DNA of 64,000 nt from Nitrosopumilus sp. (lineage in GTDB: Archaea > Thermoproteota > Nitrososphaeria > Nitrososphaerales > Nitrosopumilaceae): positions 128,001 to 192,000 of the forward strand of contig OZ244651.1 of assembly GCA_965218695.1 (NCBI GenBank), read 5' to 3'. Every line of letters begins with the position of its first letter. Positions within the stretch are counted from its first letter, which is position 1. The translations under genes were made by a program, and so were the position numbers. This document shows positions 1-64,000 of this stretch, piece by piece. The notes below the pieces were generated by a model, which saw only the letters and a list, made by a program, of their open reading frames with translations, made no database searches and was not told the origin of the DNA.

Positions 1-522
1 GGACTGGGATTCCTTGAGGCGCTAAACTCCAACCTTACCAGCATGGACGTACTCTACACCCTGACAAACAGGAAACCCCAAAACCCGTTTTCGGTGCTTG
101 ACTCAAAGAGTCGCGAGCACACCGTCCTGCGCGACTCCGTCCTGCCAGAACTCCTTGAGAACCTTTCAAGAAACATACACGTGGCATACCCACAGAAGAT
201 CTTTGAGACCGGCACCATATTCCTTGAGGGTGACCCGGTATCCGAGATGACAAGTCTTGCCGCAGTCAGCGCCCACCCGGACGCAAGCTTTACTGAGATA
301 AAGTCCGTACTCCAGTCGTGTCTTGGAACCGGGTTTGGAATGAAGATACAGACTCATACATCCGTCCATCCAACATTCCAAAAGGGCAGGTGCGCTGACA
401 TCATGATAAATGATCAAAGCGTGGGGACAATCGGGGAGATCGCCTCTGAGGTAGTCCGTAACCACAAGATCCGCAACCCGGTTGCAGGCTTTGAGATATC
501 CCTGTCCGAGACCATTCTATAG
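1..522 (+). CDS. pheT: Phenylalanyl-tRNA synthetase beta subunit, C-terminal part (5' end outside window)
   Basis: Motifs LRDSVLPELLENL..N...YPQKIFETG, F..GR.A.I, GEI....GFEI match archaeal PheT. The current stop TAG (520-522) is the first 3 nt of the inserted TnpB element. Confidence 0.9.
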   Translation, partial: GLGFLEALNSNLTSMDVLYTLTNRKPQNPFSVLDSKSREHTVLRDSVLPELLENLSRNIHVAYPQKIFETGTIFLEGDPVSEMTSLAAVSAHPDASFTEIKSVLQSCLGTGFGMKIQTHTSVHPTFQKGRCADIMINDQSVGTIGEIASEVVRNHKIRNPVAGFEISLSETIL

Positions 523-557
523 TGAAGAGCATAAGTTCCTGCAATTATAACACTCCC

Positions 558-565
558 TTTTTAAG
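558..565 (+). promoter_or_regulatory. TATA-like box in element left end, about 25 nt upstream of tnpB ATG
   Basis: TTTTTAAG lies at archaeal leaderless spacing from ATG 587. The equivalent TTTTTACA is retained in the MITE copy at about 37153. Confidence 0.5.
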
Positions 566-586
566 AAAACAAGTTCTATTGTGTAC

Positions 587-2045
587 ATGATTGTCAGCAA
601 AAGCATCAAAATTATACAATTACGAAAACTGTCACGCAGGATAGCCGAATGTTCCAAGGAGTCAGACATTATTTGACATGACGATCATGATGAAGCTGGC
701 GCATCCCAGAATGACGCAGTTTGATGTCAACAACCTGATGACCAGATGGTGCAGGGAATTCAACCTGATCAACGGCGTCCGCATGCATGAGGCCGCCTCG
801 AAACAGGCTTTCTAGGCTGTAATCAAATTTAGGAAATCAAATGTGAAAAAACACACAAAACGGATCTGGCGCAGGAGACAGATAAATCTCGGCAAAACCA
901 AAACGTACAAACACAACAGGTGGACAGATCCATCCAGCCTGATGAGACGGGGCAAAAAAACCACGAGGCTGCGTTCACTGAATTCACGCGGAAAGCCAAA
1001 ACTGCAGGACGACGACACCGTGTTTCTGCCCTGACTCGGAGAAGTAAGGACGCGCACGAAGATCCCATCCGAAGGCAGGCCCGTGTCATTCCAAATGATC
1101 GACGTCACCGACAAAGTCACGCGCAGGACAATGGATGGTGATCGCGAGTTCAAATTACATTTGCAAGTTGAAATCCCAGATCCCGAGCCTGCGACCGGTT
1201 CGGTGGCAGGATTGGATCTAGGAGTCAGGCACCCGGCGGCAGTTGCAGACGAGCATGGGAGCGAAAGGCTGTACGACATCCCTAGCGGTTGCAGGCGTCA
1301 CGACGGTGACAGGATTGACAAACTCAAGTCATGCAGGTCAAGATTCGTGCATGGTTCGCGCAAATGGAGTGAAATCAGCCGCAAGATAAAACGCGAATTG
1401 AAAAAGATATCCGACAGGCAGAAACGCAACGAGATCGACATAGCCAGACGGATAACAAAAGGACTGTCCGTGTTGTTTTTGGAAGACATGGATTTGACCA
1501 AAATGAGGCGATCCAACGGAAAGGCATCAAAGACCAGGCTGAACCGCGAGACGGCATACTCTAGGATGGGGGAGTTCCGGAGCCAAGTTGAATGGCAGAT
1601 GAAAAAGAAGGGCGGGATTCCAAAACGCGTGGAACACAAAAACACCAGCAGAACGTGCATGAGGTGCAAGGCTGTGGACAAGAAATCAAGAAACGGCGAA
1701 TCATTTGTCTGCGTCGCATGTGGATGGCGCCACCATGCCGACAAGAACGCGGCACAAATCATTTTGACTAACGAACGTCTCCACATTGGGGGGACTGGCG
1801 GCCAAGCCTACTGGAACAGTGGAGGCATCATTGCGGATGTCGAGGTCGTCACAAGGCGCGAGGATCACGGTTCGAGCCGTTCTGTAAAGGACAACTTGAC
1901 CAGTCGGCTTGGACCCGACAACAACAACAACGACAATGATATTGGAAGATCTGACAGAGCGCCAGAAAGAGCATTAGGACGTGACACGGGGAAACCTGTC
2001 TTGCACGAACTTTTACTCGCCGCTATAAAGTCCTCTCAGCCATGA
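587..2045 (+). pseudogene. tnpB: TnpB RNA-guided endonuclease, disrupted
   Basis: RuvC motifs GLDLG, LFLEDM and HHADKNAA, plus Zn finger CMRC...CVAC. ATG 587 is out of frame with the 678-2045 frame, which has in-frame stops at 813-815 and 1032-1034. Confidence 0.88.
1820..2025 (+). ncRNA. Putative omegaRNA/reRNA scaffold of the TnpB element
   Basis: About 200 nt between the TnpB catalytic C-terminus and the right end, conserved in three copies. The stem GGTTCGAGCCG...CGGCTTGGACC is kept through pairing-compatible substitutions in the MITE copy. Confidence 0.65.
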
Positions 2046-2345
2046 CACTGCAGACAGTATTACCCCTGCTGAAAGAATTCCTGCCCCTATGACTGACTCT
2101 GCCACCAGCCTCTGATGGATTGCCCTCTCCTCTGAGCCAGGCAGCAGGCGGGATTCTGAACCAAGCCTGCCCTCCTCCTCCAGATACTGAATCTGGGGAT
2201 AGTCAAAGATTACGACCATGGAGCCAAGAACCATCATTACAATCCCTGCCAGAAAGAACCCTGTCCTGTTCATCTGATTCCAGTCGTAAACTTCATCATT
2301 TAACCCTGGTCGAATATAATGCCCCTCCCAAGGCCAAATCCGCAT
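2013..2345 (-). CDS. Small membrane protein (2 TM)
   Basis: Two hydrophobic segments. The likely start is the internal MNRTG. The last 4 codons derive from the inserted element. Confidence 0.7.
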   Translation of the reverse strand: MRIWPWEGHYIRPGLNDEVYDWNQMNRTGFFLAGIVMMVLGSMVVIFDYPQIQYLEEEGRLGSESRLLPGSEERAIHQRLVAESVIGAGILSAGVILSAVSWLRGLYSGE

Positions 2346-2416
2346 GGATCCTGTCCGATACGGATGTGACCTTCTTCCATATGCTCTAAGTTTTTAGCCT
2401 GATGCCCCTGTTATGA

Positions 2417-2585
2417 GTTGCCCAAGAGCAGGCATGCAGACGGATCAGGATGATGTCGATCGTAACGATACCTGTGATTTCTGATTCACCCAGGCGTGCT
2501 ACATTATGGGCAACCCCGGTTACAGAGCCAAGGGAGGTTTTTGGCTAAATGCCGATGAACCTGTGCGAGTCAGAGCCGGGGAACA
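2417..2585 (+). ncRNA. Candidate structured sRNA (two hairpins, terminal ACA; H/ACA- or K-turn-type)
   Basis: Stems GTTGCCCA/TGGGCAAC, GGATCAG/CTGATTC and CCCCGGTT/AGCCGGGG, followed by AACA. Contains TGATG/TGA K-turn-like motifs. Confidence 0.4.
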
Positions 2586-2625
2586 TCCAAAAACCATAAA
2601 ACAGCCCCGCACCCACACCAGGCGT

Positions 2626-3045
2626 ATGACCAACTACTGGCTTGCAAAACAGGAGCCTAGCGGTCCAAGGGGATACAGTTTTGGACAGCTTGAAAAGAAC
2701 AAGGAGACTGTCTGGGACGGTGTCCATAACAACCTTGCACTAAAACACATGAGAAACATGATGCCAGGCGATCTGGTGCTGTTCTATCATACCGGCGGCG
2801 AGAGGCAAGCAGTAGGTATCATGGAGGTAATATCAAAGCCATATCCCAATCCTGCAGAAGCCTTTGAGCGCTTTATCGTGGTGGATGTAAGGTATAAAGA
2901 GGCGCTCAGCCGCCCCGTGACCCTTGAGGAGATAAAAGCAGATGAAAGATTCCAAAACTGGGAGCTTGTCCGGATATCCAGGCTCTCTGTAATGCCCGTC
3001 CCACCACCCATCTGGGATGCCATATTGGCAATATCTAAGACATAG
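2626..3045 (+). CDS. EVE domain protein
   Basis: YWLAKQEP, WDGVHNNLA, M..GD.VLFYH, RLSVMPV motifs. Confidence 0.92.
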   Translation: MTNYWLAKQEPSGPRGYSFGQLEKNKETVWDGVHNNLALKHMRNMMPGDLVLFYHTGGERQAVGIMEVISKPYPNPAEAFERFIVVDVRYKEALSRPVTLEEIKADERFQNWELVRISRLSVMPVPPPIWDAILAISKT

Positions 3046-3088
3046 GGAAGATCGATTTATTGATATAACCGTCCCATACAGGAAATTC

Positions 3089-3328
3089 ATGGCAACAGCT
3101 TATGTTTTAATAAACTGTGAACTTGGCTCAGAAGAGGCAATCATCCAGCAGTTGAAAGGTCTGGATGGCGTCAAAGAGGTCCATGGAACCTTTGGTGCCT
3201 ATGATATCCTTGCCAAGATAGAGTCTGACACCGTTGAAAAACTCAGAGAGACCATTACTTGGAAGATTCGAAAGATTGAGAAGATTCGTTCGACTCTTAC
3301 CCTGATGGGAATCGAGGGGCAGACCTAG
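3089..3328 (+). CDS. Lrp/AsnC ligand-binding (RAM) domain protein
   Basis: AYVLINCELGSE...VKEVHGTFGAYDILAKIE...IRSTLTL. Confidence 0.9.
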   Translation: MATAYVLINCELGSEEAIIQQLKGLDGVKEVHGTFGAYDILAKIESDTVEKLRETITWKIRKIEKIRSTLTLMGIEGQT

Positions 3329-3348
3329 CCCTATCCTTTTTTCTTATT

Positions 3349-3942
3349 ATGCTACTCCACTTCATCTTCCTTGTAAGGGAGCAGGATCTCCAGAAGCGTA
3401 AGCCAGAGTTTGAGTACATACAGAAGATGGCCCGGTTCTATAATGCGTGGATATGGGAAAAATTCGGACTCCGCTACGATGTCTGCTGCGACGAGATGGT
3501 CATAAGACCCAGAAGCATACTTCAGAGGATCGACACGCACACGCTTGTAAATGATCACAGGCAGAGGGGGGAGGATACATACCACTTCTATCTGGCACAT
3601 TTCAGACCCATGTGGACTGACTGCACATGCGAGGGGTACCATGCAGAAAACTTTGGCATGATCTTCTGGAAGCCTCCGGGTGAGGAGGCCGACGGCGAGC
3701 TGTTCCTTGCAGAAAAAAACTGTACTGCCGTATCGCATGAGATCCTTCACGAGATGCTTCGGTTATCCGGACGCAAGAGATTCATCCGGGACGTTCATGA
3801 CGTATGGACCAAGCACCTCTTTGACAATCTGGAGTTTGAGCAGTACGGGGATGACTTTGCAAGGACTGACGGGAGGCCGGTCTTTCTTACAATGAACACT
3901 GCACAGCTTGGCCTGGAAGACGGACTAGTATCTGGTAACTGA
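3349..3942 (+). CDS. Conserved hypothetical protein, putative zincin metalloprotease
   Basis: Intact 197-aa ORF with an HEILH motif. Confidence 0.7.
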   Translation: MLLHFIFLVREQDLQKRKPEFEYIQKMARFYNAWIWEKFGLRYDVCCDEMVIRPRSILQRIDTHTLVNDHRQRGEDTYHFYLAHFRPMWTDCTCEGYHAENFGMIFWKPPGEEADGELFLAEKNCTAVSHEILHEMLRLSGRKRFIRDVHDVWTKHLFDNLEFEQYGDDFARTDGRPVFLTMNTAQLGLEDGLVSGN

Positions 3943-4593
3943 GTAGATGTTGTTTTCAAAGTTTGCAGTCTTGAAGTCCAGCGTGTCTTCCTGCTCGTTG
4001 GATCTTGACTTGTTCAGGTTGTCAAGCTCGACTAGCGCATCGCCCCTGAAACCTACAGAGGATCCATAGATTGCATCTGTAAGCATCGTTCCGTGATCGC
4101 CCTTTTTGATGTCGTCTACCATGTCGTAAAATCTGGTAGTCTCCCTTTTGTTGACCGGATTTCCGGTTGCCTTGTTGTATGCCACTGAAATGTACATCCC
4201 GTTGCTCTTTACTGCAACCGGAATCTTATGATTCTTTTCTGATGCTCCGGGAATCATCTCGTTTACCAGAACCTCGCACTTGTGGTACATGCTTGAGACG
4301 TACGCGTAGAACCTGTACTGCGCAAACTTTCCTGCCTGGTCATCTTGGCATTCGACAAATATCTTGTGCAGCATCTCCAGTGCAGCATCATTCATGCTCT
4401 GAAGCCTGTCATCAATCCTGCCTCTCTCAAGAAGGGTCGACTTGGTCTCTTTTGCGATCAGCACCAAGATAAAGTCCGGCAGGTTGTAGTTTTTGAGGGC
4501 CGCCACAAACGAGCCCGACTGTGACATGCCAAACTTTGGAAATCCCTTGTTGACCATGTCACTAGATCGCCCCCTGAGGACTGGCATATCCAA
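3925..4593 (-). CDS. Conserved hypothetical protein
   Basis: Long ORF with natural composition. The start may be MVNKG at 4557. Confidence 0.75.
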   Translation of the reverse strand: MDMPVLRGRSSDMVNKGFPKFGMSQSGSFVAALKNYNLPDFILVLIAKETKSTLLERGRIDDRLQSMNDAALEMLHKIFVECQDDQAGKFAQYRFYAYVSSMYHKCEVLVNEMIPGASEKNHKIPVAVKSNGMYISVAYNKATGNPVNKRETTRFYDMVDDIKKGDHGTMLTDAIYGSSVGFRGDALVELDNLNKSRSNEQEDTLDFKTANFENNIYSVTRY

Positions 4594-4628
4594 ACATCAT
4601 AATATAAAACCCTATTTGGCTTATAATT

Positions 4629-6249
4629 GTACGCACTCAGGTCCATGCCTAAAAACTGACCAGAATATGCATCCATTTAGACCACCAACATTTAGATCGT
4701 AGCATTCTAAAATCCCCGCATGGGTAAATCCGATCTTGTACTCTTGCGTGAGGAGTTCAGAAAAGTAGTGGCAAAGCTTGAGCGTGTTCAAATTGAGGTG
4801 AAAGATCTGCAGGCTGCGCTAATTGCAGAGAGAAAAAAGTTTGCACACGAAAGAGACCGTTGGGAGTTGGAGATAGCATGGCGTGACAGAAAAATGGAAC
4901 GGTATGAAAACGCGCATTCCCCGTCATCTACCAATTCGCAGTACAACGAAGAGCGTGCCGCCTTCCGAAAGAGCCGGGACGAGGGAGACAAGGCAGAAGA
5001 AGAAGCCGAACCCGAGGAGGATGGGGATGATGCCGAACCCGAGGAGAACCATACGGCCCGCGGACCGCCCATGGGGCATGCGGGAGTCTCGCACGGAAAC
5101 AAGGCAGGCAAGACTGTCACCCTGCCAGTGAGCCGGTGCGGCAACTGCGGAAGCAAGACCCTCCAGCACGCGCCTCCCAAGGTAAAGATGGTCTGTGACT
5201 TTCCAGACGGGGACATGATCGGGATAGAATGCGTCGCGTACGTGGCAGAAAAGGCGGCATGCTGCAAATGCGGCACAATAACTGCCGCCCCGGAACCCAC
5301 GCTGTGCGGCACGTCGCTGGGCCCCAGGGCGCTTGGGTTCGTGCTGGAATACTACAACAAGAGAAGCACTGACCAGACCGTCGCGTACTATTTCAACACG
5401 TTTTACAAGTTTGGGATATCGCCCAACGCCATATGGAACGCGCGCAAGGCGCTGACGCGCCTCTTTGAGGGCACGTACAGGGAGATCATGGACAGGATGG
5501 CAGACGCGCCATACATCCAGATGGACGAATCCCACATCAAGATCAACGGCAAGAAGGGATACGCGTGGCTTGTCACGATACAAGACGCAACGTACGTCGT
5601 GGTTGCCCGGAGCAGGGGCTCGGCCGTGCTGGGCCTTCACCTTGGCAGGCTCCTTGGCATTCCGGTCGTGACAGACGGGTACTCCGGATACAACGTGTTT
5701 CCAGTCAGGCAGCGATGCTGGATTCACCTGCTGCGCGAGGCCGAAAAGAAGGCAATCCGGAACGGCGGCAACGATCTTGTCCAGTACGAGAGGCTGCTCA
5801 AAATGTACGCCAGAATCAGGGACAGGGACGCTGCCGACGTCGCAGAATGTCTGGACCTGGAAAGACGGGTGCTTGACATTGCAGCATCCTATGGGGAGTC
5901 CCATCCCTTCAGGAACACACTTGAGGCTGCCGCTCCCCGCCTGTTTACGTTCCTGCGACACCCCGGCATGCCTCCCCATAACAATGACGCAGAACTGGAC
6001 ATACGCGACACGGTCGTACTGCAGAGGAACGTGCGCCACAAGCTGTCCGTGGCCGAGGGAATGCGTGTCTTTTCGGTGCTTGCCTCGGTTGCGCGCACCT
6101 GCCACAAGCAGGGAATGCTGCCGCGCATCGCAGTGGAATCACTCGTCAGGGATCCGGACTGGAAGATATTCAAACCGCCCCCATGTGAAGAAGAGATACC
6201 CGCAATGGCAATCACGGCCTAAATCATCTGGAGGGACCTGAGGGTATAC
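4629..6249 (+). mobile_element. IS66 family element (single-ORF, ISBst12-like)
   Basis: TIRs GTACGCACTCAGGTCC and GGACCTGAGGGTATAC. 8-bp TSD TTATAATT at 4621-4628 and 6250-6257. Confidence 0.93.
4720..6222 (+). CDS. IS66 transposase
   Basis: Coiled coil, NxxxPSS, Zn finger, MDES, TDGYSGY, QRCWIHLLR and PHNNDAE motifs. Confidence 0.95.
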   Translation: MGKSDLVLLREEFRKVVAKLERVQIEVKDLQAALIAERKKFAHERDRWELEIAWRDRKMERYENAHSPSSTNSQYNEERAAFRKSRDEGDKAEEEAEPEEDGDDAEPEENHTARGPPMGHAGVSHGNKAGKTVTLPVSRCGNCGSKTLQHAPPKVKMVCDFPDGDMIGIECVAYVAEKAACCKCGTITAAPEPTLCGTSLGPRALGFVLEYYNKRSTDQTVAYYFNTFYKFGISPNAIWNARKALTRLFEGTYREIMDRMADAPYIQMDESHIKINGKKGYAWLVTIQDATYVVVARSRGSAVLGLHLGRLLGIPVVTDGYSGYNVFPVRQRCWIHLLREAEKKAIRNGGNDLVQYERLLKMYARIRDRDAADVAECLDLERRVLDIAASYGESHPFRNTLEAAAPRLFTFLRHPGMPPHNNDAELDIRDTVVLQRNVRHKLSVAEGMRVFSVLASVARTCHKQGMLPRIAVESLVRDPDWKIFKPPPCEEEIPAMAITA

Positions 6250-6368
6250 TTATAATTGTTAAGAAATTCTGATGGATTCCGGGACGTGCTTCTGACCATT
6301 CCTGGAATGCTGCCCCGGATCGGTCCTTTCCGGTTGGTTGGGACAGACAGCATGCAATTCTTAAATCT

Positions 6369-9300
6369 ATGTGCTGCCTCATATCCATATTGAAAATACA
6401 CTCGTTCATGATTCTTGGAATGCTTGTAGCATGCATGGTGGCATTTGATGCACATGCACAGGAGTCTGATGCGGGACTGTCCGGAGAGGTTCGGATCGGC
6501 TCCCTCATGCCGATCACAGGCGAGCTTGAAGCACTCGGACTGGAGTTTCAAGCAGCAGAAGTCCTTGCAGCACGCGACTTTAACCAGTATCTGACTGACA
6601 AGAATGCAGACTGGTCACTCAAACTGATCCATGAGGACACGCAGTCGCTTCCCACAGTTACCTTGGAGAAACTGGAGTTGCTGCACGCCCAGGGAATAAC
6701 ATCCGTTCTGGGGCCGCTGGACAGTGCTAGCCTGCAGTATTCACGCGGATACATCGACTCCAACCAGATACTGGCTGTCAGCTGCTGCTCCACGTCTTCT
6801 CTCCTTGCAATTCCCGACGACACCATCTTTAGGATGTCTGCAGACGACTCAGGCGGGAGCGTCGTGATGGCCAATCTTCTTGGCCATGCCGGAATCGATG
6901 TCATGATACCGGTATGGAGGGCTGACACGTGGGGAGTAGCATACGAGGACAGCATGCGGCAGCTGTTTGTAGCAGGAGGCGGCATTGTTGATGAAGGGGT
7001 AAGGTATGATCCCGGCGAGACTGATTTTTCAGACTCCACATCACTCTTGGCACAAAGGGTGCAGGTGTATGTGGACGAGTACGGATCACACAATGTGGCC
7101 ATATTCTACATGGGATTCGGTGAACTTGTTCCGTTTATCCTGCATTCATCAGACCATGACATCCTTGATGATATCAGGTGGTTTGCAGCTGATCCCAACG
7201 TCCAAAACCCCGAACTTGTCTCGGACGCTGGAATACTCCGGTTTGTGACTGATACCGATTTTACAACACTTCAGGCCACATCAGGCAAAAACGAGGTCAG
7301 CCGGCATGTGCATGACACACTGCTTGCCGAACTTGGCATGGAACCAATCATATTTTCAAGTGCTGCATACGACTCGGTCTGGATTACAGGCCTTGCGATG
7401 GAGATGACACAGAGTACTGATGTTGCACTGCTGCGTGATGCAATTCCCGTGGTTGCACGGGAGCATGTGGGCGCACTGGGGTCCATACGCCTCAATGATG
7501 CAGGAGATCTGGCCCATGTAAACTACGACATCTGGACCATAGCAGACGGCCAGTGGGTCATGTCAGGTTCCTATTATCCGTTCAATAACGAGTTTGTGTT
7601 TTCTGATGCTACGGCCGGATTACCTGCAGATGACCGGATCACGATAGGGGGAATACTTCCAATTACAGGCGATGCGTCAATCAGCGGCGAACAGCTGGAT
7701 GTGGCAGTGGAATACGCCGAGGTCCGATTCAACGAATACCTGCAGGAAAACGGCATTGACTGGACCCTGCATGTGGTGATATCTGACAGTACAACTGATC
7801 CTGGAACCGCGCTGGAGAGGCTTGCCACGTATCATGAAAACGGAATCAGCACCGTGGTGGGACCGTATTCCAGTGCGGAACTGGCAGCAATGAAGGACTA
7901 TGCAGACTCCAACGGGATGATACTGGTGAGTCCCGGCTCTACTGCCCCGTCCCTTGCGATTCCAGACGACAGCATCTTCCGTCTCGTTCCAGACGACACG
8001 CAGAACGGAGACGTGTTTGCAAAACTCTTTGAGGCAAAAGGGATTACAAACGTGATTCCGATATGGAGGGGCGACACTTGGGGCGACGGGCTGGTACAGG
8101 TTGTCCGGGAGTCGTTTGCCGAACTCGGGGGGAGTGTGGACGACGGGGTAAGGTATGATCCGCGCACGGATGACTTTTCAGAAGACGTATCGATGCTTTC
8201 TGAAATTGTCCGGCGCCACACGGATGACGGGAACGAAGGCAAGACTGCAGTCCTTGCCTTGGGTTTCCAGGAGATAGTGCCGCTGATTCACGCAGCATTA
8301 CTCCATGACAACCTTGATGACGTGGTCTGGTTTGTCCATTCTGGAACACTGCCTGCAGATGAACTGATTGGCCATTCTGCCACTGCAGACTTTATGCGGA
8401 CAGTCATGATGACTGGTCCGCAATTTGAACCCGTGCCGAATCCCGTACTGGATCAAATAAACGCCGCCGTGTCAGACAGCACCGGACGCACCCCAATAGT
8501 GTATGTGGCAGGTGCATATGATGCCGTATGGCTGCTGGGACTTTCAATACTTGCATCCGGTTCTGCTGACACTGCAGCAATTCTTGAGGCCATGCCCGGC
8601 GTACTGGACGGGTATGACGGGGCGCTCGGGAACGTATCCCTCAACGGGGCAGGCGACCTGGAGAGAACCAACTACGGCATATACCACATTCAGGATTCTG
8701 CATGGGACAGGTTTGGCCAATATGATGGGGCCACCAATACAATCACCCTGACCGATGACAAAGCAGCCATGTCCGGTACGTATGATCCGTCAGCCACAGG
8801 CCTGGTCACCATAGGGGGGATACTTCCCCTTACAGGAGATGGCTTCCTGGACGGCCTGCAGCTAAAGGTCGCAACAGAATACGCCGAGGACAGGTTCAAC
8901 CAATACCTGCAGGAGAACAGCGTAGGCTGGACCCTGGACGTGGTGCTGGCAGACAGCCAAACTAGTCCTGAAACCGCATTAGAGCAGCTTGTCAGGCATC
9001 ATGAAAATGGCGTCAACTTCGTGGTGGGAGGGTATTACAGTTCGGAACTGGCAGTAATGAAGGACTATGCAGACTCAAACGGGATGATACTGGTGAGTCC
9101 CGGCTCTACTGCCCCGTCCCTTGCGATTCCAGACGACAGCATCTTCCGTCTCGTTCCAGACGACACGCAGAACGGAGACGTGTTTGCAAAACTCTTTGAG
9201 GCAAAAGGGATTACAAACGTGATTCCGATATGGAGGGGCGACACTTGGGGCGACGGGCTGGTACAGGTTGTCCGGGAGTCGTTTGCCGAACTCGGAGGGA

Positions 9301-10334
9301 GTGTGGACGACGGGGTAAGGTATGATCCGAACACGGAAGACTTTTCAGAAGCGACATCAGTACTTTCAGAGATTGTCCGGCGCCACGCAGACGACAGCGA
9401 AAGGACTGCAGTCCTTGCCCTGAGTTTCCAGGAGATAGTGCCGCTGATCCAGGCAGCATTACTCCATGACAACCTTGATGACGTTGTCTGGTTTAGCGGT
9501 ACAACGCCTACAGACCACGAGACAGACGATCCTGCCGTAGATGACTTTGTTCACACAGTAATGCTATCCGGTCCGCGGTATGAACTTCTGCCAAACCCCA
9601 CGCTTGATCAGGTAAATGCTGTCGTATCCGATGCCACCGGACAGATCCCGCTTGTATATACGGCAAGCGCATATGATGCCGTATGGATACTGGGACTTTC
9701 GGTACTGGCATCAAATTCTACTGATGCTGCTGCGGTTCTTGAGGCCATGCCCGGCGTACTGGACGGGTATGACGGGGCGCTCGGGAACGTATCCCTCAAC
9801 GAGGCAGGCGACCTTGCAAGTATCAACTATGGAATATACCAGTTCAGGGACTCTGCATGGCATTCTCTGGGATCCTATGACGTAGCCACAGATACAATTG
9901 TTGTTACCTTCACTGATGATAATCCTCCAGAGACCGGCCAGGGCGGCGGGTGCCTGATTGCAACTGCCGCATACGGCAGCGAACTGGCACCCAACGTCCA
10001 GATGCTGCGTGAGATCCGCGACGGCACGCTGCTATCCACCGCATCGGGCACGTCATTTGTGACTGGATTCAACCATGCGTACTATTCATTTTCGCCTGCC
10101 ATTGCAGATCTCGAAAGGGAGAACCCTGCATTCCGGGATGCGGTAAGGATAATGATCACGCCAGGCGTGCATGTGCTTGGCATAATGACGCTTGCAGATC
10201 CCGGCTCCGAGGCATCCGTACTGGCATTTGGGCTGCTCTCGATCGGTGCAGTGGCAGGAATCTATTTGGTGGGACCGGCCGTGGCAATACGTACCGTTCG
10301 CAGAAGAATAATGGCGTCCTCTCGAGGAGGGTAA
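6369..10334 (+). CDS. Secreted/anchored ABC-type branched-chain amino acid (type I PBP) binding protein with three tandem PBP domains and a C-terminal CFI-box-CTERM anchor
   Basis: Signal peptide, three repeats beginning IG(S/G)(L/I)(M/L)P(I/L)TG and ending GALG...LN.AGDL, then GGGCLIATAAYGSELAPNVQMLREIRD and a TM helix. Confidence 0.92.
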   Translation: MCCLISILKIHSFMILGMLVACMVAFDAHAQESDAGLSGEVRIGSLMPITGELEALGLEFQAAEVLAARDFNQYLTDKNADWSLKLIHEDTQSLPTVTLEKLELLHAQGITSVLGPLDSASLQYSRGYIDSNQILAVSCCSTSSLLAIPDDTIFRMSADDSGGSVVMANLLGHAGIDVMIPVWRADTWGVAYEDSMRQLFVAGGGIVDEGVRYDPGETDFSDSTSLLAQRVQVYVDEYGSHNVAIFYMGFGELVPFILHSSDHDILDDIRWFAADPNVQNPELVSDAGILRFVTDTDFTTLQATSGKNEVSRHVHDTLLAELGMEPIIFSSAAYDSVWITGLAMEMTQSTDVALLRDAIPVVAREHVGALGSIRLNDAGDLAHVNYDIWTIADGQWVMSGSYYPFNNEFVFSDATAGLPADDRITIGGILPITGDASISGEQLDVAVEYAEVRFNEYLQENGIDWTLHVVISDSTTDPGTALERLATYHENGISTVVGPYSSAELAAMKDYADSNGMILVSPGSTAPSLAIPDDSIFRLVPDDTQNGDVFAKLFEAKGITNVIPIWRGDTWGDGLVQVVRESFAELGGSVDDGVRYDPRTDDFSEDVSMLSEIVRRHTDDGNEGKTAVLALGFQEIVPLIHAALLHDNLDDVVWFVHSGTLPADELIGHSATADFMRTVMMTGPQFEPVPNPVLDQINAAVSDSTGRTPIVYVAGAYDAVWLLGLSILASGSADTAAILEAMPGVLDGYDGALGNVSLNGAGDLERTNYGIYHIQDSAWDRFGQYDGATNTITLTDDKAAMSGTYDPSATGLVTIGGILPLTGDGFLDGLQLKVATEYAEDRFNQYLQENSVGWTLDVVLADSQTSPETALEQLVRHHENGVNFVVGGYYSSELAVMKDYADSNGMILVSPGSTAPSLAIPDDSIFRLVPDDTQNGDVFAKLFEAKGITNVIPIWRGDTWGDGLVQVVRESFAELGGSVDDGVRYDPNTEDFSEATSVLSEIVRRHADDSERTAVLALSFQEIVPLIQAALLHDNLDDVVWFSGTTPTDHETDDPAVDDFVHTVMLSGPRYELLPNPTLDQVNAVVSDATGQIPLVYTASAYDAVWILGLSVLASNSTDAAAVLEAMPGVLDGYDGALGNVSLNEAGDLASINYGIYQFRDSAWHSLGSYDVATDTIVVTFTDDNPPETGQGGGCLIATAAYGSELAPNVQMLREIRDGTLLSTASGTSFVTGFNHAYYSFSPAIADLERENPAFRDAVRIMITPGVHVLGIMTLADPGSEASVLAFGLLSIGAVAGIYLVGPAVAIRTVRRRIMASSRGG
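7889..9329 (+). repeat. Near-identical intragenic direct repeat (about 7889-8162 vs about 9056-9329)
   Basis: About 275 bp with two visible mismatches. A second identical block of about 66 bp lies at 8581-8646 vs about 9737-9802. Confidence 0.85.
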
Positions 10335-10374
10335 TCTAGGGCATTGCCACCCGAATGCAACTATTAAATTCAGG

Positions 10375-12654
10375 ATGGGCCAAGCCAATCCTGTGAAGAT
10401 TGACACTACGCCGGAGTTTGTCTCTGGAGTTTATCAGAAATTAAGAAAAAACGTTGCCCGGTATCGCGATGTGGTCAAAAGGCCGCTCACGCTTGCAGAG
10501 AAGATACTGACAGGGCACCTTGACGTGATGGGCAATGGTGTCCCTGTGGGCGGACGAGACTATGTCCTTCTCAGGCCGGATCGAGTCGCGCTGCAGGACG
10601 TGACAGGCCAAATGGTCATGCTTCAGTTCATGCAGGCAGGACTGGACACGGCTGCCCTGCCAACCACGATGCACTGTGATCATCTAATCCGAGCAGAGGT
10701 TCGAGGGGACGTGGACATGAAGGTATCCCTTGACGAGAACAGCGAGGTCTTTAGATTTTTACAGTCGGCTGCTGCAAGATACGGGTGCGGATTCTGGAGG
10801 CCGGGGGCAGGAATCATACACCAGGTGGTTTTGGAAAACTATGCATTTCCTGGAGGACTGATGATTGGAACCGACTCGCACACACCCAATGCCGGAGGCC
10901 TTGGCATGGTTGCAATCGGGGTCGGCGGTCTTGACGCAGCCGAGACCATGGCCGACATGCCATGGGAGCTGCTGTACCCAAAAATAATCGGAGTCAGACT
11001 GACTGGCAGGCTCAACGGTTGGACTGCTCCCAAGGACGTAATATTGAAGGTTGCCGAGGAGCTTACAGTGTCCGGAGGCACCAATGCGATAGTGGAATAT
11101 TTTGGCCCCGGAACAGAATCCATCAGCTGCACAGGCAAGGCCACCATTACAAACATGGGAGCCGAGATAGGCGCGACCTGCTCCGTATTCCCGTACGATG
11201 ACAGGATGAGGACGTATCTGAACCATACCGGCAGGGCCGGAATATCAAAACTTGCAGACTCTTACAGGGATCTGCTTGCAGCCGATCCCGAGGTGGAGCA
11301 GACACCTGAAAAATTCTTTGATCGCATTATTGAAATCGACCTGTCTGCCTTGGAGCCGCACATAGTCGGACCGCACACGCCTGATCTGGCACGCCCCATC
11401 TCGGATCTGGCACGTGATGTCCAGTCCGAGGATTACGTGGATTCGATATCGGTTGCCCTGATTGGAAGCTGCACCAACTCGTCCTACGAGGACATGTCAA
11501 GGGCCGCAAGCCTGGCAGAACAGGCAAGGGCCATGGGAGTCAAATCCAAGATCCCGCTGCTAGTCACACCAGGCTCCGAACAGATTCGGGGCACAATAGA
11601 GCGGGATGGACAGATGGAGTCCCTCAAGGAGATTGGCGCCACGGTTCTTGCAAACGCATGCGGTCCGTGCATAGGCCAGTGGAACCGGCCGGAGATTGTA
11701 GAGGATCAGAGAAACACCATAGTTACGACATTTAACCGGAACTTTCCTGGCAGAAACGACGGACGCAGGAGCACGCTGAACTTTATCGGGAGCCCTGAGA
11801 TGATAATAGCACTGTCCCTGGGAGGGAGACTCTCATTTAACCCTATGACAGATTCCCTTGTGGCCTCTGACGGCACGCAGTTCCGACTGGAGCCGCCTGC
11901 ACCGGCACCGGAGGTTCCTGATGGCGGATTCATGAGGCCCGAGGGCGTGTATGTTGCCCCGCCGGAGAACCATGAGGGAATCGATGTGATGATTGATCCT
12001 GGCAGTAGACGACTCCAGTGCTTGGAGCCGTTTCCTGCATGGGACGGAAAAGACTTTGAGGATCTCCCAATAATGGTAAAGGCCAGCGGCAAGTGCACCA
12101 CGGATCACATATCCCCTGCAGGTGCGTGGCTTTCGCTCCGGGGACATCTTGACAACCTCAGCGACAACATGCTGCTTGGGGCAGTCAATGCCTTCAACGG
12201 CAAGGTGGGTGTGGGCAAAAATACACTGAACGGCCAGACAGAGCCGTTTGCAGATATTGCAAGACAGTACAAGGCAAGACAGATCAGGTGGGTCATAATT
12301 GGCGATGGCAACTACGGCGAGGGGAGCAGCAGGGAGCATGCTGCAATGACTCCCAGATACCTGGGATGTGCTGCGGTAATAACAAAGAGCATGGCCAGAA
12401 TACACGAGACCAACCTCAAAAAACAGGGAGTACTGGCACTGACGTTTGCAAATCCGGATGACTATGAGAGGATTCTTCAGGATGACAGGATCACCCTGCC
12501 CGGACTTGACGGGCTGGCACCCGGCAGACAGGTCCGGTGCGTAGTTGTGCATGCAGACGATACCCGAGAGGAGATTCTGCTGAACCACTCATACAATGAG
12601 ACCCAGCTGAGATGGTTCCGGGCGGGCTCTGCCCTGAATGTCCTTCGCAGTTAG
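10375..12654 (+). CDS. acnA: Aconitate hydratase (mitochondrial-type)
   Basis: DRVALQD, HCDH, GTDSHT, IGSCTNSS, NACGPCIGQW, TTDHISPAG, GEGSSREHAA. Confidence 0.96.
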   Translation: MGQANPVKIDTTPEFVSGVYQKLRKNVARYRDVVKRPLTLAEKILTGHLDVMGNGVPVGGRDYVLLRPDRVALQDVTGQMVMLQFMQAGLDTAALPTTMHCDHLIRAEVRGDVDMKVSLDENSEVFRFLQSAAARYGCGFWRPGAGIIHQVVLENYAFPGGLMIGTDSHTPNAGGLGMVAIGVGGLDAAETMADMPWELLYPKIIGVRLTGRLNGWTAPKDVILKVAEELTVSGGTNAIVEYFGPGTESISCTGKATITNMGAEIGATCSVFPYDDRMRTYLNHTGRAGISKLADSYRDLLAADPEVEQTPEKFFDRIIEIDLSALEPHIVGPHTPDLARPISDLARDVQSEDYVDSISVALIGSCTNSSYEDMSRAASLAEQARAMGVKSKIPLLVTPGSEQIRGTIERDGQMESLKEIGATVLANACGPCIGQWNRPEIVEDQRNTIVTTFNRNFPGRNDGRRSTLNFIGSPEMIIALSLGGRLSFNPMTDSLVASDGTQFRLEPPAPAPEVPDGGFMRPEGVYVAPPENHEGIDVMIDPGSRRLQCLEPFPAWDGKDFEDLPIMVKASGKCTTDHISPAGAWLSLRGHLDNLSDNMLLGAVNAFNGKVGVGKNTLNGQTEPFADIARQYKARQIRWVIIGDGNYGEGSSREHAAMTPRYLGCAAVITKSMARIHETNLKKQGVLALTFANPDDYERILQDDRITLPGLDGLAPGRQVRCVVVHADDTREEILLNHSYNETQLRWFRAGSALNVLRS

Positions 12655-12663
12655 GATTTGACG

Positions 12664-12816
12664 TGGGGCCGACCGGAATCGAACCGGCGACCTACGGGTC
12701 ACTACAGCTCCAAACTTACATCATCCCTGAGTCAGTGCAGCTTAGCTTACCTCTGGAGCCCTTAGCGGTGATCTTATCGTAGACACTGTCGCCCTACCAG
12801 GCTAGGCTACGACCCC
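12664..12816 (-). tRNA. tRNA-Trp(CCA) with two introns (about 12762-12787 and 12700-12752)
   Basis: Removing the 26-nt and 53-nt inserts gives a 74-nt cloverleaf GGGGTCG...ACGGG-CTCCAGA-CCCGT...GGTTCGATTCC...CGGCCCCA. Confidence 0.9.
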
Positions 12817-13351
12817 ACGACATATGGTGAAATGGACTTGGATTTTAACCTATTTTTGGAAGGGATTTTGCATCATCCAAACGACGCATCGGTGCTTTCC
12901 GAGAATCTTCAGGACAAGTCCCGTCCGGCCCATGCCTTTTTCCTCCTTTTGTTAGAATTAAGCCACAGTTGCTGGGACGATGATCCCCATCATAATATTC
13001 AACGCGGACGCGATTCTAACCGTGATGCGGCCCATGCGCTTTCTTCTCCGTGGGCATTATGTGCATGATGCACAACATCCTTGAGGCGGCAGCCATCGTC
13101 GCTTCTCCCCTGCCTCTCTTTTTTGCGATGCGCTTGCAAGTCTGCAATGTAGGAATCTCTTGTATGCCGCACGTGGGAATGGATGCATTCTGCAAGGATC
13201 CGGCACAGCGACTTGCCCCCCACGTCGGATTATCCGTCCCTGCTGCGCTGTTCCTGCAGGGTTTCTTGCCGACGACGAAATTCCAGGGGAGACGCGGGAA
13301 ACGTTACAGGATAACATGCCAGTTATTTACAAGTCACTGACAACCAACCCC

Positions 13352-15064
13352 ATGGGAACCGCCCGCAATGGTGGCAGTCGGGGCAGGATGGCGCGATCAG
13401 CCAAGGTTGTCTTCTTTGCAGGCCTGCTGCTAAGCCTCAACGGCGCAGTTTTCAGCCAGGAGGCCGACGCAACCGTGTGTTCTGGCGCAACAGAGGCATT
13501 CGAGCGTCCCAAGGAGAAGGTTGCAATCGTGACTGTCACCGTCATTTCTTCCGAAGAGAAAACCTATGATCCCCCAATAGATAACTACGAATACACCATC
13601 TCAAATCAAGTGACCGCCACCTTTGCCATTGACGAGACGATTTATGGTAACGAAGGGTTTCCGCTGGAATCGGATTCCATAAGCACGATCAACTCGCATG
13701 TCAAAAAAGCCGGGGACAGGTACGTTGTCGGATACGTTCAGTACGGAGGGGGATGGGTGACTCTGGATGGCTGTTCGCCATTGGAACCCATATCGTTTGT
13801 CGAGTTTGCGGCATTCTATGAGGACCTGCTGACAAATCCCTGCGGTGCCGACATGCACTATTTGATTAAAAACTCGGATCTGGAAAAAATCTGTGTCTCG
13901 CATGACACAAGGAACAAACTGATCGAGAGGGGATTGGGATTTTTCGTTCCCAGCTTGTTCTTTCACGAATGGAAACGCATAAGCGGCGATCCCCCGCTGG
14001 ACGTCAAATCGGATGCATACAGGCCATGGAGCAAGCCGCACTGCATCAGGGCAGTGGTATCGAGTACAGGCGACTACTGCGTCCCATACTGGGTCAGTCT
14101 GTCGTGGGAGGCCAAGAAGGGCAATACCGGCATATCGATCTCAAACCTTCCGAATCTGGGAGAAACTGCGACAGTCACGGTCTCGAATACGGATCCTGCA
14201 AACATCCGCCCACCAAACCACACAGTCTACGATAATTTTCGCATAGCACTGAGCGACAACCTTGCGTTTGTCAATGCCCCCGAGTCGGGACAGACATATC
14301 GCGGTAACTCCCTCTCTCAAGATCTTCCGCCCGCCCCGGAATCATTTCGCTTGGAGACGGCGATACGCGCAGTGGACGAGGGACGCGCCACCGTTTGGGT
14401 GGACGGAAGATCCTACGGTGACGACGTAATCCATTTCAACGTCGCAAACAGGACGACTGATGGCCACCCGTTCAAAAATTTCAGGGGGGACACCGTTTTT
14501 GCAACGCTTGTCACCGACAAGCTGTATTATGCATACAGGGAACCAGTCACGGTATCTGGCCAGTTCAGCGACTATGTCGGTAGATGGATCACCTTCGGCT
14601 CGGAACTCGTCCCGATTGACTCGGAAAACAGGTTCAGCACGCAGGTGGCCGGGAACAGCCTCAGATGGCTGTCAACTGATGAGGTGTACCTCGTGCTGCG
14701 CGACCGTTACTTTGAGGGGGTAGAGCAGATAAAGATCACGGTACGCGACACCCCCCCGCCCAACCTGCATCCATCTGCCATTGCCTCTTCGCAGTCATGG
14801 GAAATAGCAGAGAATACCATGGGTACGCTGACTGGCATCGGCTCTGATCCTGACAATGATCCGCTGACGTACCTGTGGGAACAGACCCACGGCCCAGATG
14901 CGGCACTGACTAACCGTGACATGCCGATCGCCGGATTTACTGCACCGGAAGTCCCGGAAGACACCGACATCCAGTTCACCCTTACCGTGTCTGACGGACA
15001 CCTGTATGGTACAGCTAAAATCCAACTCAGAGTCACGGATTCGCCGGACACTCTCGTACAGTAA
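13352..15064 (+). CDS. Secreted/surface protein with C-terminal PKD-like domain
   Basis: Signal-like N-terminus, a C..LIK....ICVS..T..KLIERG motif, and DPDNDPLTYLWEQTHGP...FTAPEV...FTLTVSDG. Start chosen from a TATA-like box at about 13323; the ORF opens at 13160. Confidence 0.78.
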   Translation: MGTARNGGSRGRMARSAKVVFFAGLLLSLNGAVFSQEADATVCSGATEAFERPKEKVAIVTVTVISSEEKTYDPPIDNYEYTISNQVTATFAIDETIYGNEGFPLESDSISTINSHVKKAGDRYVVGYVQYGGGWVTLDGCSPLEPISFVEFAAFYEDLLTNPCGADMHYLIKNSDLEKICVSHDTRNKLIERGLGFFVPSLFFHEWKRISGDPPLDVKSDAYRPWSKPHCIRAVVSSTGDYCVPYWVSLSWEAKKGNTGISISNLPNLGETATVTVSNTDPANIRPPNHTVYDNFRIALSDNLAFVNAPESGQTYRGNSLSQDLPPAPESFRLETAIRAVDEGRATVWVDGRSYGDDVIHFNVANRTTDGHPFKNFRGDTVFATLVTDKLYYAYREPVTVSGQFSDYVGRWITFGSELVPIDSENRFSTQVAGNSLRWLSTDEVYLVLRDRYFEGVEQIKITVRDTPPPNLHPSAIASSQSWEIAENTMGTLTGIGSDPDNDPLTYLWEQTHGPDAALTNRDMPIAGFTAPEVPEDTDIQFTLTVSDGHLYGTAKIQLRVTDSPDTLVQ

Positions 15065-15844
15065 TTCAACCCCCCGCCAATCCCACAGTAACCGGGCAGA
15101 TCATAGAAATCCTACAAAATAAGGAGAATGTATGCAGCATCACGCGTAATCATTCCTATCAAACGGCGATCAGGTTTCAGGGCATCCCTAGCCGGGACTG
15201 CAAAAACCTCGACATGGTGGTAAAAGATAATCGAACTGATCGTTCAAATCCCGCCAGCCACACCGTACCGTGTGTTCATATCCATGCAGAATATGGTATG
15301 AAATAAGTAAAATTCAGGCGTAAAACAATCTGTCTTGGCAGGCAGGATCGCAAATGTCAGGGAACGAACCGTCCATTGAAATTCCAAACAGTAAGGGAGA
15401 TACACGAACCGTTATCTGATAATAATTTTTATCATATGTGATCTGTGAATGTCTATGTTATTTTTCAATTCCAAAATATTCTTGAATTATTTCAAAACTG
15501 ATAATTCTGTGACGGTCGATTTTTTTATAAATTAAAAATGAACATTCATCACAATAAATCATGCAACAAACCGGTCCAACCATACCGAATAAAAAAATAA
15601 AATTCCCGATAATACGGAATGTAGGCATGAACCGTGGGATTTTACTGCGCTGTAGGCATACCAATACCTGAAAAAATACACAAAATGAAAATCCTCCCCA
15701 ACCCGTATACTCGCCAATAAACTGGGCGTTTGTGCTTGTAGCCATCCTCTGGCCGGACGTCGACTGCAGGCATCTCTGCTTTGAAACCGTGTGTTTTTGG
15801 CTAAGACTTATTTGCAATAACTTCCAATTCGATACTGTACATAC

Positions 15845-16378
15845 ATGGTCAAGAACATCTATCTTGCACTTGGAGCCATTCCGGTAATTGTGGCACTGCT
15901 CCTCTCGGTCCCGCTTCTGATACGCAACGAGATTCCAATCTCTGCGGCAAACTCCTTTGATAGAATCGAGATAGAGTACACCAAGCACCAGTTAAAAAAG
16001 ATCTCATACGGCGTCACCGAGAGGGTCGGGGCGCAAAAGACTGAGATTCTTCTGATCAAGGACGACGGCGCCACAAAGTACTCGGTAAACGAGGAGGGGT
16101 ACCTCCGGCCGGACATCCGGTCCACGCTTGATGATGCCCAACTTGACAGGATTAAGGCCCTGATAAAGGAGACCGGATTCATGTCCATCCCATCCGAGTC
16201 CTTTGAGGTGCCAGAGAATGTAACCGAATACCAAAAATCCAACGTAAAGGTCACGCTTAACGGCAGGGTCAACCAGATCTTCTGGCCGGAACAGGAAGTC
16301 ACGCCGGACTTTATACCGCCACTCATCACCATGGTCGAAGCCGAACTCGATCAGATAATATTCGATATTCGTGAATAG
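15845..16378 (+). CDS. Membrane-anchored hypothetical protein
   Basis: N-terminal TM segment; lies directly upstream of pdxS. Confidence 0.8.
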   Translation: MVKNIYLALGAIPVIVALLLSVPLLIRNEIPISAANSFDRIEIEYTKHQLKKISYGVTERVGAQKTEILLIKDDGATKYSVNEEGYLRPDIRSTLDDAQLDRIKALIKETGFMSIPSESFEVPENVTEYQKSNVKVTLNGRVNQIFWPEQEVTPDFIPPLITMVEAELDQIIFDIRE

Positions 16379-16390
16379 GTACAAATAGCC

Positions 16391-17377
16391 TTGAATGAAA
16401 ATCATGGCATGATTTCACTGTCCGGTCAGCGCAATGACGCCCGGGGAATTGTCTCTGAAAAGAGGGGCACCTACGATGTTACACGCGGCTCGTCTGTACT
16501 CAAGCGCGGCTTTGCCCACATGCTAAAGAACGGGGTGGTGATGGATGTCACCTCGGTCCAGCAGGCGCAGATAGCAGAGGATGCAGGGGCAGTATCTGTC
16601 ATGGTACTTGACAAGCTTCCATCCGATGTCAGAAAGGCAGGCGGCGTTGCAAGGACTGCAAGCGTAAAGGTAATTCAGGATATTATGAACTCTGTCACCA
16701 TTCCGGTAATGGCCAAGTGCAGGATAGGACATGTCAGCGAGGCACAGGTGCTGCAGGCATGCGATGTTGATATGATAGACGAATCCGAGGTCCTGACTCC
16801 CGCAGACGAGATGCACCACATCTGGAAGTGGGACTTTACAACCCCCTTTGTAAACGGCGCAAGATCCCTCGGAGAGGCGCTGCGCCGTATCGAAGAGGGG
16901 GCAGCAATGATAAGGACAAAGGGCGAGCCCGGGACGGGAAACGTGGCAGAGGCCATCACGCACATCAAGAAGGTAAATGACGAGCTCCGCCTGATATCCT
17001 CGGTGTACGATTCCGGCGACGATCAGGAGCTGGTCCGGATGGCAAGGGAGTTTCACGTATCATACGACATTGTAGAGCATACTGCAATGCTTCAGAGGCT
17101 GCCGGTGGTAAACTTTGCAGCAGGAGGAATCGCAACCCCTGCTGATGCTGCATATCTGATGTCGCTTGGATGCGACGGAATCTTTGTAGGCTCAGGAATC
17201 TTCAACTCTTCGGATGCCCCGCAGAGGGCCAAGGCAATAGTGCTGGCCGCCACCTTCTGGGATGATCCGGATCGTGTAATGGAGGCCCAACAGATGATTG
17301 ATGAAAGGGAGTCCATGCTGGGACTGGATGTAAACGCGTTGGACCTGCGGATGCAGGAACGAGGAGGCATGGCATGA
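16391..17377 (+). CDS. pdxS: Pyridoxal 5'-phosphate synthase lyase subunit
   Basis: [50 protein letters not shown]. Confidence 0.97.
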
Positions 17378-17994
17378 GCATCAACATCGGCGTTCTCTCA
17401 ATCCAGGGGGATGTGGAGGAGAACATGCTGGCTGCCATGACTGCAATAGACGAGCTGGATGTAGACGGAACCGTATCTGATGTCAACACGCCTGAGGATG
17501 TGCCTGATCTGGATGCCCTGATAATTCCCGGAGGGGAGAGCACCACCATGGGACGCCTCTCTGCTGACAACGGCCTGCTTGATGCCATACGGGACAGAAT
17601 CTCGGAGGGGATGCCCGTTCTTGGGATATGTGCAGGCATGATAATGCTGTCTGCCAGCGCAGGAGACCGCGTAATGGGGGAGACGAAGCAGCCGCTCCTT
17701 GGAACGCTTGACATTACCGTGGAGAGAAACGCATTTGGAAGGCAGTCCCAGTCCTTTGAGGCAGAAGTCTCGATGGACTCCATTGGCATTCCCACGTTTT
17801 CCGGCGTATTCATCCGGGCGCCAGCAGTGACTGATGCAGGCTCTGCAGAAATCCTGACCAGACTTGACGGCAGGGCAGTCGCACTCAAAAAGGACAACAT
17901 CATAGGGACGTCGTTCCATCCGGAACTGACCGGCGACGTATCCCTGCACAAGTATCTTGTCAATCTTGCAGTCATATCTGCCAAGGACAAGTGA
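17374..17994 (+). CDS. pdxT: Pyridoxal 5'-phosphate synthase glutaminase subunit
   Basis: [32 protein letters not shown]. Confidence 0.97.
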
Positions 17995-18047
17995 TTACCC
18001 GGGCCTGCCCCTGGCCTGCTACCGCCGCTACCGCATGCAGCAACTCT

Positions 18048-20363
18048 TTACTCTATGCTGTGCATTGCCTTGAGATCCGCCTGGAACGGTCCGAGGGATT
18101 CTGGAATCTCCATTGTTATGGAATCCTTAAAGGACAGCCCGTCTGACTTTTTTTTGTTCCATACTGCAGAGTTGAATCCGGTAATATCCTTGGTGATGTG
18201 GCTCACGTCCTCGGCCCCCTCCGGCTCTGCCTGCCTCTGTTTGTGGATGCTCTCGTCTGAGTACAGCACCCTCCAAAGGTGTTCTGTGATGAACGGCACT
18301 ATGGGTGCTAGCAACCTGAGTATGGTGGAGAGCACCTTGTGAAGCGTGTACTGCGCACCGTCCCTCTCCTCCTCTGAGAAGCCGACTCCGTATGCCCGCG
18401 CCTTGACCATCTCTACATAGTGGGCTGCAAACAGATTCCACGTGAACTCCCTGAGCGCGATTGCAGGCACAAAAAAATTGTACGTGGCGTATCCCTTTTT
18501 GCACTCTGATACCAGCCGGTCAAGCTCCAAGAGAATCCACCTGTCTGATGCAGAAGGCGTTCCCTCGGCGACTACCGGAAAGCTTGAGAGGAACCTTGAG
18601 ACGTTCCAGAGCTTGCTGAGGAATTTTTTAGTGGACTCTATCCTCTGCTCGTTGCACCTAAAGTCATACCCGTGATTCGCCTCGCTTGCGCTCCAAAACC
18701 TGAACGTGTCTGCGCCGAGCCTCTCTATGACAGGCAGCGGATCTATGGCGTTTCCCTTGCTCTTGCTCATCTTCATTCCCTTCTCGTCAAGGCCGTACCC
18801 CATTATCCACGCCTCAGACCACGGCTTCTCCCCGGTAATCTGATGGCACCGCAGAATGGTATAGTACAGCCATGTCCTGACGATGTCCTTTGACTGCGGC
18901 CTTATTGATGCCGGATACGTCCTTTTGAAGAACTCCTCGTCCCTGCCAAACCTGCTGATAAACAGGGGGGATCCGCTGGAATCCATCCAAGTGTCAAAGG
19001 TCCTCTCCTCCCCTACAAACTCCGAGCCGCCGCACTTGGTACAGCACTTTACGGGACACTTGTCATGCCACGGCCTGTAGTATTTTCCGGGTTCCGGAAC
19101 GTGGGGTTCTGAGCACTCCTTGCAGTACCATATGGGAACCTCCGTACCGTAGTACCTTCTTCTTGATATGGGCCAGTCTATGGATATGGATTCCAGCCAG
19201 TTCATCAGAATCTGCCTGTGCATTACAGGATGGAACAGGGTCTCTTTACCAATCTGCCTGATCTTCTCCACCGAGTCCTTCTGCCTCATATAATACTCGT
19301 CCATGGGTATTATCTCGATGGGATTCCTGCTTCTCTCTGCCACCGGCGTCCTGTGTATTGTGTCCTCGATCCTTTCGACAAGCCCCCCTGCCTTTAGATC
19401 CTCGATTATCCTTGCCCTTGCTTGCTTGGGCCTCAGTCCTGCATACCTGCCTGCAGCCTCTGTCATCCTGCCGTCCATGCCTATGGCCACGACCTCCTCC
19501 AGACCCATCTCACGGAATAGCGCAACATCGTTCCTGTCGCCATAACTGCACACCATCACTGCCCCGGAGCCAAAATCCTGCTTGGCAGACACGTGCGTCT
19601 TCAACTCGACTTCCTGGCCGGTAATGGGAACGACAAGCCGGCACCCCACGTGCTGCCTGTACCTTTCATCATCAGGATTCACTATTACGGTCCTGCACGC
19701 ACAGAGCAGCTCAGGTCTCGTACTTGCAATTACAATGTGGGAGTTCGTCCCCTTGATTCCAAACTTCATGTGGACCAGTTTTGCAGGCAGATCGTCGTAG
19801 GCTATCTCAGCGTATGCTATGGTGGTGCCTGAGACCCAGTCGTAGTCGTTGGGTCTGTTGGCCAGGTATATCCTGCCCTCCTTCCACAGCCTGATGAACG
19901 TGGACTGCGTAAGCGTCCGAAACTCGACTGAATCCGTCCTGTAGTAGTCTGCAAAGTTTCCGCTAATGCCAAGACTCTTCATGATTAGGATCATCTCTGC
20001 CTCCAAGTCGTCAAGGGACACCCTGCACAGGTCCAGAAACTTCTCCCTGTCAGTCTCCCTCATCCTGATGTTGTGCTTCTTTTCTGTGTACATCTCGACT
20101 GGAAGTCCGTTCCTGTCTATTCCTATGGGAAAGTAGACGTTCTTCCCTGCCATTCTTGCAGTCCGCGCAATCATGTCTATCTGGGCATAATGGGCTGCTG
20201 CCCCTATGTGCCACGGCCTGCCTGACGGGTATGGGGGAGGGGTGTCTATGGTATAGTTCTCATCCTGCAGCACAAAGTCGTAGGTCTTCTCCTCTGCCCA
20301 CATGCTGAGGATGTCTCTTTCCAGCTCCGGATTCCATGCCTTCTCTTTTATCTTTGGTTCCAT
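18048..20363 (-). CDS. valS: Valyl-tRNA synthetase
   Basis: IDTPPPYPSG, HIGA (HIGH variant), DWPISRRRYYG, FDTWMDSS, KMSKS. Confidence 0.93.
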   Translation of the reverse strand: MEPKIKEKAWNPELERDILSMWAEEKTYDFVLQDENYTIDTPPPYPSGRPWHIGAAAHYAQIDMIARTARMAGKNVYFPIGIDRNGLPVEMYTEKKHNIRMRETDREKFLDLCRVSLDDLEAEMILIMKSLGISGNFADYYRTDSVEFRTLTQSTFIRLWKEGRIYLANRPNDYDWVSGTTIAYAEIAYDDLPAKLVHMKFGIKGTNSHIVIASTRPELLCACRTVIVNPDDERYRQHVGCRLVVPITGQEVELKTHVSAKQDFGSGAVMVCSYGDRNDVALFREMGLEEVVAIGMDGRMTEAAGRYAGLRPKQARARIIEDLKAGGLVERIEDTIHRTPVAERSRNPIEIIPMDEYYMRQKDSVEKIRQIGKETLFHPVMHRQILMNWLESISIDWPISRRRYYGTEVPIWYCKECSEPHVPEPGKYYRPWHDKCPVKCCTKCGGSEFVGEERTFDTWMDSSGSPLFISRFGRDEEFFKRTYPASIRPQSKDIVRTWLYYTILRCHQITGEKPWSEAWIMGYGLDEKGMKMSKSKGNAIDPLPVIERLGADTFRFWSASEANHGYDFRCNEQRIESTKKFLSKLWNVSRFLSSFPVVAEGTPSASDRWILLELDRLVSECKKGYATYNFFVPAIALREFTWNLFAAHYVEMVKARAYGVGFSEEERDGAQYTLHKVLSTILRLLAPIVPFITEHLWRVLYSDESIHKQRQAEPEGAEDVSHITKDITGFNSAVWNKKKSDGLSFKDSITMEIPESLGPFQADLKAMHSIE

Positions 20364-20366
20364 GGC

Positions 20367-21182
20367 TTACCCTGAGATGTTTGATATTATGTGGGATCCC
20401 TTGTTGTATCCCTCGTATATGTAGACCCCGACTGCCTCCACGTTGGCAGGCATCTTTGGTGCCAGGAGCCTGATTATCTCGCCTGCAAGGTTCTCTACTG
20501 TGGCCTCCCCCTCCAAGACGTACGTGGTGTTTTTTGGAACCTGCAGCCTGAACTTGCCCTTTGGACCGTCAAACTCCACCATGTGGTGCGACTCGTCCTG
20601 GGATGTAACGTATCTGCTGTTTATGAAGAATTTATGGTCAAATGTGTTGACTACCTCCTTGATGATTCCCTTTGCCTGCCCAAAATCCAAAAGAAGGTTG
20701 TCCTTCATCTGGCCTACCAGCTCCACCATTACAGAGGACGTGTGCCCGTGCAGGATGGAGCATTTTTCAACCAGTGGAAGGATATGCGCATAGTCAAAGG
20801 AGAATGACGCATCCTCAAGAAATATCGAGCCTGTCTGGGGCGCCTTGTCATAAAATACCATCTCCTGCAGCTCGTTTATCCGGGCTACATGCTTTGCGCT
20901 TCCAACTGCCATCACCTTCTCTGTTGCCAGGCCCCCCTTGATCTTCTTGTATTTTTCAATCTCTTCCTCTGAGTCGATGACCTCGATGAGACCCTTTTTT
21001 GTTCTAAAGTCGACTGTGGTCTCCTCGCCGTCGTCAAGCCGAATCCTGCAGTTGTACTCGTACTCTTCCCCCAAAAAGTCCAGCATCTGCGCCACTGTGA
21101 GCTCCGTCCTGGTTCTGAGAATGTTTCTCTTCTTGTCAATGTATCTGAACTCTGAATCCAGTATTGTGGGGGTTGGGGCCAT
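20367..21182 (-). CDS. 6-pyruvoyl-tetrahydropterin synthase/QueD-like protein with extra N-terminal domain
   Basis: C-terminal half has FDYAH...C..LHGHT, FDHKF and TVENLA. Confidence 0.85.
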   Translation of the reverse strand: MAPTPTILDSEFRYIDKKRNILRTRTELTVAQMLDFLGEEYEYNCRIRLDDGEETTVDFRTKKGLIEVIDSEEEIEKYKKIKGGLATEKVMAVGSAKHVARINELQEMVFYDKAPQTGSIFLEDASFSFDYAHILPLVEKCSILHGHTSSVMVELVGQMKDNLLLDFGQAKGIIKEVVNTFDHKFFINSRYVTSQDESHHMVEFDGPKGKFRLQVPKNTTYVLEGEATVENLAGEIIRLLAPKMPANVEAVGVYIYEGYNKGSHIISNISG

Positions 21183-21370
21183 GCAGAATCATCTGCCCCT
21201 GATTAATATAAATTCTGTAATGTCTGGGGGAACCCACAAAAGTCCACACGGTCGACGGTTTGGGCGCGATCCCCCATTGTGATGTTTGGCTACAGCCCCC
21301 CTCTCCCACTCCAGACTGTCATTCTTGCGATGCAGGGCATTCATGCACCCACGGTATCTGGCGTATACTG

Positions 21371-21649
21371 TCACACCAGCGAGTCCAGGATTCTGGCAAG
21401 ATCAGTATCATTCTTGGTAATCCCCCCGGCGTCATGCGTCATCAGGTCTATCGTGATTCGGTTGTAAACGTTGAACCACTCGGGATGGTGGTTCATCTTT
21501 TCAATCTCCATGGCAGCCCTGGTCATGAATCCAAATGCTCGGTTGAAGCTCTCAAACTCAAAGACCTTGTGGAGCTTTCCATTCATGACGCTCCAGCCTT
21601 CAAGACTCTTCTGCTCCTCTATAATCTCATCTGAGGTCAGCATTCTCAT
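21371..21649 (-). CDS. Pterin-4-alpha-carbinolamine dehydratase
   Basis: NHHPEWFNVYNRI.I.LMTHDAGGIT..D. Confidence 0.95.
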   Translation of the reverse strand: MRMLTSDEIIEEQKSLEGWSVMNGKLHKVFEFESFNRAFGFMTRAAMEIEKMNHHPEWFNVYNRITIDLMTHDAGGITKNDTDLARILDSLV

Positions 21650-21697
21650 ACCAGTCAGTCCGCAGAACAGTAGTTAAAGGGTTTTATCTGTAGTGGT

Positions 21698-22480
21698 GTG
21701 ATGACTCCTGGGGATACTGGTGCACTCTTTGAGGGGCTGAAAAGCGCCATAGCCAAAACCGTCAAAAACAACAGAATCGGCATTGCCTTCTCCGGCGGTG
21801 TCGACAGTGCGCTTATCTCAAAGACGTGTCTGGACATGGGGTATGACATCACACTGCTGACAGTCGGATTTTCAGACTCGCATGACATACTGTTTGCAAG
21901 GCAGGTCAACGAGGAGATGCGTCTTCCCCACCACGTGCTTGAAATTGATCCCGAAACATTCCCCCAAACCCTGACTAAAATTTGCAGCATCGTAAAGACC
22001 GACAACCTGTCGTGGATTGAAAACTGCATCGCATTTTACTACATCTCAGGCCTTGCAAGGAGCCACGGCCTTGACTCTGTGGTGACTGCAAACGGAATCG
22101 ACGAGCTCTTCTGCGGCTATCACGCATACCTCAAAGCAATCGAGTACGGGGAACAGCGGGTAATGGACGTGATGGCCTCCAAGATAGACAACGAGCTTAA
22201 AATGATGAAGGCAGTGGATCTGGTTGCCTCCGAATACGGCGTGACATTCCTGCAACCTCTTCTGTCCCCCGAGTTCATAACGCTTGCCATGTCGGTTCCC
22301 GTATCAGAAAAGATTGATGGCCCTGATGACATGTACCGCAAGCACATCATACGTACAATAGCCCGTACGACAGGCGTTCCTGAGATCTCCTGCTCAAAGA
22401 AAAAGAAGGCACTCCAATATGGCTCCAGAATCCACAAAAAACTGCTAAAGGCTAAGAGACCCTCTTTGTTGTATTCCTGA
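21698..22480 (+). CDS. Asparagine synthase C-terminal (PP-loop) domain protein
   Basis: AFSGGVDS, GIDELFCGY, KKALQYGS. Confidence 0.88.
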   Translation: MMTPGDTGALFEGLKSAIAKTVKNNRIGIAFSGGVDSALISKTCLDMGYDITLLTVGFSDSHDILFARQVNEEMRLPHHVLEIDPETFPQTLTKICSIVKTDNLSWIENCIAFYYISGLARSHGLDSVVTANGIDELFCGYHAYLKAIEYGEQRVMDVMASKIDNELKMMKAVDLVASEYGVTFLQPLLSPEFITLAMSVPVSEKIDGPDDMYRKHIIRTIARTTGVPEISCSKKKKALQYGSRIHKKLLKAKRPSLLYS

Positions 22481-23813
22481 CAATCCTTCGTACATTTTTA
22501 ATTATTCTGACTGACGCGCCAAGATGCTTGTCTGCCCGGAATATGGCATCAATCTCGTCATCGTCAAGCCTTGAGGAGAACGCCCTGTCGTTTCTGACTG
22601 CCTGTGCATACTGGATTTTGCTGTCCCTTGCCTCAAAGGCGACCCTCTGAACGTCCCTGTATGCCTCAAACCTTGGAACGCCCTTTTTGATGAGCGCCTC
22701 CAAAACAAACTCGGCAAAGATCTGCCCCCTTGTGGCCTCCAGATTACTTGCAATCCTCTCCTCGTCAACTAACAGGTTTGATATTACTCCTGCCATGGTC
22801 CTGAGCATCTCGTCCACCAGTATGGACACTGTCGGAATCACAAATCTCTCGTTGGCAGAGTTTGACAGGTCCCGTTCATGCCACAGCGGTATGTTCTCAA
22901 AGGAGATTGCGATGTTGCTCCTCACCATTCTGGACAGCGACGAGACCCGTTCGCTCTTGATCGGGTTCCTCTTGACCGGAACCGCACTGCTTCCCATCTG
23001 GCCCTTTTTGAACTGCTCGGCCACCTCGCCTATCTCGGTTCTCTGCAGGTTCCTTATCTCCACTGCAATCTTCTCAAGCGTTGCACCTATCAGCGCCAGC
23101 TCAAAGACATACTCTGCATATCTCTCCCTTGGGACTATCTGGGTGGCTACATCTGCAGGATAAAGTCCGAGGCGCTGCGCCACCATCTTCTGGATATCCA
23201 GTGCGTCTGCACCCATCAGCGAGCCTGTTCCCACAACGCCTAGGGTCTTGCAGATCAAAACCCTCCTTCTAATCTCTTCAATCCTCTTCACATGCATTGC
23301 CATCTCTGCGGCCCAGTTTGCAAACTTTAGGCCAAACGATATGATGCTTGCATGCTGACCGTGGGTTCTTCCAACGGCCGGAACCCTTGCATACCTTGTA
23401 GCCTTCTCCTCTAGGATGGCAGCCATCTCTGCCGTCTTTTTCTGGATTATTCTCAGCGCGTCCCTCATCTGCATGGAGTTGCTCGTATCCACCAGATCAT
23501 TGCTTGTAAGGCCGTAGTGGATCCACGGCCTTGCATCCGTACTGCACTTCTCGCTTAACGCCTCCACCAGTGCCGCCGTGTCGTGGTCGCTTGCAGCCTC
23601 CAGCTCCTTGACCCTCTTTGCCGTAATTCCTCCGGAGGTTGCAGCCTTGAAGATATCCTCTCCGGCACTCTCCGGAATCATCCCCATCGTACCCTGGGAT
23701 ATGGCAACTGCCCCCTCTATCTCCAACTGGTATTCGATCTTTTGTTGCTCCTCAAAGATGTCTGTCATCTCCTTTGTGCCGTAGCGGCCGCTGTCGATGG
23801 GTAGTATTGCCAA
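22452..23813 (-). CDS. purB: Adenylosuccinate lyase
   Basis: HYGLTSND, GRTHGQHA, GSSAVPVKRNP, HERDLSNSA. Probable TTG start. Confidence 0.96.
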   Translation of the reverse strand: MAILPIDSGRYGTKEMTDIFEEQQKIEYQLEIEGAVAISQGTMGMIPESAGEDIFKAATSGGITAKRVKELEAASDHDTAALVEALSEKCSTDARPWIHYGLTSNDLVDTSNSMQMRDALRIIQKKTAEMAAILEEKATRYARVPAVGRTHGQHASIISFGLKFANWAAEMAMHVKRIEEIRRRVLICKTLGVVGTGSLMGADALDIQKMVAQRLGLYPADVATQIVPRERYAEYVFELALIGATLEKIAVEIRNLQRTEIGEVAEQFKKGQMGSSAVPVKRNPIKSERVSSLSRMVRSNIAISFENIPLWHERDLSNSANERFVIPTVSILVDEMLRTMAGVISNLLVDEERIASNLEATRGQIFAEFVLEALIKKGVPRFEAYRDVQRVAFEARDSKIQYAQAVRNDRAFSSRLDDDEIDAIFRADKHLGASVRIIKNVRRIVRNTTKRVS

Positions 23814-23969
23814 TACTTGGCATGCATGTATATCTGAAATAAATCTACTCATAGCAGTACCTTGCCCGGTCGTCTCCGAGGAGATCGGACAAGAACCAAG
23901 TTTGGGTGGGAGCCTGCCGGGACGTCAGAAAGAGACAAAGGAATCCAGCCGAGCCAAATTGCACCTTTG

Positions 23970-25495
23970 GTAAGTGTTCACGTCGTGCCTAATTCAGTTC
24001 ACTCTTGGGTAAATTTTGTGCAAACCACAGATCCAAATAGGATGGTAATCCAAACCCGATGTGAAAAGCCAGGCTGAACTCAAAAAGATGTACACGGATC
24101 TCAAGACTGAGAACATCAAGCTCAAGCAGACGATTGAGATGCAAGGGCAGATAATTGAGGAATTGAATCTGGCAGTTGCTGATCTTAAGCGCAGGCTGGT
24201 GCGGCATGACAATTACAACACCCCGTCATCACAAAAAAGGGGGCCCGGATGGCCTGACACAAAGGGAAAAGGCGACGAAAAGAATGCCTACAATAAATCC
24301 ACAAAAGCCTCCCGGGATCAAAAGGACCGCGTGGATGCGGCCGGCAGCGGGAAGTCGCGCGGGGGGCAAAAAGGCCACATGGGCCGCACCCGCAAGCCAA
24401 AACCCACCGAGTTTGAGGAACACACCCCGGAGGCCTGCCCCGAATGCGGCTCGGGTAGCCTTTCCATAGTGCAGTCAGAAAAACGCGACATTACCAGGGT
24501 GGAGCGCACGATAAAGGTCATCACCACGCGCCACACCATAAACACGTGTCGCTGCTCCTGCGGTCTGGTGGACATCAAGCCCGAGACCGGCCTTCCAGAC
24601 AAGGGCAGCTACGATCCGAGCATAACGACTGATGTTGCAGACGATTACGTGTGTCGCATGCCGTTTAGGATGATCGCAGACCGCATGTCGCGGTACGGAA
24701 TTACACTCTCCTCGGGCACGGCGCACAACATAATGCGCAGGCTGGGAACGTCGCTGGGCGCCCCTGCGGCAGCCATTGCCGCCATGATACGCAAGGCCAA
24801 GATACTGCACGCCGACGAGACATCGATTCACCTAAACGGCCGCAACGTCTGGGTGTGGATACTGCACGATCCGCTGACCGGGCACGCGCTGTACGTGATA
24901 CGGGACAGCCGGGGGGCAAAGGTTCTGAAAGAAGCGCTTGGGGGTTGGGACGGCACGTTAGTGTGCGACGGCTGGACGGCGTACGGAAAATACCGCGTCC
25001 AGCGCTGCTGGTCGCACATAATACGCGAGGCCAGGGACATCTGCAACCGCAATCCGGACTGCCCAGGCGCGCGCAACGTCCTGAAGCACCTGCGCATAAT
25101 CTATGATTATGCCAGAAGGGCAAGCAGGAAACGCTCGCGCTCTCTCCGGGACAACGCGTCTGCCATGCTGACGTCATGCATCGAAAAGATCGTTGCAAGG
25201 TACGCCGACGATCCAATATTGGAAAAATTCATGGTCAAGATCAGCAATGCTGGCAGCGACCTGTTCCGGTTCGTGCTGAACCCAAAGATCCCGCCTACAA
25301 ACAATGCTGCAGAACGCGGGTTGCGCGAGATAGTCGTGCACAGAAAAATACGGGGCAGCATAAGGGCAGAGGAGACGATGACGTGGATGGCGAATTTCTT
25401 TTCATGTGTAATGACATGGAAAAACAAGAAATTGGATTACTTGGCGGAGATTGCAAAATACGCCTAAAAATGAGTTAAACCACGTGAACACTTAC
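23970..25495 (+). mobile_element. IS66 family element (single-ORF, ISBst12-like)
   Basis: Perfect 14-bp TIR GTAAGTGTTCACGT. 8-bp TSD CACCTTTG at 23962-23969 and 25496-25503. Confidence 0.95.
24061..25467 (+). CDS. IS66 transposase
   Basis: NTPSS, GGQKGH.G, CPECG, HADET, CDGW..Y, QRCWSH, PTNNAAERGLR. Confidence 0.95.
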   Translation: MKSQAELKKMYTDLKTENIKLKQTIEMQGQIIEELNLAVADLKRRLVRHDNYNTPSSQKRGPGWPDTKGKGDEKNAYNKSTKASRDQKDRVDAAGSGKSRGGQKGHMGRTRKPKPTEFEEHTPEACPECGSGSLSIVQSEKRDITRVERTIKVITTRHTINTCRCSCGLVDIKPETGLPDKGSYDPSITTDVADDYVCRMPFRMIADRMSRYGITLSSGTAHNIMRRLGTSLGAPAAAIAAMIRKAKILHADETSIHLNGRNVWVWILHDPLTGHALYVIRDSRGAKVLKEALGGWDGTLVCDGWTAYGKYRVQRCWSHIIREARDICNRNPDCPGARNVLKHLRIIYDYARRASRKRSRSLRDNASAMLTSCIEKIVARYADDPILEKFMVKISNAGSDLFRFVLNPKIPPTNNAAERGLREIVVHRKIRGSIRAEETMTWMANFFSCVMTWKNKKLDYLAEIAKYA

Positions 25496-25612
25496 CACCT
25501 TTGTATGTGGTTCCCAATAATTACCTGAACAGACCCACATCTGAATAAATAACGGCATGCCCTCTTCTTCTGATGGTTTAAATTAGATTGGGCAGAAATC
25601 CTCCCAATACTT

Positions 25613-27061
25613 ATGCCTGCCACTGTCCCCAGAAGGATTGCCAACAACCAGTACCAGATAGACGCAGACTCGAATCTTGGAATGAGGGTGCCTGTACGAA
25701 TCTATGCCGACGAGACGCTCCTTGCAAAGATGCTCACTGACAGGACAATAAGGCAGGCCCGGAACGTCTCATCAATTCCGGGAATCGTGGGTTGCAGTAT
25801 CGTCCTGCCTGACGGCCACGAGGGATATGGGTTTCCAGTAGGCGGGGTTGCTGCCATGGATGCCAAGGAGGGAATGATAAGTCCAGGCGGTGTCGGATAC
25901 GACATCAACTGCGGCGTTCGGCTGCTACGATCCAGTCTGACGGAGAAACAAGTTCGTTCCCGGCTGAAAGATCTTGTAAATGATCTGTTTGGCTCCATTC
26001 CGTCCGGAGTAGGCTCCAAGGGTGCAGTAAAGCTGAGCTATTCTGAGCTTGACGAGGTCCTGGTGAGGGGGGTGGACTGGGCAGTTGATCACGGGTATGG
26101 CTCTTCTGATGACTCTGACGTGTGTGAGGAGAATGGCCGGATTCCCAAGGCGGATCCAAACAAGGTCTCTGAAAAGGCGCGAAAGAGGGGTGCCCCCCAA
26201 CTTGGAAGCCTGGGTTCTGGAAACCATTTTCTTGAGGTTCAGAGGGTGACAGAGATTCACGACCGGCAGGCAGCAGAGCGGATGGGCATCAAGGAGGGGT
26301 CAGTCACGATCCTGATCCACTGCGGTTCAAGAGGGTTTGGGCACCAGGTATGTAGCGACTATCTTAGAATATCCGAACAGGCGATGTCAAGGTATGACAT
26401 AAGACTTCCCGACAGGGAGCTTGCATGCGTGCCAAACACATCCGAGGAAGGCGAATCCTACAGGAGTGCAATGTTTGCAGCGTTGAACTTTGCATGGAGC
26501 AACCGGCAGATGATTACCCACTGGACTAGAAAGTCCTTCCAGCGTGTCTTTGGACAAACCGAATCTGATCTTGACATGGGACTGGTTTATGATGTATCTC
26601 ACAATATTGCAAAGATTGAAAAGCACAAGGTTGACGGAGTCCACCGGGATCTCGTGGTTCACAGAAAGGGCGCGACAAGGGCATTCCCTGCAAACCGCAA
26701 GGAGATACCATCGCGGTACCGGGACCTGGGCCAGCCTGTCCTGATTCCGGGTTCCATGGGAACTGCAAGCTGGATTCTGCTGGGCCAGCCAGGCTCCATG
26801 AATCTGAGCTTTGGCTCTACTGCGCACGGTGCAGGAAGAATGATGTCAAGATCAAAGGCCCGGAGAAACTATACCGAGGACGGCGTAAAGAAATCCCTGC
26901 ACGACAAAGGCATATTCATCAAATCCCTGACCCGGGACGGGGTCGTGGAGGAGACGCCGCAGGCATACAAGGATGTCGATGCCGTTGTTGATGTCTCCCA
27001 CTCTCTGGGAATTGCTACCAAGGTTGCAAAGCTGGTGCCGATAGGTGTGATAAAGGGTTGA
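25613..27061 (+). CDS. rtcB: tRNA-splicing ligase RtcB
   Basis: PDGHEGYGFPVGG, DINCG, GSLGSGNHFLE, HRKGAT, PGSMG, HGAGR. Confidence 0.97.
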   Translation: MPATVPRRIANNQYQIDADSNLGMRVPVRIYADETLLAKMLTDRTIRQARNVSSIPGIVGCSIVLPDGHEGYGFPVGGVAAMDAKEGMISPGGVGYDINCGVRLLRSSLTEKQVRSRLKDLVNDLFGSIPSGVGSKGAVKLSYSELDEVLVRGVDWAVDHGYGSSDDSDVCEENGRIPKADPNKVSEKARKRGAPQLGSLGSGNHFLEVQRVTEIHDRQAAERMGIKEGSVTILIHCGSRGFGHQVCSDYLRISEQAMSRYDIRLPDRELACVPNTSEEGESYRSAMFAALNFAWSNRQMITHWTRKSFQRVFGQTESDLDMGLVYDVSHNIAKIEKHKVDGVHRDLVVHRKGATRAFPANRKEIPSRYRDLGQPVLIPGSMGTASWILLGQPGSMNLSFGSTAHGAGRMMSRSKARRNYTEDGVKKSLHDKGIFIKSLTRDGVVEETPQAYKDVDAVVDVSHSLGIATKVAKLVPIGVIKG

Positions 27062-27465
27062 GCGACGATCTGGAACTTGAAAGACTCAAGGCAAGGCGCC
27101 TGGCTGAGATGCAGCAGAACATCCAGAGGAAGAGCGAGCAGCAGATTCAAAAACCATCAGAGAGCAGTCCTGCCATTACCCCGCGTGGCATCCTTGCAGA
27201 CAGGCTGGGATTTAGAGGCCTGGAGGTGCTGGAGAACGCAGAATCCCAGTTCCCAAACGAGACTGCAATGGTCGTGGACAAGCTCGCAGAACTAATCAAA
27301 GCCGGCGAGATCCGGGAAGCGCTTGACGGGGGAAAACTTCTTGCATTGTTCAGGGCGGTGGGACTGTACGTCAGGATGGCAACCAAGATAAACGTGGAGC
27401 AGGACGGCAAGTTTGTATCCCTCACTGAAAAACTCCAAAGACAATCCTCAGGTGAGGAATCGTGA
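27058..27465 (+). CDS. PDCD5-like dsDNA-binding protein
   Basis: DLELERLKARRLAEMQ N-terminus and overall PDCD5 pattern. Confidence 0.75.
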   Translation: MSDDLELERLKARRLAEMQQNIQRKSEQQIQKPSESSPAITPRGILADRLGFRGLEVLENAESQFPNETAMVVDKLAELIKAGEIREALDGGKLLALFRAVGLYVRMATKINVEQDGKFVSLTEKLQRQSSGEES

Positions 27466-27773
27466 GCGTAATACTGGAGATTGCGACAAAAAGCTACGGC
27501 GATGATCTCCTGATGATCAAAAAGGCACTCTCGCACATGGAGAGCCTTTCAGGCCACTACAACGGATACGTTCTTGGCAGCCCCTCATCTAGGTTTGGAT
27601 GGACATTCTTCAGGCTGGCATTTAAGGCAGACATGCAAGAAAGCATAGATAAGAAATTCTCTGACATGATATCCCGGTATGGGCGGGGAAACCGTCTGGA
27701 GAAGTTTGTGCAGTTTATGACTGATTATCTTAACTCTCGTGGCTGTAACATAAAGGTAAAACTGGTAAGCTAG
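27462..27773 (+). CDS. Hypothetical protein
   Basis: Overlaps the upstream stop (GTGA coupling). Confidence 0.75.
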
Positions 27774-28438
27774 ACCCTTCTTCCCCTCTTTCCACCCTTC
27801 TTTCTGGTGGTGTCGTGTGGAATGGGCGTAACATCATCAATTCGTCCGATCTTGAATCCGCCTCTGGCCAGGGCTCTTATGGCAGCCTGCGCTCCCGGAC
27901 CTGGAACCCTTGAACCGACGCCGCCTACTGCACGGACTCTGATGTGAAATCCTGCAAACCCCTTGGTTCTTGCAGACTCTACCACCGCATTTGCCGCCTT
28001 CATAGCGGCAAACGGTGATGATTCGTATCTGTCTGCATTGACATGTATTCCGCCTGAACTGATGGCAACTGTCTCACCGCCGGTAAGATCAGTCATGTGT
28101 ATGATTGTATTGTTGTAGCTGCTGAAGATGTGTGCAATTCCCCATTTCTCAGGATTCTCCTTTTTTGGTTCCGGCCGGATCTTGTTCTCAGTCTTTTCTG
28201 ATTTTGTCTCCTTTGCAGGTTGAACATCGCCGGCTTCTGCCTCAACCTTTGGTTCTGTACCGGCTTCTGCCTCAACCTTTGGTTCTGTACCGGCTTCTGC
28301 CTCAACCTTTGGTTCTGTACCGGCTTCTGCCTCAACCTCCACGTCTATTTTGACCTCCGTCTCAGCTTTGACTTCTACCTTGGCGATGGCTTGTTCTTCT
28401 AGATCTACCTCGGCTTCTGGTTTTTCAGCATCTGACAA
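27770..28438 (-). CDS. rps11: 30S ribosomal protein uS11 with acidic N-terminal extension
   Basis: [49 protein letters not shown]. Confidence 0.97.
28230..28338. repeat. 30-bp tandem repeat x3.6 within rps11 ([10 protein letters not shown])
   Basis: CCGGCTTCTGCCTCAACCTTTGGTTCTGTA repeated perfectly. Confidence 0.95.
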
Positions 28439-28537
28439 TAACTACACAGATCTCCAAGGGTTTAAAATACATTGATTTTTTGTTCCCCAAAACCCAAAAT
28501 TTGTACCTACACAAATATCATGTATGCGTACCCTCTG

Positions 28538-28858
28538 ATGGTGACCTCAATCATTCTAATTGCAGTCGGGCTTGCAGTAACTGTTGCCGTGTTCGGCTTT
28601 ATAATGCTGCAGTCTCTCTCCCCTCTTGGTGATGCGATCCTGTCTCCAGTAGAGCAGAAATGCCGGCAGATCGCCAACGAGGGATACCGGATTCATGCGG
28701 CCTATCCGGATTCAAGCTTTGATGCGATTCCAGAAGAGGATGCGCAAAAAATGATCAGACTTGACGAGAGGTGGATCAACGAATGCGTATCTGTCCTGCC
28801 TACAGCCACCATTATTGAGATAGTGGATGGCGTGGAACGCAAGAACTTTGGCGAATGA
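28538..28858 (+). CDS. Membrane-anchored hypothetical protein
   Basis: N-terminal TM segment; start uncertain (ORF opens at 28472). Confidence 0.7.
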   Translation: MVTSIILIAVGLAVTVAVFGFIMLQSLSPLGDAILSPVEQKCRQIANEGYRIHAAYPDSSFDAIPEEDAQKMIRLDERWINECVSVLPTATIIEIVDGVERKNFGE

Positions 28859-29812
28859 CTACCCAAAGTGATCCCATCCTGAATCATTCAGACGGCTCAT
28901 ATCCTTGCCACGACTCACAAACACGTCATACCCATCCGTAACATGCCCGATCTGGATGACGGGCGTCTTGTACCGTGCCGCGTTGCCCATGATCGCCTCC
29001 ATGTGGTTCTGAGGTGCAGTAAACACAAACTCGTACTCCTCACCTCCCTCAAAGACCAGCGCATCCAGGTCAAGCCCCAGAGATTTCACATGCTTTTGCA
29101 GATCCCTTGTTGACGGGATATTGTCGATGACAAACCTTTTCCTGCTCTGCCTTGACATCTCGTTCAGTGTTGCAGCCAGCCCATCACTGGAGTCCATTGA
29201 TGATGAAAAATACCTGCCACTTTCCACCCCAAAGTCAAGTCGGGGTTCCGGTCGCGCAAATGATCGCATGGCCCTTCTTACGAATGTACGTCCCTCTCCC
29301 TCCTTCTTTCCTCCTCCAAGGAACATCCTCAGTCCTGCAGGCGCGTACCCAAACGGACCTGTTACAAATATCAGATCACCTGCCCTGGCTCCGTCCCTGC
29401 CGATAACGCGGCTTGCGCTGCCAAAGAGGCATACTGTAAACACCACCTCCATTCCTTCATTGGTATCCCCACCAAGAATAGATATCCCGTATTCGTCACA
29501 CGCCTTTCTCAACCCGGTCCCAATCCTGGCAACCTCCCGGGACGAGACAGTCTTTGGCATGTTGACTGAGATTATGCCGTATCTTGGCCTCACTCCCTTT
29601 GCGGCAAAATCACTCACACATGCCACCACGCTCTTTCTTGCCGCATCAGCAAGGCTCATCCCTGGGGGAATGTCCGTGCTTTGTACCATGGTGTCTGTGC
29701 TTGCAACAACTGTGACGCCCTCCAGACCAAACACCTCTACATCCTCCGGCACAAAACCATCATTGCCGAGTCTTTTCTGAATGATTCTGATTATCTCAGA
29801 CTCATCTGGCAT
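28859..29812 (-). CDS. thiL: Thiamine-phosphate kinase
   Basis: SDFAAKG..P, GGDT, DSSDGL, GGEEYEFVFT. Confidence 0.93.
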   Translation of the reverse strand: MPDESEIIRIIQKRLGNDGFVPEDVEVFGLEGVTVVASTDTMVQSTDIPPGMSLADAARKSVVACVSDFAAKGVRPRYGIISVNMPKTVSSREVARIGTGLRKACDEYGISILGGDTNEGMEVVFTVCLFGSASRVIGRDGARAGDLIFVTGPFGYAPAGLRMFLGGGKKEGEGRTFVRRAMRSFARPEPRLDFGVESGRYFSSSMDSSDGLAATLNEMSRQSRKRFVIDNIPSTRDLQKHVKSLGLDLDALVFEGGEEYEFVFTAPQNHMEAIMGNAARYKTPVIQIGHVTDGYDVFVSRGKDMSRLNDSGWDHFG

Positions 29813-31088
29813 TGTCGCAGCCCCTTTTTACCCGATGTCTCATATCGTTGATAATCCTCCCGCACCGTTCATCGCTGTCCGACTCTGCTGATATCCTGAT
29901 GATGTCCTCTGTGTTGGATTTTCTTACAAGCACCCAGCTCTTCTCGTCAATTATCCCCTTGATTCCGTCCTGCATGTCCGTCTCAGAATACTCTGCTGGG
30001 AGCATCGCCTCCAGGCCTCCAATGACACTGTCATGAATCTCCGATGGAACCGCTATCTTTTCCCTCATCTGGGTATATCCTTCCATGAAACCCAGGACCT
30101 CGTCAAATCCCGAATCCCCAAGCATGGACGATATCAGGCCGCTGGCAAGCATTCCGTCCCGGCAGTAGTTGAACTCCGGCAGGATGAAACCGCCGCTGCT
30201 TCCCTCTCCTCCTGCCTGCGCCTTGCATTCCAGCATGTGCTCCACCACGTTTGCCTCCCCCACCTTGGATCTGAGAACCATCCCGCCCCGCTCCCTGATG
30301 AACCTCTCAATTGATACGCTTGTATCCACACTCAGGACAAACCTCCTGTATCCCATCTCCAGGGCCCATGCCACCCCGAGTCCAAGTGTCACATCAGGGG
30401 CCTGTTTCCTTCCGTCTCTTACTACGACTAACCTGTCGCCGTCCAGATCAAATGCAAATCCTGTTCTACCCCCGGCAGTAGCCGACACCAGTCCTGACAG
30501 ATCATCTGATGTGGGATCCGGCCCCCTCGACGTACCCTCCTCGTTTATGACATACACGGAGCATCCTATCCTCCTTAGAAGATCCGGCGCAACCCATCTG
30601 GCAGCACCACCGCCTACGTCCACTACCACCTCGGGACGGACTCCAGCCTCTCCTATGAGCCCCGCAGCATCACTGGCATAAGACGACGCGATGTCCTGCT
30701 CGACTCCGATCCTAGTTGACTGCACCTCTTGGTGTTTGATTATCTGTGGCAGCTCCTGCTCGTTTATTCCTCTCCCGTTTATGATGAACTTGATTCCGTT
30801 CCATTCCAGAGGATTGTGTGATGACGAGATCACCAGCCCGGCTGATCCCCTTGCCTCCCTGAACACCACCGGGGTCGGAGCCATCCCAAGATTGTGCACG
30901 TCAATCCCATTTGCCATCAGTGCCGCACCTGCCGTATCCATCATCATGCGGCCTGACTGCCTTGTGTCCCTGCCAATAACGCACTTTGTCCCAATCATCG
31001 ATGAAAAGTTGTTGCAAAACTCCAATACGTGCCTGAGGGTCAGATCCGCCCCAAAGACTCCCCTGATTCCAGATATCGTCTTCTTCAA
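29802..31088 (-). CDS. Phosphomannomutase/phosphoglucomutase
   Basis: SGIRG, SSSHNP, FDLDGDR, GGEGSSGG, RKSNTE. Confidence 0.93.
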   Translation of the reverse strand: MKKTISGIRGVFGADLTLRHVLEFCNNFSSMIGTKCVIGRDTRQSGRMMMDTAGAALMANGIDVHNLGMAPTPVVFREARGSAGLVISSSHNPLEWNGIKFIINGRGINEQELPQIIKHQEVQSTRIGVEQDIASSYASDAAGLIGEAGVRPEVVVDVGGGAARWVAPDLLRRIGCSVYVINEEGTSRGPDPTSDDLSGLVSATAGGRTGFAFDLDGDRLVVVRDGRKQAPDVTLGLGVAWALEMGYRRFVLSVDTSVSIERFIRERGGMVLRSKVGEANVVEHMLECKAQAGGEGSSGGFILPEFNYCRDGMLASGLISSMLGDSGFDEVLGFMEGYTQMREKIAVPSEIHDSVIGGLEAMLPAEYSETDMQDGIKGIIDEKSWVLVRKSNTEDIIRISAESDSDERCGRIINDMRHRVKRGCDNAR

Positions 31089-31141
31089 TCAAACCAATTC
31101 GGAAAGACTTTTTATTAACTCTGATGAATTCATCCAATCGT

Positions 31142-31215
31142 GCCTTGGTAGCTCAGCCTGGTAGAGCGAACGCCTCGTAAGCGTTAGGTCGCGGGTTCAG
31201 ATCCCGTCCGAGGCT
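31142..31215 (+). tRNA. tRNA-Thr(CGT)
   Basis: Cloverleaf GCCTTGG...AACGC-CTCGTAA-GCGTT...GGTTCAGATCC...CCGAGGCT. Confidence 0.93.
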
Positions 31216-31455
31216 TTCTTCTGTATTCTGATGTCCATCTTTGTGCATGCCACATCCGGCGGTGCAGATTGATGCGTTTCTGTCAGATCCGGACAGAATG
31301 CACGTTTGCTAAGAGTAATTGGACATTATCTGAACTAATCATGACTGCCTGCTGAATACAATTATGTACTCTGATACTATTTTTAAAATGCGTTTTTGCA
31401 CATTTATCATACCCATACCAGCGGTATGCAAAACCTCTAAAACTCCCCAAAACCA

Positions 31456-32037
31456 GTGACATGTGAAATCTCTTTGACGCTGTTACAAAACGCCGAACTG
31501 TTTGCCCGGACGAAACATGCCGGAATGCTCAAAAAAGACGGCATTACCACACACTCAAGGCATCTTGAGGATGTGGTAAACAGGTTGAAAAGTCTGGGCG
31601 TAATAGACGAGGAAGTGCTATGTGCAGGATGGCTTCATGATACCCTGGAGGACACTAATACCAGCTTTGACGATCTGTTTGAACAGTTTGGAAGCAGGAT
31701 TGCAGTGATTGTTTCATATCTGACAAAGGATATGTCCCTGCCCAGAAAATCGAGGGTGCAGGCATATGTCCGGCAGCTTGAAGGTGCGTCATATGACGCC
31801 AAACTAATCAAGCTGTGCGACATCTCGGCAAATCTGAGTGCCCTGAAGCGCTGGAACTGCTCAAAGTCACGAAAGATGCGTACAATAAGGCATGTCAGAC
31901 GCTACGCAGGCGCAATCCGGGACGACTTGGCCTCCTCCTGTCAGGACTATCCAGGGGTACCTGCAATGCTTGAAGGCATCAACCAGACATTCAGGCAGTT
32001 CAATCAAAGGGCAGTTCTACAACACCCTGCCTCATGA
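31456..32037 (+). CDS. HD-domain hydrolase (Mesh1/SpoT-hydrolase-like)
   Basis: FA..KHAG, H...V, LHDTLEDT, KLIKLCD..N. Confidence 0.85.
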   Translation: MTCEISLTLLQNAELFARTKHAGMLKKDGITTHSRHLEDVVNRLKSLGVIDEEVLCAGWLHDTLEDTNTSFDDLFEQFGSRIAVIVSYLTKDMSLPRKSRVQAYVRQLEGASYDAKLIKLCDISANLSALKRWNCSKSRKMRTIRHVRRYAGAIRDDLASSCQDYPGVPAMLEGINQTFRQFNQRAVLQHPAS

Positions 32038-32497
32038 TTGACATGACTGCACTGGCCATCCAGTGATCTTCAAAGTCAGGACAAACCTCTGTGCATCATT
32101 GGTGCCGAACCCGAGCCGTCTGGTGAAACTCATACGGCGGGTTGGAATTTTGTGACCTGTATCTGAACGCGTATACCAATATGGATAACGTGTGGAATGC
32201 ATCTCTGAATTTCTGCGGAATGTGTCTATCTGGAGTAACTGTGAGCATTTATTGAGACTCGATGTCTATCTCCAGCTCTTCTGCCAGACCCTTCCACCAT
32301 TGCTCAGCCGCCTCATCCATTATTATTCAATAAATGCCGTGCTCCTTTATAGATCTGTCGATTCTCATGCGTGGCGCAGTCACGTCCGTCATCTGTTCGG
32401 ATACAGATCCTGTGATCATTGGACGTTGCCTGGCGTGACATGCCTCTGCGTATGGTGGGCAGACAGTTCGGATGTGTCCTGTGCGGGCCTGAACGCT

Positions 32498-32686
32498 TCA
32501 AGAACTCTTCTTCATCTTTCTGTATATGATTATCATGAGAGTGCCCCCGGCACATGCCCAGAACAACGGGGACAGTCCAGGCCCTACAGACGGCTGGAAC
32601 ACGCCCACGAAACTCAGTGACATCACAACCACTAGAACCAGTCCCACAACCTCCAATATCCTTATCAATATCTTCCCACCCTCCAT
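32498..32686 (-). CDS. Small 2-TM membrane protein (tentative)
   Basis: Two hydrophobic stretches with a basic C-tail; divergent from 32731. Confidence 0.5.
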   Translation of the reverse strand: MEGGKILIRILEVVGLVLVVVMSLSFVGVFQPSVGPGLSPLFWACAGGTLMIIIYRKMKKSS

Positions 32687-32730
32687 CTGGAAATCAAAAA
32701 GATATATGGTTTTGTACATACCTCTAACCT

Positions 32731-32949
32731 GTGGATAAGTACCTTATAGTGATCATGGCATTCATGGTGGTCAGCATACCAATCGCCTTCATATCGCCTA
32801 CCACAGGTGAGCTCAGGGAGGAGCCCCTGTTCCTGTTGTTCTATGCTGCAATCGCCGGAATGTCAATCATCATAGTCTACAGTTCCTACAAGGATCGGAA
32901 GGTTCGCCAGAGGGAGAACAGAAGACGGCGATCAAAAAAACGTGATTAG
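32731..32949 (+). CDS. Small 2-TM membrane protein
   Basis: Two TM segments and an Arg-rich tail. Confidence 0.75.
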   Translation: MDKYLIVIMAFMVVSIPIAFISPTTGELREEPLFLLFYAAIAGMSIIIVYSSYKDRKVRQRENRRRRSKKRD

Positions 32950-33028
32950 GATAAGACCATGCCGGACTCGTTGTGTAACGTCTGGACAGGGTGATCCATG
33001 GGAAGCAAAAAAGATTAAAAAAATATGA

Positions 33029-33310
33029 CTAGACATCCATGCCAAAAGACTCGGCTATGCTGGAGAATCTTGCATAAGACTCCAGATACTGCCTGCCTCT
33101 CGGTGTAATAACAAATGTGTTCTTGCCGTCAAACTCTATCTTGTTGATGAGTCCTGCGCCGGTAAGGTTTGCCATAAATTTGGATAGTCTTGAATGGGAG
33201 ATGTTTGCCTTGGTTAGAAGGGACGTTGTCTTGATTCCCTCCTGCCCGAACTCCTCGGTGGCCTTTAACAGATCCGCCACGATATGCATACTTGTTCTAT
33301 ATGTAGTCAT
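33029..33310 (-). CDS. Winged helix-turn-helix protein
   Basis: YRTSMHIVADLL...TSLLTKAN..HSRL...L..AGLI...ITPRG..YL. Confidence 0.88.
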   Translation of the reverse strand: MTTYRTSMHIVADLLKATEEFGQEGIKTTSLLTKANISHSRLSKFMANLTGAGLINKIEFDGKNTFVITPRGRQYLESYARFSSIAESFGMDV

Positions 33311-33536
33311 GTCAACGTAACTAGCTTGTACTATTATATATAGATGCAACCGCATCTGCCCCGCCCCTTCAGGCATGACTCTGCTTGGTTGGTTCGCCAT
33401 GCAGTCCTGCACCACGTGCGTACATGCCCAAGATCTGTCTGGGCATAAGCAGTGTGGTTGTGTAGCCGTTTATGCCTGCCTCCTACTGGTTTTACCTTCC
33501 CACAAGATAAATAAGATTCAGTCTGTTCATCATCTA

Positions 33537-34121
33537 ATGCGTCCAAATTCGCCCATTCGGTGGTTTGATGATTTTGTAGGAGTGGCCTACAGGTATTACG
33601 ATCTCCGAATGAATGTCGTTCCGCTGTTCTCTGAACGCAAACCTGCCATTGATCTCTGGCATGAGACCATCCACTGGTGGGTAAATGCGTCCATTCGAAT
33701 CCGGTTTGTCGATGTAGGCAAAATGTACTGGTTTGTCATGGGTTCAGAGTCCCAGAGACCTGCAACAAACGTGTCATTCTTCAAACTTCTCCCAAAATCC
33801 GACCACTATGAGCGGTTCAGACGCGGTCATGATGGGGAGGCATATATCCGGCTGGGGGTGTATGCAAAGCACTCCCTTGACGATGCCAAAAAGGACGAGG
33901 AATGCAAGTGCGGTCACGAGGCACAGGACCATGACGAGGGGGATGATGACGTGTGCCTGTTCAACGAGTGTGACTGTAAAAAGTTTTCCAGCTTTCAGGT
34001 TACCCTTCTCAAGAGAACAAAGACAGTCACTGACATTGCGTTTCTGGATGAGAAGGACGTAAAGGATGATCCGCTTGCATGGAACTGCCTTAACGTACAC
34101 AAGTATTCCAAAGAGAACTAG
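33537..34121 (+). CDS. Conserved hypothetical protein with Cys/His metal-binding motif
   Basis: CKCGH...H......C....C.C motif. Confidence 0.8.
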   Translation: MRPNSPIRWFDDFVGVAYRYYDLRMNVVPLFSERKPAIDLWHETIHWWVNASIRIRFVDVGKMYWFVMGSESQRPATNVSFFKLLPKSDHYERFRRGHDGEAYIRLGVYAKHSLDDAKKDEECKCGHEAQDHDEGDDDVCLFNECDCKKFSSFQVTLLKRTKTVTDIAFLDEKDVKDDPLAWNCLNVHKYSKEN

Positions 34122-34285
34122 TCAAGATCCTTGTTTACCCGGACATGATCTCCGGGATAGTAATCGCTGAGTCTTTTTGAGTAACAGTCCCCGCATATAG
34201 TCCCGCTTATTCCCCATTCCTTCATGGGGGTGTAGCGCAACATGACCTTCCCGCCACACGCAACACACGTCCCCTTTGAGCCCAA
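34118..34285 (-). CDS. Small Zn-finger protein (55 aa, below ORF-track cutoff)
   Basis: TTG start; MGSKGTCVACGG...PMKEWGISGTICGDCYSKRLSDYYPGDHVRVNKDLD. Confidence 0.7.
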   Translation of the reverse strand: MGSKGTCVACGGKVMLRYTPMKEWGISGTICGDCYSKRLSDYYPGDHVRVNKDLD

Positions 34286-34331
34286 ACTGCATCTGCTTTA
34301 TGCCATTTGTATAAAAAACATTCCATATGGT

Positions 34332-35623
34332 CAGTTAAGTCAAATGTGCGCCCCAACTACGGAGGCGGTTCAGGCTCCGGTTTGATCTCGAACATGGCCA
34401 TCATCAAGGTCTCCAAAAATGTGATCTGTGCAATGACTGGCTCGCCGTCCCATCGGGATTGTGCCAACTCGACGTTTGCGCACACCCACATGTTGTACAT
34501 GAGCAGCGCGTACGCAAAGTAAATCGTCCTGGGGGCCACGCCGGCGCTCGAGGTCTTTATCCGGGTATTTTCGATCATCCGGTATCCGGTCTCTATCCCC
34601 CAGCGCATGGCGTACTTTTCAACGTCAAGCCAGGGGGCGTTCGTGGCAAACATGATGAATTTTTCTTCAGGCTTTAGATCCTTCTTTTCTTTCTTCTTTT
34701 TGCTGATTCTCTTTCTTGGGACGATGATTCCATAGTATGACGCGCTGATCTTGTCGGGGTTGGAGATGCTCATCTTGGATACCTTTTTGGATCCGGTGGA
34801 TGCATGGTGTGCCAGAGCCTTCTTGATGGGACCTGTGTTGATGCACGGAATCAGGTACCGCACTCCCGTGGAGTCAAGCGTCCTGATCACGTCCGTGGAG
34901 TAAAACTCGCGGTCAAGCAAGAACAGTCTGGGGTTTACGCCTGCATGCCTGACTTGTTCGATGATTTTACGCACGAAAACTGCATTCAAGGAGTGCTGCG
35001 TCATGTTCAGGACCGCAAGGTTCAGCCGCGAGCCCGCGTTGACGCATTGGGCCGTGATGTACGTCTCAAACACGTTCGTGCCACCCTTGCGCTTGCTGCG
35101 CACCAGCTTGTTCTCCCATTTTTTGTCGTACCGCGGTATGAGGTGCTTGTCTATTGCCACGACGGGTCTTTTTGGGAACCTTCCTGCTGCCCTGATCGAG
35201 GCGACCTGCCCGGATATGATCGTGCCGATGCATCCTTCCGCGAGACCAGTCTCTACGTTCTTTGTGCGTTGCCTGAACCACTCTGCAGTCGGCATGCGGG
35301 GGTTCCGTGCAGAAGTCGCCATCCTCGACTCCCGGATGGCTGTTACGACCGACGTCAGGTTGGAGCCGGTCATCACCGCCTTTATCATCATCTTGTGGAA
35401 TATTTCGGGATCGTAGACGGTGTTGTACCTGTCCGAAAAACTGATGCACGACAGGCCCCCCAGCATGGCCACGTAGATACGTGAATATATGGAAACATTG
35501 TGTCCAATGTTGCGTTTCAGGTGGCGTTTGTTTGGTCGCAATATGTCATCTGGAACGCACTTTCATAGATCTGTTTCGGTTCCAGCCTAATCGGGTTCAT
35601 TTGGTGCACATTTGACTTAACTG
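34332..35623 (-). mobile_element. ISH3 family (IS4-like) element
   Basis: Perfect 18-bp TIR CAGTTAAGTCAAATGTGC. 5-bp TSD ATGGT at 34327-34331 and 35624-35628. Confidence 0.92.
34357..35541 (-). CDS. ISH3/IS4-like DDE transposase
   Basis: VAIDKH..PRY, LLDREFYS, FATN, Y..RWGIETGYR. Confidence 0.92.
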   Translation of the reverse strand: MRPNKRHLKRNIGHNVSIYSRIYVAMLGGLSCISFSDRYNTVYDPEIFHKMMIKAVMTGSNLTSVVTAIRESRMATSARNPRMPTAEWFRQRTKNVETGLAEGCIGTIISGQVASIRAAGRFPKRPVVAIDKHLIPRYDKKWENKLVRSKRKGGTNVFETYITAQCVNAGSRLNLAVLNMTQHSLNAVFVRKIIEQVRHAGVNPRLFLLDREFYSTDVIRTLDSTGVRYLIPCINTGPIKKALAHHASTGSKKVSKMSISNPDKISASYYGIIVPRKRISKKKKEKKDLKPEEKFIMFATNAPWLDVEKYAMRWGIETGYRMIENTRIKTSSAGVAPRTIYFAYALLMYNMWVCANVELAQSRWDGEPVIAQITFLETLMMAMFEIKPEPEPPP

Positions 35624-35666
35624 ATGGTTTGTAAAGCCATAATAGTTGAGAATGACAGTATCCACC

Positions 35667-35876
35667 ATGAGGATAAAATGTCCCAAATGTCATGAACCTG
35701 CCGAACTTACAGGTGATTTCTCCTCTGTACGCTGTACATCCTGCGATCTGGATATGAGCTATGGCGAGTATGTCAAGTACATTGCACACAACGAACCCGC
35801 ATACTCAGACATCCTTGGTGACTATGCAGGCAGCACGGAGGGACAGACTTCAGGATCCCTTGACGAGTGGGATTGA
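35667..35876 (+). CDS. Small Zn-ribbon protein
   Basis: CPKC...CTSC with an acidic tail. Confidence 0.75.
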   Translation: MRIKCPKCHEPAELTGDFSSVRCTSCDLDMSYGEYVKYIAHNEPAYSDILGDYAGSTEGQTSGSLDEWD

Positions 35877-35923
35877 GGATCCGCTTCATCAGATTAAAAT
35901 AATTTGGATGATCCTACACATCA

Positions 35924-36565
35924 TTGGAGTTTTTACTGGTAAACATACTCAACCTCATCGGATTTCTGGTTGGTCTTGGCATAGGAATCGTGTTCCTGAT
36001 GGGATTCAGAAGTACTGGAAGCCCCACACTGTTCAGGCTTACAATCGCATTTCTATCCATCGGCATAGGATTCCTTGTCATATGGGCCGGATATCTGGTG
36101 GACGATCTTGTAACGAAGAACGGCTACATTGAGAGATGGGTTCAGACATTGGGAACGGGAATTCAAACGGTGGGATACTTTTTCATAGCGTTCTCGCACA
36201 GCATAAAATCATTTTCCCCAAAGTCAAACTACTTTAGATCGGTGGGCATTCTTCCGCTGTTTCTGGTATCGTCTGTCCAGCTGGAGCACATATTCCGTTC
36301 CGTCTCGTTTATCCTGCTGGCATATGGGGCCATTGAGACCATACTGTCATATATTGACAACAGAAACAAGGGAACGATCTCCGTGGCTGCAGGCCTGGCA
36401 CTTTTGGCACTGGGCGAATTTCTGGGGTGGTACTCGTTCGTATTCCCAGAGTCGATCCTGTATCCTGTATCCGTAATAATCAAGATATGTGGCCTGGTAG
36501 CGCTGTTCATTCCGGTAAGCAGGGCACTGCTGACTCGGATAAAGTTTAGTGGCCTGCCTGAATGA
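35924..36565 (+). CDS. Multi-pass (about 7 TM) membrane protein
   Basis: Hydrophobic pattern; lies next to a wHTH regulator. Confidence 0.8.
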   Translation: MEFLLVNILNLIGFLVGLGIGIVFLMGFRSTGSPTLFRLTIAFLSIGIGFLVIWAGYLVDDLVTKNGYIERWVQTLGTGIQTVGYFFIAFSHSIKSFSPKSNYFRSVGILPLFLVSSVQLEHIFRSVSFILLAYGAIETILSYIDNRNKGTISVAAGLALLALGEFLGWYSFVFPESILYPVSVIIKICGLVALFIPVSRALLTRIKFSGLPE

Positions 36566-36741
36566 CCATGCCGGCATAACCAATGAGTGGTTTCATGCGT
36601 GCCATCCATTCGGAGATGAATCCGTATGCCTCTTGCAATTACCTGACTTGGCCGGTTATTCCGTGCTTGTCAAGATCTTTTATCTTTTTGGTATATTGAA
36701 AAATATTCTACACTATCATATGGGTTTTGTAATACTGCGGT

Positions 36742-37017
36742 ATGGCGGGGTATCGGACACACATCAAGATTGTGGGTGACATACTGACAACTGCCCGGGA
36801 TGAGGACGGATCCACCGTTACCCATCTGATAAGAACTGCAAACATACCACATTCCAGAATCTCAGGAATCCTGCAGATTCTGGTATCGCATGGACTCTTA
36901 GAGGTAACGCAGACTGGGGGTTCCAACATGTTTATGATAAGCAGGTCCGGGAGGGAGTTTCTCCAGGCGTACTATGAGTTTGTAGACTTTGTAGATCACT
37001 TTGGGCTTAACATCTAG
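36742..37017 (+). CDS. Winged helix-turn-helix protein (paralog of 33029-33310)
   Basis: YRTHIKIVGDIL...LIRTANIPHSRI...ISRSGREFL. Confidence 0.85.
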   Translation: MAGYRTHIKIVGDILTTARDEDGSTVTHLIRTANIPHSRISGILQILVSHGLLEVTQTGGSNMFMISRSGREFLQAYYEFVDFVDHFGLNI

Positions 37018-37082
37018 TCAAACTCGCCGTCTTCAAAGTCGTCTTCAAAGTCAGTATCCCAGGATTCAAGGGGTTCGGACAT
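37014..37082 (-). CDS. Putative 22-aa acidic micropeptide
   Basis: MSEPLESWDTDFEDDFEDGEFD; its stop overlaps the convergent gene's stop (CTAG). Confidence 0.45.
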   Translation of the reverse strand: MSEPLESWDTDFEDDFEDGEFD

Positions 37083-37116
37083 ACTCGGAGGGAAATCCGA
37101 TCCCGTTAAAAGTCTA

Positions 37117-37389
37117 TAGCTAAAATCACAAGTCCGTGCGTTTTTACACCACTTTTTACAAAAACAAATCCTAATTACCGGCATGATCGTTGGCAAAGGC
37201 ATCATTGCAGATGTCGAGGTCGTCACAAGGCGCGAGGATCACGGTTCGAGTCGTTCTGTAAAGTACAGCTTGACAAGTCGGCTTGAACCCGACAACAACA
37301 ACGACACAAGAAGGTCTGACAGAGCACCGGAAAGAGCATCAGGACAAGATACAGAGAAATCTGTCTGCACGAATTTTTGCTCGTCGCTA
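37117..37389 (+). mobile_element. MITE derived from the TIR-bounded TnpB element (left end plus putative omegaRNA/right end)
   Basis: First about 85 bp align to 520-607 and the rest aligns to 1823-2025. Junction at microhomology GCATCA; TA on both flanks (37115-37116, 37390-37391). Confidence 0.88.
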
Positions 37390-37430
37390 TACCCAAAATG
37401 GTAATAAGCCAAGTGCTGACAGGACTGCCA

Positions 37431-38027
37431 TTGAGGGTAACTTGTAGCAGGCATGGGATACAGCAGGCGTCTGAGATTATAATGCGTGGCGGAATTGCCG
37501 TATTTCCCACGGATACGGTTTATGGAATAGGATGCAATCCGCGTAACAGGGAGTCTGTCCAAAGGATCTACAAGATAAAGTCCCGGGATCCCTCAAAACC
37601 TCTGCCCGTTCTGGCTCACTCCCGGGAAACGGCAGAAAAGATAGCCATATTTGATGATGCCAGTAGCAGGATGGCCGCAAGATTCTGGCCAGGCCCGCTG
37701 ACTCTGCTGCTGAAGGTGGCAGATGAGAGTCTGAAGACTGCATTGAACCTGGATGATAAAATTGCACTCCGTGTGCCGAATCACAGATGTACACAGGAAC
37801 TTCTCAGGATATGTGGCATGCTGGTGGGCACCAGTGCAAACGTCTCTGGACACGTACCGTTTACGAATCCTGAACACTGCCCCGAAGAGATACGAAACTG
37901 TGATGTCTTTGTGGATGGGGGGGTAGTTCAGGGCGGTGTCGAATCTACAATAGTCGAGTCAGAAAACGGAGAGATTAGAATAATCCGGGAGGGATTCTTG
38001 GACAGGGAGACGGTGTTGGGGTTATGA
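37431..38027 (+). CDS. sua5: L-threonylcarbamoyladenylate synthase (Sua5/YrdC)
   Basis: FPTDTVYGIGC, K.R...KPL, FWPGPLT, TSANVSG, STIV. Confidence 0.94.
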   Translation: MRVTCSRHGIQQASEIIMRGGIAVFPTDTVYGIGCNPRNRESVQRIYKIKSRDPSKPLPVLAHSRETAEKIAIFDDASSRMAARFWPGPLTLLLKVADESLKTALNLDDKIALRVPNHRCTQELLRICGMLVGTSANVSGHVPFTNPEHCPEEIRNCDVFVDGGVVQGGVESTIVESENGEIRIIREGFLDRETVLGL

Positions 38028-38566
38028 ACCTGATCGTCACATGCCCACGACATTACGAGCCCGACGCAGCCGATGAGATCCGGGGCATTTTAGATGTGCT
38101 TGGAGACCCGGACGCCGAGACATCGATTACCAAGATTTCCGGAATACTTACTGCCAGTACAAGTCTTGAGCCGGTGGAGACTGTGAGAAAGATCAGGGAC
38201 ATGCTTCTTGACGAGCCGTGGAGCATCAGGTACTGCATGAGGGTCATACCGATTCAGCAGACCGTTGATACCGAAATCGAGGAGATCCAGAAGGCGGTGG
38301 CAGGACTGCCAGAACAAATCTCCGACGGAGAAACATACAGAATTTCAGTCGAGAAGAGAAACACGAACATCTCCAGCAGAGACGTCATCTCAAGACTTGC
38401 AGACATGGTAAACGGTACCGTCTCTCTGGAATTCCCAGACAAGATCATTCTGGTTGAGATTCTAGGTGGCAGAACCGGGGTCTCAATACTGAAGAGCTCA
38501 GACATACTGAGTGTAGAGAAGACAAAACGCAGCATGTCAGAGCAGGACAGCAGCTCTCTCGACTAG
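38024..38566 (+). CDS. THUMP domain RNA-binding protein
   Basis: RVIPI, TYRISVEKR, VSLEFPD..ILVEILG. Confidence 0.9.
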   Translation: MNLIVTCPRHYEPDAADEIRGILDVLGDPDAETSITKISGILTASTSLEPVETVRKIRDMLLDEPWSIRYCMRVIPIQQTVDTEIEEIQKAVAGLPEQISDGETYRISVEKRNTNISSRDVISRLADMVNGTVSLEFPDKIILVEILGGRTGVSILKSSDILSVEKTKRSMSEQDSSSLD

Positions 38567-39307
38567 AATATCTTCCAGAGGAGTGTCTGAGCAGACAACA
38601 TCAAGCTGTCTTTTCGTAATCTTGAAGTGTCTTTTGAGAAAACCGCTGCTGCCTTTTAGGAACAGACCGTCTGAGAGTGGTGCCAGTCTCCTGCATAGCG
38701 AGTTTAACGTATTCCTGTTTCCGATGGCAATTAGGATAAAGCCGTGTCCGGGTCTGATTCCAGCGTTTGTTATGGCCTCAGAGATCTGTCCTGTCAGAGC
38801 AAAACGCATTAGTATGTCCGTCTCCAGTTTTTTTGAAAGTAGGATGTCGTTTCTTTCTGCCTCCAATGAAATGTTGAGAATTTTTTCAAGATGCCCCCGG
38901 CCCGCCACAAAATTCTTAGAGACTGCCTGGAACCGGATTTCTGGATATGTGCGTCTTAAATCCTCTAGAAACCCTACCCCGATGGCCCCATTCCCCCTGA
39001 GGCCTATTATCTGAATCTGTTTTCTGCGTATCCTCAGGGACAGTATTCCTGATCCTCCGTGGATGAGTGGTATGATACTTACAACGTCGGCGTCGTGTAT
39101 TATTGTGGACCTGCCCTGCATTGCCGAAGAATCAGTACCGTTGACTGCGATCAGTATGTTTACAGTGTCAAATTCGTAGGAATCTGCAGGCTTCATCTCT
39201 ACTAACAAATCAAGCAGATCCTCAATGGAGAGATCAACTCGGCTGATCCGTATCTGGTCGGTTTGAAAGGATTTTTGTGCACCACCCATAAGGTTCACAG
39301 TGATCAT
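38537..39307 (-). CDS. ThiS/MoaD ubiquitin-like domain fused to KEOPS subunit Cgi121
   Basis: N-terminal LIAVNG.D......DVVSIIPLIHGG; C-terminal LETDILMRFA.T.QISEAI...G and LVERAA. Confidence 0.85.
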   Translation of the reverse strand: MITVNLMGGAQKSFQTDQIRISRVDLSIEDLLDLLVEMKPADSYEFDTVNILIAVNGTDSSAMQGRSTIIHDADVVSIIPLIHGGSGILSLRIRRKQIQIIGLRGNGAIGVGFLEDLRRTYPEIRFQAVSKNFVAGRGHLEKILNISLEAERNDILLSKKLETDILMRFALTGQISEAITNAGIRPGHGFILIAIGNRNTLNSLCRRLAPLSDGLFLKGSSGFLKRHFKITKRQLDVVCSDTPLEDILVERAAVLL

Positions 39308-39339
39308 CTATCCAATTTGGAGACTGGGGGATAATACTG

Positions 39340-39810
39340 TTATTCCGTCCTTGCAGGCTCTTCATCCGTGCCAGAAATGTTCTCTGGTGGTTTGGAATCT
39401 GTTTGTACCGATTTCGTGACTGCTTGCTCTGCCACCGGCTCTGAAACCGCCTGCTCTTGCTCTGCCACCGGCTCTGAAACCGCCTGCTCTTGCTCTGCCA
39501 CCGGCTCTGAAACCGCCTGCTCTTGCTCTGAAACCGCCTGCTCTGCTGTTGATTCTAGTTTGGCTGCCTTGGCAGCCAGTTCTGCCAATTCATTGGCGTG
39601 TGCAGCGTCAATCTGCGCCTGCTTGGTTTTTCTTTGGCGAATTTCCTTTTTGATGAATTTTGTAATGTATCCGGCAATCTCGTTTCTGAGACCCTTGGAA
39701 CGGATAATTGACACCTCTCCGAGAATCTTCTTATTGTCAGCAAAATTCTCTCCAAATTTTGACTTGTGCTTGTCCAGTACGTCATACGAGAGGCGTTTTA
39801 TCCTATCCAC
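39340..39810 (-). CDS. rps17e: 30S ribosomal protein eS17 with acidic C-terminal extension
   Basis: F..NF..NKK.L....IIRSKGLRNEIAGYIT. Confidence 0.95.
   Translation of the reverse strand: MDRIKRLSYDVLDKHKSKFGENFADNKKILGEVSIIRSKGLRNEIAGYITKFIKKEIRQRKTKQAQIDAAHANELAELAAKAAKLESTAEQAVSEQEQAVSEPVAEQEQAVSEPVAEQEQAVSEPVAEQAVTKSVQTDSKPPENISGTDEEPARTE
39425..39546. repeat. 33-bp tandem repeat x3 plus partial within rps17e (EQEQAVSEPVA)
   Basis: TGCTCTGCCACCGGCTCTGAAACCGCCTGCTCT repeated. Confidence 0.93.
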
Positions 39811-39840
39811 GCTCGTCTAAACAGACGGGGTTTTTTATAC

Positions 39841-40596
39841 CTATATTCCAAGGAACGATTCCGTGTTTTTCTCTAACATGGCCGCCGTCTCGTCAAACGT
39901 TCTTCCAATGACCTTTGATGCGCAAAATATGACACTTGGAATAAAACTAACCTGCCCTGATTTTCCCTCAAAGCATCTGGAAAACCTTACAGGACCGTCA
40001 GTCTCTACAAGAATTCTTGACTTGTCTGTTCTAGACAGCAAGACCTGCTTGTCATTTGCGTAAACCGCCACAGGCCCGTAGGATACAAAAAATCCCATGT
40101 CCATTGCCCTTTGAAGCTGTCTTTTGTTTCCGTCAAACCAATGAAGCAAGGCATGGGTTGAATCATAGGACGTCATTATTTCAAGGATATCGTCAAGGCT
40201 CTTTCTTGCGTGAATGGATACGGGTTTGTCAAACCTCTCTGCATATGCCATCAGCGTTTCAAAGACATGAACCTGTCTCCTTGCCTCCTTGTCATCCTTT
40301 GTGTATGTGGGATCCAGTCCTATCTCCCCTATTCCGGCGATATCAGAGTGGGATCGCTCTATCATCCCAGTCATCTCTTCAAGATTATCATCTGCATGCT
40401 CTGGATGAATCCCGACAAAGGGAAGAACCAAGTCGTCCCTCTCTGCAATTCTGATTGTCTGTAGGGAATTTTCCACGCTTACCGAGACGCAACATGCCTT
40501 GATCCTCAAATGTCTCATCTGCATCAAGATGAGATCCATGTCTTTGGCGTAGGCGGGATCAGACAGGTGAATGTGGGCGTCAAAGTACCAAGTCAT
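39841..40596 (-). CDS. tatD: TatD family nuclease
   Basis: DAHIH, GIHP, GEIGLD, IHAR, HWF, ETDGP. Confidence 0.94.
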   Translation of the reverse strand: MTWYFDAHIHLSDPAYAKDMDLILMQMRHLRIKACCVSVSVENSLQTIRIAERDDLVLPFVGIHPEHADDNLEEMTGMIERSHSDIAGIGEIGLDPTYTKDDKEARRQVHVFETLMAYAERFDKPVSIHARKSLDDILEIMTSYDSTHALLHWFDGNKRQLQRAMDMGFFVSYGPVAVYANDKQVLLSRTDKSRILVETDGPVRFSRCFEGKSGQVSFIPSVIFCASKVIGRTFDETAAMLEKNTESFLGI

Positions 40597-40685
40597 TGTC
40601 TGTCACTCCAAGAGCAGTAGTATTTGATGTCCTGTTAATATTTTTTCACTCATCCTCTTTTTTTAAGGAAACCAGAGCAAATTTC

Positions 40686-40907
40686 ATGCGATCATCGGAA
40701 CTGGGAATGTCTGCCATGTATAGATTCCTGAAGAAGGCGGGAGCCGAGAGGGTCAGCGACGAATCTGCAGACGAACTAAGAAGGGTGGTAGAGGAGATTG
40801 CCAGTAGCATTGCAAGGAATGCCGTAGAGATGGCATCACATGCAAGGCGGAGAACGGTAAAGGGCGAGGACGTAAAGATGGCCTCAAGGCAGTTTACCCG
40901 GTTTTAA
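40686..40907 (+). CDS. Archaeal histone
   Basis: R.LKKAGAERVS.......E..A..IA..A...A.HARRRTVK.ED. Confidence 0.94.
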   Translation: MRSSELGMSAMYRFLKKAGAERVSDESADELRRVVEEIASSIARNAVEMASHARRRTVKGEDVKMASRQFTRF

Positions 40908-40946
40908 TCTAAAGGATTTAATTATTCACATCATGTTTTGCAAAAC

Positions 40947-41018
40947 GGTGCGGTGGCAGAACGGTTATGCGTGGGCCTGCAAAGCCTATACAAGGGGGTT
41001 CGACTCCCTCCCTCACCT
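40947..41018 (+). tRNA. tRNA-Cys(GCA)
   Basis: Anticodon arm TGGGC-CTGCAAA-GCCTA, T-loop GGTTCGACTCC, U73 discriminator, one acceptor-stem mismatch. Confidence 0.9.
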
Positions 41019-41019
41019 T

Positions 41020-41445
41020 CTACTCTACAACCACTTGTCCCACCATCCATGGATGGAGGGTACAAAAGTAGTCAAACGTGCCTGCCTGCTCGAAGGTAAC
41101 CGTGTATGAATCGTATGGATTCATGTATCCGCTATCAAACAGATCAGTCGGGGCATCATAAAAGCCAGATGTCACACTATGGAATGCAGAATCCTCGTTG
41201 ACCCATGTCACGTCTACCCCCCTTTCAACTGTGATCCTAGTCGGAACGTAACACCCCTCAGTCTCCTCGCAGCCCGGGCGGGATACCTTTGTGGGCATTA
41301 TCACGTCGCCTGTCACGTCTGTATCCTCCGTCTTCTCTAATTCCATATCTACCGACTCGGCATCATTATTGGAAGTGCCAAGCGCGACTGCGATGACAAG
41401 TACAAGAACCGCCATTCCACCAACCGCTATCATCTTCTTTGGCAA
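41020..41445 (-). CDS. Plastocyanin/azurin-like blue copper protein
   Basis: N-terminal TM segment; W.N.D..FHSVTSG, YFCTLHPWM.G. Confidence 0.92.
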   Translation of the reverse strand: MPKKMIAVGGMAVLVLVIAVALGTSNNDAESVDMELEKTEDTDVTGDVIMPTKVSRPGCEETEGCYVPTRITVERGVDVTWVNEDSAFHSVTSGFYDAPTDLFDSGYMNPYDSYTVTFEQAGTFDYFCTLHPWMVGQVVVE

Positions 41446-41726
41446 GTCATCTCACACCCCTGAGATCATTCATGATGATTACTGGTATATCGAGACACAT
41501 TATCATTGTAACTGATCGCCCGTGGCACAAATCTGAATTATGCGTACAAGCCACCCACATAATCGGAACTGTCTGACACTTCCGATGAACAGGTCCATGC
41601 AGCCGGTTAGTTGCATCCTACAGGCCGTATGATGCTGCATCTGCTATCTGCCAGGATCTAAAATCCCTGATTTGACGCAACAGGCGAATCCGGCATTCGT
41701 AAAAAGATAAAAAGAGTCTGTTATCC

Positions 41727-42017
41727 ATGTTCTTCATGAGCCGTACCTGTACAAAGTGCAAGGGTGTAATACCTGATGACGAGAATCTTGACATGGTCGC
41801 AGCAAAGTATCCTGCATGCAACAAGTGCTGGAACGAATGGAAGGAATACCGCATAATGGTGATGAACGAGATGAGGCTTGATATGTCGATGCCAGACCAT
41901 AGAAAACTGGTCAAAAAACACGAGAAGATCTTCATTGGTGTCATGTCCCCTGAAGGAGATGTAATAGACTATTCCAACGAGGACAATCGGAAGCCCGATG
42001 ATCCCCCGGCCTGCTAG
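41727..42017 (+). CDS. YggX-like Fe(II)-trafficking/Fe-S protection protein
   Basis: CWNEW.....VMNE.RLDMS...HRK pattern. Confidence 0.75.
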   Translation: MFFMSRTCTKCKGVIPDDENLDMVAAKYPACNKCWNEWKEYRIMVMNEMRLDMSMPDHRKLVKKHEKIFIGVMSPEGDVIDYSNEDNRKPDDPPAC

Positions 42018-42475
42018 ACTCCAAGGTGCCTTTTGGCGTTATCCGGAATCATGAGCAGCATTCTTCTCTTGTCTGCCGCGTCAAGGCTATCTATGATTCC
42101 CCTGACAGTCTTTGAAAGTATGTCCTTCTCTCTTGCGTCGAGCATCAGAAATATCTCCAGAATGCCGTCCAGATTGAACTCAATCAGCTTTTGCGGGGAT
42201 TGCAGTGATGCTGTAATGTATGCCCGGAACAGCCCCTCCCTCTGCTCCTCAGTCAGCGTTGCAAGTATCTCAAGCCATGTCTTGAAGAGCTTTGCAAAGT
42301 TAGGAAACGGGATAGTCGGCCCTGCATCCAGCGCATGGCCAATAACTTCATCCCTCTCCGATTCCGAGAGCGAAAAGAACTCCATCATCCTCTTCTTTAG
42401 AATAGGGGTTCTTAGAAAGTCGGGAAGGCTGGCAAGATTGACTATTATGTTTCCTGCAAAGTTCTCTCCTAACAT
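42014..42475 (-). CDS. Conserved hypothetical protein
   Basis: Intact helical ORF. Confidence 0.8.
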   Translation of the reverse strand: MLGENFAGNIIVNLASLPDFLRTPILKKRMMEFFSLSESERDEVIGHALDAGPTIPFPNFAKLFKTWLEILATLTEEQREGLFRAYITASLQSPQKLIEFNLDGILEIFLMLDAREKDILSKTVRGIIDSLDAADKRRMLLMIPDNAKRHLGV

Positions 42476-42546
42476 GATTCTGCTCTGGAATGCGCCTTCT
42501 TATAAAAGCACTTTAGATTAAATACACGTAGCAAGAACCCCTCAAC

Positions 42547-43548
42547 ATGACGCTGACTGTGGTTGTCGGGGGTTTTTTTGGAGATGAGGGCAAGGGAAAG
42601 ATCATCTCATATCTGGCAGTCCGGGACAATCCTGCGATTGTAGTCCGAGGAGGGGCCGGCCCCAACGCAGGCCACACCATAAAGGACGATAACCAGACCT
42701 ACAAAGTCCGAATGCTTCCATGCGGATTTCTAAACCAGAACGCAAAGGTAATGATAGGCCCCGGCGTTGTAGTTGATCCTGCTGTGCTTGAACGGGAGAT
42801 TGACAGCTATGCCCCAGGACGCTCGTTCATAGACCGGAACTGTGGAATTATTGAGGACGCCCACCGGACCAGGGATTCCAAGGGGGATCTTAAGGAGAAG
42901 ATCGGTAGTACAGGATCCGGCACGGGCCCTGCCAATGCAGACAGGGCGATGAGGGTGCTGCGTCTTGCAAAGGACTTTGACTCCCTGTCGCATATCACTG
43001 CAGACGTCCCATTGGAGATCAACTCCGTGCTGTCTGCAGGCCGCAACGTCCTGATAGAGGGGACACAGGGCACGTTTCTGTCACTGTGGCACGGGACGTA
43101 CCCATTTGTGACCTCAAAGGACGTGACTGCATCCGGAATATGTGCTGATGTCGGCATAGGGCCCACCAAGGTCGACGAGGTGGTTATAGTCTTCAAGTCG
43201 TATGTGACCCGTGTGGGTACAGGACCACTTGGCAGGGAGCTTTTGCCAGAAGAGATGGAAAGAAAGGGATGGACCGAGTTTGGAACAGTCACAGGTCGCC
43301 CAAGACGTGCAGCAGAATTTGATTTTGATCTGGCCCGGCGTGCCATCATGCTTAACAGCGCAACCCAGATATCCATAACAAAGCTTGATGTGCTGTTCCC
43401 TGACTGTGCAGGCAGTACGTCCTATGATGGACTCTCAGATGATGCCAAGTCATTCATACAAAAGATCGAGGATGAGCTGGGCATCCCTGTAACGCTCATA
43501 GGAACCGGACCGGCAGTACAGGATGTCATTGACAGAAGGACTGGATAG
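42547..43548 (+). CDS. purA: Adenylosuccinate synthetase (short archaeal type)
   Basis: GDEGKGK, NAGHT, EGTQG, YPFVTS, GTVTGRPRR, TKLD. Confidence 0.97.
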   Translation: MTLTVVVGGFFGDEGKGKIISYLAVRDNPAIVVRGGAGPNAGHTIKDDNQTYKVRMLPCGFLNQNAKVMIGPGVVVDPAVLEREIDSYAPGRSFIDRNCGIIEDAHRTRDSKGDLKEKIGSTGSGTGPANADRAMRVLRLAKDFDSLSHITADVPLEINSVLSAGRNVLIEGTQGTFLSLWHGTYPFVTSKDVTASGICADVGIGPTKVDEVVIVFKSYVTRVGTGPLGRELLPEEMERKGWTEFGTVTGRPRRAAEFDFDLARRAIMLNSATQISITKLDVLFPDCAGSTSYDGLSDDAKSFIQKIEDELGIPVTLIGTGPAVQDVIDRRTG

Positions 43549-44266
43549 GTTTAATTTGAAAGAACCCGGAAGCCCATTCGTGAGCAAACACCCTGATTCT
43601 CCTGATGACGTGCTACCGCGATACATACAGGTGAACTCAATTCTGGAGTTTTCCAGACTCGTCTGCGCACTGGAGAGGGCACCACGCATATCATTTCTGC
43701 ACGATCACAACGGGCAGAAGATCCTCTCAACACAGATGGACATGCTTATGGACAAGCCCGTAATCTATTACACTCCGATGGAACATGACGGCCACTACCT
43801 GTGCTACGGACTGAGGAGTGGAAGGGAGGAGTCTGGAATAGTCGACTCCATTGCAGATACCTGCAAAATATATTCGCCGATTGTCAGGATTAAGTCGCTT
43901 CCCAAGACACTGCTTCCAGGCAACGGAACCCATGACAGGTATCTCCCAATCGAGCTGGAGGATACGTCCAGTCTTGTAAAGCTTACGTGGAATCTTGAGG
44001 AGGTGCCGTTTCCGCTGTTTCTATTCCCGTGCAGGGGCAAATGGCTGCTGGGACTCTTCATGACCTTTACTGAGGGCGGCGTGTCATACTTTTGTCATGT
44101 GGTGCTTGACGAGGATCCCCAGATGCCGTTTCTCAAGTTTTCAACTGCCAACGGCCACATGCCAGAGTTTGTCCGGGATCCATCCGAGCATGGCTACTCG
44201 TACATCAAGGTAATAAAACTCAAAGATACGCATCCGCTGATTGACTATGGCCACCTTCAAAACTAG
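43523..44266 (+). CDS. Conserved hypothetical protein
   Basis: Operonic between purA and pyrF. Confidence 0.8.
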   Translation: MSLTEGLDRFNLKEPGSPFVSKHPDSPDDVLPRYIQVNSILEFSRLVCALERAPRISFLHDHNGQKILSTQMDMLMDKPVIYYTPMEHDGHYLCYGLRSGREESGIVDSIADTCKIYSPIVRIKSLPKTLLPGNGTHDRYLPIELEDTSSLVKLTWNLEEVPFPLFLFPCRGKWLLGLFMTFTEGGVSYFCHVVLDEDPQMPFLKFSTANGHMPEFVRDPSEHGYSYIKVIKLKDTHPLIDYGHLQN

Positions 44267-44984
44267 ACTCCTGAATATTGCACAGTCAAACGGCAGGGTG
44301 ATCCTTGCAAGCGACTACGACCTGCCTGCACAGGATCTGTACCAAAAGACACTCCGGAACATCAAGGAACTGCACCCCCATGTATGTGGCATCAAGATCA
44401 ACTTCCACCTGCTTGTCCCGCTGGGCGGCAAGGAGATTGCATCCATCAACGAGGCTGCACACGAATACGGCCTGCAGACGATTGCCGACATCAAGCTCAA
44501 CGACATTCGAAACACAAACCGGATTGCAGCAGGACGCCTGTGGGATCTGGGATTTGACGCAGTCATTGCAAATCCGATAATGGGCCCGGAGAGCCTCAAG
44601 GATCTGACCGGACTGGCACACAGGGACGGAAAGGGTGTCATCTCGCTGTGCCACATGAGTGCCCCCGAGGCCAGAATCTCATACGAACTCCAGACAGGAA
44701 CCCGGGGGCAGCCACTGTACCGCCTGTTTCTGGAGTGGGCCCTTGCATCTGATGCAGATGGTATCATAGTGGGTGCCACATTCCCGGACATAATCCGATA
44801 CTGCTCTGAGCATGCAGCAGGACGACTAGACATATTCTCCCCCGGCGTGGGCACCCAGGGCGGCGATGCAGGCAGCACCGTCTCGTCTGGTGCAGACTAT
44901 CTTATAGTGGGCAGGACTATTCTTGGTGCCAGGGATCCTGTTGAGACTGCATCAAAACTCCGCCTACGCACCCTTGGCAAGTAG
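44247..44984 (+). CDS. pyrF: Orotidine 5'-phosphate decarboxylase
   Basis: ADIKLNDI.NT, MS.P, VGAT, SPGVG.QGG, IVGR.I. Confidence 0.95.
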   Translation: MATFKTRLLNIAQSNGRVILASDYDLPAQDLYQKTLRNIKELHPHVCGIKINFHLLVPLGGKEIASINEAAHEYGLQTIADIKLNDIRNTNRIAAGRLWDLGFDAVIANPIMGPESLKDLTGLAHRDGKGVISLCHMSAPEARISYELQTGTRGQPLYRLFLEWALASDADGIIVGATFPDIIRYCSEHAAGRLDIFSPGVGTQGGDAGSTVSSGADYLIVGRTILGARDPVETASKLRLRTLGK

Positions 44985-45386
44985 TAGCGCCTGCGCCCTT
45001 GTAAGCACCCTTCTTGCATTCTCAAACGTGGTCTTCTTCATGGCCTCGTCGTATTCAAGCCACGTATAGTTAAGATGCTCGTGGGATATCTGAATCCTGT
45101 CAGTACCAGTCTCGGCCAGGAAGAAGACAACCTTCTTGTATATTGGCTCCCCGTCGTGCTGGAAACTGTACCTGATCCACTCCTCAAAGTCCCCTACAAA
45201 GGACACGTCTGTAATCCCTGTCTCCTCCGTAGTCTCTCTTAATGCAGTCTGAAGCGCAGTCTCCCCTCCCTCCATCTTACCCTTTACAAAGTCCCAGTGG
45301 CCCGAGGGGTAGTGCAACAGCAGAAAAAGAGTCCTTGGACCGTTCCTTCTAAACAACACAATTCCTGCAGACGTCTCCCTTATCAT
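44964..45386 (-). CDS. NUDIX hydrolase (Ap4A hydrolase-like)
   Basis: HWDFVKG.MEGGET..QTALRET.EETG, SHEH. Confidence 0.92.
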   Translation of the reverse strand: MIRETSAGIVLFRRNGPRTLFLLLHYPSGHWDFVKGKMEGGETALQTALRETTEETGITDVSFVGDFEEWIRYSFQHDGEPIYKKVVFFLAETGTDRIQISHEHLNYTWLEYDEAMKKTTFENARRVLTRAQALLLAKGA

Positions 45387-46174
45387 CTTCCGAGCCTTCT
45401 CTTCCTTTCCTGAAATGTTCTGATTGCCCTCATCAAATCAATTTTTCTAAACTCGGGCCAGAATATATCCATAAAGACCAGCTCGCTGTATGCGCTTTGC
45501 CATATCAAAAACCCGCTCAACCTCTTCTCACCGGAGGTTCGTAGAATCATGTCAGGGGACGACTGCGGAAGGTGCGATGTGTACAGGTTAGACTCGATCT
45601 CATCCCTGTCAATCTTGTCCACATCCAGATCCCCGCCAACGACCTTTTGGCATATCTTTCTTACCGCATCGACCAGCTCGTACTGTCCGCCGTATGCCAG
45701 TGCAATATTCAAAAAGTGACCGTCGTACTCTTTGGTATCCTCGTCAAGCCTCCTTAGAACATCCCTTATTGGGTCCGGAAGCATCTCTGTTCTCCCGATT
45801 GCCTTGACTCTCATCTTGCATCTGTGAATTCTCGGATCCGCAAGTAGCTTCTCCAGTCTCATCTGAATCAGCTTGTAGATGTACACCAGTTCGTCATCCT
45901 TCCTCCTGAGATTCTCTGCAGACAGCGCATACAGTGTCACAATCCCGATGTCAAGCTCCTCGCACCAATCCAGAAGATTCTCCACTGCATCGGCTCCCTT
46001 CCCGTGTCCCTTTTGAGGCATCACCAGATGCCTTTGGGCCCACCGTCTGTTCCCGTCAAGAATCAACGCCACGTGGTTTGGTATGTCCCCGTTTCGAATC
46101 TCCCTTTCCAGTCTTCTCTCATAGATCCTGTAAAGACCCGAGAATCGAAATACGCCATCCTTTATCTTGTTAAT
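45383..46174 (-). CDS. uppS: cis-prenyltransferase (undecaprenyl/tritrans,polycis diphosphate synthase)
   Basis: IPNHVALILDGNRRWA, S.EN..R, YGG..E, RTSGEKRLSGF. The frame is open upstream of the GTG at 46072 to about 46174. Confidence 0.94.
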   Translation of the reverse strand: MNKIKDGVFRFSGLYRIYERRLEREIRNGDIPNHVALILDGNRRWAQRHLVMPQKGHGKGADAVENLLDWCEELDIGIVTLYALSAENLRRKDDELVYIYKLIQMRLEKLLADPRIHRCKMRVKAIGRTEMLPDPIRDVLRRLDEDTKEYDGHFLNIALAYGGQYELVDAVRKICQKVVGGDLDVDKIDRDEIESNLYTSHLPQSSPDMILRTSGEKRLSGFLIWQSAYSELVFMDIFWPEFRKIDLMRAIRTFQERKRRLGR

Positions 46175-46491
46175 ACCTGCCCACCTTTGGTATCATACCA
46201 CCATTGAAGATATCAGTGTTTTTAGGGGGAAATGCAGCAGTAGCCCAGCCAGCCCGAACTTTGGCGTATGTGCTTTGCGTGGCACGCTACTTTTGGCCAA
46301 TTGGCAAGAACCTGCCTTCTTGTCTGCCGATGTTCATGTCTGCGCAAGATCCAAGTGGCTGTTCTGGCAGCATCTGTAGTTATCCTGGTCCTTTCGTTAG
46401 TCGCATCGCAGCCAACTCCTGTTAGATTGCTTGGGTCGCCGTTTAGAGTGGTTGGCTATGGGCATCATGCGGCTTTTGGATATGCGGCACC

Positions 46492-47634
46492 TCAGTCTGA
46501 GACCATCTGCTGATCCTTGCGTCTTCTGTACTTTTTGAACAGGATCGTAGCTGAGATCAGCGTGACTGCCAAGCCGCCGAGTATGGGCGGAATCAGAGTA
46601 AAGGAGTTCTCATCATGAATCATTATGTTGGTGAACTGATGTATCGTCGGATACAGCGATGCCAGTACCACGATTCTTAGGATGTCCGTAATCTGTCTTG
46701 GAACTCCTCCGATCCAGTTGCTTAGCAGCGTTCCGGCAAGAATGGATCCCATCCCAATCCACAGGATCGGCAGCGATCCGGATATGAACTGTCCAATGAT
46801 TACCTTGTTTGTAATGATGTTGATGATCTCTGTTGATTCGTACAGACTGAAATCCACCGAATCGATTCCGGACGGAACAGATCCCAAAAGCAGCAGGATT
46901 CCTGCCAGCATTGTAAAGATCCTGACGAATCCCATCGGGGTGGGTTTGGACCAGCTTGTCCATCTCTTGTCTACGTCAAAGGCCCTGATCAAAAACGCCC
47001 CACCCAAGATGCTTACCAGCACTGCGAATATCTCTGCTGTATAGTTAAAGACGGTGGCGATTCCGCCAATCAACAAAAGAATTCCGGGAACCCCCAGAAA
47101 GAATTTGGAGTATCTAGAGTCATATGCGATCATCTTCAGATACCTTCCAAAGACTGCATACGAGTACTCTACACTCCTGCTTACCTTCATTACGACACGC
47201 TGGACTGACACTACCGGCAGAACGTTCTGGATGACGGGAATGACTGACTCGTCATCCTCACCATCAGACACTATGACTGCCCCGTCTGCCGAGAATCTTT
47301 CAATTACCTGTCTTGTCTCGGCAAGAATCTTCTGATCGGCTTGAACCCCTCTGTTCTTGACTCCTGCAATGGTGACCACCTCCACCTGATAGTTCTTGCT
47401 GACTAGATCTTCGTATGTCTTGATTGCCGCGAAGATGGAGTTTGAATCCGCATCCTCGGGATCCTCCAATGCCAGTCTCTGCGCAGCCTCGATGCATGCA
47501 TCCCTGCCTACCACCGGGGTCGTGATCCCTGCCTTCTCGCCTACGTCGTTGTCCCTGTCAACACAGATTACAAGCAGCCTGCTGGATGCAGACGCACTTA
47601 CATCCTTTTCGATTTTTTTGGAACGTTGGGACAC
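46492..47634 (-). CDS. DUF373 family membrane protein
   Basis: LVICVDRDNDVGEK, DPEDADSN, VSDGEDDE, multiple TM segments. Confidence 0.88.
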   Translation of the reverse strand: MSQRSKKIEKDVSASASSRLLVICVDRDNDVGEKAGITTPVVGRDACIEAAQRLALEDPEDADSNSIFAAIKTYEDLVSKNYQVEVVTIAGVKNRGVQADQKILAETRQVIERFSADGAVIVSDGEDDESVIPVIQNVLPVVSVQRVVMKVSRSVEYSYAVFGRYLKMIAYDSRYSKFFLGVPGILLLIGGIATVFNYTAEIFAVLVSILGGAFLIRAFDVDKRWTSWSKPTPMGFVRIFTMLAGILLLLGSVPSGIDSVDFSLYESTEIINIITNKVIIGQFISGSLPILWIGMGSILAGTLLSNWIGGVPRQITDILRIVVLASLYPTIHQFTNIMIHDENSFTLIPPILGGLAVTLISATILFKKYRRRKDQQMVSD

Positions 47635-47711
47635 GATCTTGTTATACAAAATTTCCTTTTTAACTTTAATAATTTTTGGCGCCTGCATGTACCATGTTGG
47701 GGTGTACCAAC

Positions 47712-48209
47712 CTATGGTCTGGCATTATCTGATGCCTTTACCCGTTCTTGGGATTCTGCCCTTAGTGATTCTATCCTCTGCATGGTCTGTGTAATCTGCT
47801 CTTCTGATTCTTCGTCTTCAATCATGCCTGCAAGAACCCTGGTCTCTGCAATGTATGTGTTGAACGTCTTCATTGCCTCCATGTACTCTATGTAGCTTGC
47901 CTGCCATTCCTCCGGCGGCTTTGATGTGACAAACTCGCTTATCTGGGATGTTACCTGTGATGACGTGGTCTCTGTTATTGCAACATACTCCTCTGATGTG
48001 ATGCTGCCGTTGAGAAGATTCTGGTACTCGATACTGATTGACTCCTGTAGCACCTCGTGAATGCCCTGTACCCCGTCGAGATGCTGTCTGTAGTCTGATA
48101 TGACAAACGTTGAATCGTTGCCCTGCGGCACCAACCATATCAGAAAACTTACCGCCGTCACTGCAGCCAGAATGATCCCTGTTGCGATCACTCCCTTTTT
48201 TGAGGCCAT
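47712..48209 (-). CDS. Membrane-anchored hypothetical protein
   Basis: N-terminal TM segment and helical body. Confidence 0.8.
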   Translation of the reverse strand: MASKKGVIATGIILAAVTAVSFLIWLVPQGNDSTFVISDYRQHLDGVQGIHEVLQESISIEYQNLLNGSITSEEYVAITETTSSQVTSQISEFVTSKPPEEWQASYIEYMEAMKTFNTYIAETRVLAGMIEDEESEEQITQTMQRIESLRAESQERVKASDNARP

Positions 48210-48488
48210 TTTGTGTTTTATAATCCTGATGCTTATAACTCATATCTGCCACCACGACATCCTGCAGTCTTCGTGTCATGAAGAGCCTCGTAATCCTGAT
48301 GCAGGCAGCACTCTCTCTTCCACACCAAGCATGCATCCAGTCGGATTGTCCCAAAAGCATGTTCCTGAAACCCGTATCATCCCTGGATTCAGGAATTCTG
48401 GTGGCAGAAGCAATTAGCATATCTCAACCCTATAGTCAAATAGCTTTCACAAACTCTTCCTAAATAACCCCACATAATCAGTTTGGGA

Positions 48489-48632
48489 ATGGCTGAAGCA
48501 TACTGTGTAAAATGCAGAGCAAAACGGGAGATAAAAAACCCTGAAACAACGACGCTCAAGAACGGACGCCCCGCCGTAAGGGGAACATGCCCCACGTGTG
48601 GAACAAAAGTCTTCCGGATAGGAAAAGTCTAG
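48489..48632 (+). CDS. Small Zn-ribbon protein (DUF5679-like)
   Basis: MAEAYCVKCRAKREIKNP....LKNGRPA..GTCPTCGTKVFRIG. Confidence 0.85.
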   Translation: MAEAYCVKCRAKREIKNPETTTLKNGRPAVRGTCPTCGTKVFRIGKV

Positions 48633-48691
48633 TGGGCACCACCACCTTTATTTTTCAAAACCAATATAGTGCTCCTCTGTTAATCCATGTC

Positions 48692-49114
48692 ATGAATGAG
48701 GAGCAATACACGAGTCTGCTTGGACGCATCCAGGGCAGTTTGGGAGACACTGACAAGAATGCCTCTGCAAGGTTCGAACTTCCGGTAGTGGATGTGCTGT
48801 GGGAGGGACAAAAGACGTTTCTGCGAAATTTTTCGGACTTCCCCAAGGTTCTGCGCAGGGATCCAGACAAGGTTCTTCAGTACCTCTCAAAGGAGTTTGC
48901 AGTTCCCGCAGAGAAGCTCGGGGACAAGGCAATGTTTATTGGCCGACGTGCCCCTGACGACTTTACAAGACTGTTTCAGATTTATGTCAAGGACTATCTG
49001 GAATGCCATACCTGCAAGAGTCCGGATACAAAGATCCACAAAGAGAACCGAATATCGTTTCTGATCTGTGAGGCATGTGGGGCAAGATCCACATTGAAGG
49101 GCAAGTATGCATGA
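48692..49114 (+). CDS. eif2b: Translation initiation factor 2 beta subunit
   Basis: Y..LL.R, RFELP, T..RNF, C..C.SPDT, CEACGA. Confidence 0.94.
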   Translation: MNEEQYTSLLGRIQGSLGDTDKNASARFELPVVDVLWEGQKTFLRNFSDFPKVLRRDPDKVLQYLSKEFAVPAEKLGDKAMFIGRRAPDDFTRLFQIYVKDYLECHTCKSPDTKIHKENRISFLICEACGARSTLKGKYA

Positions 49115-49407
49115 TGCAATTTTCAGTAAGAATGACTGACTATCAGCACAATCTGATGCTCAACATATGCGATGCCGATATTCTGGAACGCCACCTGATA
49201 GATGGCGATCTTCATATGCATATTAGCAAGGGCTGTTATGGTGAGAATCTGGTGGGGTGGAAGGCGGCAGAGGATCTACTGGAAAAGTCCTCCATAATTA
49301 ACATGGCTGGAGAAAAGATAGTCCGTCTGTCAATAGAGATCGGCGTGGGCTCTGAGGCCGGAATAAAGACCATATCTGACATTCCGTTCCTAATAGTCTT
49401 CAAGTAG
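49111..49407 (+). CDS. DUF424 family protein
   Basis: NICDADIL, I...YG, IINMAG..IV. Confidence 0.85.
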   Translation: MMQFSVRMTDYQHNLMLNICDADILERHLIDGDLHMHISKGCYGENLVGWKAAEDLLEKSSIINMAGEKIVRLSIEIGVGSEAGIKTISDIPFLIVFK

Positions 49408-49577
49408 TCCCGGTTGCATGGATTCGACAAAAGGAGGCCACGCGTGATATCCAATATTTAAAATTTCTGTAATCCTGCCAGTCGGCGTGTGCCTGATGCA
49501 GAATGGAGAATATTCAAACCACGGTTCCAGTGACCTTCAATGGAAATCCATTTACCCTGAGACATGTAAATTCTTTC

Positions 49578-50357
49578 ATGTCTGATGAGGTTGGCCGAAA
49601 GCTCGGATCCAAGATAGACCGAAAGCTTAGCCAAAAGTCCCGACATGGGGGTCTCAAGGATGGCTTCAAGAAGGGAAAGGTCGTCAACGAGGTGTTGGAC
49701 AAGCCCACTGTCATGACGCTATACAAGATGATTTCAGATCATATCATAGCATACGTCAACGGCGCAGTCAGTGCAGGCAAGGAGTCAGTACTGTTCTGGG
49801 GGGTTGATGAGAACGGCGTCAGCATCGCACTTAAAATCTATCTGGTCAGCACATCAAATTTCAAAAAGCGCGAGATCTACATTGCAGGGGATCCCAGATT
49901 CTCATACATGAAAAGAGGTACCAGAAATTTGGTTTATCTGTGGGCAAAAAAAGAATTTCGCAACCTATCCAAGTGTTACGATGCCGGCCTTGATGTTCCA
50001 AGACCGCTGTATGTGGCAAACAACATACTTGCCATGGAGTTTGTAGGTAGGGACGGCCGGCCCGCAGCATCCCTGCTTGAATCCGATGTGGACCGCGACG
50101 ACTATGATCAGGCAGTATCGATCATTCGTGACATGTACTGCAAGGCGCGTCTGGTACACAGCGACTATTCAGAGTATAACATATTCAAGACACATGATGG
50201 CCTGATACCATTTGACATGGGCTCTGCAGTAGACCTGAGACACCCAAACTCCATGGAGTTTCTTAAAAGAGATATTAACAACATTACACGGTTCTTCAGT
50301 AAAAGGGGAGTCTCCGTTGAAGATCCAGCAAAAATACTTGGGGATGTGACAAGATGA
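49578..50357 (+). CDS. rio1: RIO1 atypical Ser/Thr kinase
   Basis: SAGKES, KIY, WAKKEFRNL, VHSDYSEYNI, D.G.AV...HP. Confidence 0.94.
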   Translation: MSDEVGRKLGSKIDRKLSQKSRHGGLKDGFKKGKVVNEVLDKPTVMTLYKMISDHIIAYVNGAVSAGKESVLFWGVDENGVSIALKIYLVSTSNFKKREIYIAGDPRFSYMKRGTRNLVYLWAKKEFRNLSKCYDAGLDVPRPLYVANNILAMEFVGRDGRPAASLLESDVDRDDYDQAVSIIRDMYCKARLVHSDYSEYNIFKTHDGLIPFDMGSAVDLRHPNSMEFLKRDINNITRFFSKRGVSVEDPAKILGDVTR

Positions 50358-50926
50358 GCTTTGAAAAACTTGTTCGTATTCCAGATGACAGAATCGCAGT
50401 CCTAATTGGAAAGTCGGGATCCGTAAAATCCCGAATAGAAGCATCCTGCCATGTCATGCTGGAGATTGATGGCAACACAGGCGAGATTCTTGTAAAATCT
50501 GACGGTGACGTGGCAAAGATCAAGCCGTTCAAGGCCGTGGAGATAGTCATGGCCATCGGAAGGGGGTTTTCACCCCAGACTGCCATGACCCTGTTGAAGG
50601 GCCAGAATACGCTGCATATTATCGATCTCAAGGAGTTTGCCGGCAGGTCCAAGACTGGCATTGAAAGGATTAAAGGTAGACTTATTGGAGAAGGCGGTAG
50701 GGCTAGACGAAACATGGAAAATCTAAGTGGTACCAGCATCTCAGTTTACGGCAAAACCGTCTCCATCATTGGCAGTATAGACAGGCTGCGGCTGGCAGTT
50801 GATGCAGTCTCGTCGATCTCAAAGGGTAGCATGCATGGAGCCGTGTATGGCAGACTGGAGGCTGCAAACAGGCGAACCCGGCAGGAAAGGATGATACTAT
50901 GGGAAGATCAAAATGTCCTTGATTAA
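50354..50926 (+). CDS. KH-domain RNA-processing protein (Dim2/Pno1)
   Basis: RIAVLIGKSG, AIGRGFSP, RIKGRLIGEGG. Confidence 0.93.
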   Translation: MSFEKLVRIPDDRIAVLIGKSGSVKSRIEASCHVMLEIDGNTGEILVKSDGDVAKIKPFKAVEIVMAIGRGFSPQTAMTLLKGQNTLHIIDLKEFAGRSKTGIERIKGRLIGEGGRARRNMENLSGTSISVYGKTVSIIGSIDRLRLAVDAVSSISKGSMHGAVYGRLEAANRRTRQERMILWEDQNVLD

Positions 50927-52772
50927 GGAACAGTTCAACCAGATATCCCCCAGCGAGTTCTTTTACAGCAACCGGGATCTGGCAGGATTCAGTAATCCCA
51001 CGCGCTCGCTTTATACGGCTGTACGGGAGTTTGTCGAGAACTCGCTTGATGCGTGTGATCAGAAGGGAATCCTTCCCACCGTCCATCTTACAATTAAGCC
51101 AGTTGATCCTGACAAGCACGATCCGCGTCACTACATCCTTACTGTTCGTGACAACGGTCCGGGCATTGATCCAAAGCACATCCCACTTGCGTTTGGAACC
51201 GTCCTGTATGGCTCCAAGTTTGGCCTCAAGCAGGCGCGGGGCATGTTCGGACTTGGTGCGACCATGGCAATCCTGTACGGCCAGATTACCACCAACAAAC
51301 CTGTAACAGTAAAGAGCTCCACCGATGGAAAGACCCAGCACATATTTGAGATACTGCTGGACATTCAGAAGAACAAGCCTGTGATAGTCAGGCATGAAAC
51401 TGTAGAGACTTCGACTAGGGGACTTTCTGTGAGTATCTGTCTGGAGGGAGATTACTCCAAGGCCGGAATCAAGATTCGCAACTACGTCTACGAGACATCC
51501 CTCATTACGCCGTATGCCACCATCACATTTGATGATCCCAAGGGACAGACATTCCGCAACACCAGGTTTGTAAAAGACATTCCCCCTGCCCCTACCATAA
51601 TCCAGCCTCATCCGCACGGAATTGATGTAGAACGGATAAGAAGAATGATAGCCGAATCCAGATTTGAGATTCCCACCATTACTGATGCGATGATTGACAA
51701 GATTCGAAAGGATCTGAATCTTTCCAAGGGCAACTTCAAGTATGCTGCAATCATGGAAAGGACAAAAAAGAAATGGAAGGGCCTGTCGCGCCAGGTACGG
51801 GTCTCGCTTGCCATGATGTCATTTCTAAAGATGGATTTTGAAAAATTAAGCAAGATCAAGATCGAAGAGATTGATGTTCCCAACAAAAAGATATCCTATT
51901 GGGACTTTGGAGTCTCCCAATCCAAGTCAGTCAGTATGAATACTGCAAGCCAGTATTACAGACAGCTAACAAACACTGTTCAGGGGGAGCCGCTTGACAC
52001 GTTTCTAACCAAGAGGTTCCAACGCGTAGGTCCTACCACTGCAGCAAAGTTTGCCGAGTTTGCCGGTTTCAAACCTGAGAAAAGAATGGGAACCATGACC
52101 AATCAGGAACTGGTAATGCTAAGCGACTCTCTTCAAAAATTTGACGGTTTTCTAACACCGGATTCGAGCTGCCTTGCACCACTTGGAACAAAATCCCTTG
52201 AGAAGGGAATCAACAAGTTCTTCAACCCACAGTTTACTACCGTAATACAGCGTCCGGCCTCTGCCTACTCTGGGTTTCCGTTTATAGTTGAAATGGGCAT
52301 CGCCTACGGGGGAGACATCAAGGCCGGCGGACCACATGTCTACCGATACGCAAATCGGATTCCATTGCTCTATGACGAGGGAAGTGACGTGGTTCTCAAG
52401 GTGATAAACGAGATCGACTGGGGAAGGTACAAGGTCAAAGGCGAGCCGCCGTTTGTCATCATATCCCACATATGCTCCACTAGAATTCCGTACAAGACGG
52501 CCGGAAAGGAGAACGTTGCAGACCGGCAGGAGATCGAACGGGAGATCAGACTGGCAATACAGTATCTGTCAAGAAAGCTTGCCTCATACATGTCAAAGAG
52601 GGGGCAGGCAGACGCGGCCAAGAAACGGGCCAACCTGTATGCAAAGTACATCCCACTCATCTCCCAGTTTTGTACGGAGCTTGCAGGCAAGAAGCAGGAA
52701 CCAAAATACGGGAGAATGTTGGAAGTCCAGGGTCCGGTGGTACCTGACAGGATTGCAGAGGGGAAAGAATGA
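50913..52772 (+). CDS. top6B: DNA topoisomerase VI subunit B
   Basis: EFVENSLDA, DNGPGI, GSKF...QARG.FGLG, RYANRIPLLYD. Confidence 0.97.
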   Translation: MSLIKEQFNQISPSEFFYSNRDLAGFSNPTRSLYTAVREFVENSLDACDQKGILPTVHLTIKPVDPDKHDPRHYILTVRDNGPGIDPKHIPLAFGTVLYGSKFGLKQARGMFGLGATMAILYGQITTNKPVTVKSSTDGKTQHIFEILLDIQKNKPVIVRHETVETSTRGLSVSICLEGDYSKAGIKIRNYVYETSLITPYATITFDDPKGQTFRNTRFVKDIPPAPTIIQPHPHGIDVERIRRMIAESRFEIPTITDAMIDKIRKDLNLSKGNFKYAAIMERTKKKWKGLSRQVRVSLAMMSFLKMDFEKLSKIKIEEIDVPNKKISYWDFGVSQSKSVSMNTASQYYRQLTNTVQGEPLDTFLTKRFQRVGPTTAAKFAEFAGFKPEKRMGTMTNQELVMLSDSLQKFDGFLTPDSSCLAPLGTKSLEKGINKFFNPQFTTVIQRPASAYSGFPFIVEMGIAYGGDIKAGGPHVYRYANRIPLLYDEGSDVVLKVINEIDWGRYKVKGEPPFVIISHICSTRIPYKTAGKENVADRQEIEREIRLAIQYLSRKLASYMSKRGQADAAKKRANLYAKYIPLISQFCTELAGKKQEPKYGRMLEVQGPVVPDRIAEGKE

Positions 52773-54292
52773 TGGCAAGCAAGAAGGCACGTACTAATGG
52801 TAAAAAGGCTGCTTCCGCCAAGAAGACCGGCGCCACCAAAAAGACACCTGCAACCAAGCAGACCACTCTCATCAAGAGGAAATCCTCAGGCATCAAAGCA
52901 GCTGCTTCCGCCAAGAAGACCGGCGCCACCAAAAAGACACCTGCAACCAAGCAGACCACTCTTGCCAGAAAGAAGTCCGTCGACGCCAAGAAGGCTACTA
53001 CTCAGATCAAGAAGATCGCTATCACCAAAAAGAAAACAACCGATACCAAAAAACCCACTTCCGCTACGAGGACTACTCCTGCCAAGAAAACAGCCGCCAC
53101 CAAAAAGAAAACAGCCGCCACCAAAAAGAAAACAGCCGCCACCAAAAAGAAAACAGCCGCCACCAAAAAGAAAACAGCCGCCACCAAAAAGTCCGCTTCC
53201 ATTAGGAAGGCCGCCACCAATGTCATGATAAAACAAAAGAACGTGCTTGATGCACTCCGGATTCATGGCACAAAGATATACGACGATTTGAACGCTGGAA
53301 AATTTCCGCAGTTTTCGATACCTAGCAGATCAGTCAATAACATCGTCTATGACAAAAAGCATAGGCAGTATATCCTGGGAAACAATTCGGCATTGAGAAG
53401 CGCAAAGAACTCGTCCCAACTAAGATCCTTTACACAGCTTATGTGGCTTGCATTCTTTGCCAACAGGCTGACCCATGAGAAAAAGTCCTCGACTCTGAGG
53501 GATGTCTACTATTCGTCGCAGGCCTTTGCGATTGATTTTGACAGCCAGTCAGAATCTGACAACATTATAGTGGATCTAGAGACGGTAACTGCAAAACCGC
53601 GGGAAGATTTTCACATATTCCCAGAAGAGAGGAGCTCCATATTTGGTGACTTGGACATTGAGTACACGGTTCCGGGTTATGAGGGAAATTCTATGAACCT
53701 GTCCAACCATCCAGACGGGTATGCCATAGGGCCCAGTCTGACTACTGCCGAACTGGTAGGTACGAGTGCCGAGATTGTTATCGCAATCGAGAAAGGCGGA
53801 CTCTTTACAAGATTCGTTGAAGAACAGGTAGACAAAAAATTCAAGTCCATAATCATAAACACCGGAGGGCAGGCACCCCGTTCCACCAGAACCCTTCTCA
53901 AGAGGCTCCATGATGAGATGGGGTTGCCCATCATCATCCTTACTGACGGTGATGTGTACGGGGAGCATATTGCCATGGTTATAAAATCCGGATCTGCCAA
54001 CGCGGCCCATCTCAGGGAACTGACCGTCCCTGATGCAAAGTGGGTTGGTGTGTGGGCAACTGACATTGAAAAATACAAACTGCCTACGATTCCGATGACA
54101 GAGTCTGACATCAAGAGATGCTACGATCTGAAGAAGGATCCCAGATATGCCGACGGAATATGGAAAAAGGAGCTGGAGGTATTCTTGAGGCTTAAGAAAA
54201 AGGCAGAGCTGGAGGCCTTTTCAAAATACGGTCTTACAAACATAACTGACAAGTACCTGCCGCACAAGCTGGAACTGGCAAAGAGCCTCTGA
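52769..54292 (+). CDS. top6A: DNA topoisomerase VI subunit A with Lys/Ala/Thr-rich N-terminal extension
   Basis: STLRDVYY (catalytic Tyr), IEKGG, TDGDVYG, KAELEA. Confidence 0.96.
   Translation: MMASKKARTNGKKAASAKKTGATKKTPATKQTTLIKRKSSGIKAAASAKKTGATKKTPATKQTTLARKKSVDAKKATTQIKKIAITKKKTTDTKKPTSATRTTPAKKTAATKKKTAATKKKTAATKKKTAATKKKTAATKKSASIRKAATNVMIKQKNVLDALRIHGTKIYDDLNAGKFPQFSIPSRSVNNIVYDKKHRQYILGNNSALRSAKNSSQLRSFTQLMWLAFFANRLTHEKKSSTLRDVYYSSQAFAIDFDSQSESDNIIVDLETVTAKPREDFHIFPEERSSIFGDLDIEYTVPGYEGNSMNLSNHPDGYAIGPSLTTAELVGTSAEIVIAIEKGGLFTRFVEEQVDKKFKSIIINTGGQAPRSTRTLLKRLHDEMGLPIIILTDGDVYGEHIAMVIKSGSANAAHLRELTVPDAKWVGVWATDIEKYKLPTIPMTESDIKRCYDLKKDPRYADGIWKKELEVFLRLKKKAELEAFSKYGLTNITDKYLPHKLELAKSL
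52808..53188 (+). repeat. 62-bp duplication (52808-52869 / 52901-52962) and 21-bp tandem repeat x5 (53084-53188) in top6A 5' region
   Basis: AAGAAAACAGCCGCCACCAAA x5 encodes KKTAATK. Confidence 0.95.
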
Positions 54293-54775
54293 TTATTTTA
54301 TTCTCAGCGTCAGGACTCCGTTTCTATACTTGAAGTCCAGTATCTGCATGTTGCCTGCACCTTCTATTGGAACCTCCCTTGTGAATCCTGCAGTCCCGCG
54401 TAGATGCAGGATACCGCCAATGAGCCTAACTGTGATCTTATCCTCGGGTCCGGGAACCTCCGCCACAAAGACAAACTCGTTTTCACCCTTTATGAGATCG
54501 TATACCCAGTTTTTTGACTCCTGTTCCCTCACACTGCTGTAAAACGGCTTTTGCTCCTTTGTGATCTTTCTGAGGTGCCTGACCCAGTAGAACATGGTCA
54601 GCGCAGCCACACCAATCAGGATAAAACTCACAAATCCTGAATCCTGTCTCTGTGCCATGATGTAGATTATCCCAAGAAGCACGATAACTACAATCGGAAT
54701 GACAAAGTTCAGTGACTGTTCATTTGAGTATGTGCCCTTGTAGCTTGCCAAACAACACGGATACTGCTCTGCCAA
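54293..54775 (-). CDS. Membrane-anchored Hsp20/alpha-crystallin-like protein
   Basis: Two TM segments, then VAEVPG and YRNGVLTLRI. Confidence 0.82.
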   Translation of the reverse strand: MAEQYPCCLASYKGTYSNEQSLNFVIPIVVIVLLGIIYIMAQRQDSGFVSFILIGVAALTMFYWVRHLRKITKEQKPFYSSVREQESKNWVYDLIKGENEFVFVAEVPGPEDKITVRLIGGILHLRGTAGFTREVPIEGAGNMQILDFKYRNGVLTLRIK

Positions 54776-54998
54776 ATATAAAAGACTCTATGCGGAATCC
54801 TGCGTCCGCATTGGAGATGGCATTACCAATCTGAATTACAGGAGCCTGTGAATGTGAGCCGAGATCACACGAACTATTGTGGCAGATTGACACCCGTCTG
54901 CCTAGGCACAAATCAACGCATCCATACTAACCCCTGCACACTTCTCTGTACGACTGGCGATCTCGTACTTTTTATTACCATTCAGCATAGTCCTGCCG

Positions 54999-55220
54999 TT
55001 GGCAGATGGGCCAAAGCTTCCCGTATTCACAAAGAGGGACATAATGCTGAGGGGAACGGTAATCGCCGTGCTAATCTCGGTTCCATCACTTGTAGCCTTT
55101 GTGCTGGTCTGGATAATTCTAGGCGACATGATACTTGGGGCCATACTTGGTGCCATCATTCACTTCATAGCCATGGGGTTCTCCCTGAAAATATCAAAGA
55201 GGCTGCTGGTCAGAGGATGA
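54999..55220 (+). CDS. Small 2-TM membrane protein
   Basis: Two hydrophobic helices. Confidence 0.75.
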   Translation: MADGPKLPVFTKRDIMLRGTVIAVLISVPSLVAFVLVWIILGDMILGAILGAIIHFIAMGFSLKISKRLLVRG

Positions 55221-55277
55221 TACATAAGACCTTATGCGCACCTATTACGTATAAGGTCTATATTTCCCACGTCCGTC

Positions 55278-55640
55278 TTGGGAATGGTGAGCATATCACA
55301 GATCGAGGCGAACCTAGTCTCTGAGATAGGACTGAGTCATGTACAGGCAAGAGTGTATCTGCTGGTTACGTGCCATGGAAAGATGTCGTCTGCAGAGATT
55401 TCCCGACGATTGGGAATTCAGCCTGATGATGCCCGGAAGGCAGCCGGGGATCTGATGGCGCTAGGTGCATTCATCGACATTTCAGATACTGAGTTTGAAG
55501 CGATGCATCCACGGTTCACGGCAGTCAATATGTTTCGAAAGATGTGCCAGCGGACGGGGACGACCTTTCAGAGGAACCGGACAGTCGACAACATAGGGGT
55601 TCTGCTGGAGAAGCCGTATGATGATGCAAGAACTAAATAA
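55278..55640 (+). CDS. TrmB-like HTH protein
   Basis: GLS..QARVYLL....G..S..EIS..LGI. Confidence 0.75.
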   Translation: MGMVSISQIEANLVSEIGLSHVQARVYLLVTCHGKMSSAEISRRLGIQPDDARKAAGDLMALGAFIDISDTEFEAMHPRFTAVNMFRKMCQRTGTTFQRNRTVDNIGVLLEKPYDDARTK

Positions 55641-56055
55641 CGCAGGTAATGGCTTGATGGCATTGGACACCGAGACCTGTAAGCATCAGCCTGTATACTA
55701 TGGAGTGGTAAACATCAACATAAACGAAAGGACAATCGGTTCTGTCGATGTATGGCGATGTGGTGCCTGCAAAAAACGGTTCTGTGAAGAAAAGCAGCTT
55801 GGAATCGAGGAACTGGCGGATCTGGTGGGCATGCCCAAAATAAGCCCCGATCAAAAGTGGGCAGTGACAGTATGCAAGTTACAAAAGGACAAGTACCGAT
55901 GGAAACTGGTGAGGTTAAACCAAAACGGCACCATCAACCACGAGTGCATTGATGAGCGGCAAGTCGTACTCAATGTTGCAGAATACAAGGTCGACGATGA
56001 TGGTCACTGGAGCTTTCTAATCGACGACAACATCAACAAGGCAGTAGAGATTTAG
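55618..56055 (+). CDS. Conserved hypothetical Zn-binding protein
   Basis: C.H and WRC..CKK.FC motifs. Confidence 0.78.
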   Translation: MMMQELNNAGNGLMALDTETCKHQPVYYGVVNININERTIGSVDVWRCGACKKRFCEEKQLGIEELADLVGMPKISPDQKWAVTVCKLQKDKYRWKLVRLNQNGTINHECIDERQVVLNVAEYKVDDDGHWSFLIDDNINKAVEI

Positions 56056-56061
56056 GTTCTG

Positions 56062-56346
56062 ATGGATCTCAAAGTTCACATAAATGATGTTCACGGCAGT
56101 CAGATGGCAGCCAAGATCAACGGCCGATTCGTTTTGGACGGCACCGAATTTCATTTTACTGCAATTGCATTTGGCAGGATAGGTGGTCAGAACATAGGCG
56201 CAAATATCTCCAAAGCCACTGAAAAAAAACTGCGGGATATGGGTTACGATACAGATGAGGTCATCATGCTACTCCAAAGGAGCCTGCTTCAGGGAGACCT
56301 GGATCTTCCGGAGGGTCTTAAAAGAGAGTCTTTTGCAGACGACTAG
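56062..56346 (+). CDS. Conserved hypothetical protein
   Basis: [13 protein letters not shown] motif; operonic. Confidence 0.78.
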
Positions 56347-57134
56347 AACTCGGCCTCTTCTAGCGCCTTGGCACAGGAGCATCCCCTCGAATGTGGAATC
56401 CTGTCTATCAGGCCTGTCAGAAGATCCCTTGTCCTCTTGACGTTTTCAGATATGGTCGCCATGACCTCTTTTGTGGTAACTGGTTTTTCCGCCCATACGT
56501 CATAGTCTGTTACAGTCGCTATTGACACATAGCACATCTGAGCCTCCCTTGCCAGCTGGCACTCCGGAACCAGCGTCATTCCGATTATGTCTGCACCCGT
56601 AGACCTGTAGAATCGTGACTCGGCCTTTGTTGAAAACCGCGGTCCCTCGATGCATACGTATGTGGCATCGGTATGAATCTGCATGTCCTTCTCCTGCGCT
56701 GCTGCAAGTACTGACGATTGCATCTCCGGACAGAATGGATCTGCCACTGATATGTGAATCACCCTGCCTTCTTCTGAAAACGAGCCCTTCCTTGACTTTG
56801 TAAAATCCAGAAACTGTGACGGCATGACAAAGCGACCCGGTGCCAGCTCCTCCCTGAGGCTTCCCACTGCCGAGGGTGACACGATTCTGCTAATTCCAAG
56901 CTCCCTGAATGCCCATATGTTTGCCCTGAAGTTGATCATGTGGGGCGGAATGGTATGGCCTCTTCCATGCCTTGGAAGAAACGCGATTCTTCTTCCCTTG
57001 AAGGTTCCCACCGTGATGGCATCTGAGGGCATCCCGTACGGCGTCTTGATGGTAATCTCGCGTACATCATCAAGAAGACCAGAGTCATAAATCCCGGTGC
57101 CGCCGAATATTCCTATCTCTGCACTCTCTTCCAC
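56343..57134 (-). CDS. mtnP: S-methyl-5'-thioadenosine phosphorylase
   Basis: GGTG, RHG..H..PPH.IN, EGPRFST.AES, GMT..PE, VTDYD. Confidence 0.95.
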
Positions 57135-57646
57135 TAGTATTTCACCAATGACTTGCAGTTGTACCCTTTGATCTTTTTGGTTCCGTTGAGATCCGTCAGC
57201 TCGATGATGAATGCAAATCCTGCGACCGTCCCACCAATCTTCTCGACGAGTCTTGCAGATGTCATGGCAGTACCGCCGGTTGCAAGCATGTCATCACATA
57301 TGACCACCCTCTGCCCGTTGCTGATGGCATCCTTTTGGATTTCCATCGTGTCCTTGCTGTATTCTGTGGTGTATGTTGATTTTGCAGTCTTTCCGGGAAG
57401 CTTTCCTGCCTTTCTAATCATTACCATACCCTTGTTGTATCTTGTGGCAAGCAAGCATGCCAGAATGAATCCCCTTGAGTCAATCCCTGCAAACAGATCG
57501 ACATCCCTGGGATTGTAATGCCTTGAAAACTCATCTGCAATGGTGCTCAAGGCAGAAGGATCCCTGAGCATGGGGCCAAAGTCCCTGAATATGATTCCCT
57601 TTTTGGGAAAGTTTGGATAATCTGCTATTCTGTCTCTTAGGTTCAT
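57134..57646 (-). CDS. apt: Adenine phosphoribosyltransferase
   Basis: [33 protein letters not shown]. Confidence 0.95.
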
Positions 57647-57909
57647 ACCACTCTGGCAAAACAGGTAAAATAAAATTGTTTGATTCTGCCGTGTATGGCA
57701 CCGTTCAGGGGGTGGGCCTGAATATGACGCACAACTCTCATGAAACCTGGAACATCCGCGCCTGCATTCCGGATGCCGTCAGAGTATCTTGCATGTGGCA
57801 GAATTTCTGATGAATCCATATGGACATGTAATGGCACTGGCACTACCCTATCGTATGTGTGGTATTTGCAGACCGGAACACTTGTTGGCCGGAATTATCA
57901 CGTTGGCAG

Positions 57910-60120
57910 CTATCTAGATCCTATCTGGTATGTGGTCTCTGCAGATCCGAAATGGTCATTGGCCTTTATGGTGTATACGCCGGGTTCTAGGTCTGATGGA
58001 ATGATCCATGGGGTGCTGGCTTCCCCTGAATCTGTGGATACGATCTCCAGCATATCTATGACGTCGCCGTCACTTGAGGTTATTGTTATGATTACCTGGT
58101 TCCCGCTGCTGCCTGCAACCTTGATATCGAGCGCTCCTGAAATTCCCTCCCATGGGATTACCTGTATCGACATTCCATCCTTGGCCGGCGCAAATACGTC
58201 GATGTCTATGGTGTCAAAGTTGGCACCGCTTCTTGCAGTGATGGTCCATGTGCCGAGTGCCGCATTGGGCGGAATTCTGAAGGTGGACTCTGTTATCTTT
58301 CCCTCCATGTCCGAGTACGTCTCCTTGACCCTGATCACGTCCCCTTCGGGGTTCCTCAGTATGAGATCTAGCAGGATGTTGGGAGACGCCTCACCCAGTA
58401 TCAGCATCTGGTCGTCTGGTTCATAGTCGGGTTTTGTGGTCTTGATTTCAATCTTTTCGGTTCCCGTATCCAGTCCTACCGAGAACATCTCCTCGTTTGC
58501 TGAAGTCCCCCTATTGACGATTGCAGTATATATTCCTGGGACGTAGCCTGACAGATCAAGCAGGTACGTCTGTTTTCCGTCTACCTGCAGTGTTATTGAT
58601 GTTGCATTGTTTTTGGGTTTGTTAAACGGATCAATTATGAGCAGACTGACGATATCGGACGCATCTCCGCTCAATGTAATTATTGCAGTATCATCTGGAC
58701 TGTAGTTTAGCTCATCAAACTGCAAGTTGACTGGAATCTCGGGCAGCTGTCCAAGTCCTGCATAGATGAGCTCTATTTCAACGCCCTGTGTTGCAATAAG
58801 CGTGTATGTCCCCACCGGCGAGTTCCGCGTGGTTTCATAGATGAGGTCTATTCTGCCATCCTTGTCTGTACGCAGTTCATCTGAGAGTAGCTCGTTTCCA
58901 AACGGATCCTCCAGAATCATCCTGATTGCCGTGTCTGGCAACGCTGTTCCGTTAAAGACAATGGCATCGCCGCGGTCAAATTTTAACATGGGGGTGGATA
59001 TCATGATGACCTGATTTGATTCCACCGTCATCTGTCTCTGTATATTCTCCCGTCCGTCGCTGACTGTTATGCTGAATTTGCCAAACGGTGCATCCAGCGG
59101 CACGATGATAGGCTCGTCCAGACTCCAGTCACCCCTTGAATCAATCTCGGCTGTTCGGGAGTTTGTTATTGCGCCATTCGGGGCTCTCATTTCAACTGTT
59201 ACGGCGTTGCCAGGATTTCCAGTACCTGACAGGTCCAGGGGAGTTCCCCTGTGTGCCACTCTTGGGATTCCATCAATTCCCAAATCTATGTTATCTGATA
59301 CGGGAATATTGACTGGTGTCTCCCCTATCCTTATACTGATCTCCTTTTCTTGACCATCTTCTGCTATGACTGCAAACACCATCCTGCCTGGTTCGATATT
59401 GCCTGGTATGTTCATCGTGGTGACGAATTTGCCTTTCTCATCTGTAGTAAAACTACCTGCCTCTGCTGTATCTATGTAAAAGTTAAATTCCCTGTCTGCC
59501 CCAAAACCGTCTCCGACTACCCTGATAGTTGATCCCACGTTGGGCCTATCTGGAATTATCCTAAAGACTGATCCTGGCAGTACGCTTGGCTCATCCTCTT
59601 TTGGAGGTATCACATCTGGAGGACAGTCTGGATGTATCACCCCTGGGGAATCACAGTCTGGTGGCGGCTGTTCATTGGAAATCTCTCCGGCAAACGTCTT
59701 GTCTATGTCTATCTGGTTGCCGTCTGCATCCAGTGCCCTCCAGTTGATTCCAGAGGAACTCGAATCCATCTTTACCCCGAATTTTACAGACTCCCCTGGC
59801 ATGAGCGGCGTCGCTGATGTAAATATCAGCACTCCTTGGGCGGTTCTCTCACCTGTCCAGCCACTTTCTGCCTTGAATGACTGGAATGTGACGCCGGTAC
59901 TGGGCCAGATTCTGACCAGTTCCATGTCCACTTCTGACTCGTTAGTAAACTCTATGATTGTGGTTCCCTCCAACGCTATGCTACTGACGTCGATTCCCTC
60001 TGCATGCGCCTCGGGCGTATATGCAACAGGTGTAGCTACAAGTACTGCTACAAGTACTGCTACAAGCACAGCAAACGAAAGGAAAACCCTTCCTGATGGG
60101 GTTCTGTGCATTGACTTCAA
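57910..60120 (-). CDS. Secreted multi-Ig-like surface protein
   Basis: Signal peptide and repeated beta-sandwich motifs (P.....G.Y/WTI.A). Confidence 0.82.
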   Translation of the reverse strand: MKSMHRTPSGRVFLSFAVLVAVLVAVLVATPVAYTPEAHAEGIDVSSIALEGTTIIEFTNESEVDMELVRIWPSTGVTFQSFKAESGWTGERTAQGVLIFTSATPLMPGESVKFGVKMDSSSSGINWRALDADGNQIDIDKTFAGEISNEQPPPDCDSPGVIHPDCPPDVIPPKEDEPSVLPGSVFRIIPDRPNVGSTIRVVGDGFGADREFNFYIDTAEAGSFTTDEKGKFVTTMNIPGNIEPGRMVFAVIAEDGQEKEISIRIGETPVNIPVSDNIDLGIDGIPRVAHRGTPLDLSGTGNPGNAVTVEMRAPNGAITNSRTAEIDSRGDWSLDEPIIVPLDAPFGKFSITVSDGRENIQRQMTVESNQVIMISTPMLKFDRGDAIVFNGTALPDTAIRMILEDPFGNELLSDELRTDKDGRIDLIYETTRNSPVGTYTLIATQGVEIELIYAGLGQLPEIPVNLQFDELNYSPDDTAIITLSGDASDIVSLLIIDPFNKPKNNATSITLQVDGKQTYLLDLSGYVPGIYTAIVNRGTSANEEMFSVGLDTGTEKIEIKTTKPDYEPDDQMLILGEASPNILLDLILRNPEGDVIRVKETYSDMEGKITESTFRIPPNAALGTWTITARSGANFDTIDIDVFAPAKDGMSIQVIPWEGISGALDIKVAGSSGNQVIITITSSDGDVIDMLEIVSTDSGEASTPWIIPSDLEPGVYTIKANDHFGSAETTYQIGSR

Positions 60121-60282
60121 GTTCTTGATCTCTCACTTAAACCTTAAAGAACTTTTACCGTCACACCCAAGTCCATGCTCAGGCTCTGATCAGAGACAAG
60201 CATGAATTCTGACATGACCGCATATGTCCGTACCTGCATTTTTTCCCTGATATGTTGCTGTGAGGTGCCGTATCCACTTGTC

Positions 60283-62376
60283 TCAGCGACTGGATCTCGT
60301 GTCTTTATAATTGGGAGCCGGAGTGGTATTCTGATACTGCCTGATTCTCTCTGCAATAAGCCTGTACAACGATCTGAACTGATCCTTGGTTTTGTCCGAG
60401 AGGAAGCCGGTCTCACCCAACGTGATCTTTTCACAGACGTATCTTGTGATGTCCTCATTGTCAAACACTCCCCAGCCGTCGTCTGCATGCTCCTCCCAGA
60501 CAGTTCTCAGCTTGTCCAGTATCCCCCTTCCATTCTTTGGCATGACGTCTTGGGCAGTGATGTTTGCAAACCCCTCGTTTCTCAGTTTTATCTCATATGT
60601 CTGGTTTACCGGATACATGTAATCCTCAGGTACGATATAGTCCTCTATCGACTCCAACTTGCTTCCGTTCATCTCAAAGATGATCGTCTGTACCGGTGAA
60701 AAGCCGTTGGAATTCAAATGTGTCGAGATCTGCTTGGATTCGTCCGTGTTGTCCAGCAGGATAAACGTCTTGTATCCGTGGTTTCTGTAAAATATTGCCA
60801 GAGGAAGGACGGCGTTCTTGTTGTATGCAGCTACAACGTTGAGCGGATTCATTGATATGTTTGGATCCTGAAGGAACTTGTCAAATGCGTTGAGATACAT
60901 CGCATCAGACATCGTCTCCACTATGATTACCGGTCGTGAGTTTGTTCCAATCTCCCTGTCCACTATGGATTCAACTTGGCCCCTTGAGAGTCCATAGAGG
61001 ATAGGCGTCAGCGTCTTGTCATCTGCATTCCAATAATCATAAAAGATCCTGCTGAGGTGCTTTCTCTTGTCCAGCTCCACTACAAGCAGGTTTCCCGGCG
61101 TGTAGTCAAATATCATGAACGGTGAGTGGGTTGCATACAGAACCTGGTTGGATCCGGCAAGGTTCTTGAGCAGGTTCGAGATACCCATCTGCTGTGTGGG
61201 GTGGAGGTTTCTTGCAGGCTCGTCTAGCAGCAATAACGCCTCCTTCAGCTCCGCTCTCTGAGTTTCGGCTGCAAAGTTGACAATAAATGAAAACGTCCAC
61301 TTGAAGCCTTCGGCCCTCCTGTTGAGTAGTCCTGTGTTTGTAATTGTTCCATCCTTGTGTACATCTGAAATTACCACACTCATGATGTTTCCCGGATTGT
61401 ATCTTAGATCCACATGGATTGGTTCTCCCTTCCATGCAGGATTCAACTTGCTAGTCAGTCTGTTGCCTGCCATGTTGAGAAGCTTTATGCATTTTGACGG
61501 GTTGTTCTTTACTGTCTCAAGCTCATCTATGTTGAGCTCTGCAAGATAAAAGAGGTTTCTTACAGTTTCAGCCCTGTCAAACTCCTCCATGATCTCGATG
61601 GAATTGGTCTTCTGATTGCTCTCTTCCCTGATAAACTCGTTAAGGTTGATGCTGCCGTAGATCTTTTTGTAGTCTGAAAAGTAGACAAATCTTGGATGCA
61701 TCTCTGATTCGATAAAATTCTGCATGGCAGTCTTTTCGCTGTTGCCGCTAAGCAGACTGGCAAACTGGTTTTCAGGACTATTGCAGATCTCCTCCCACTT
61801 CTCAATGACCTTTGGTTCCTGAACTGCTATCACCTGAAAATGGTTGCTAAACTCTGCCAACTCCCCTTCAAACGCCTCCTGGTTCTTTGGAATAGGCCCG
61901 TCAAAGAATTTTGTATCTATCTGTATTCTCAGATGGTTTGGAATCGTATCCAGAAACTCGATAACCTGTTTTGTAAAGTTCTCCCACGAGTTAATAGTGT
62001 CGCTATCCCCGTCGTCCAACTCGATCTCATCAAACTTGTATTGAACCTTCGATCTTCTGTTTGTCCTGAACAGTCTGATCTTTTTTATCTCCGGAATTCC
62101 CGGAAACTTTTCCCTGATTAGGGCCGTTTCACGCCGATTCAGCTCAAACTTACCTTCGACTAGCTTGACCTCGTCTTTGAGCTCTTCACTCATCTCATCG
62201 CAAAGATCCAGTTCTGATACCTGTTCGTCTTTGTTTAGCAATGTCAATGCCTGAAGGATGGTCGTCTTGCCACTCTCGTTTCTGCCAACAAAGGCTGCCA
62301 AATCCCCAACTGTTATCTCTCCAGAGTCATGAATGCAACGATATGCCCTGACTCTAAATTTTCTGAGTCGCATCAA
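60283..62376 (-). CDS. OLD-family ABC ATPase with C-terminal TOPRIM-like domain
   Basis: Walker A GRNESGKTT, Walker B LLLLDEP, ATHSP, IIVET.SD, LLD..D. Confidence 0.85.
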   Translation of the reverse strand: MMRLRKFRVRAYRCIHDSGEITVGDLAAFVGRNESGKTTILQALTLLNKDEQVSELDLCDEMSEELKDEVKLVEGKFELNRRETALIREKFPGIPEIKKIRLFRTNRRSKVQYKFDEIELDDGDSDTINSWENFTKQVIEFLDTIPNHLRIQIDTKFFDGPIPKNQEAFEGELAEFSNHFQVIAVQEPKVIEKWEEICNSPENQFASLLSGNSEKTAMQNFIESEMHPRFVYFSDYKKIYGSINLNEFIREESNQKTNSIEIMEEFDRAETVRNLFYLAELNIDELETVKNNPSKCIKLLNMAGNRLTSKLNPAWKGEPIHVDLRYNPGNIMSVVISDVHKDGTITNTGLLNRRAEGFKWTFSFIVNFAAETQRAELKEALLLLDEPARNLHPTQQMGISNLLKNLAGSNQVLYATHSPFMIFDYTPGNLLVVELDKRKHLSRIFYDYWNADDKTLTPILYGLSRGQVESIVDREIGTNSRPVIIVETMSDAMYLNAFDKFLQDPNISMNPLNVVAAYNKNAVLPLAIFYRNHGYKTFILLDNTDESKQISTHLNSNGFSPVQTIIFEMNGSKLESIEDYIVPEDYMYPVNQTYEIKLRNEGFANITAQDVMPKNGRGILDKLRTVWEEHADDGWGVFDNEDITRYVCEKITLGETGFLSDKTKDQFRSLYRLIAERIRQYQNTTPAPNYKDTRSSR

Positions 62377-62422
62377 GCCATATTTAGTTGGCTACGATTT
62401 AACTTATTCGACGTTTGATTTG

Positions 62423-63557
62423 CTACGTTGTACAAAAAGTAGTTCCTCCCCTAGCCAATGGAGCCGGCGTGTTTGGAAGCAAGATCAGCCTGGTGTTGAG
62501 TGGAAGCAAGGGTGTGTGGGCAAGAACGATGTACTCCAATCGGTGGCGGCATATGGGAACCCGGAGAGTACGCATCATGAAAAAGCTGGACGAATCGAAG
62601 GTAAGGTGGATACTTTCGGAGAAGGACAAGGGATCCACCAATTCATGCATCTCCAAGGCCATGGGTGTGTCGCCGCGGTGGATAAGGAGGCTGTATTCCA
62701 GGTACAGGGGACAGGAACGCAGCAGCGTGGCATATCCGATGCACATGGGCAGGCCCGCATGCGGCCTTCCCGGCCGGAAGGAACACTCTGCGGTACTGTG
62801 CGCCAAGGGCAATGACCATGTTGGGGCCGTACGCCTGCACGGGCGCATAAGGGACGTCACCGGAATAAATATTCCATACAACCGCATACACATGGTATTG
62901 CGTGACGAGGATCTGGCTGCCAGACAGCCCAACAAGAGCAAGCGCCGCAAGTGGATCCGCTTTGAGCGCACCTACTCCAACTCGATGTGGCACACCGACT
63001 ACAAGCTGCTTGACGACGGCAGGTGGTTCCTGTGCTACGAGGACGACGCCTCGCGGTTCGTGACTGCGTACGGCACGTTTGAGCGCGCAACGGCAGAAAA
63101 CGCCCTGTCGGTATTGGACGAGGCGATAAGAAACCACGGCAAGCCTGCATCCATAATGACTGACCGCGGATCCCAGTTCTACGCCACCGCATCAGAGGCA
63201 AAGAAAAAGGGTGCATCCGAGTTCGAAAAGAGGCTGGCAGAGCTTGGTATCAAGCAGATTCTGGCAGGCGTGAGGCACCCGCAGACCAACGGCAAGCTGG
63301 AGAGGCTGCACGGGGAGATCCAGCAGAAGCTGCCCGAATTTGAGGCGATAATGATGCGCAAGAGCGACCCGGTGGACCTCTTCATGCAGTGGTACAATTA
63401 CGACAGACCGCACATGTCACTTGGCCTAGACGGGGAGGAGACGCCAGCCCAGGCGTTTGTGCGCAAGATGCCACCCAAAGGAGAGATAGTAATAGACGAG
63501 CAGACAGGGGAGGAGTATCATGTGGAGTAAGGGAGGAACTACTTTTCGTATTCCACA
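62423..63557 (+). mobile_element. IS481 family element
   Basis: Inverted repeat core AAAAGTAGTTCCTCCC / GGGAGGAACTACTTTT; right end ...CACA. 12-bp direct repeat ACGTTTGATTTG at 62411-62422 and 63558-63569. Confidence 0.85.
62577..63530 (+). CDS. IS481 integrase-core (rve) transposase
   Basis: HTH, WHTDYK, DDASR, TDRGSQF, PQTNGKLER, YN..RPH.SL. Confidence 0.93.
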   Translation: MKKLDESKVRWILSEKDKGSTNSCISKAMGVSPRWIRRLYSRYRGQERSSVAYPMHMGRPACGLPGRKEHSAVLCAKGNDHVGAVRLHGRIRDVTGINIPYNRIHMVLRDEDLAARQPNKSKRRKWIRFERTYSNSMWHTDYKLLDDGRWFLCYEDDASRFVTAYGTFERATAENALSVLDEAIRNHGKPASIMTDRGSQFYATASEAKKKGASEFEKRLAELGIKQILAGVRHPQTNGKLERLHGEIQQKLPEFEAIMMRKSDPVDLFMQWYNYDRPHMSLGLDGEETPAQAFVRKMPPKGEIVIDEQTGEEYHVE

Positions 63558-63673
63558 ACGTTTGATTTGTTCCTGAACCCGGCTTCCTACAACCGTGTAT
63601 CCTAGTCGTCCCAAAAACCAGGCATGGTTTTGCCGAGTCGATCCCATTTCTGCCTGGATCCATTCTGAACTAG

Positions 63674-63961
63674 TGGTGACACCACGCTAACAAGAATGCT
63701 GCGGCGAACATCTTAGCTAGCGTACGTCTCCACTTGGCGGCTGACGGCCAAACCCGATTCGTCGGAGGCATCATTGCGGATGTCTCAGTCGTCACAAGAC
63801 GTAAGGATCACGGTTCGGTTGCAGACATGCAACCGGCAGGTCGGCTAGAACCCGGCAGAGACGATGACAGTGCAGGCTGCAAGCGCTTGGAAGGGCTGGC
63901 AGGCAGGGTCAAGGAATCGCTGAGCCACTCCAAATACCTCAAGCTGGACGAGACCCCGTAG
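63674..63961 (+). pseudogene. Chimeric remnant: TnpB C-terminus and omegaRNA 5' part joined to an IS66 transposase fragment
   Basis: W*HHANKNAAANIL...GGIIADVSVVTRRKDHGS aligns to 1725-1875. The following ...VKESLSHSKYLKLDETP resembles the IS66 xDET/DES region. Confidence 0.7.
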
Positions 63962-64000
63962 TAATCGGATTAAAGATCCGGAAAAACCGATCTCGGGGCT

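Follow-up and report, generated by a model that had tools for sequence, protein, structure and literature searches.

The analysed window is a 64,000-nucleotide stretch of a Nitrosopumilus sp. genome (C1:128001-192000 of genome G000), and positions given here are those of the window. An element of 1,506 bp, starting with TAG and ending with CTA, was located at positions 520-2025, with one TA immediately to its left (518-519) and another immediately to its right (2026-2027). Its left terminal inverted repeat lies at 520-544 on the plus strand and its right one at 2001-2025 on the minus strand. When the left 25 bases were compared with the right 25 in reverse complement, 19 of 25 positions agreed, which confirmed the imperfect 25-bp inverted repeats, the TAG start and the TA flanks described in an earlier reading of this DNA (the sequence-only reading). 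The upstream frame (1-522) encodes PheT (PF17759, E = 3.5e-32) and ends at the TAG of the left repeat, the first three bases of which are now the pheT stop codon; a PheT protein shorter by five residues is the sole visible effect of the insertion. A putative archaeal TATA-type promoter box, TTTTTAAG, was found on the plus strand at 558-565, 22 nt upstream of the ATG of tnpB. The same motif was present at the same position in the copies of the same-genus genomes G110 and G329, and a similar box, TTTTTACAAAAA, was present in a 273-bp copy of the element. Given the general architecture of archaeal promoters, this box is a possible TATA-type promoter of tnpB.

Across the family, the elements measured 1,479-1,602 bp and carried tnpB alone as cargo. 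Inverted repeats matching at 17-20 of 22 positions were detected in 17 of 23 scanned relatives, and the best pairs in the other six fell off the true ends. A second gene, for either a DDE transposase or an HTH protein, was absent from all 22 elements with readable ends. Because no DDE transposase gene lies inside it, the element was filed as non-autonomous and not as an insertion sequence.

Both junctions were read for 20 loci, comprising 18 from two same-genus genomes, the window copy and the 273-bp copy. The flanks were TA/TA in 19 and TG/TG in one (L013). The left end was unreadable by pattern at 4 of the 22 loci in the junction table: the left repeats of L018 and L022 were truncated by the same upstream sequence, L021 had a degenerate left end, and the diverged left repeat of L016 was read by eye. 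The right-end motif was absent from L027; L029, L033 and L034, which were partial matches, lay outside the analysis. Thirteen unoccupied sites had one dinucleotide each where occupied sites have two, and the 2-bp duplication claimed in the sequence-only reading is therefore real. Ten insertions of G329 and G110 have an empty orthologous site in G000, each with exactly one dinucleotide, and the empty site for the TG/TG copy L013 contained TG. Flanks of the G329 insertions were 73-99% identical to the empty G000 sites, while 8 of the 18 insertions had no adjacent pair of flank matches in G000 and were uninformative either way. For the window copy, the two TA copies (neither assigned to a strand) were recognized from the empty pheT site in G110 and from runs X5 and X6. 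The G110 site reads tccTGaaatcc, with one dinucleotide, where the window reads ttcTA[element]TAaagtcc; contigs from the two runs join window position 506 or 508 directly to 2026, reading ...ccgtccTAaagtcc.

The tnpB frame occupies positions 587-2025 on the plus strand, as determined by three-frame translation, a genome search, alignment to the G329 copy and Pfam. The statement that the element encodes TnpB alone held insofar as tnpB is its sole gene, but the gene is a pseudogene, broken by the loss of 2 nt near position 675 and by two in-frame stops, TAG at 813-815 and TGA at 1032-1034. The closest intact tnpB, from G329, was 85.5% identical to the window copy, and their alignment placed a 2-nt gap at 675. 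In the genome search, the window copy showed 54% identity to the intact protein P0001 over residues 27-455, with one TGA and one TAG inside the match. The motifs GLDLGV, LFLEDMDL and HHADKNAA are retained, and the frame is broken upstream of them. With its tnpB broken, the window copy is a dead member of the family; intact 460-aa tnpB copies are present in two genomes of the same genus. Three other tnpB genes of G000 are single-copy, with 32-35% identity, and no clear ends were found for them.

The 320-aa open part of the window tnpB scored 43.8 bits for OrfB_IS605 and 54.1 bits for Cas12f1-like_TNB in Pfam, and both domains were above the Pfam cut-offs for the window fragment and for P0001. 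With the NCBIfam model guided_TnpB (cut-off 100 bits), P0001 scored 98.6 bits and its relatives P0002 and P0003 scored 116-117 bits. The RuvC residues appeared in canonical order in the alignments. D210, E299, D384 and the four cysteines C356, C359, C374 and C377 were all invariant in alignment A4 (7 sequences); in alignment A5 (35 sequences), D210 and the four cysteines were invariant, and E299 and D384 were conserved in at least 90%. An AlphaFold2 model of P0001 (pLDDT 81.9, residues 400-460 disordered) was searched with Foldseek and matched AsCas12f (E = 1e-16) and ISDra2 TnpB (8h1j, TM 0.73 on the target), together with ISFba1 TnpB and the mimivirus Fanzor2 9b0l. Searched by sequence, the solved structures gave the mimivirus TnpB-like protein L79, a Fanzor2, as top match (E = 8e-12), and no Fanzor1 chain matched at E = 0.01 or better. 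By these model matches, the protein has the TnpB/Cas12f fold of the RNA-guided nuclease family, and its intact versions would be expected to act as nucleases. Cas12 and the eukaryotic Fanzors descend from TnpB. The search for homologous proteins returned 33 at E = 1e-10 or better. The position of the protein with respect to IS607, IS605 and Fanzor was judged from model scores and solved-structure matches. Metagenome contigs scanned with A4 yielded one weak, unrelated locus (L107) and no added context for P0002 and P0003.

The last approximately 235 bases of the element (1790-2025, plus strand) form a conserved structured RNA, a putative omega-RNA scaffold, which shares sequence with the 3' end of the tnpB frame and finishes in the right repeat. 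RNAalifold was applied to an alignment of 23 sequences (A2) and predicted 54 pairs, nine of them with compensatory changes. Paired cells amounted to 98.9%, compared with 35-47% when the 3' partners were slid, and the nine compensatory pairs compared with 0-2 in the slid controls. The consensus structure pairs bases of the repeat with upstream RNA in its helices 9-11 and 1, and the right repeat would thus double as the 3' part of the scaffold. An Rfam scan of window positions 400-2200, at E up to 1, matched no family. From its predicted structure, the RNA is taken to be the omega-RNA of TnpB, and it would be transcribed, with defined ends and a guide.

A second copy with homologous ends and TA junctions, also claimed in the sequence-only reading, was verified at 37117-37389 on the plus strand. 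With its TA copies (37115-37116 and 37390-37391), this 273-bp deletion derivative, or MITE, spans 37115-37391, and it was identified by its ends, by BLAST and by an orthologous empty site. What it retains is the left end with the putative promoter and the opening nine bases of the frame, followed by the omega-RNA scaffold and the right repeat. Its identity to the final 205 bp of the complete element is 85%, and its two ends agree with each other at 15 of 25 positions. The corresponding site in G329 reads aaaagtcTAcccaaaat, with a single TA and flanks 94-96% identical; in G110, approximately 278 bp are missing at this site. A decayed remnant of a third copy was found at 63674-63864 on the plus strand, in which tnpB residues 379-443 survive together with the 5' portion of the RNA scaffold; blastn matched it at 75% to bases 1206-1355 of the element, and tblastn at 57% to residues 379-443 of P0001. 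The inventory of G000 thus consists of one full copy of the tnpB element, one MITE and fragments. Genome G329 contains about 24 copies of the element's 3' end, 21 of which are 92-100% identical to the query copy.

An IS630-type transposase with matching ends, as anticipated in the sequence-only reading, was sought, and a 1,102-bp IS630-family insertion sequence with similar ends was found in the same genome. It had no match within the window, and all of its copies lie outside. Forty-one long copies were counted in G000, of which 19 were at least 93% identical to the reference copy, 10 were near 90% and 12 near 70%. An open frame of at least 320 aa was present in 33 of the 41, and the uninterrupted copies in G000 were flanked by TA/TA in 16 of 16 cases. 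The encoded 337-aa protein scored 172 bits as an NCBIfam IS630 family transposase (cut-off 100) and 76 bits for Pfam DDE_3, and it also contained HTH domains.

The ends of the tnpB elements matched those of the IS630 at 22 of 26 positions for left with left and 22 of 26 for right with right, compared with 19 of 26 in the cross comparisons (IS630 copy L050 was left out of this matrix). The overall range was 20-22 of 26, and that of the decayed window copy was 18-21 of 26. The left repeat of the window element shared 18 of 26 positions with its counterpart in the resident IS630 and 22 with that of the G329 tnpB elements; the corresponding values for the right repeat were 21 and 23 of 26. As the two sets of ends are similar and not identical, recognition in trans is plausible but unproven. 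The tnpB elements of G110 begin TACTGACGCGC, as do the IS630 copies L048 (G110) and L049 (G329), and the tnpB elements of G329 and G000 begin TAGTGAA, as does the G000 IS630. In G329, the genome richest in the tnpB element, just two intact close IS630 transposase genes were found (L047 and L049), and their left ends were weaker matches to the tnpB element (15-17 of 26).

Full-length copies with a Y1 or serine TnpA, which the sequence-only reading had named as evidence against itself, were found in none of the three host genomes (G000, G110 and G329, each about 99% complete), where the elements carry tnpB only. Under an IS607 assignment, the element would be moved by a serine recombinase through crossover at a TA core, giving TA on both sides of the insertion and one TA when the site is empty, and from sequence alone the observed 2-bp duplication is indistinguishable from such a core dinucleotide. 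The protein also scored higher with NCBIfam IS607_TnpB (79 bits) than with IS200_TnpB (53 bits), both far below their cut-offs, and its top solved-structure match by sequence was Fanzor2 L79. However, the serine recombinase family (Resolvase, PF00239) went undetected in all three genomes and was detected in 12 of 14 control genomes, the inverted-repeat ends are homologous to those of an insertion sequence encoding a DDE transposase alone, and the TG on both sides of L013 together with the TG of its empty site fits a target duplication and not a fixed shared core. An IS607 origin is thus very improbable. Elements of the IS200/IS605 type with a solo tnpB (IS1341 type), the commonest kind in prokaryotes, depend on a Y1 transposase, have neither inverted ends nor a duplication, carry an omega RNA at the 3' end and give rise to short, palindrome-associated derivatives consisting of ends only. 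The present element resembles them in its solo tnpB, its putative omega RNA at the 3' end and its short derivatives, and its left flank, ending in CTA in 22 of 22 elements, could be read as the CTA-type target of a Y1 TnpA acting on single-stranded DNA, with the flanking TA a coincidence. Such an origin predicts no duplication, yet 13 empty sites are one dinucleotide shorter than the occupied ones; the ends are inverted repeats common to IS630 elements; and Y1 (PF01797) went undetected in the three genomes and was detected in 6 of 14 control genomes. It is scarcely credible and ranks below even an IS607 origin.

The shared ends could also reflect common descent alone, that is, an old IS630 whose gene was replaced by tnpB and which no present transposase moves, so that the copies would be relics or would have spread by recombination. 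The decay of the window copy (ends 19/25, gene broken) and the single full copy, single MITE and fragments of G000 are in keeping with this history. The approximately 24 3'-end copies in G329, 21 of them at 92-100% identity and located at sites that are empty in G000, argue against it, and because each G329 insertion has its own 2-bp duplication, recent transposition is indicated rather than recombination. As an account of the family, common descent alone is unlikely, but for the window copy it may well hold.

The best explanation, to which we assign a probability of roughly 0.85, is that window positions 520-2025 contain a non-autonomous IS630-family element carrying tnpB and an RNA scaffold and moved by the resident IS630 transposase. 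This explanation draws on the ends, the 2-bp duplication, the partner insertion sequence, the covariation of the RNA, the predicted TnpB fold and the failure to detect Y1 or serine transposases in the three genomes; the duplication, the partner and the undetected transposase classes also support the proposal of the sequence-only reading that a tnpB with IS630/mariner-like ends is moved in trans by a DDE transposase. The element would belong to the IS630 family (Tc1/mariner superfamily) by its IS630-type inverted ends and the TA duplicated upon insertion, and the transposase of the plain 1,102-bp IS630 would cut it out and paste it in by way of the homologous ends. In intact relatives, the left end would drive transcription of tnpB and the RNA, transcription would carry the 3' end of the RNA past the right repeat into flanking DNA, giving it a guide, and TnpB with its RNA would cut the matching unoccupied site, after which recombination would copy the element back. 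The 273-bp copy at 37117-37389 is a deletion derivative in which the left end and the RNA alone were kept. Since cut-and-paste excision by a DDE transposase leaves a double-strand break, the benefit of a homing nuclease is less obvious here than for IS200/IS605. The same doubt about DDE transposons is raised in section 6.2 of a 2026 review (PMC13565253).

The flanks of the tnpB elements were asymmetrical. C preceded the left TA in 22 of 22 elements and G followed the right TA in 9 of 22, and the 13 discordant elements all leaned the same way (sign test, approximately 0.0002), whereas plain IS630 copies in G000 were symmetrical, with C before TA in 15 of 16 and G after TA in 15 of 16. This asymmetry hints at a guide-RNA system refitted to a target-duplicating transposon, a tentative reading that we regard as possible but rather doubtful. 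In such a system, the right IS630 repeat would also supply the 3' portion of the omega-RNA scaffold, CTA would act as the target-adjacent motif, made up of the C and the one TA present at an unoccupied site, and the guide would begin past the right TA. Empty CTA sites would then be cleaved by TnpB and occupied ones, which read ATA there, spared, and the 273-bp RNA-only copies would be hitch-hikers borrowing both the transposase and TnpB. Alternatively, the asymmetry may come from the transposase, if it works on unequal ends and prefers its target bases on one side only. If the refitted system were real, it would be the prokaryotic parallel to, and perhaps the precursor of, the arrangement of Fanzor1 in Tc1/mariner transposons. 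According to the review (PMC13565253), Fanzor1 occurs in eukaryotic Tc1/mariner and other DDE transposons, and solved Fanzor structures place the 5' duplication in the target-adjacent motif and the 3' duplication in the RNA scaffold; by analogy, this arrangement would fit the flank pattern of the tnpB elements. Both cases involve a TnpB-family nuclease inside a target-duplicating transposon; unlike Fanzor1, the present protein has a prokaryotic host, an ordinary TnpB size (460 aa) and the canonical RuvC order.

Compared with IS630 insertion sequences and MITEs, the family shares the inverted ends, the TA duplication, the CTAG preference and short non-autonomous derivatives, which here would be moved in trans. 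Unlike a plain IS630, it carries an RNA-guided nuclease gene and an RNA as cargo, and its right repeat lies within the structured RNA; unlike IS200/IS605, it has inverted ends and a duplication, and no Y1 was found in its three host genomes. The pairing of tnpB with IS630 is not new and is in print in outline: the only broad survey (Altae-Tran et al., 2023, PNAS; PMC10691335) reports, in its main text, IS630-linked TnpBs with symmetrical ends from genome mining (the 'DDE-6 large branch'), as well as solo TnpBs whose ends resemble those of transposase-bearing elements and which are read as mobilised in trans. As that branch is described there, its TnpB, like the present one, lies inside an IS630-family transposon with symmetrical inverted ends, and the 3' end of tnpB is at most 250 bp from the transposon end. 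By the same description, the DDE-6 branch encodes an IS630 transposase and a separate HTH protein beside tnpB, whereas neither gene occurs in any of the 22 elements here, and their partner, a plain IS630, has no tnpB. The main text of the survey mentions neither Thaumarchaeota or Nitroso- hosts nor a target site duplication. Literature searches found nothing joining TnpB with Nitrosopumil*; the match for TnpB and Thaumarchaeota was unrelated, judging from its title and the start of its abstract, and the match for TnpB and Nitrososphaer*, as far as its record goes, concerned CRISPR classification.

What is new here is an IS630-type tnpB element in an ammonia-oxidising archaeon. Since IS630-linked and trans-moved solo TnpBs have already been described, the case adds a member in the ammonia-oxidising archaea, and the biology of the window copy itself, a dead copy, is modest. 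The family nevertheless offers a checkable example, with exact ends, 13 empty sites and a candidate transposase in the same genome, to which are added a covariation-supported RNA that would reach into the transposase-binding repeat and an RNA-only miniature derivative. With the intact 460-aa P0001 and the approximately 235-nt RNA at hand, it provides material for two questions, namely, mobilisation by the IS630 transposase, and the motif and guide of a TnpB with a duplication between its scaffold and the flank. The finding bears on how TnpB entered cut-and-paste DDE transposons, the setting of Fanzor1.

The tnpB element occupies positions 520-2025 (1,506 bp) within a stretch, 518-2027, that reads ttc-TA-[TAG...CTA]-TA-aag, and its terminal inverted repeats agree at 19 positions when the first 25 bases are set against the reverse complement of the last 25. 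Upstream of the element is the 3' end of pheT (frame 1-522; PF17759, E 3.5e-32), whose stop codon is the element's terminal TAG (520-522). Past the element, positions 2028-2045 still spell the ancestral PheT C-terminus ...LKSSQP, and the matching tail in G110, another genome of the genus, is ...LKSPHP. Since the pheT end is intact in G110 (...ggaacggtccTGaaatcccctcacccatga) compared with the window (...gagaccattcTA[element]TAaagtcctctcagccatga), the last five PheT residues were removed by the insertion. The sole gene inside the element is tnpB, with a 320-aa open part matching Pfam OrfB_IS605 and Cas12f1-like_TNB. This gene is disrupted: codons 1-29 lie in another frame, the main frame carries TAG at 813-815 and TGA at 1032-1034 (the genome search likewise recorded one TGA and one TAG within the tnpB match), and the intact copy closest to it (85.5% identity) has 2 bases near 675 that are missing here. 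The window copy is a dead relic.

Both ends were read in 18 loci and in the two window copies, yielding TA/TA junctions in 19 of the 20 and TG/TG in one (locus L013). TA equals its reverse complement, so TA/TA might belong to the repeat, while the TG/TG of L013 is a direct repeat and is therefore not part of the inverted repeat. Thirteen unoccupied sites were examined. For 10 of the 18 insertions in G110 and in G329, a third genome of the genus, the orthologous site was found in the window's own genome, G000 (flank identity 73-99%, mostly 80-95%). At these 10 sites the left and right flanks, each with its own dinucleotide, overlapped by exactly two bases, giving one dinucleotide per empty site (TA in six, TG in four); L013 has TG/TG because its empty site in G000 is TG. 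Contigs from runs X5 and X6, which belong to two further studies, have flanks ~92% identical; they join window 506/508 to 2026 and present the unoccupied pheT site, ...ccgtccTAaagtcc, with a single TA. The site of the 273-bp copy was unoccupied in G329 (aaaagtcTAcccaaaat; flanks 94-96% identical). The thirteen empty sites are direct proof of a 2-bp target duplication and settle it, and the sequence-only reading of a tnpB element with inverted ends and a TA duplication was thus confirmed.

The 273-bp copy (37117-37389) has TA on both sides (37115-37116 and 37390-37391) and matches the final 205 bases of the full-length element at 85%; it is the second copy that was described earlier as having homologous ends and TA junctions. 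It contains the left repeat, a TTTTTA-type box, ATG plus two codons and then the conserved RNA, and is therefore an internal-deletion derivative; judged by these contents, it could produce RNA, not protein. Locus L110 of G329 holds a ~1.2 kb insertion immediately to the right of the orthologue of window site 37116; it has inverted ends (GCACTCTGTTAACTCTTCG...), is flanked by a duplication of 8 bp (CCCAAAAT) and lies only two bases away from the TA used by the 273-bp copy in G000. Besides the 273-bp copy and one full tnpB element, G000 (2.63 Mb, 9 contigs) contains fragments. A decayed third-copy remnant at window 63674-63864 has no recognisable ends and covers the 5' part of the RNA as well as tnpB residues 379-443. 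A lone 188-bp fragment (L002, C1:1871856-1872043) corresponds to element bases 168-355, in the 5' part of tnpB, at 93% identity; contigs of run X1 have loose ends at positions 688 and 872 of the window, and these are its flanks.

A DNA search of 200 other genomes of the family detected full-length tnpB elements in G110 only (~65% identity), and G329 (81-84% identity) emerged when 150 more genomes from across the genus were searched. The protein-guided scan of species-representative genomes yielded 26 loci, all in two Nitrosopumilus sp. genomes; P0001 is the intact 460-aa frame of one G110 copy. Across 401 genomes sampled from the whole class, G000 among them, proteins more than 50% identical were restricted to G000, G110 and G329. 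Among 1.84 billion representative proteins only 20 reached E ≤1e-30, the closest full-length matches being 51% and 46% identical. By these searches the TnpB lineage is narrow.

The left-end pattern of the G329 copies unexpectedly matched 15 places in G000 and, on the whole genome, 20 places with cTATAGTGAAAAG... These are the starts of a 1,102-bp element with a single 337-aa frame (e.g., C1 708286-709387), the protein of which scored 172 bits for the NCBIfam 'IS630 family transposase' (cut-off 100) and 76 bits for Pfam DDE_3, along with several HTH models. IS630 is very abundant in G000 and falls into three subfamilies: of the 41 long copies, 19 share ≥93% identity with the reference copy, a further 10 are near 90% and 12 near 70%, and 33 of the 41 have a frame of ≥320 aa. 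The window contains none of these copies; the sequence-only reading found no partner because all copies are outside it, and the IS630-type transposase with related terminal repeats that it proposed to look for was found in G000. Uninterrupted copies of the top class were flanked by TA/TA in 16/16, with C before TA in 15 and G after TA in 15; the IS630 target in G000 is CTAG. In one copy another IS630-family element has inserted at ACTAC, so that the junctions read ACTA[TAC...GTA]TAC. In the copies at C1:1229550-1231077 and C1:959028-960555, a 1.5-kb element carrying a ~470-aa frame has inserted at one and the same position, with IS630 bases 118-125 duplicated (8 bp); this inserted element is probably the 8-bp-duplicating transposon type described earlier from the window.

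When ends were compared over 26 bases, the G329 tnpB element shared 22 with the G000 IS630 at the left end and 22 at the right, while left-versus-right cross comparisons gave 19 matches; the window copy shared 18 at the left and 21 at the right. The ends of the two elements thus correspond left to left and right to right. IS630 relatives were also present in G110 and G329 (58-90% protein identity). The G110 tnpB elements start TACTGACGCGC, as do IS630 copies L048 (G110) and L049 (G329), and the tnpB elements of G329 and G000 start TAGTGAA, as does the G000 IS630. Neither the Y1 transposase family (PF01797) nor Resolvase (PF00239) had a match in G000, G110 or G329 (each ~99% complete), whereas 6/14 and 12/14 control genomes, respectively, matched; the full-length copies carry no Y1 or serine TnpA. 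With these ends shared with IS630 and these families without matches, the IS200/IS605 and IS607 routes are ruled out as far as sequence can. Because of the end-for-end match, the shared starts and the missing Y1 and Resolvase families, the best explanation is that an IS630 transposase mobilises the tnpB element in trans, which supports the earlier proposal of IS630/mariner-like, DDE-type mobilisation.

D210, E299, D384 and four zinc-finger cysteines were invariant in the close-family alignment. The AlphaFold2 model of P0001 (35 sequences; mean pLDDT 81.9; residues 400-460 disordered) matched Cas12f, ISDra2 TnpB (8h1j, TM 0.73 on target), ISFba1 TnpB and mimivirus Fanzor2 in Foldseek, and the solved chain nearest by sequence was the mimivirus TnpB-like L79 (E 8e-12). 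IS607_TnpB scored above IS200_TnpB in NCBIfam, both far under their cut-offs, and IS607-type ancestry of TnpB is weakly hinted at. Conservation of the last ~240 bases was much above that of the rest of the element. RNAalifold predicted a structure there (window 1790-2021; 54 pairs, 11 helices) in which helices 1 and 9-11 use right-repeat bases and over which the disordered tail of TnpB is encoded. In this structure 98.9% of cells pair, compared with 35-47% when the 3' partners were slid, and 9 pairs changed on both sides, compared with 0-2 in the slid controls. No Rfam family matches the RNA, and we read the conserved structure as a putative omega RNA, the guide-RNA scaffold of TnpB.

Three more single-copy tnpB genes were observed in G000 (C1:2315840-2316982, 1702526-1703221 and 620466-621422; open frames 451-465 aa; 32-35% identical to P0001), and no clear ends were found when these were looked for. 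Solo tnpB loci in another genus of the family (L081 and L106 in G065, L083 in G100, L084 in G135) share ~33% identity with P0001 and likewise have inverted repeats at their boundaries (16-18/20; GGGAATTATATAC... or similar). In G065 each of the two copies lies between AT-rich direct repeats of ~6-8 bp, which for one of them read TAATTATA at either side. Given these ends and direct repeats, DDE-type tnpB mobilisation may be widespread in this archaeal family, via a different transposase.

An IS630-type tnpB element is of a kind already known, since it is reported by Altae-Tran et al. (2023, PMC10691335) and a 2026 review (PMC13565253). The former describes a 'DDE-6' TnpB branch that has symmetrical ends and is associated with IS630 transposases and a separate HTH protein; it reports inverted repeats in each of the six DDE-associated TnpB groups, and solo TnpBs whose ends are almost identical to the ends of systems that carry a transposase, interpreted as trans mobilisation. 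The review restates these points and, for Fanzors, discusses the entry of target duplications into the target-adjacent motif and RNA scaffold. In contrast to those systems, the host here is an ammonia-oxidising archaeon, the transposase and HTH genes of DDE-6 are absent from every copy, the partner is a plain IS630, the duplication is directly proven and an RNA-only miniature is present. In the portions of the literature we could consult, no report joined TnpB with names beginning Nitrosopumil, and only a CRISPR classification joined it with names beginning Nitrososphaer.

The flanks of the tnpB elements are asymmetric, with C before the left TA in 22/22 and G after the right TA in 9/22; for plain G000 IS630 copies the figure is 15/16 on both sides. 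An alternative explanation is a one-sided target preference of the transposase, a question that the six IS630 copies of G110 and G329 (C in 4/6, G in 3/6) are too few to decide. By analogy with IS200/IS605, a TnpB motif in the left flank consisting of C plus a single TA would explain the asymmetry. If this is the motif, occupied sites would be protected.

What the first reader, a model, noticed from the sequence alone, without database searches (positions are those of the whole stretch)
37115..37391. 273-bp guide-only MITE: promoter and omegaRNA scaffold between TIRs, nuclease deleted
Seen: the left end, TATA-like box and first 7 tnpB codons (MIVGKGI vs MIVSKSI) are joined at microhomology GCATCA to the 3' scaffold and right TIR. 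About 1.2 kb of tnpB is removed, the deletion stops where the conserved scaffold begins, and the copy has its own TA duplication at a TCTA site. Inference: a minimal mobile guide-RNA cassette that borrows both transposase and TnpB in trans, each insertion producing a new guide against its own empty site (here the sua5 upstream region). A dispersed family would act as a distributed guide array.
Basis: partly seen in the sequence, partly recalled or inferred. Interest (0 to 1): 0.82.

Follow-up and report, generated by a model that had tools for sequence, protein, structure and literature searches.

The report
Nuclease-less guide-RNA remnant of a transposon
A 273-base mobile-element remnant just upstream of the sua5 gene has lost its RNA-guided nuclease gene but kept its ends, promoter-like box and guide-RNA scaffold; it is a single copy with no working partner nuclease in this genome, so it is most likely a relic, not a working guide.

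Summary
Window 37117-37389 is a 273-bp element flanked by a duplicated TA. It joins the left end, TATA-like box and first 7 tnpB codons to the last ~197 nt and right end of a ~1.5-kb tnpB element.

- **Insertion:** a sister genome (G002, flanks 95% identical) has one TA at this place.
- **Scaffold:** the kept 3' part is a structured RNA. Of 48 consensus pairs, 17 show compensatory changes, against 2-3 in slid controls. The deletion stops at its 5' edge.
- **Element family:** it is not IS200/IS605-like. Its ends, 2-bp duplication and C-TA target match an IS630-family insertion sequence with about 50 intact transposase genes here. No Y1 or serine recombinase was found.
- **Against the "distributed guide array":** there is one copy here. 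The junction is absent from 150 congeneric genomes and one metagenome collection. The only cognate tnpB here is a pseudogene.
- **Expression:** no RNA data exist.
- **Position:** the element sits between the TATA box and start codon of the single-copy sua5.

Guide-RNA-only derivatives and IS630-linked TnpB are each already published. Verdict: a real, mostly ordinary relic in an uncommon element family.

The parts
37105..37112 (+). TATA-like box of sua5 (GTTAAAAG), now cut off from the sua5 start by the insertion
   Evidence: Relatives have a TTAAAA(A) box about 20-25 nt before the conserved ATG-GTA-AT start of sua5. Its role as a promoter is inferred.
37115..37116 (.). Left copy of the TA target-site duplication, preceded by C at 37114
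   Evidence: G002 has a single TA at the orthologous place. 15 of 16 G002 copies are flanked by TA/TA and 1 of 16 by TG/TG.
37117..37140 (+). Left terminal inverted repeat (24 nt)
   Evidence: 16 of 24 positions match the reverse complement of the right end. 11-19 of 24 match the 16 ends of 8 IS630-like IS subfamilies of this genome, 13 of the 16 ends at 14 or more. Aligned with the left ends of full copies.
37153..37160 (+). TATA-like box of the element, about 26 nt before the ATG
   Evidence: A T-rich/A-rich motif at the same distance from the ATG is conserved in all 5 aligned left ends. Its role as a promoter is inferred and not tested.
37183..37404 (+). 73-codon ORF: the first 7 tnpB codons fused in frame to the last ~62 codons, read on into the flank (4 codons). 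Its stop (37402-37404) overlaps the sua5 ATG (37398-37400)
   Evidence: No Pfam family matched. In the four full G018 copies aligned here the tail is closed by a TAG, so the tail is probably not protein-constrained.
37199..37204 (+). Deletion junction in the microhomology GCATCA
   Evidence: The same hexamer stands at window 603-608 and 1825-1830 of the full copy. Left-end homology stops here and 3' homology starts at 37197.
37193..37389 (+). omegaRNA-like scaffold (~197 nt), complete
   Evidence: Covariance model R1 scores it 204.5 bits over model positions 1-199. 45 of 48 consensus pairs are standard pairs in this copy. Family covariation is shown.
37366..37389 (+). Right terminal inverted repeat (24 nt), which is also the 3' end of the scaffold
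   Evidence: 12-20 of 24 positions match the 16 ends of 8 IS630-like IS subfamilies, 13 of the 16 ends at 16 or more. Helix 1 of the scaffold pairs the 5' edge with this repeat.
37390..37391 (.). Right copy of the TA target-site duplication
   Evidence: empty site in G002.
37392..37411 (+). Flank that would serve as the guide if the scaffold is transcribed outward. It contains the sua5 start codon (37398-37400)
   Evidence: Inferred from how TnpB systems work (passages of 10.1101/2023.03.14.532601). The sua5 start was placed by comparison with 6 relatives.
520..2025 (+). Full-length relative in the same window: a 1506-bp tnpB element with TA at 518-519 and 2026-2027. Its tnpB is a pseudogene
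   Evidence: Its scaffold scores 193.2 bits.

Best explanation
The feature is a one-off internal-deletion derivative of a ~1.5-kb tnpB-carrying element. That element is bounded by IS630-type inverted repeats and moved in trans by an IS630-family DDE transposase.

- **Origin of the deletion:** a 1.22-kb in-frame deletion between two copies of GCATCA removed every TnpB domain. It left the left repeat, a TATA-like box, the start codon, the complete ~197-nt omegaRNA scaffold and the right repeat.
- **Insertion:** the element, or its full-length parent, inserted by cut-and-paste at a C-TA site and duplicated the TA. This happened after this lineage split from sister genome G002. The site lies between the TATA box and the start codon of the single-copy sua5 gene.
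- **Possible RNA:** if transcribed from its own box, or by read-through from the displaced sua5 box, it would give scaffold plus flank. That has the form of a guide RNA against the empty sua5 site.
- **Why it is probably idle:** the only cognate tnpB in this genome is a pseudogene, and the element is single-copy. It is therefore most likely an orphan relic. Its transcript, if any, would mainly serve as the leader of sua5.

Shown: anatomy, insertion, target duplication, shared ends, RNA structure conservation, copy number and the pseudogene state of tnpB. Inferred: the mobilising transposase, transcription, guide function and the effect on sua5.
For: **Anatomy and junction:**

**Insertion with TA duplication**
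- G002 flanks are 95% identical and carry one TA there. G018 (80% identical) also lacks the element.

**IS630-type ends**
- All 16 of 16 G002 copies with both ends found (of 24 loci examined) carry a 2-bp duplication: 15 TA and 1 TG.
- A 1.1-kb IS of this genome has the same kind of ends and C-TA...TA-G flanks, and encodes a DDE_3 transposase.
- I counted 52 stop-free, near-full-length transposase matches in the listing.
- The element's ends match 16 IS ends of 8 subfamilies at 11-20 of 24 positions, and 8 of the 16 IS ends match one of them at 18 or more. The ISs' own two ends match each other at 15-21 of 24.
- No Y1 transposase was found in G000, G002 or G018, and no serine recombinase.

**Structured RNA**
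- 28 sequences, 48 pairs, 98.4% of cells paired, 17 pairs with compensatory change.
- 0 of 500 shuffles reach this value, and slid controls give 2-3.
- This copy keeps 45 of 48 pairs.

**Single copy**
- In G000 the model found 4 matches below E 1e-6: this element, the full copy, one remnant and one degenerate second short element.
- All matches in other genomes start at query base 98 or later, so none carries the junction. This holds for 150 other congeneric genomes.
- The junction gave 0 hits in metagenome contigs.

**No cognate nuclease**
- tblastn with the intact G002 TnpB finds one frameshifted, stop-bearing copy plus fragments in G000.

**Position relative to sua5:**
Against: - The scaffold is almost intact, scoring 204.5 bits against 193.2 for the full copy. 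15 of its 33 differences from the G002 consensus fall in paired columns, yet only 3 pairs are broken. That could mean continued constraint, although it may all predate the deletion.
- A cognate TnpB could be supplied from outside this assembly. The assembly is 9 contigs at 99.99% completeness, and population variation was not examined.
- Two further short elements of similar build exist: one at G000 C1:1850109-1850392 with relatives in G002 and G018, and one candidate in G018. This suggests such derivatives arise repeatedly and may be kept.
- Whether the deletion preceded or followed insertion is unknown.
- Mobilisation by the IS630-family transposase rests on similar ends and the same duplication, not on an assay.
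Confidence: 0.68

Rival explanations
1. Active trans-acting guide cassette. The element is transcribed from its own promoter. A TnpB made elsewhere trims and loads the RNA and cuts empty sua5-upstream sites, so the element is kept or spread without its own nuclease.
For: - The scaffold is complete and the promoter-like box sits at the conserved distance from the ATG.
- The intact cognate TnpB of G002 has the OrfB_IS605 and TNB domains. It also shows the RuvC acidic residues and CxxC pairs in its printed sequence; those motif names are recalled, not tested.
- The base before the left TA is C in 24 of 24 elements of the tnpB family. In 48 IS630-like IS copies it is C in 33. The base after the right TA is G in only 10 of 24 (Fisher p 0.0014 and 8e-6). 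This fits a target-adjacent motif ending in C-TA.
- Passages of 10.1101/2023.03.14.532601 say protein-less derivatives often encode guide RNAs that need TnpB in trans.
- Passages of 10.1101/2023.11.20.567912 report guide RNA working in trans in E. coli.
Against: - There is no intact cognate tnpB in this genome.
- The three other intact TnpBs share only 30-34% identity with the cognate family and lack these ends.
- There is a single copy, and the junction is found nowhere else.
- The element has 3 broken pairs, against 1 in five of the seven TnpB-linked copies counted. The other two of those copies, both in G018, have 5 and 6.
Confidence: 0.14
2. Co-opted promoter and leader of sua5. The insertion split the sua5 TATA box from its start codon. 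Transcription of this single-copy gene now depends on the element's own box or on read-through. Translation may reach sua5 by coupling, because the 73-codon ORF stops 2 nt after the sua5 ATG. Under this reading the element persists because sua5 needs it.
For: - The insertion lies 6 nt before the conserved ATG-GTA-AT start of sua5 and just after the TATA-like box.
- sua5 is single-copy.
- The ORF 37183-37404 is open and ends inside ATGGTAA.
- G002 carries a different 1231-bp insertion at almost the same spot, so this promoter tolerates, or is rescued by, inserted elements.
Against: - No expression data exist.
- The open frame through the right end is a property of the whole family in G002, so it need not be selected here.
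- The in-frame junction has a one-in-three chance of arising by accident.
- Precise excision would simply restore the old promoter.
Confidence: 0.15
3. A small protein gene: the 73-residue fusion peptide is the functional product.
For: The ATG ORF is open and has a promoter-like box.
Against: - No Pfam match was found.
- The homologous tail is interrupted by a TAG in the four full G018 copies aligned here.
- Substitutions in this stretch follow RNA pairing, not codons.
Confidence: 0.03

Closest known systems
Protein-less derivatives of IS200/IS605 elements (PATEs) that keep the guide RNA
   Same: They arise by internal, repeat-mediated deletion of a tnpB element and leave fused ends (PMC3119063, passages). 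They are said often to encode omegaRNAs that need TnpB in trans (10.1101/2023.03.14.532601, passages).
   Different: PATEs have subterminal palindromes, no inverted repeats and no target duplication, and are moved by a Y1 transposase. This element has inverted repeats and a TA duplication, and no Y1 gene is present in the genome. PATE families are usually multi-copy, whereas this is one copy.
IS630-associated TnpB ('DDE-6' branch of Altae-Tran et al. 2023, PMC10691335)
   Same: TnpB is linked with IS630-family DDE transposases and the transposon ends are symmetrical (passages).
   Different: The paper describes the transposase and an HTH protein together with tnpB. Here tnpB elements carry no transposase and only share ends with separate 1.1-kb ISs. 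Whether this TnpB falls in that branch was not tested. The paper's supplements were not seen.
ISDra2 TnpB-omegaRNA complex (PDB 8h1j, 8bf8/8ex9)
   Same: The parent TnpB matches these chains over residues 172-399 at E about 1e-8. The guide scaffold overlaps the 3' end of tnpB and ends at the right end of the element.
   Different: Here the tnpB reading frame stays open through the whole scaffold to the element's last base. The element ends are inverted repeats. Similarity of the RNA to the ISDra2 RNA was not tested, and Rfam gave no match.
Ordinary MITEs of IS630/Tc1-mariner type
   Same: Small size, inverted repeats like those of a resident transposase-coding IS, and a TA duplication. A 178-bp example with the same kind of ends stands on contigs C2 and C4 of this genome.
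   Different: This one carries a covariation-supported RNA scaffold and a promoter-like box, and it derives from a cargo (tnpB) element. It is single-copy.
Fanzor nucleases inside eukaryotic Tc1/mariner-type transposons
   Same: A TnpB relative rides in a TA-duplicating inverted-repeat transposon. PMC10691335 (passage) proposes IS630-linked TnpBs as the link to Fanzors.
   Different: This case is prokaryotic (a Nitrosopumilus-like archaeon by the record title) and non-autonomous. Details of Fanzor target motifs are recalled, not checked.

Membership tests
TnpB/omegaRNA (OMEGA) element | Encodes a TnpB nuclease (RuvC fold plus zinc ribbon) | tested here: not met
   The 273-bp element has no TnpB domain, and its 73-aa ORF has no Pfam match. 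Its full-length relatives do have one: OrfB_IS605 and Cas12f1-like_TNB, and PDB TnpB chains match.
TnpB/omegaRNA (OMEGA) element | Conserved structured RNA at the 3' end of tnpB, ending at the right end of the element | tested here: met
   48 pairs, 17 with compensatory changes, 0 of 500 shuffles as high, slid controls 2-3. This copy scores 204.5 bits and keeps 45 of 48 pairs.
TnpB/omegaRNA (OMEGA) element | The RNA is made, carries a flank-derived guide and directs DNA cleavage next to a target-adjacent motif | not testable with these tools
   No RNA run was listed. The invariant C-TA left flank in 24 of 24 elements is only a hint of a motif.
IS630 / Tc1-mariner type transposon (non-autonomous member) | Terminal inverted repeats related to those of an IS630-family IS | tested here: met
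   The element's ends match 16 IS ends of 8 subfamilies at 11-20 of 24 positions, and 8 of the 16 IS ends match one of them at 18 or more. The ISs' own two ends match each other at 15-21 of 24. Alignment of ends.
IS630 / Tc1-mariner type transposon (non-autonomous member) | TA target-site duplication | tested here: met
   Empty site with one TA in G002. 15 of 16 G002 copies have TA/TA and 1 of 16 has TG/TG.
IS630 / Tc1-mariner type transposon (non-autonomous member) | A DDE (DDE_3) transposase that moves it | tested here: inconclusive
   DDE_3 transposase genes are present in trans: E 3.4e-21, and 52 stop-free near-full-length matches by my count.
MITE | Short, non-coding for a transposase, inverted repeats, target duplication | tested here: met
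   273 bp, with repeats and a TA duplication as above.
MITE | A family of several copies sharing the same internal structure (evidence of movement as a miniature element) | tested here: not met
   1 copy in G000. The junction is in 0 of 150 other congeneric genomes and 0 stretches of metagenome contigs.
IS200/IS605 PATE | Subterminal palindromes, no inverted repeats, no target duplication, Y1 transposase | tested here: not met
   Inverted repeats and a TA duplication are present. PF01797 was found in 0 of 3 genomes.
IS607-type tnpB element | Serine recombinase as transposase | tested here: not met
   PF00239 was found in 0 of 3 genomes (G000, G002, G018), while the control rang in 12 of 14 genomes.

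The most novel reading that the evidence does not exclude
The tnpB family of these Nitrosopumilus-like archaea is an IS630-mobilised OMEGA system whose target-adjacent motif is the C-TA of the transposase's own target site. Its nuclease-less derivatives arise repeatedly and stay useful. This one would give a single transcript that is both the leader of the essential sua5 gene and a guide against the empty sua5 site. Any cell of the population that holds or receives a cognate TnpB would then convert empty alleles, so a guide-only drive element would be maintained at the population level.
Probability: 0.1. Interest if true: 0.7.

Novelty: new variant of a known kind. Interest (0 to 1): 0.4.

Why it matters
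If the relic reading is right, it matters little. It is one more decayed transposon, though it shows cleanly how a microhomology deletion can leave a guide-RNA module standing alone.

The setting is more useful than the element:
- This is a tnpB family bounded by IS630-type inverted repeats with a TA duplication.
- It is active in a sister genome, where the protein search found 24 loci.
- Its guide scaffold lies wholly inside the tnpB reading frame.
- It has an invariant C before the duplicated TA.

This gives a simple prokaryotic model for how RNA-guided nucleases cooperate with cut-and-paste DDE transposons, a question so far studied for IS200/IS605 and IS607 elements. It also offers a testable candidate target-adjacent motif.

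The insertion between the TATA box and start codon of the single-copy sua5 gene is a natural test of how such elements rewire a neighbouring essential gene.

Tried and rejected
- **Rfam:** the only matches above gathering score in the whole window were two tRNAs. With the E-value threshold at 10, the 701-bp region gave one chance-level hit. No described RNA family fits.
- **Single-sequence folding:** the element's RNA is no more stable than shuffles (z -0.92). Structure support comes only from covariation.
- **Metagenome scans:** the junction 26-mer and a degenerate scaffold core both gave 0 stretches.
- **RNA evidence:** no RNA holder was listed. The four runs laid were contigs of unknown kind. 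Three hold the element unchanged, and one shows the G002-like arrangement with a low-depth contig across the right junction. This says nothing about expression.
- **Scaffold matches without tnpB in G018:** of 8 looked at, 4 share only the 3' half and have unrelated upstream DNA. One (L053) keeps a decayed tnpB 3' end upstream. None of the 8 had a left repeat in the scan. These are remnants, not a miniature family. Only one (L056) has a possible left repeat, which I read by eye (17 of 24). BLAST linked it to a full copy only by 16 nt of the right end, so I call it a candidate.
- **IS200/IS605 or IS607 membership:** rejected.
- **The 73-aa ORF as a protein gene:** rejected as unlikely (and the G018 stops).
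- **Literature:** searches for TnpB with IS630, MITEs plus guide RNA, palindrome-associated transposable elements, and Nitrosopumilus found no description of a guide-only derivative with IS630-type ends. Subscription journals and supplements were not searchable.

Full report
**What is there**

Window 37117-37389 is a 273-bp element flanked by TA at 37115-37116 and 37390-37391, with TC before the left TA.
- Its last 195 bp match the 3' end of a 1.5-kb tnpB element in the same window (1823-2027) at 85% identity, E 3.5e-61. A third, shorter match lies at 63766-63817.
- Its first ~85 bp align with the left ends of full-length copies. The best match is 69 of 91 positions to a G002 copy.
- The ORF 37183-37404 starts MIVGKGI. 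The full copy's ORF starts MIVSKSI at 587.
- Left-end homology stops and 3' homology starts inside GCATCA (37199-37204). The full copy has this hexamer at both 603-608 and 1825-1830. The derivative therefore equals a 1222-bp in-frame deletion between the two.

**The parent element is not of the IS200/IS605 kind**

- The full copy in the window (520-2025) has OrfB_IS605 and TNB domains, but it is a pseudogene with one frameshift, one TAG and one TGA.
- A sister genome, G002, holds 24 loci of the family. That tool's record title calls it a Nitrosopumilus sp. MAG. Many of these copies have an open ~481-codon tnpB.
- In 16 of those 24 loci both ends were found. All 16 are flanked by a 2-bp direct repeat: TA in 15 and TG on both sides in 1.
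- The terminal ~24 nt are imperfect inverted repeats. They resemble the ends of a 1.1-kb IS of this genome that is flanked C-TA...TA-G and encodes a DDE_3 (IS630-type) transposase.
- By my count of the listing, G000 has 52 stop-free near-full-length matches to that transposase. The same call lists 1 stop-free match at 90% identity in G002, and G002 and G018 each hold further stop-free copies at about 60%.
- No Y1 transposase and no serine recombinase was found in G000, G002 or G018, while the control genomes rang.

So the tnpB elements are non-autonomous cargo elements with IS630-type ends. Their mobilisation in trans by the IS630-family transposase is inferred from the shared ends and duplication.

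**It is a true insertion**

- G002's DNA is 95% identical on both sides and has a single TA where G000 has TA-273 bp-TA.
- G002 has an unrelated 1231-bp insertion with a 9-bp duplication immediately next to that place.
- G018 (80% identical) also lacks the element.

The element or its full-length parent therefore arrived after the split from G002.

**The kept 3' part is a structured RNA**

I aligned 28 distinct copies from G000, G002 and G018.
- RNAalifold predicts 48 pairs in 11 helices, and 17 pairs show changes on both sides that keep the pair.
- 98.4% of cells are paired. No shuffle out of 500 reaches the observed count of compensatory pairs, cells or score. Sliding the partners by 1-3 columns leaves 2-3 such pairs and 32-47% pairing.
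- The copies are related, so the shuffle control overstates. The slid control and the wholly different hairpin sequences at columns 56-83 are the stronger evidence.
- Helix 1 pairs the four bases just 5' of the junction region with the right inverted repeat.
- This copy keeps 45 of 48 pairs. Five of the seven tnpB-linked copies counted keep 47 of 48; the other two, both in G018, keep 43 and 42.
- The tnpB frame runs open through the whole scaffold in G002. In the four full G018 copies aligned here it is closed by a TAG. This argues that the stretch is kept for the RNA and not for the peptide.

**Copy number and partners**

- A covariance model of the scaffold (R1) finds four places in G000 below E 1e-6:
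  - this element, at 204.5 bits;
  - the full copy, at 193.2 bits;
  - a remnant at window 63760-63949, at 65.7 bits, with no right repeat;
  - a degenerate copy at C1:1850109-1850284, at 29.7 bits.
- In 150 other genomes of the genus, only G002, G018 and (for a 36-nt stretch) G036 match the element's DNA. Every such match starts at query base 98 or later, that is, after the junction.
- The scaffold model hits 3 of 151 genomes.
- The junction 26-mer is absent from metagenome contigs.
- tblastn with the intact G002 TnpB finds only the pseudogene and fragments in G000.
- Three other intact TnpBs share only 30-34% identity with the cognate family, and no similar ends were seen near them.

The "dispersed guide array" is therefore not there, and there is no cognate nuclease to borrow in this assembly.

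**Results that lean the other way**

- The 29.7-bit copy is a second short element of about 284 bp. It has a left repeat, a TATA-like box, an ATG, a degenerate scaffold, a right repeat and C-TA...TA-G flanks. It is single-copy in G000.
- Collinear relatives of this second element lie at non-orthologous places in G018, and in truncated form in G002. Elements of this build can therefore persist and probably move.
- One G018 locus (L056) may be a third, independent case, but the evidence is weak.
- The base before the left TA is C in 24 of 24 elements of the tnpB family: 16 in G002, 4 in G018, the window's full copy and the three short elements, one of which is only a candidate. In 48 IS630-like IS copies it is C in 33. 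The base after the right TA is G in only 10 of 24, against 35 of 48. This one-sided constraint is what a target-adjacent motif ending in C-TA would produce. It is a hint, not a test.

**Position relative to sua5**

- Relatives start sua5 with ATG-GTA-AT about 20-25 nt after a TTAAAA(A) box.
- In G000 that ATG is at 37398 and the box is at 37105-37112. The element sits between them, 6 nt before the ATG.
- sua5 is single-copy.
- The 73-codon ORF of the element ends at 37402-37404, overlapping the sua5 ATG.

From this I infer that sua5 transcripts now probably start in or read through the element, so the scaffold may well be transcribed as a leader. No RNA data exist to check this.

**Comparison with what is known**

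- Repeat-mediated core deletion of tnpB elements to protein-less derivatives was described in Haloquadratum (PMC3119063, passages).
- Such derivatives are said often to encode guide RNAs needing TnpB in trans (10.1101/2023.03.14.532601, passages).
- TnpB linked to IS630-family transposases with symmetrical ends is described in PMC10691335 (passages).

The present case combines the two: a guide-RNA-only derivative with inverted repeats and a TA duplication. My four literature searches found no description of this combination.

**Verdict**

This is a real, well-defined deletion derivative of an IS630-type tnpB element. It is a new variant of known kinds, single-copy and most likely idle as a guide here.

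Noticed in passing
window 520-2025: Full-length (1506 bp) tnpB element with TA at both sides and C before the left TA. Its tnpB carries one frameshift near 660-673, an in-frame TAG near 815 and a TGA near 1034. The scaffold is still intact (193 bits).
   Followed up: yes
window 63596-63949: Third remnant of the family: a TnpB C-terminal fragment plus a diverged scaffold (65.7 bits) with no recognisable right repeat. It lies directly after an rve-type integrase IS (ORF 62415-63530).
   Followed up: partly
G000 C1:1850109-1850392 (outside the window; locus L048 1501-1784, minus strand): Second short element (~284 bp, 38% GC) of the same build as the finding, with a degenerate scaffold. Collinear relatives lie at other places in G018 (L084 about 1480-1770) and, truncated, in G002 (L085).
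   Followed up: partly
G000 C2:1299-1476 and C4:26170-26346: Two copies of a 178-bp miniature element with the same kind of inverted repeats and TA flanks. The scaffold model reported no match there.
   Followed up: partly
G000 whole genome; e.g. C1:1436334-1437436: Very large expansion of IS630-family ISs in at least 8 subfamilies: 133 transposase matches at E<=1e-10, and 48 copies with both ends found. Target preference is C-TA-G (33 of 48 on the left, 35 of 48 on the right).
   Followed up: yes
window 23970-25496 (C1:151970-153496): One copy of a 1.53-kb repeat present in more than 30 copies at about 99.8% identity in this genome. It was not characterised.
   Followed up: no
L040 (G002:C1:949843-953679, reversed), positions 2637-2715: A full tnpB copy is followed, after its TA, by a second 78-bp right-end fragment of another subfamily. 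That fragment's repeat matches this copy's unusual left end better than the first right end does. This suggests a recombined or converted 3' part.
   Followed up: partly
L063 (G002:C1:981977-983207): At the place orthologous to the finding, G002 carries an unrelated 1231-bp insertion with a 9-bp duplication that includes the sua5 ATG. It has ~240-bp terminal inverted repeats, and related repeats occur many times in G000.
   Followed up: partly
L033 (G002:C1:2156099-2159920): The one family copy flanked by TG/TG instead of TA/TA. This shows that the dinucleotide is duplicated target and not part of the element.
   Followed up: yes
window 37014-37083, minus strand: A 23-codon, very acidic ORF (ATG at 37083) diverges from sua5. 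The same start context (…GACAT) is seen in G002, G018 and 3 of 4 more distant relatives. The listed 70-aa ORF 37014-37226 is an artefact that runs into the element.
   Followed up: no
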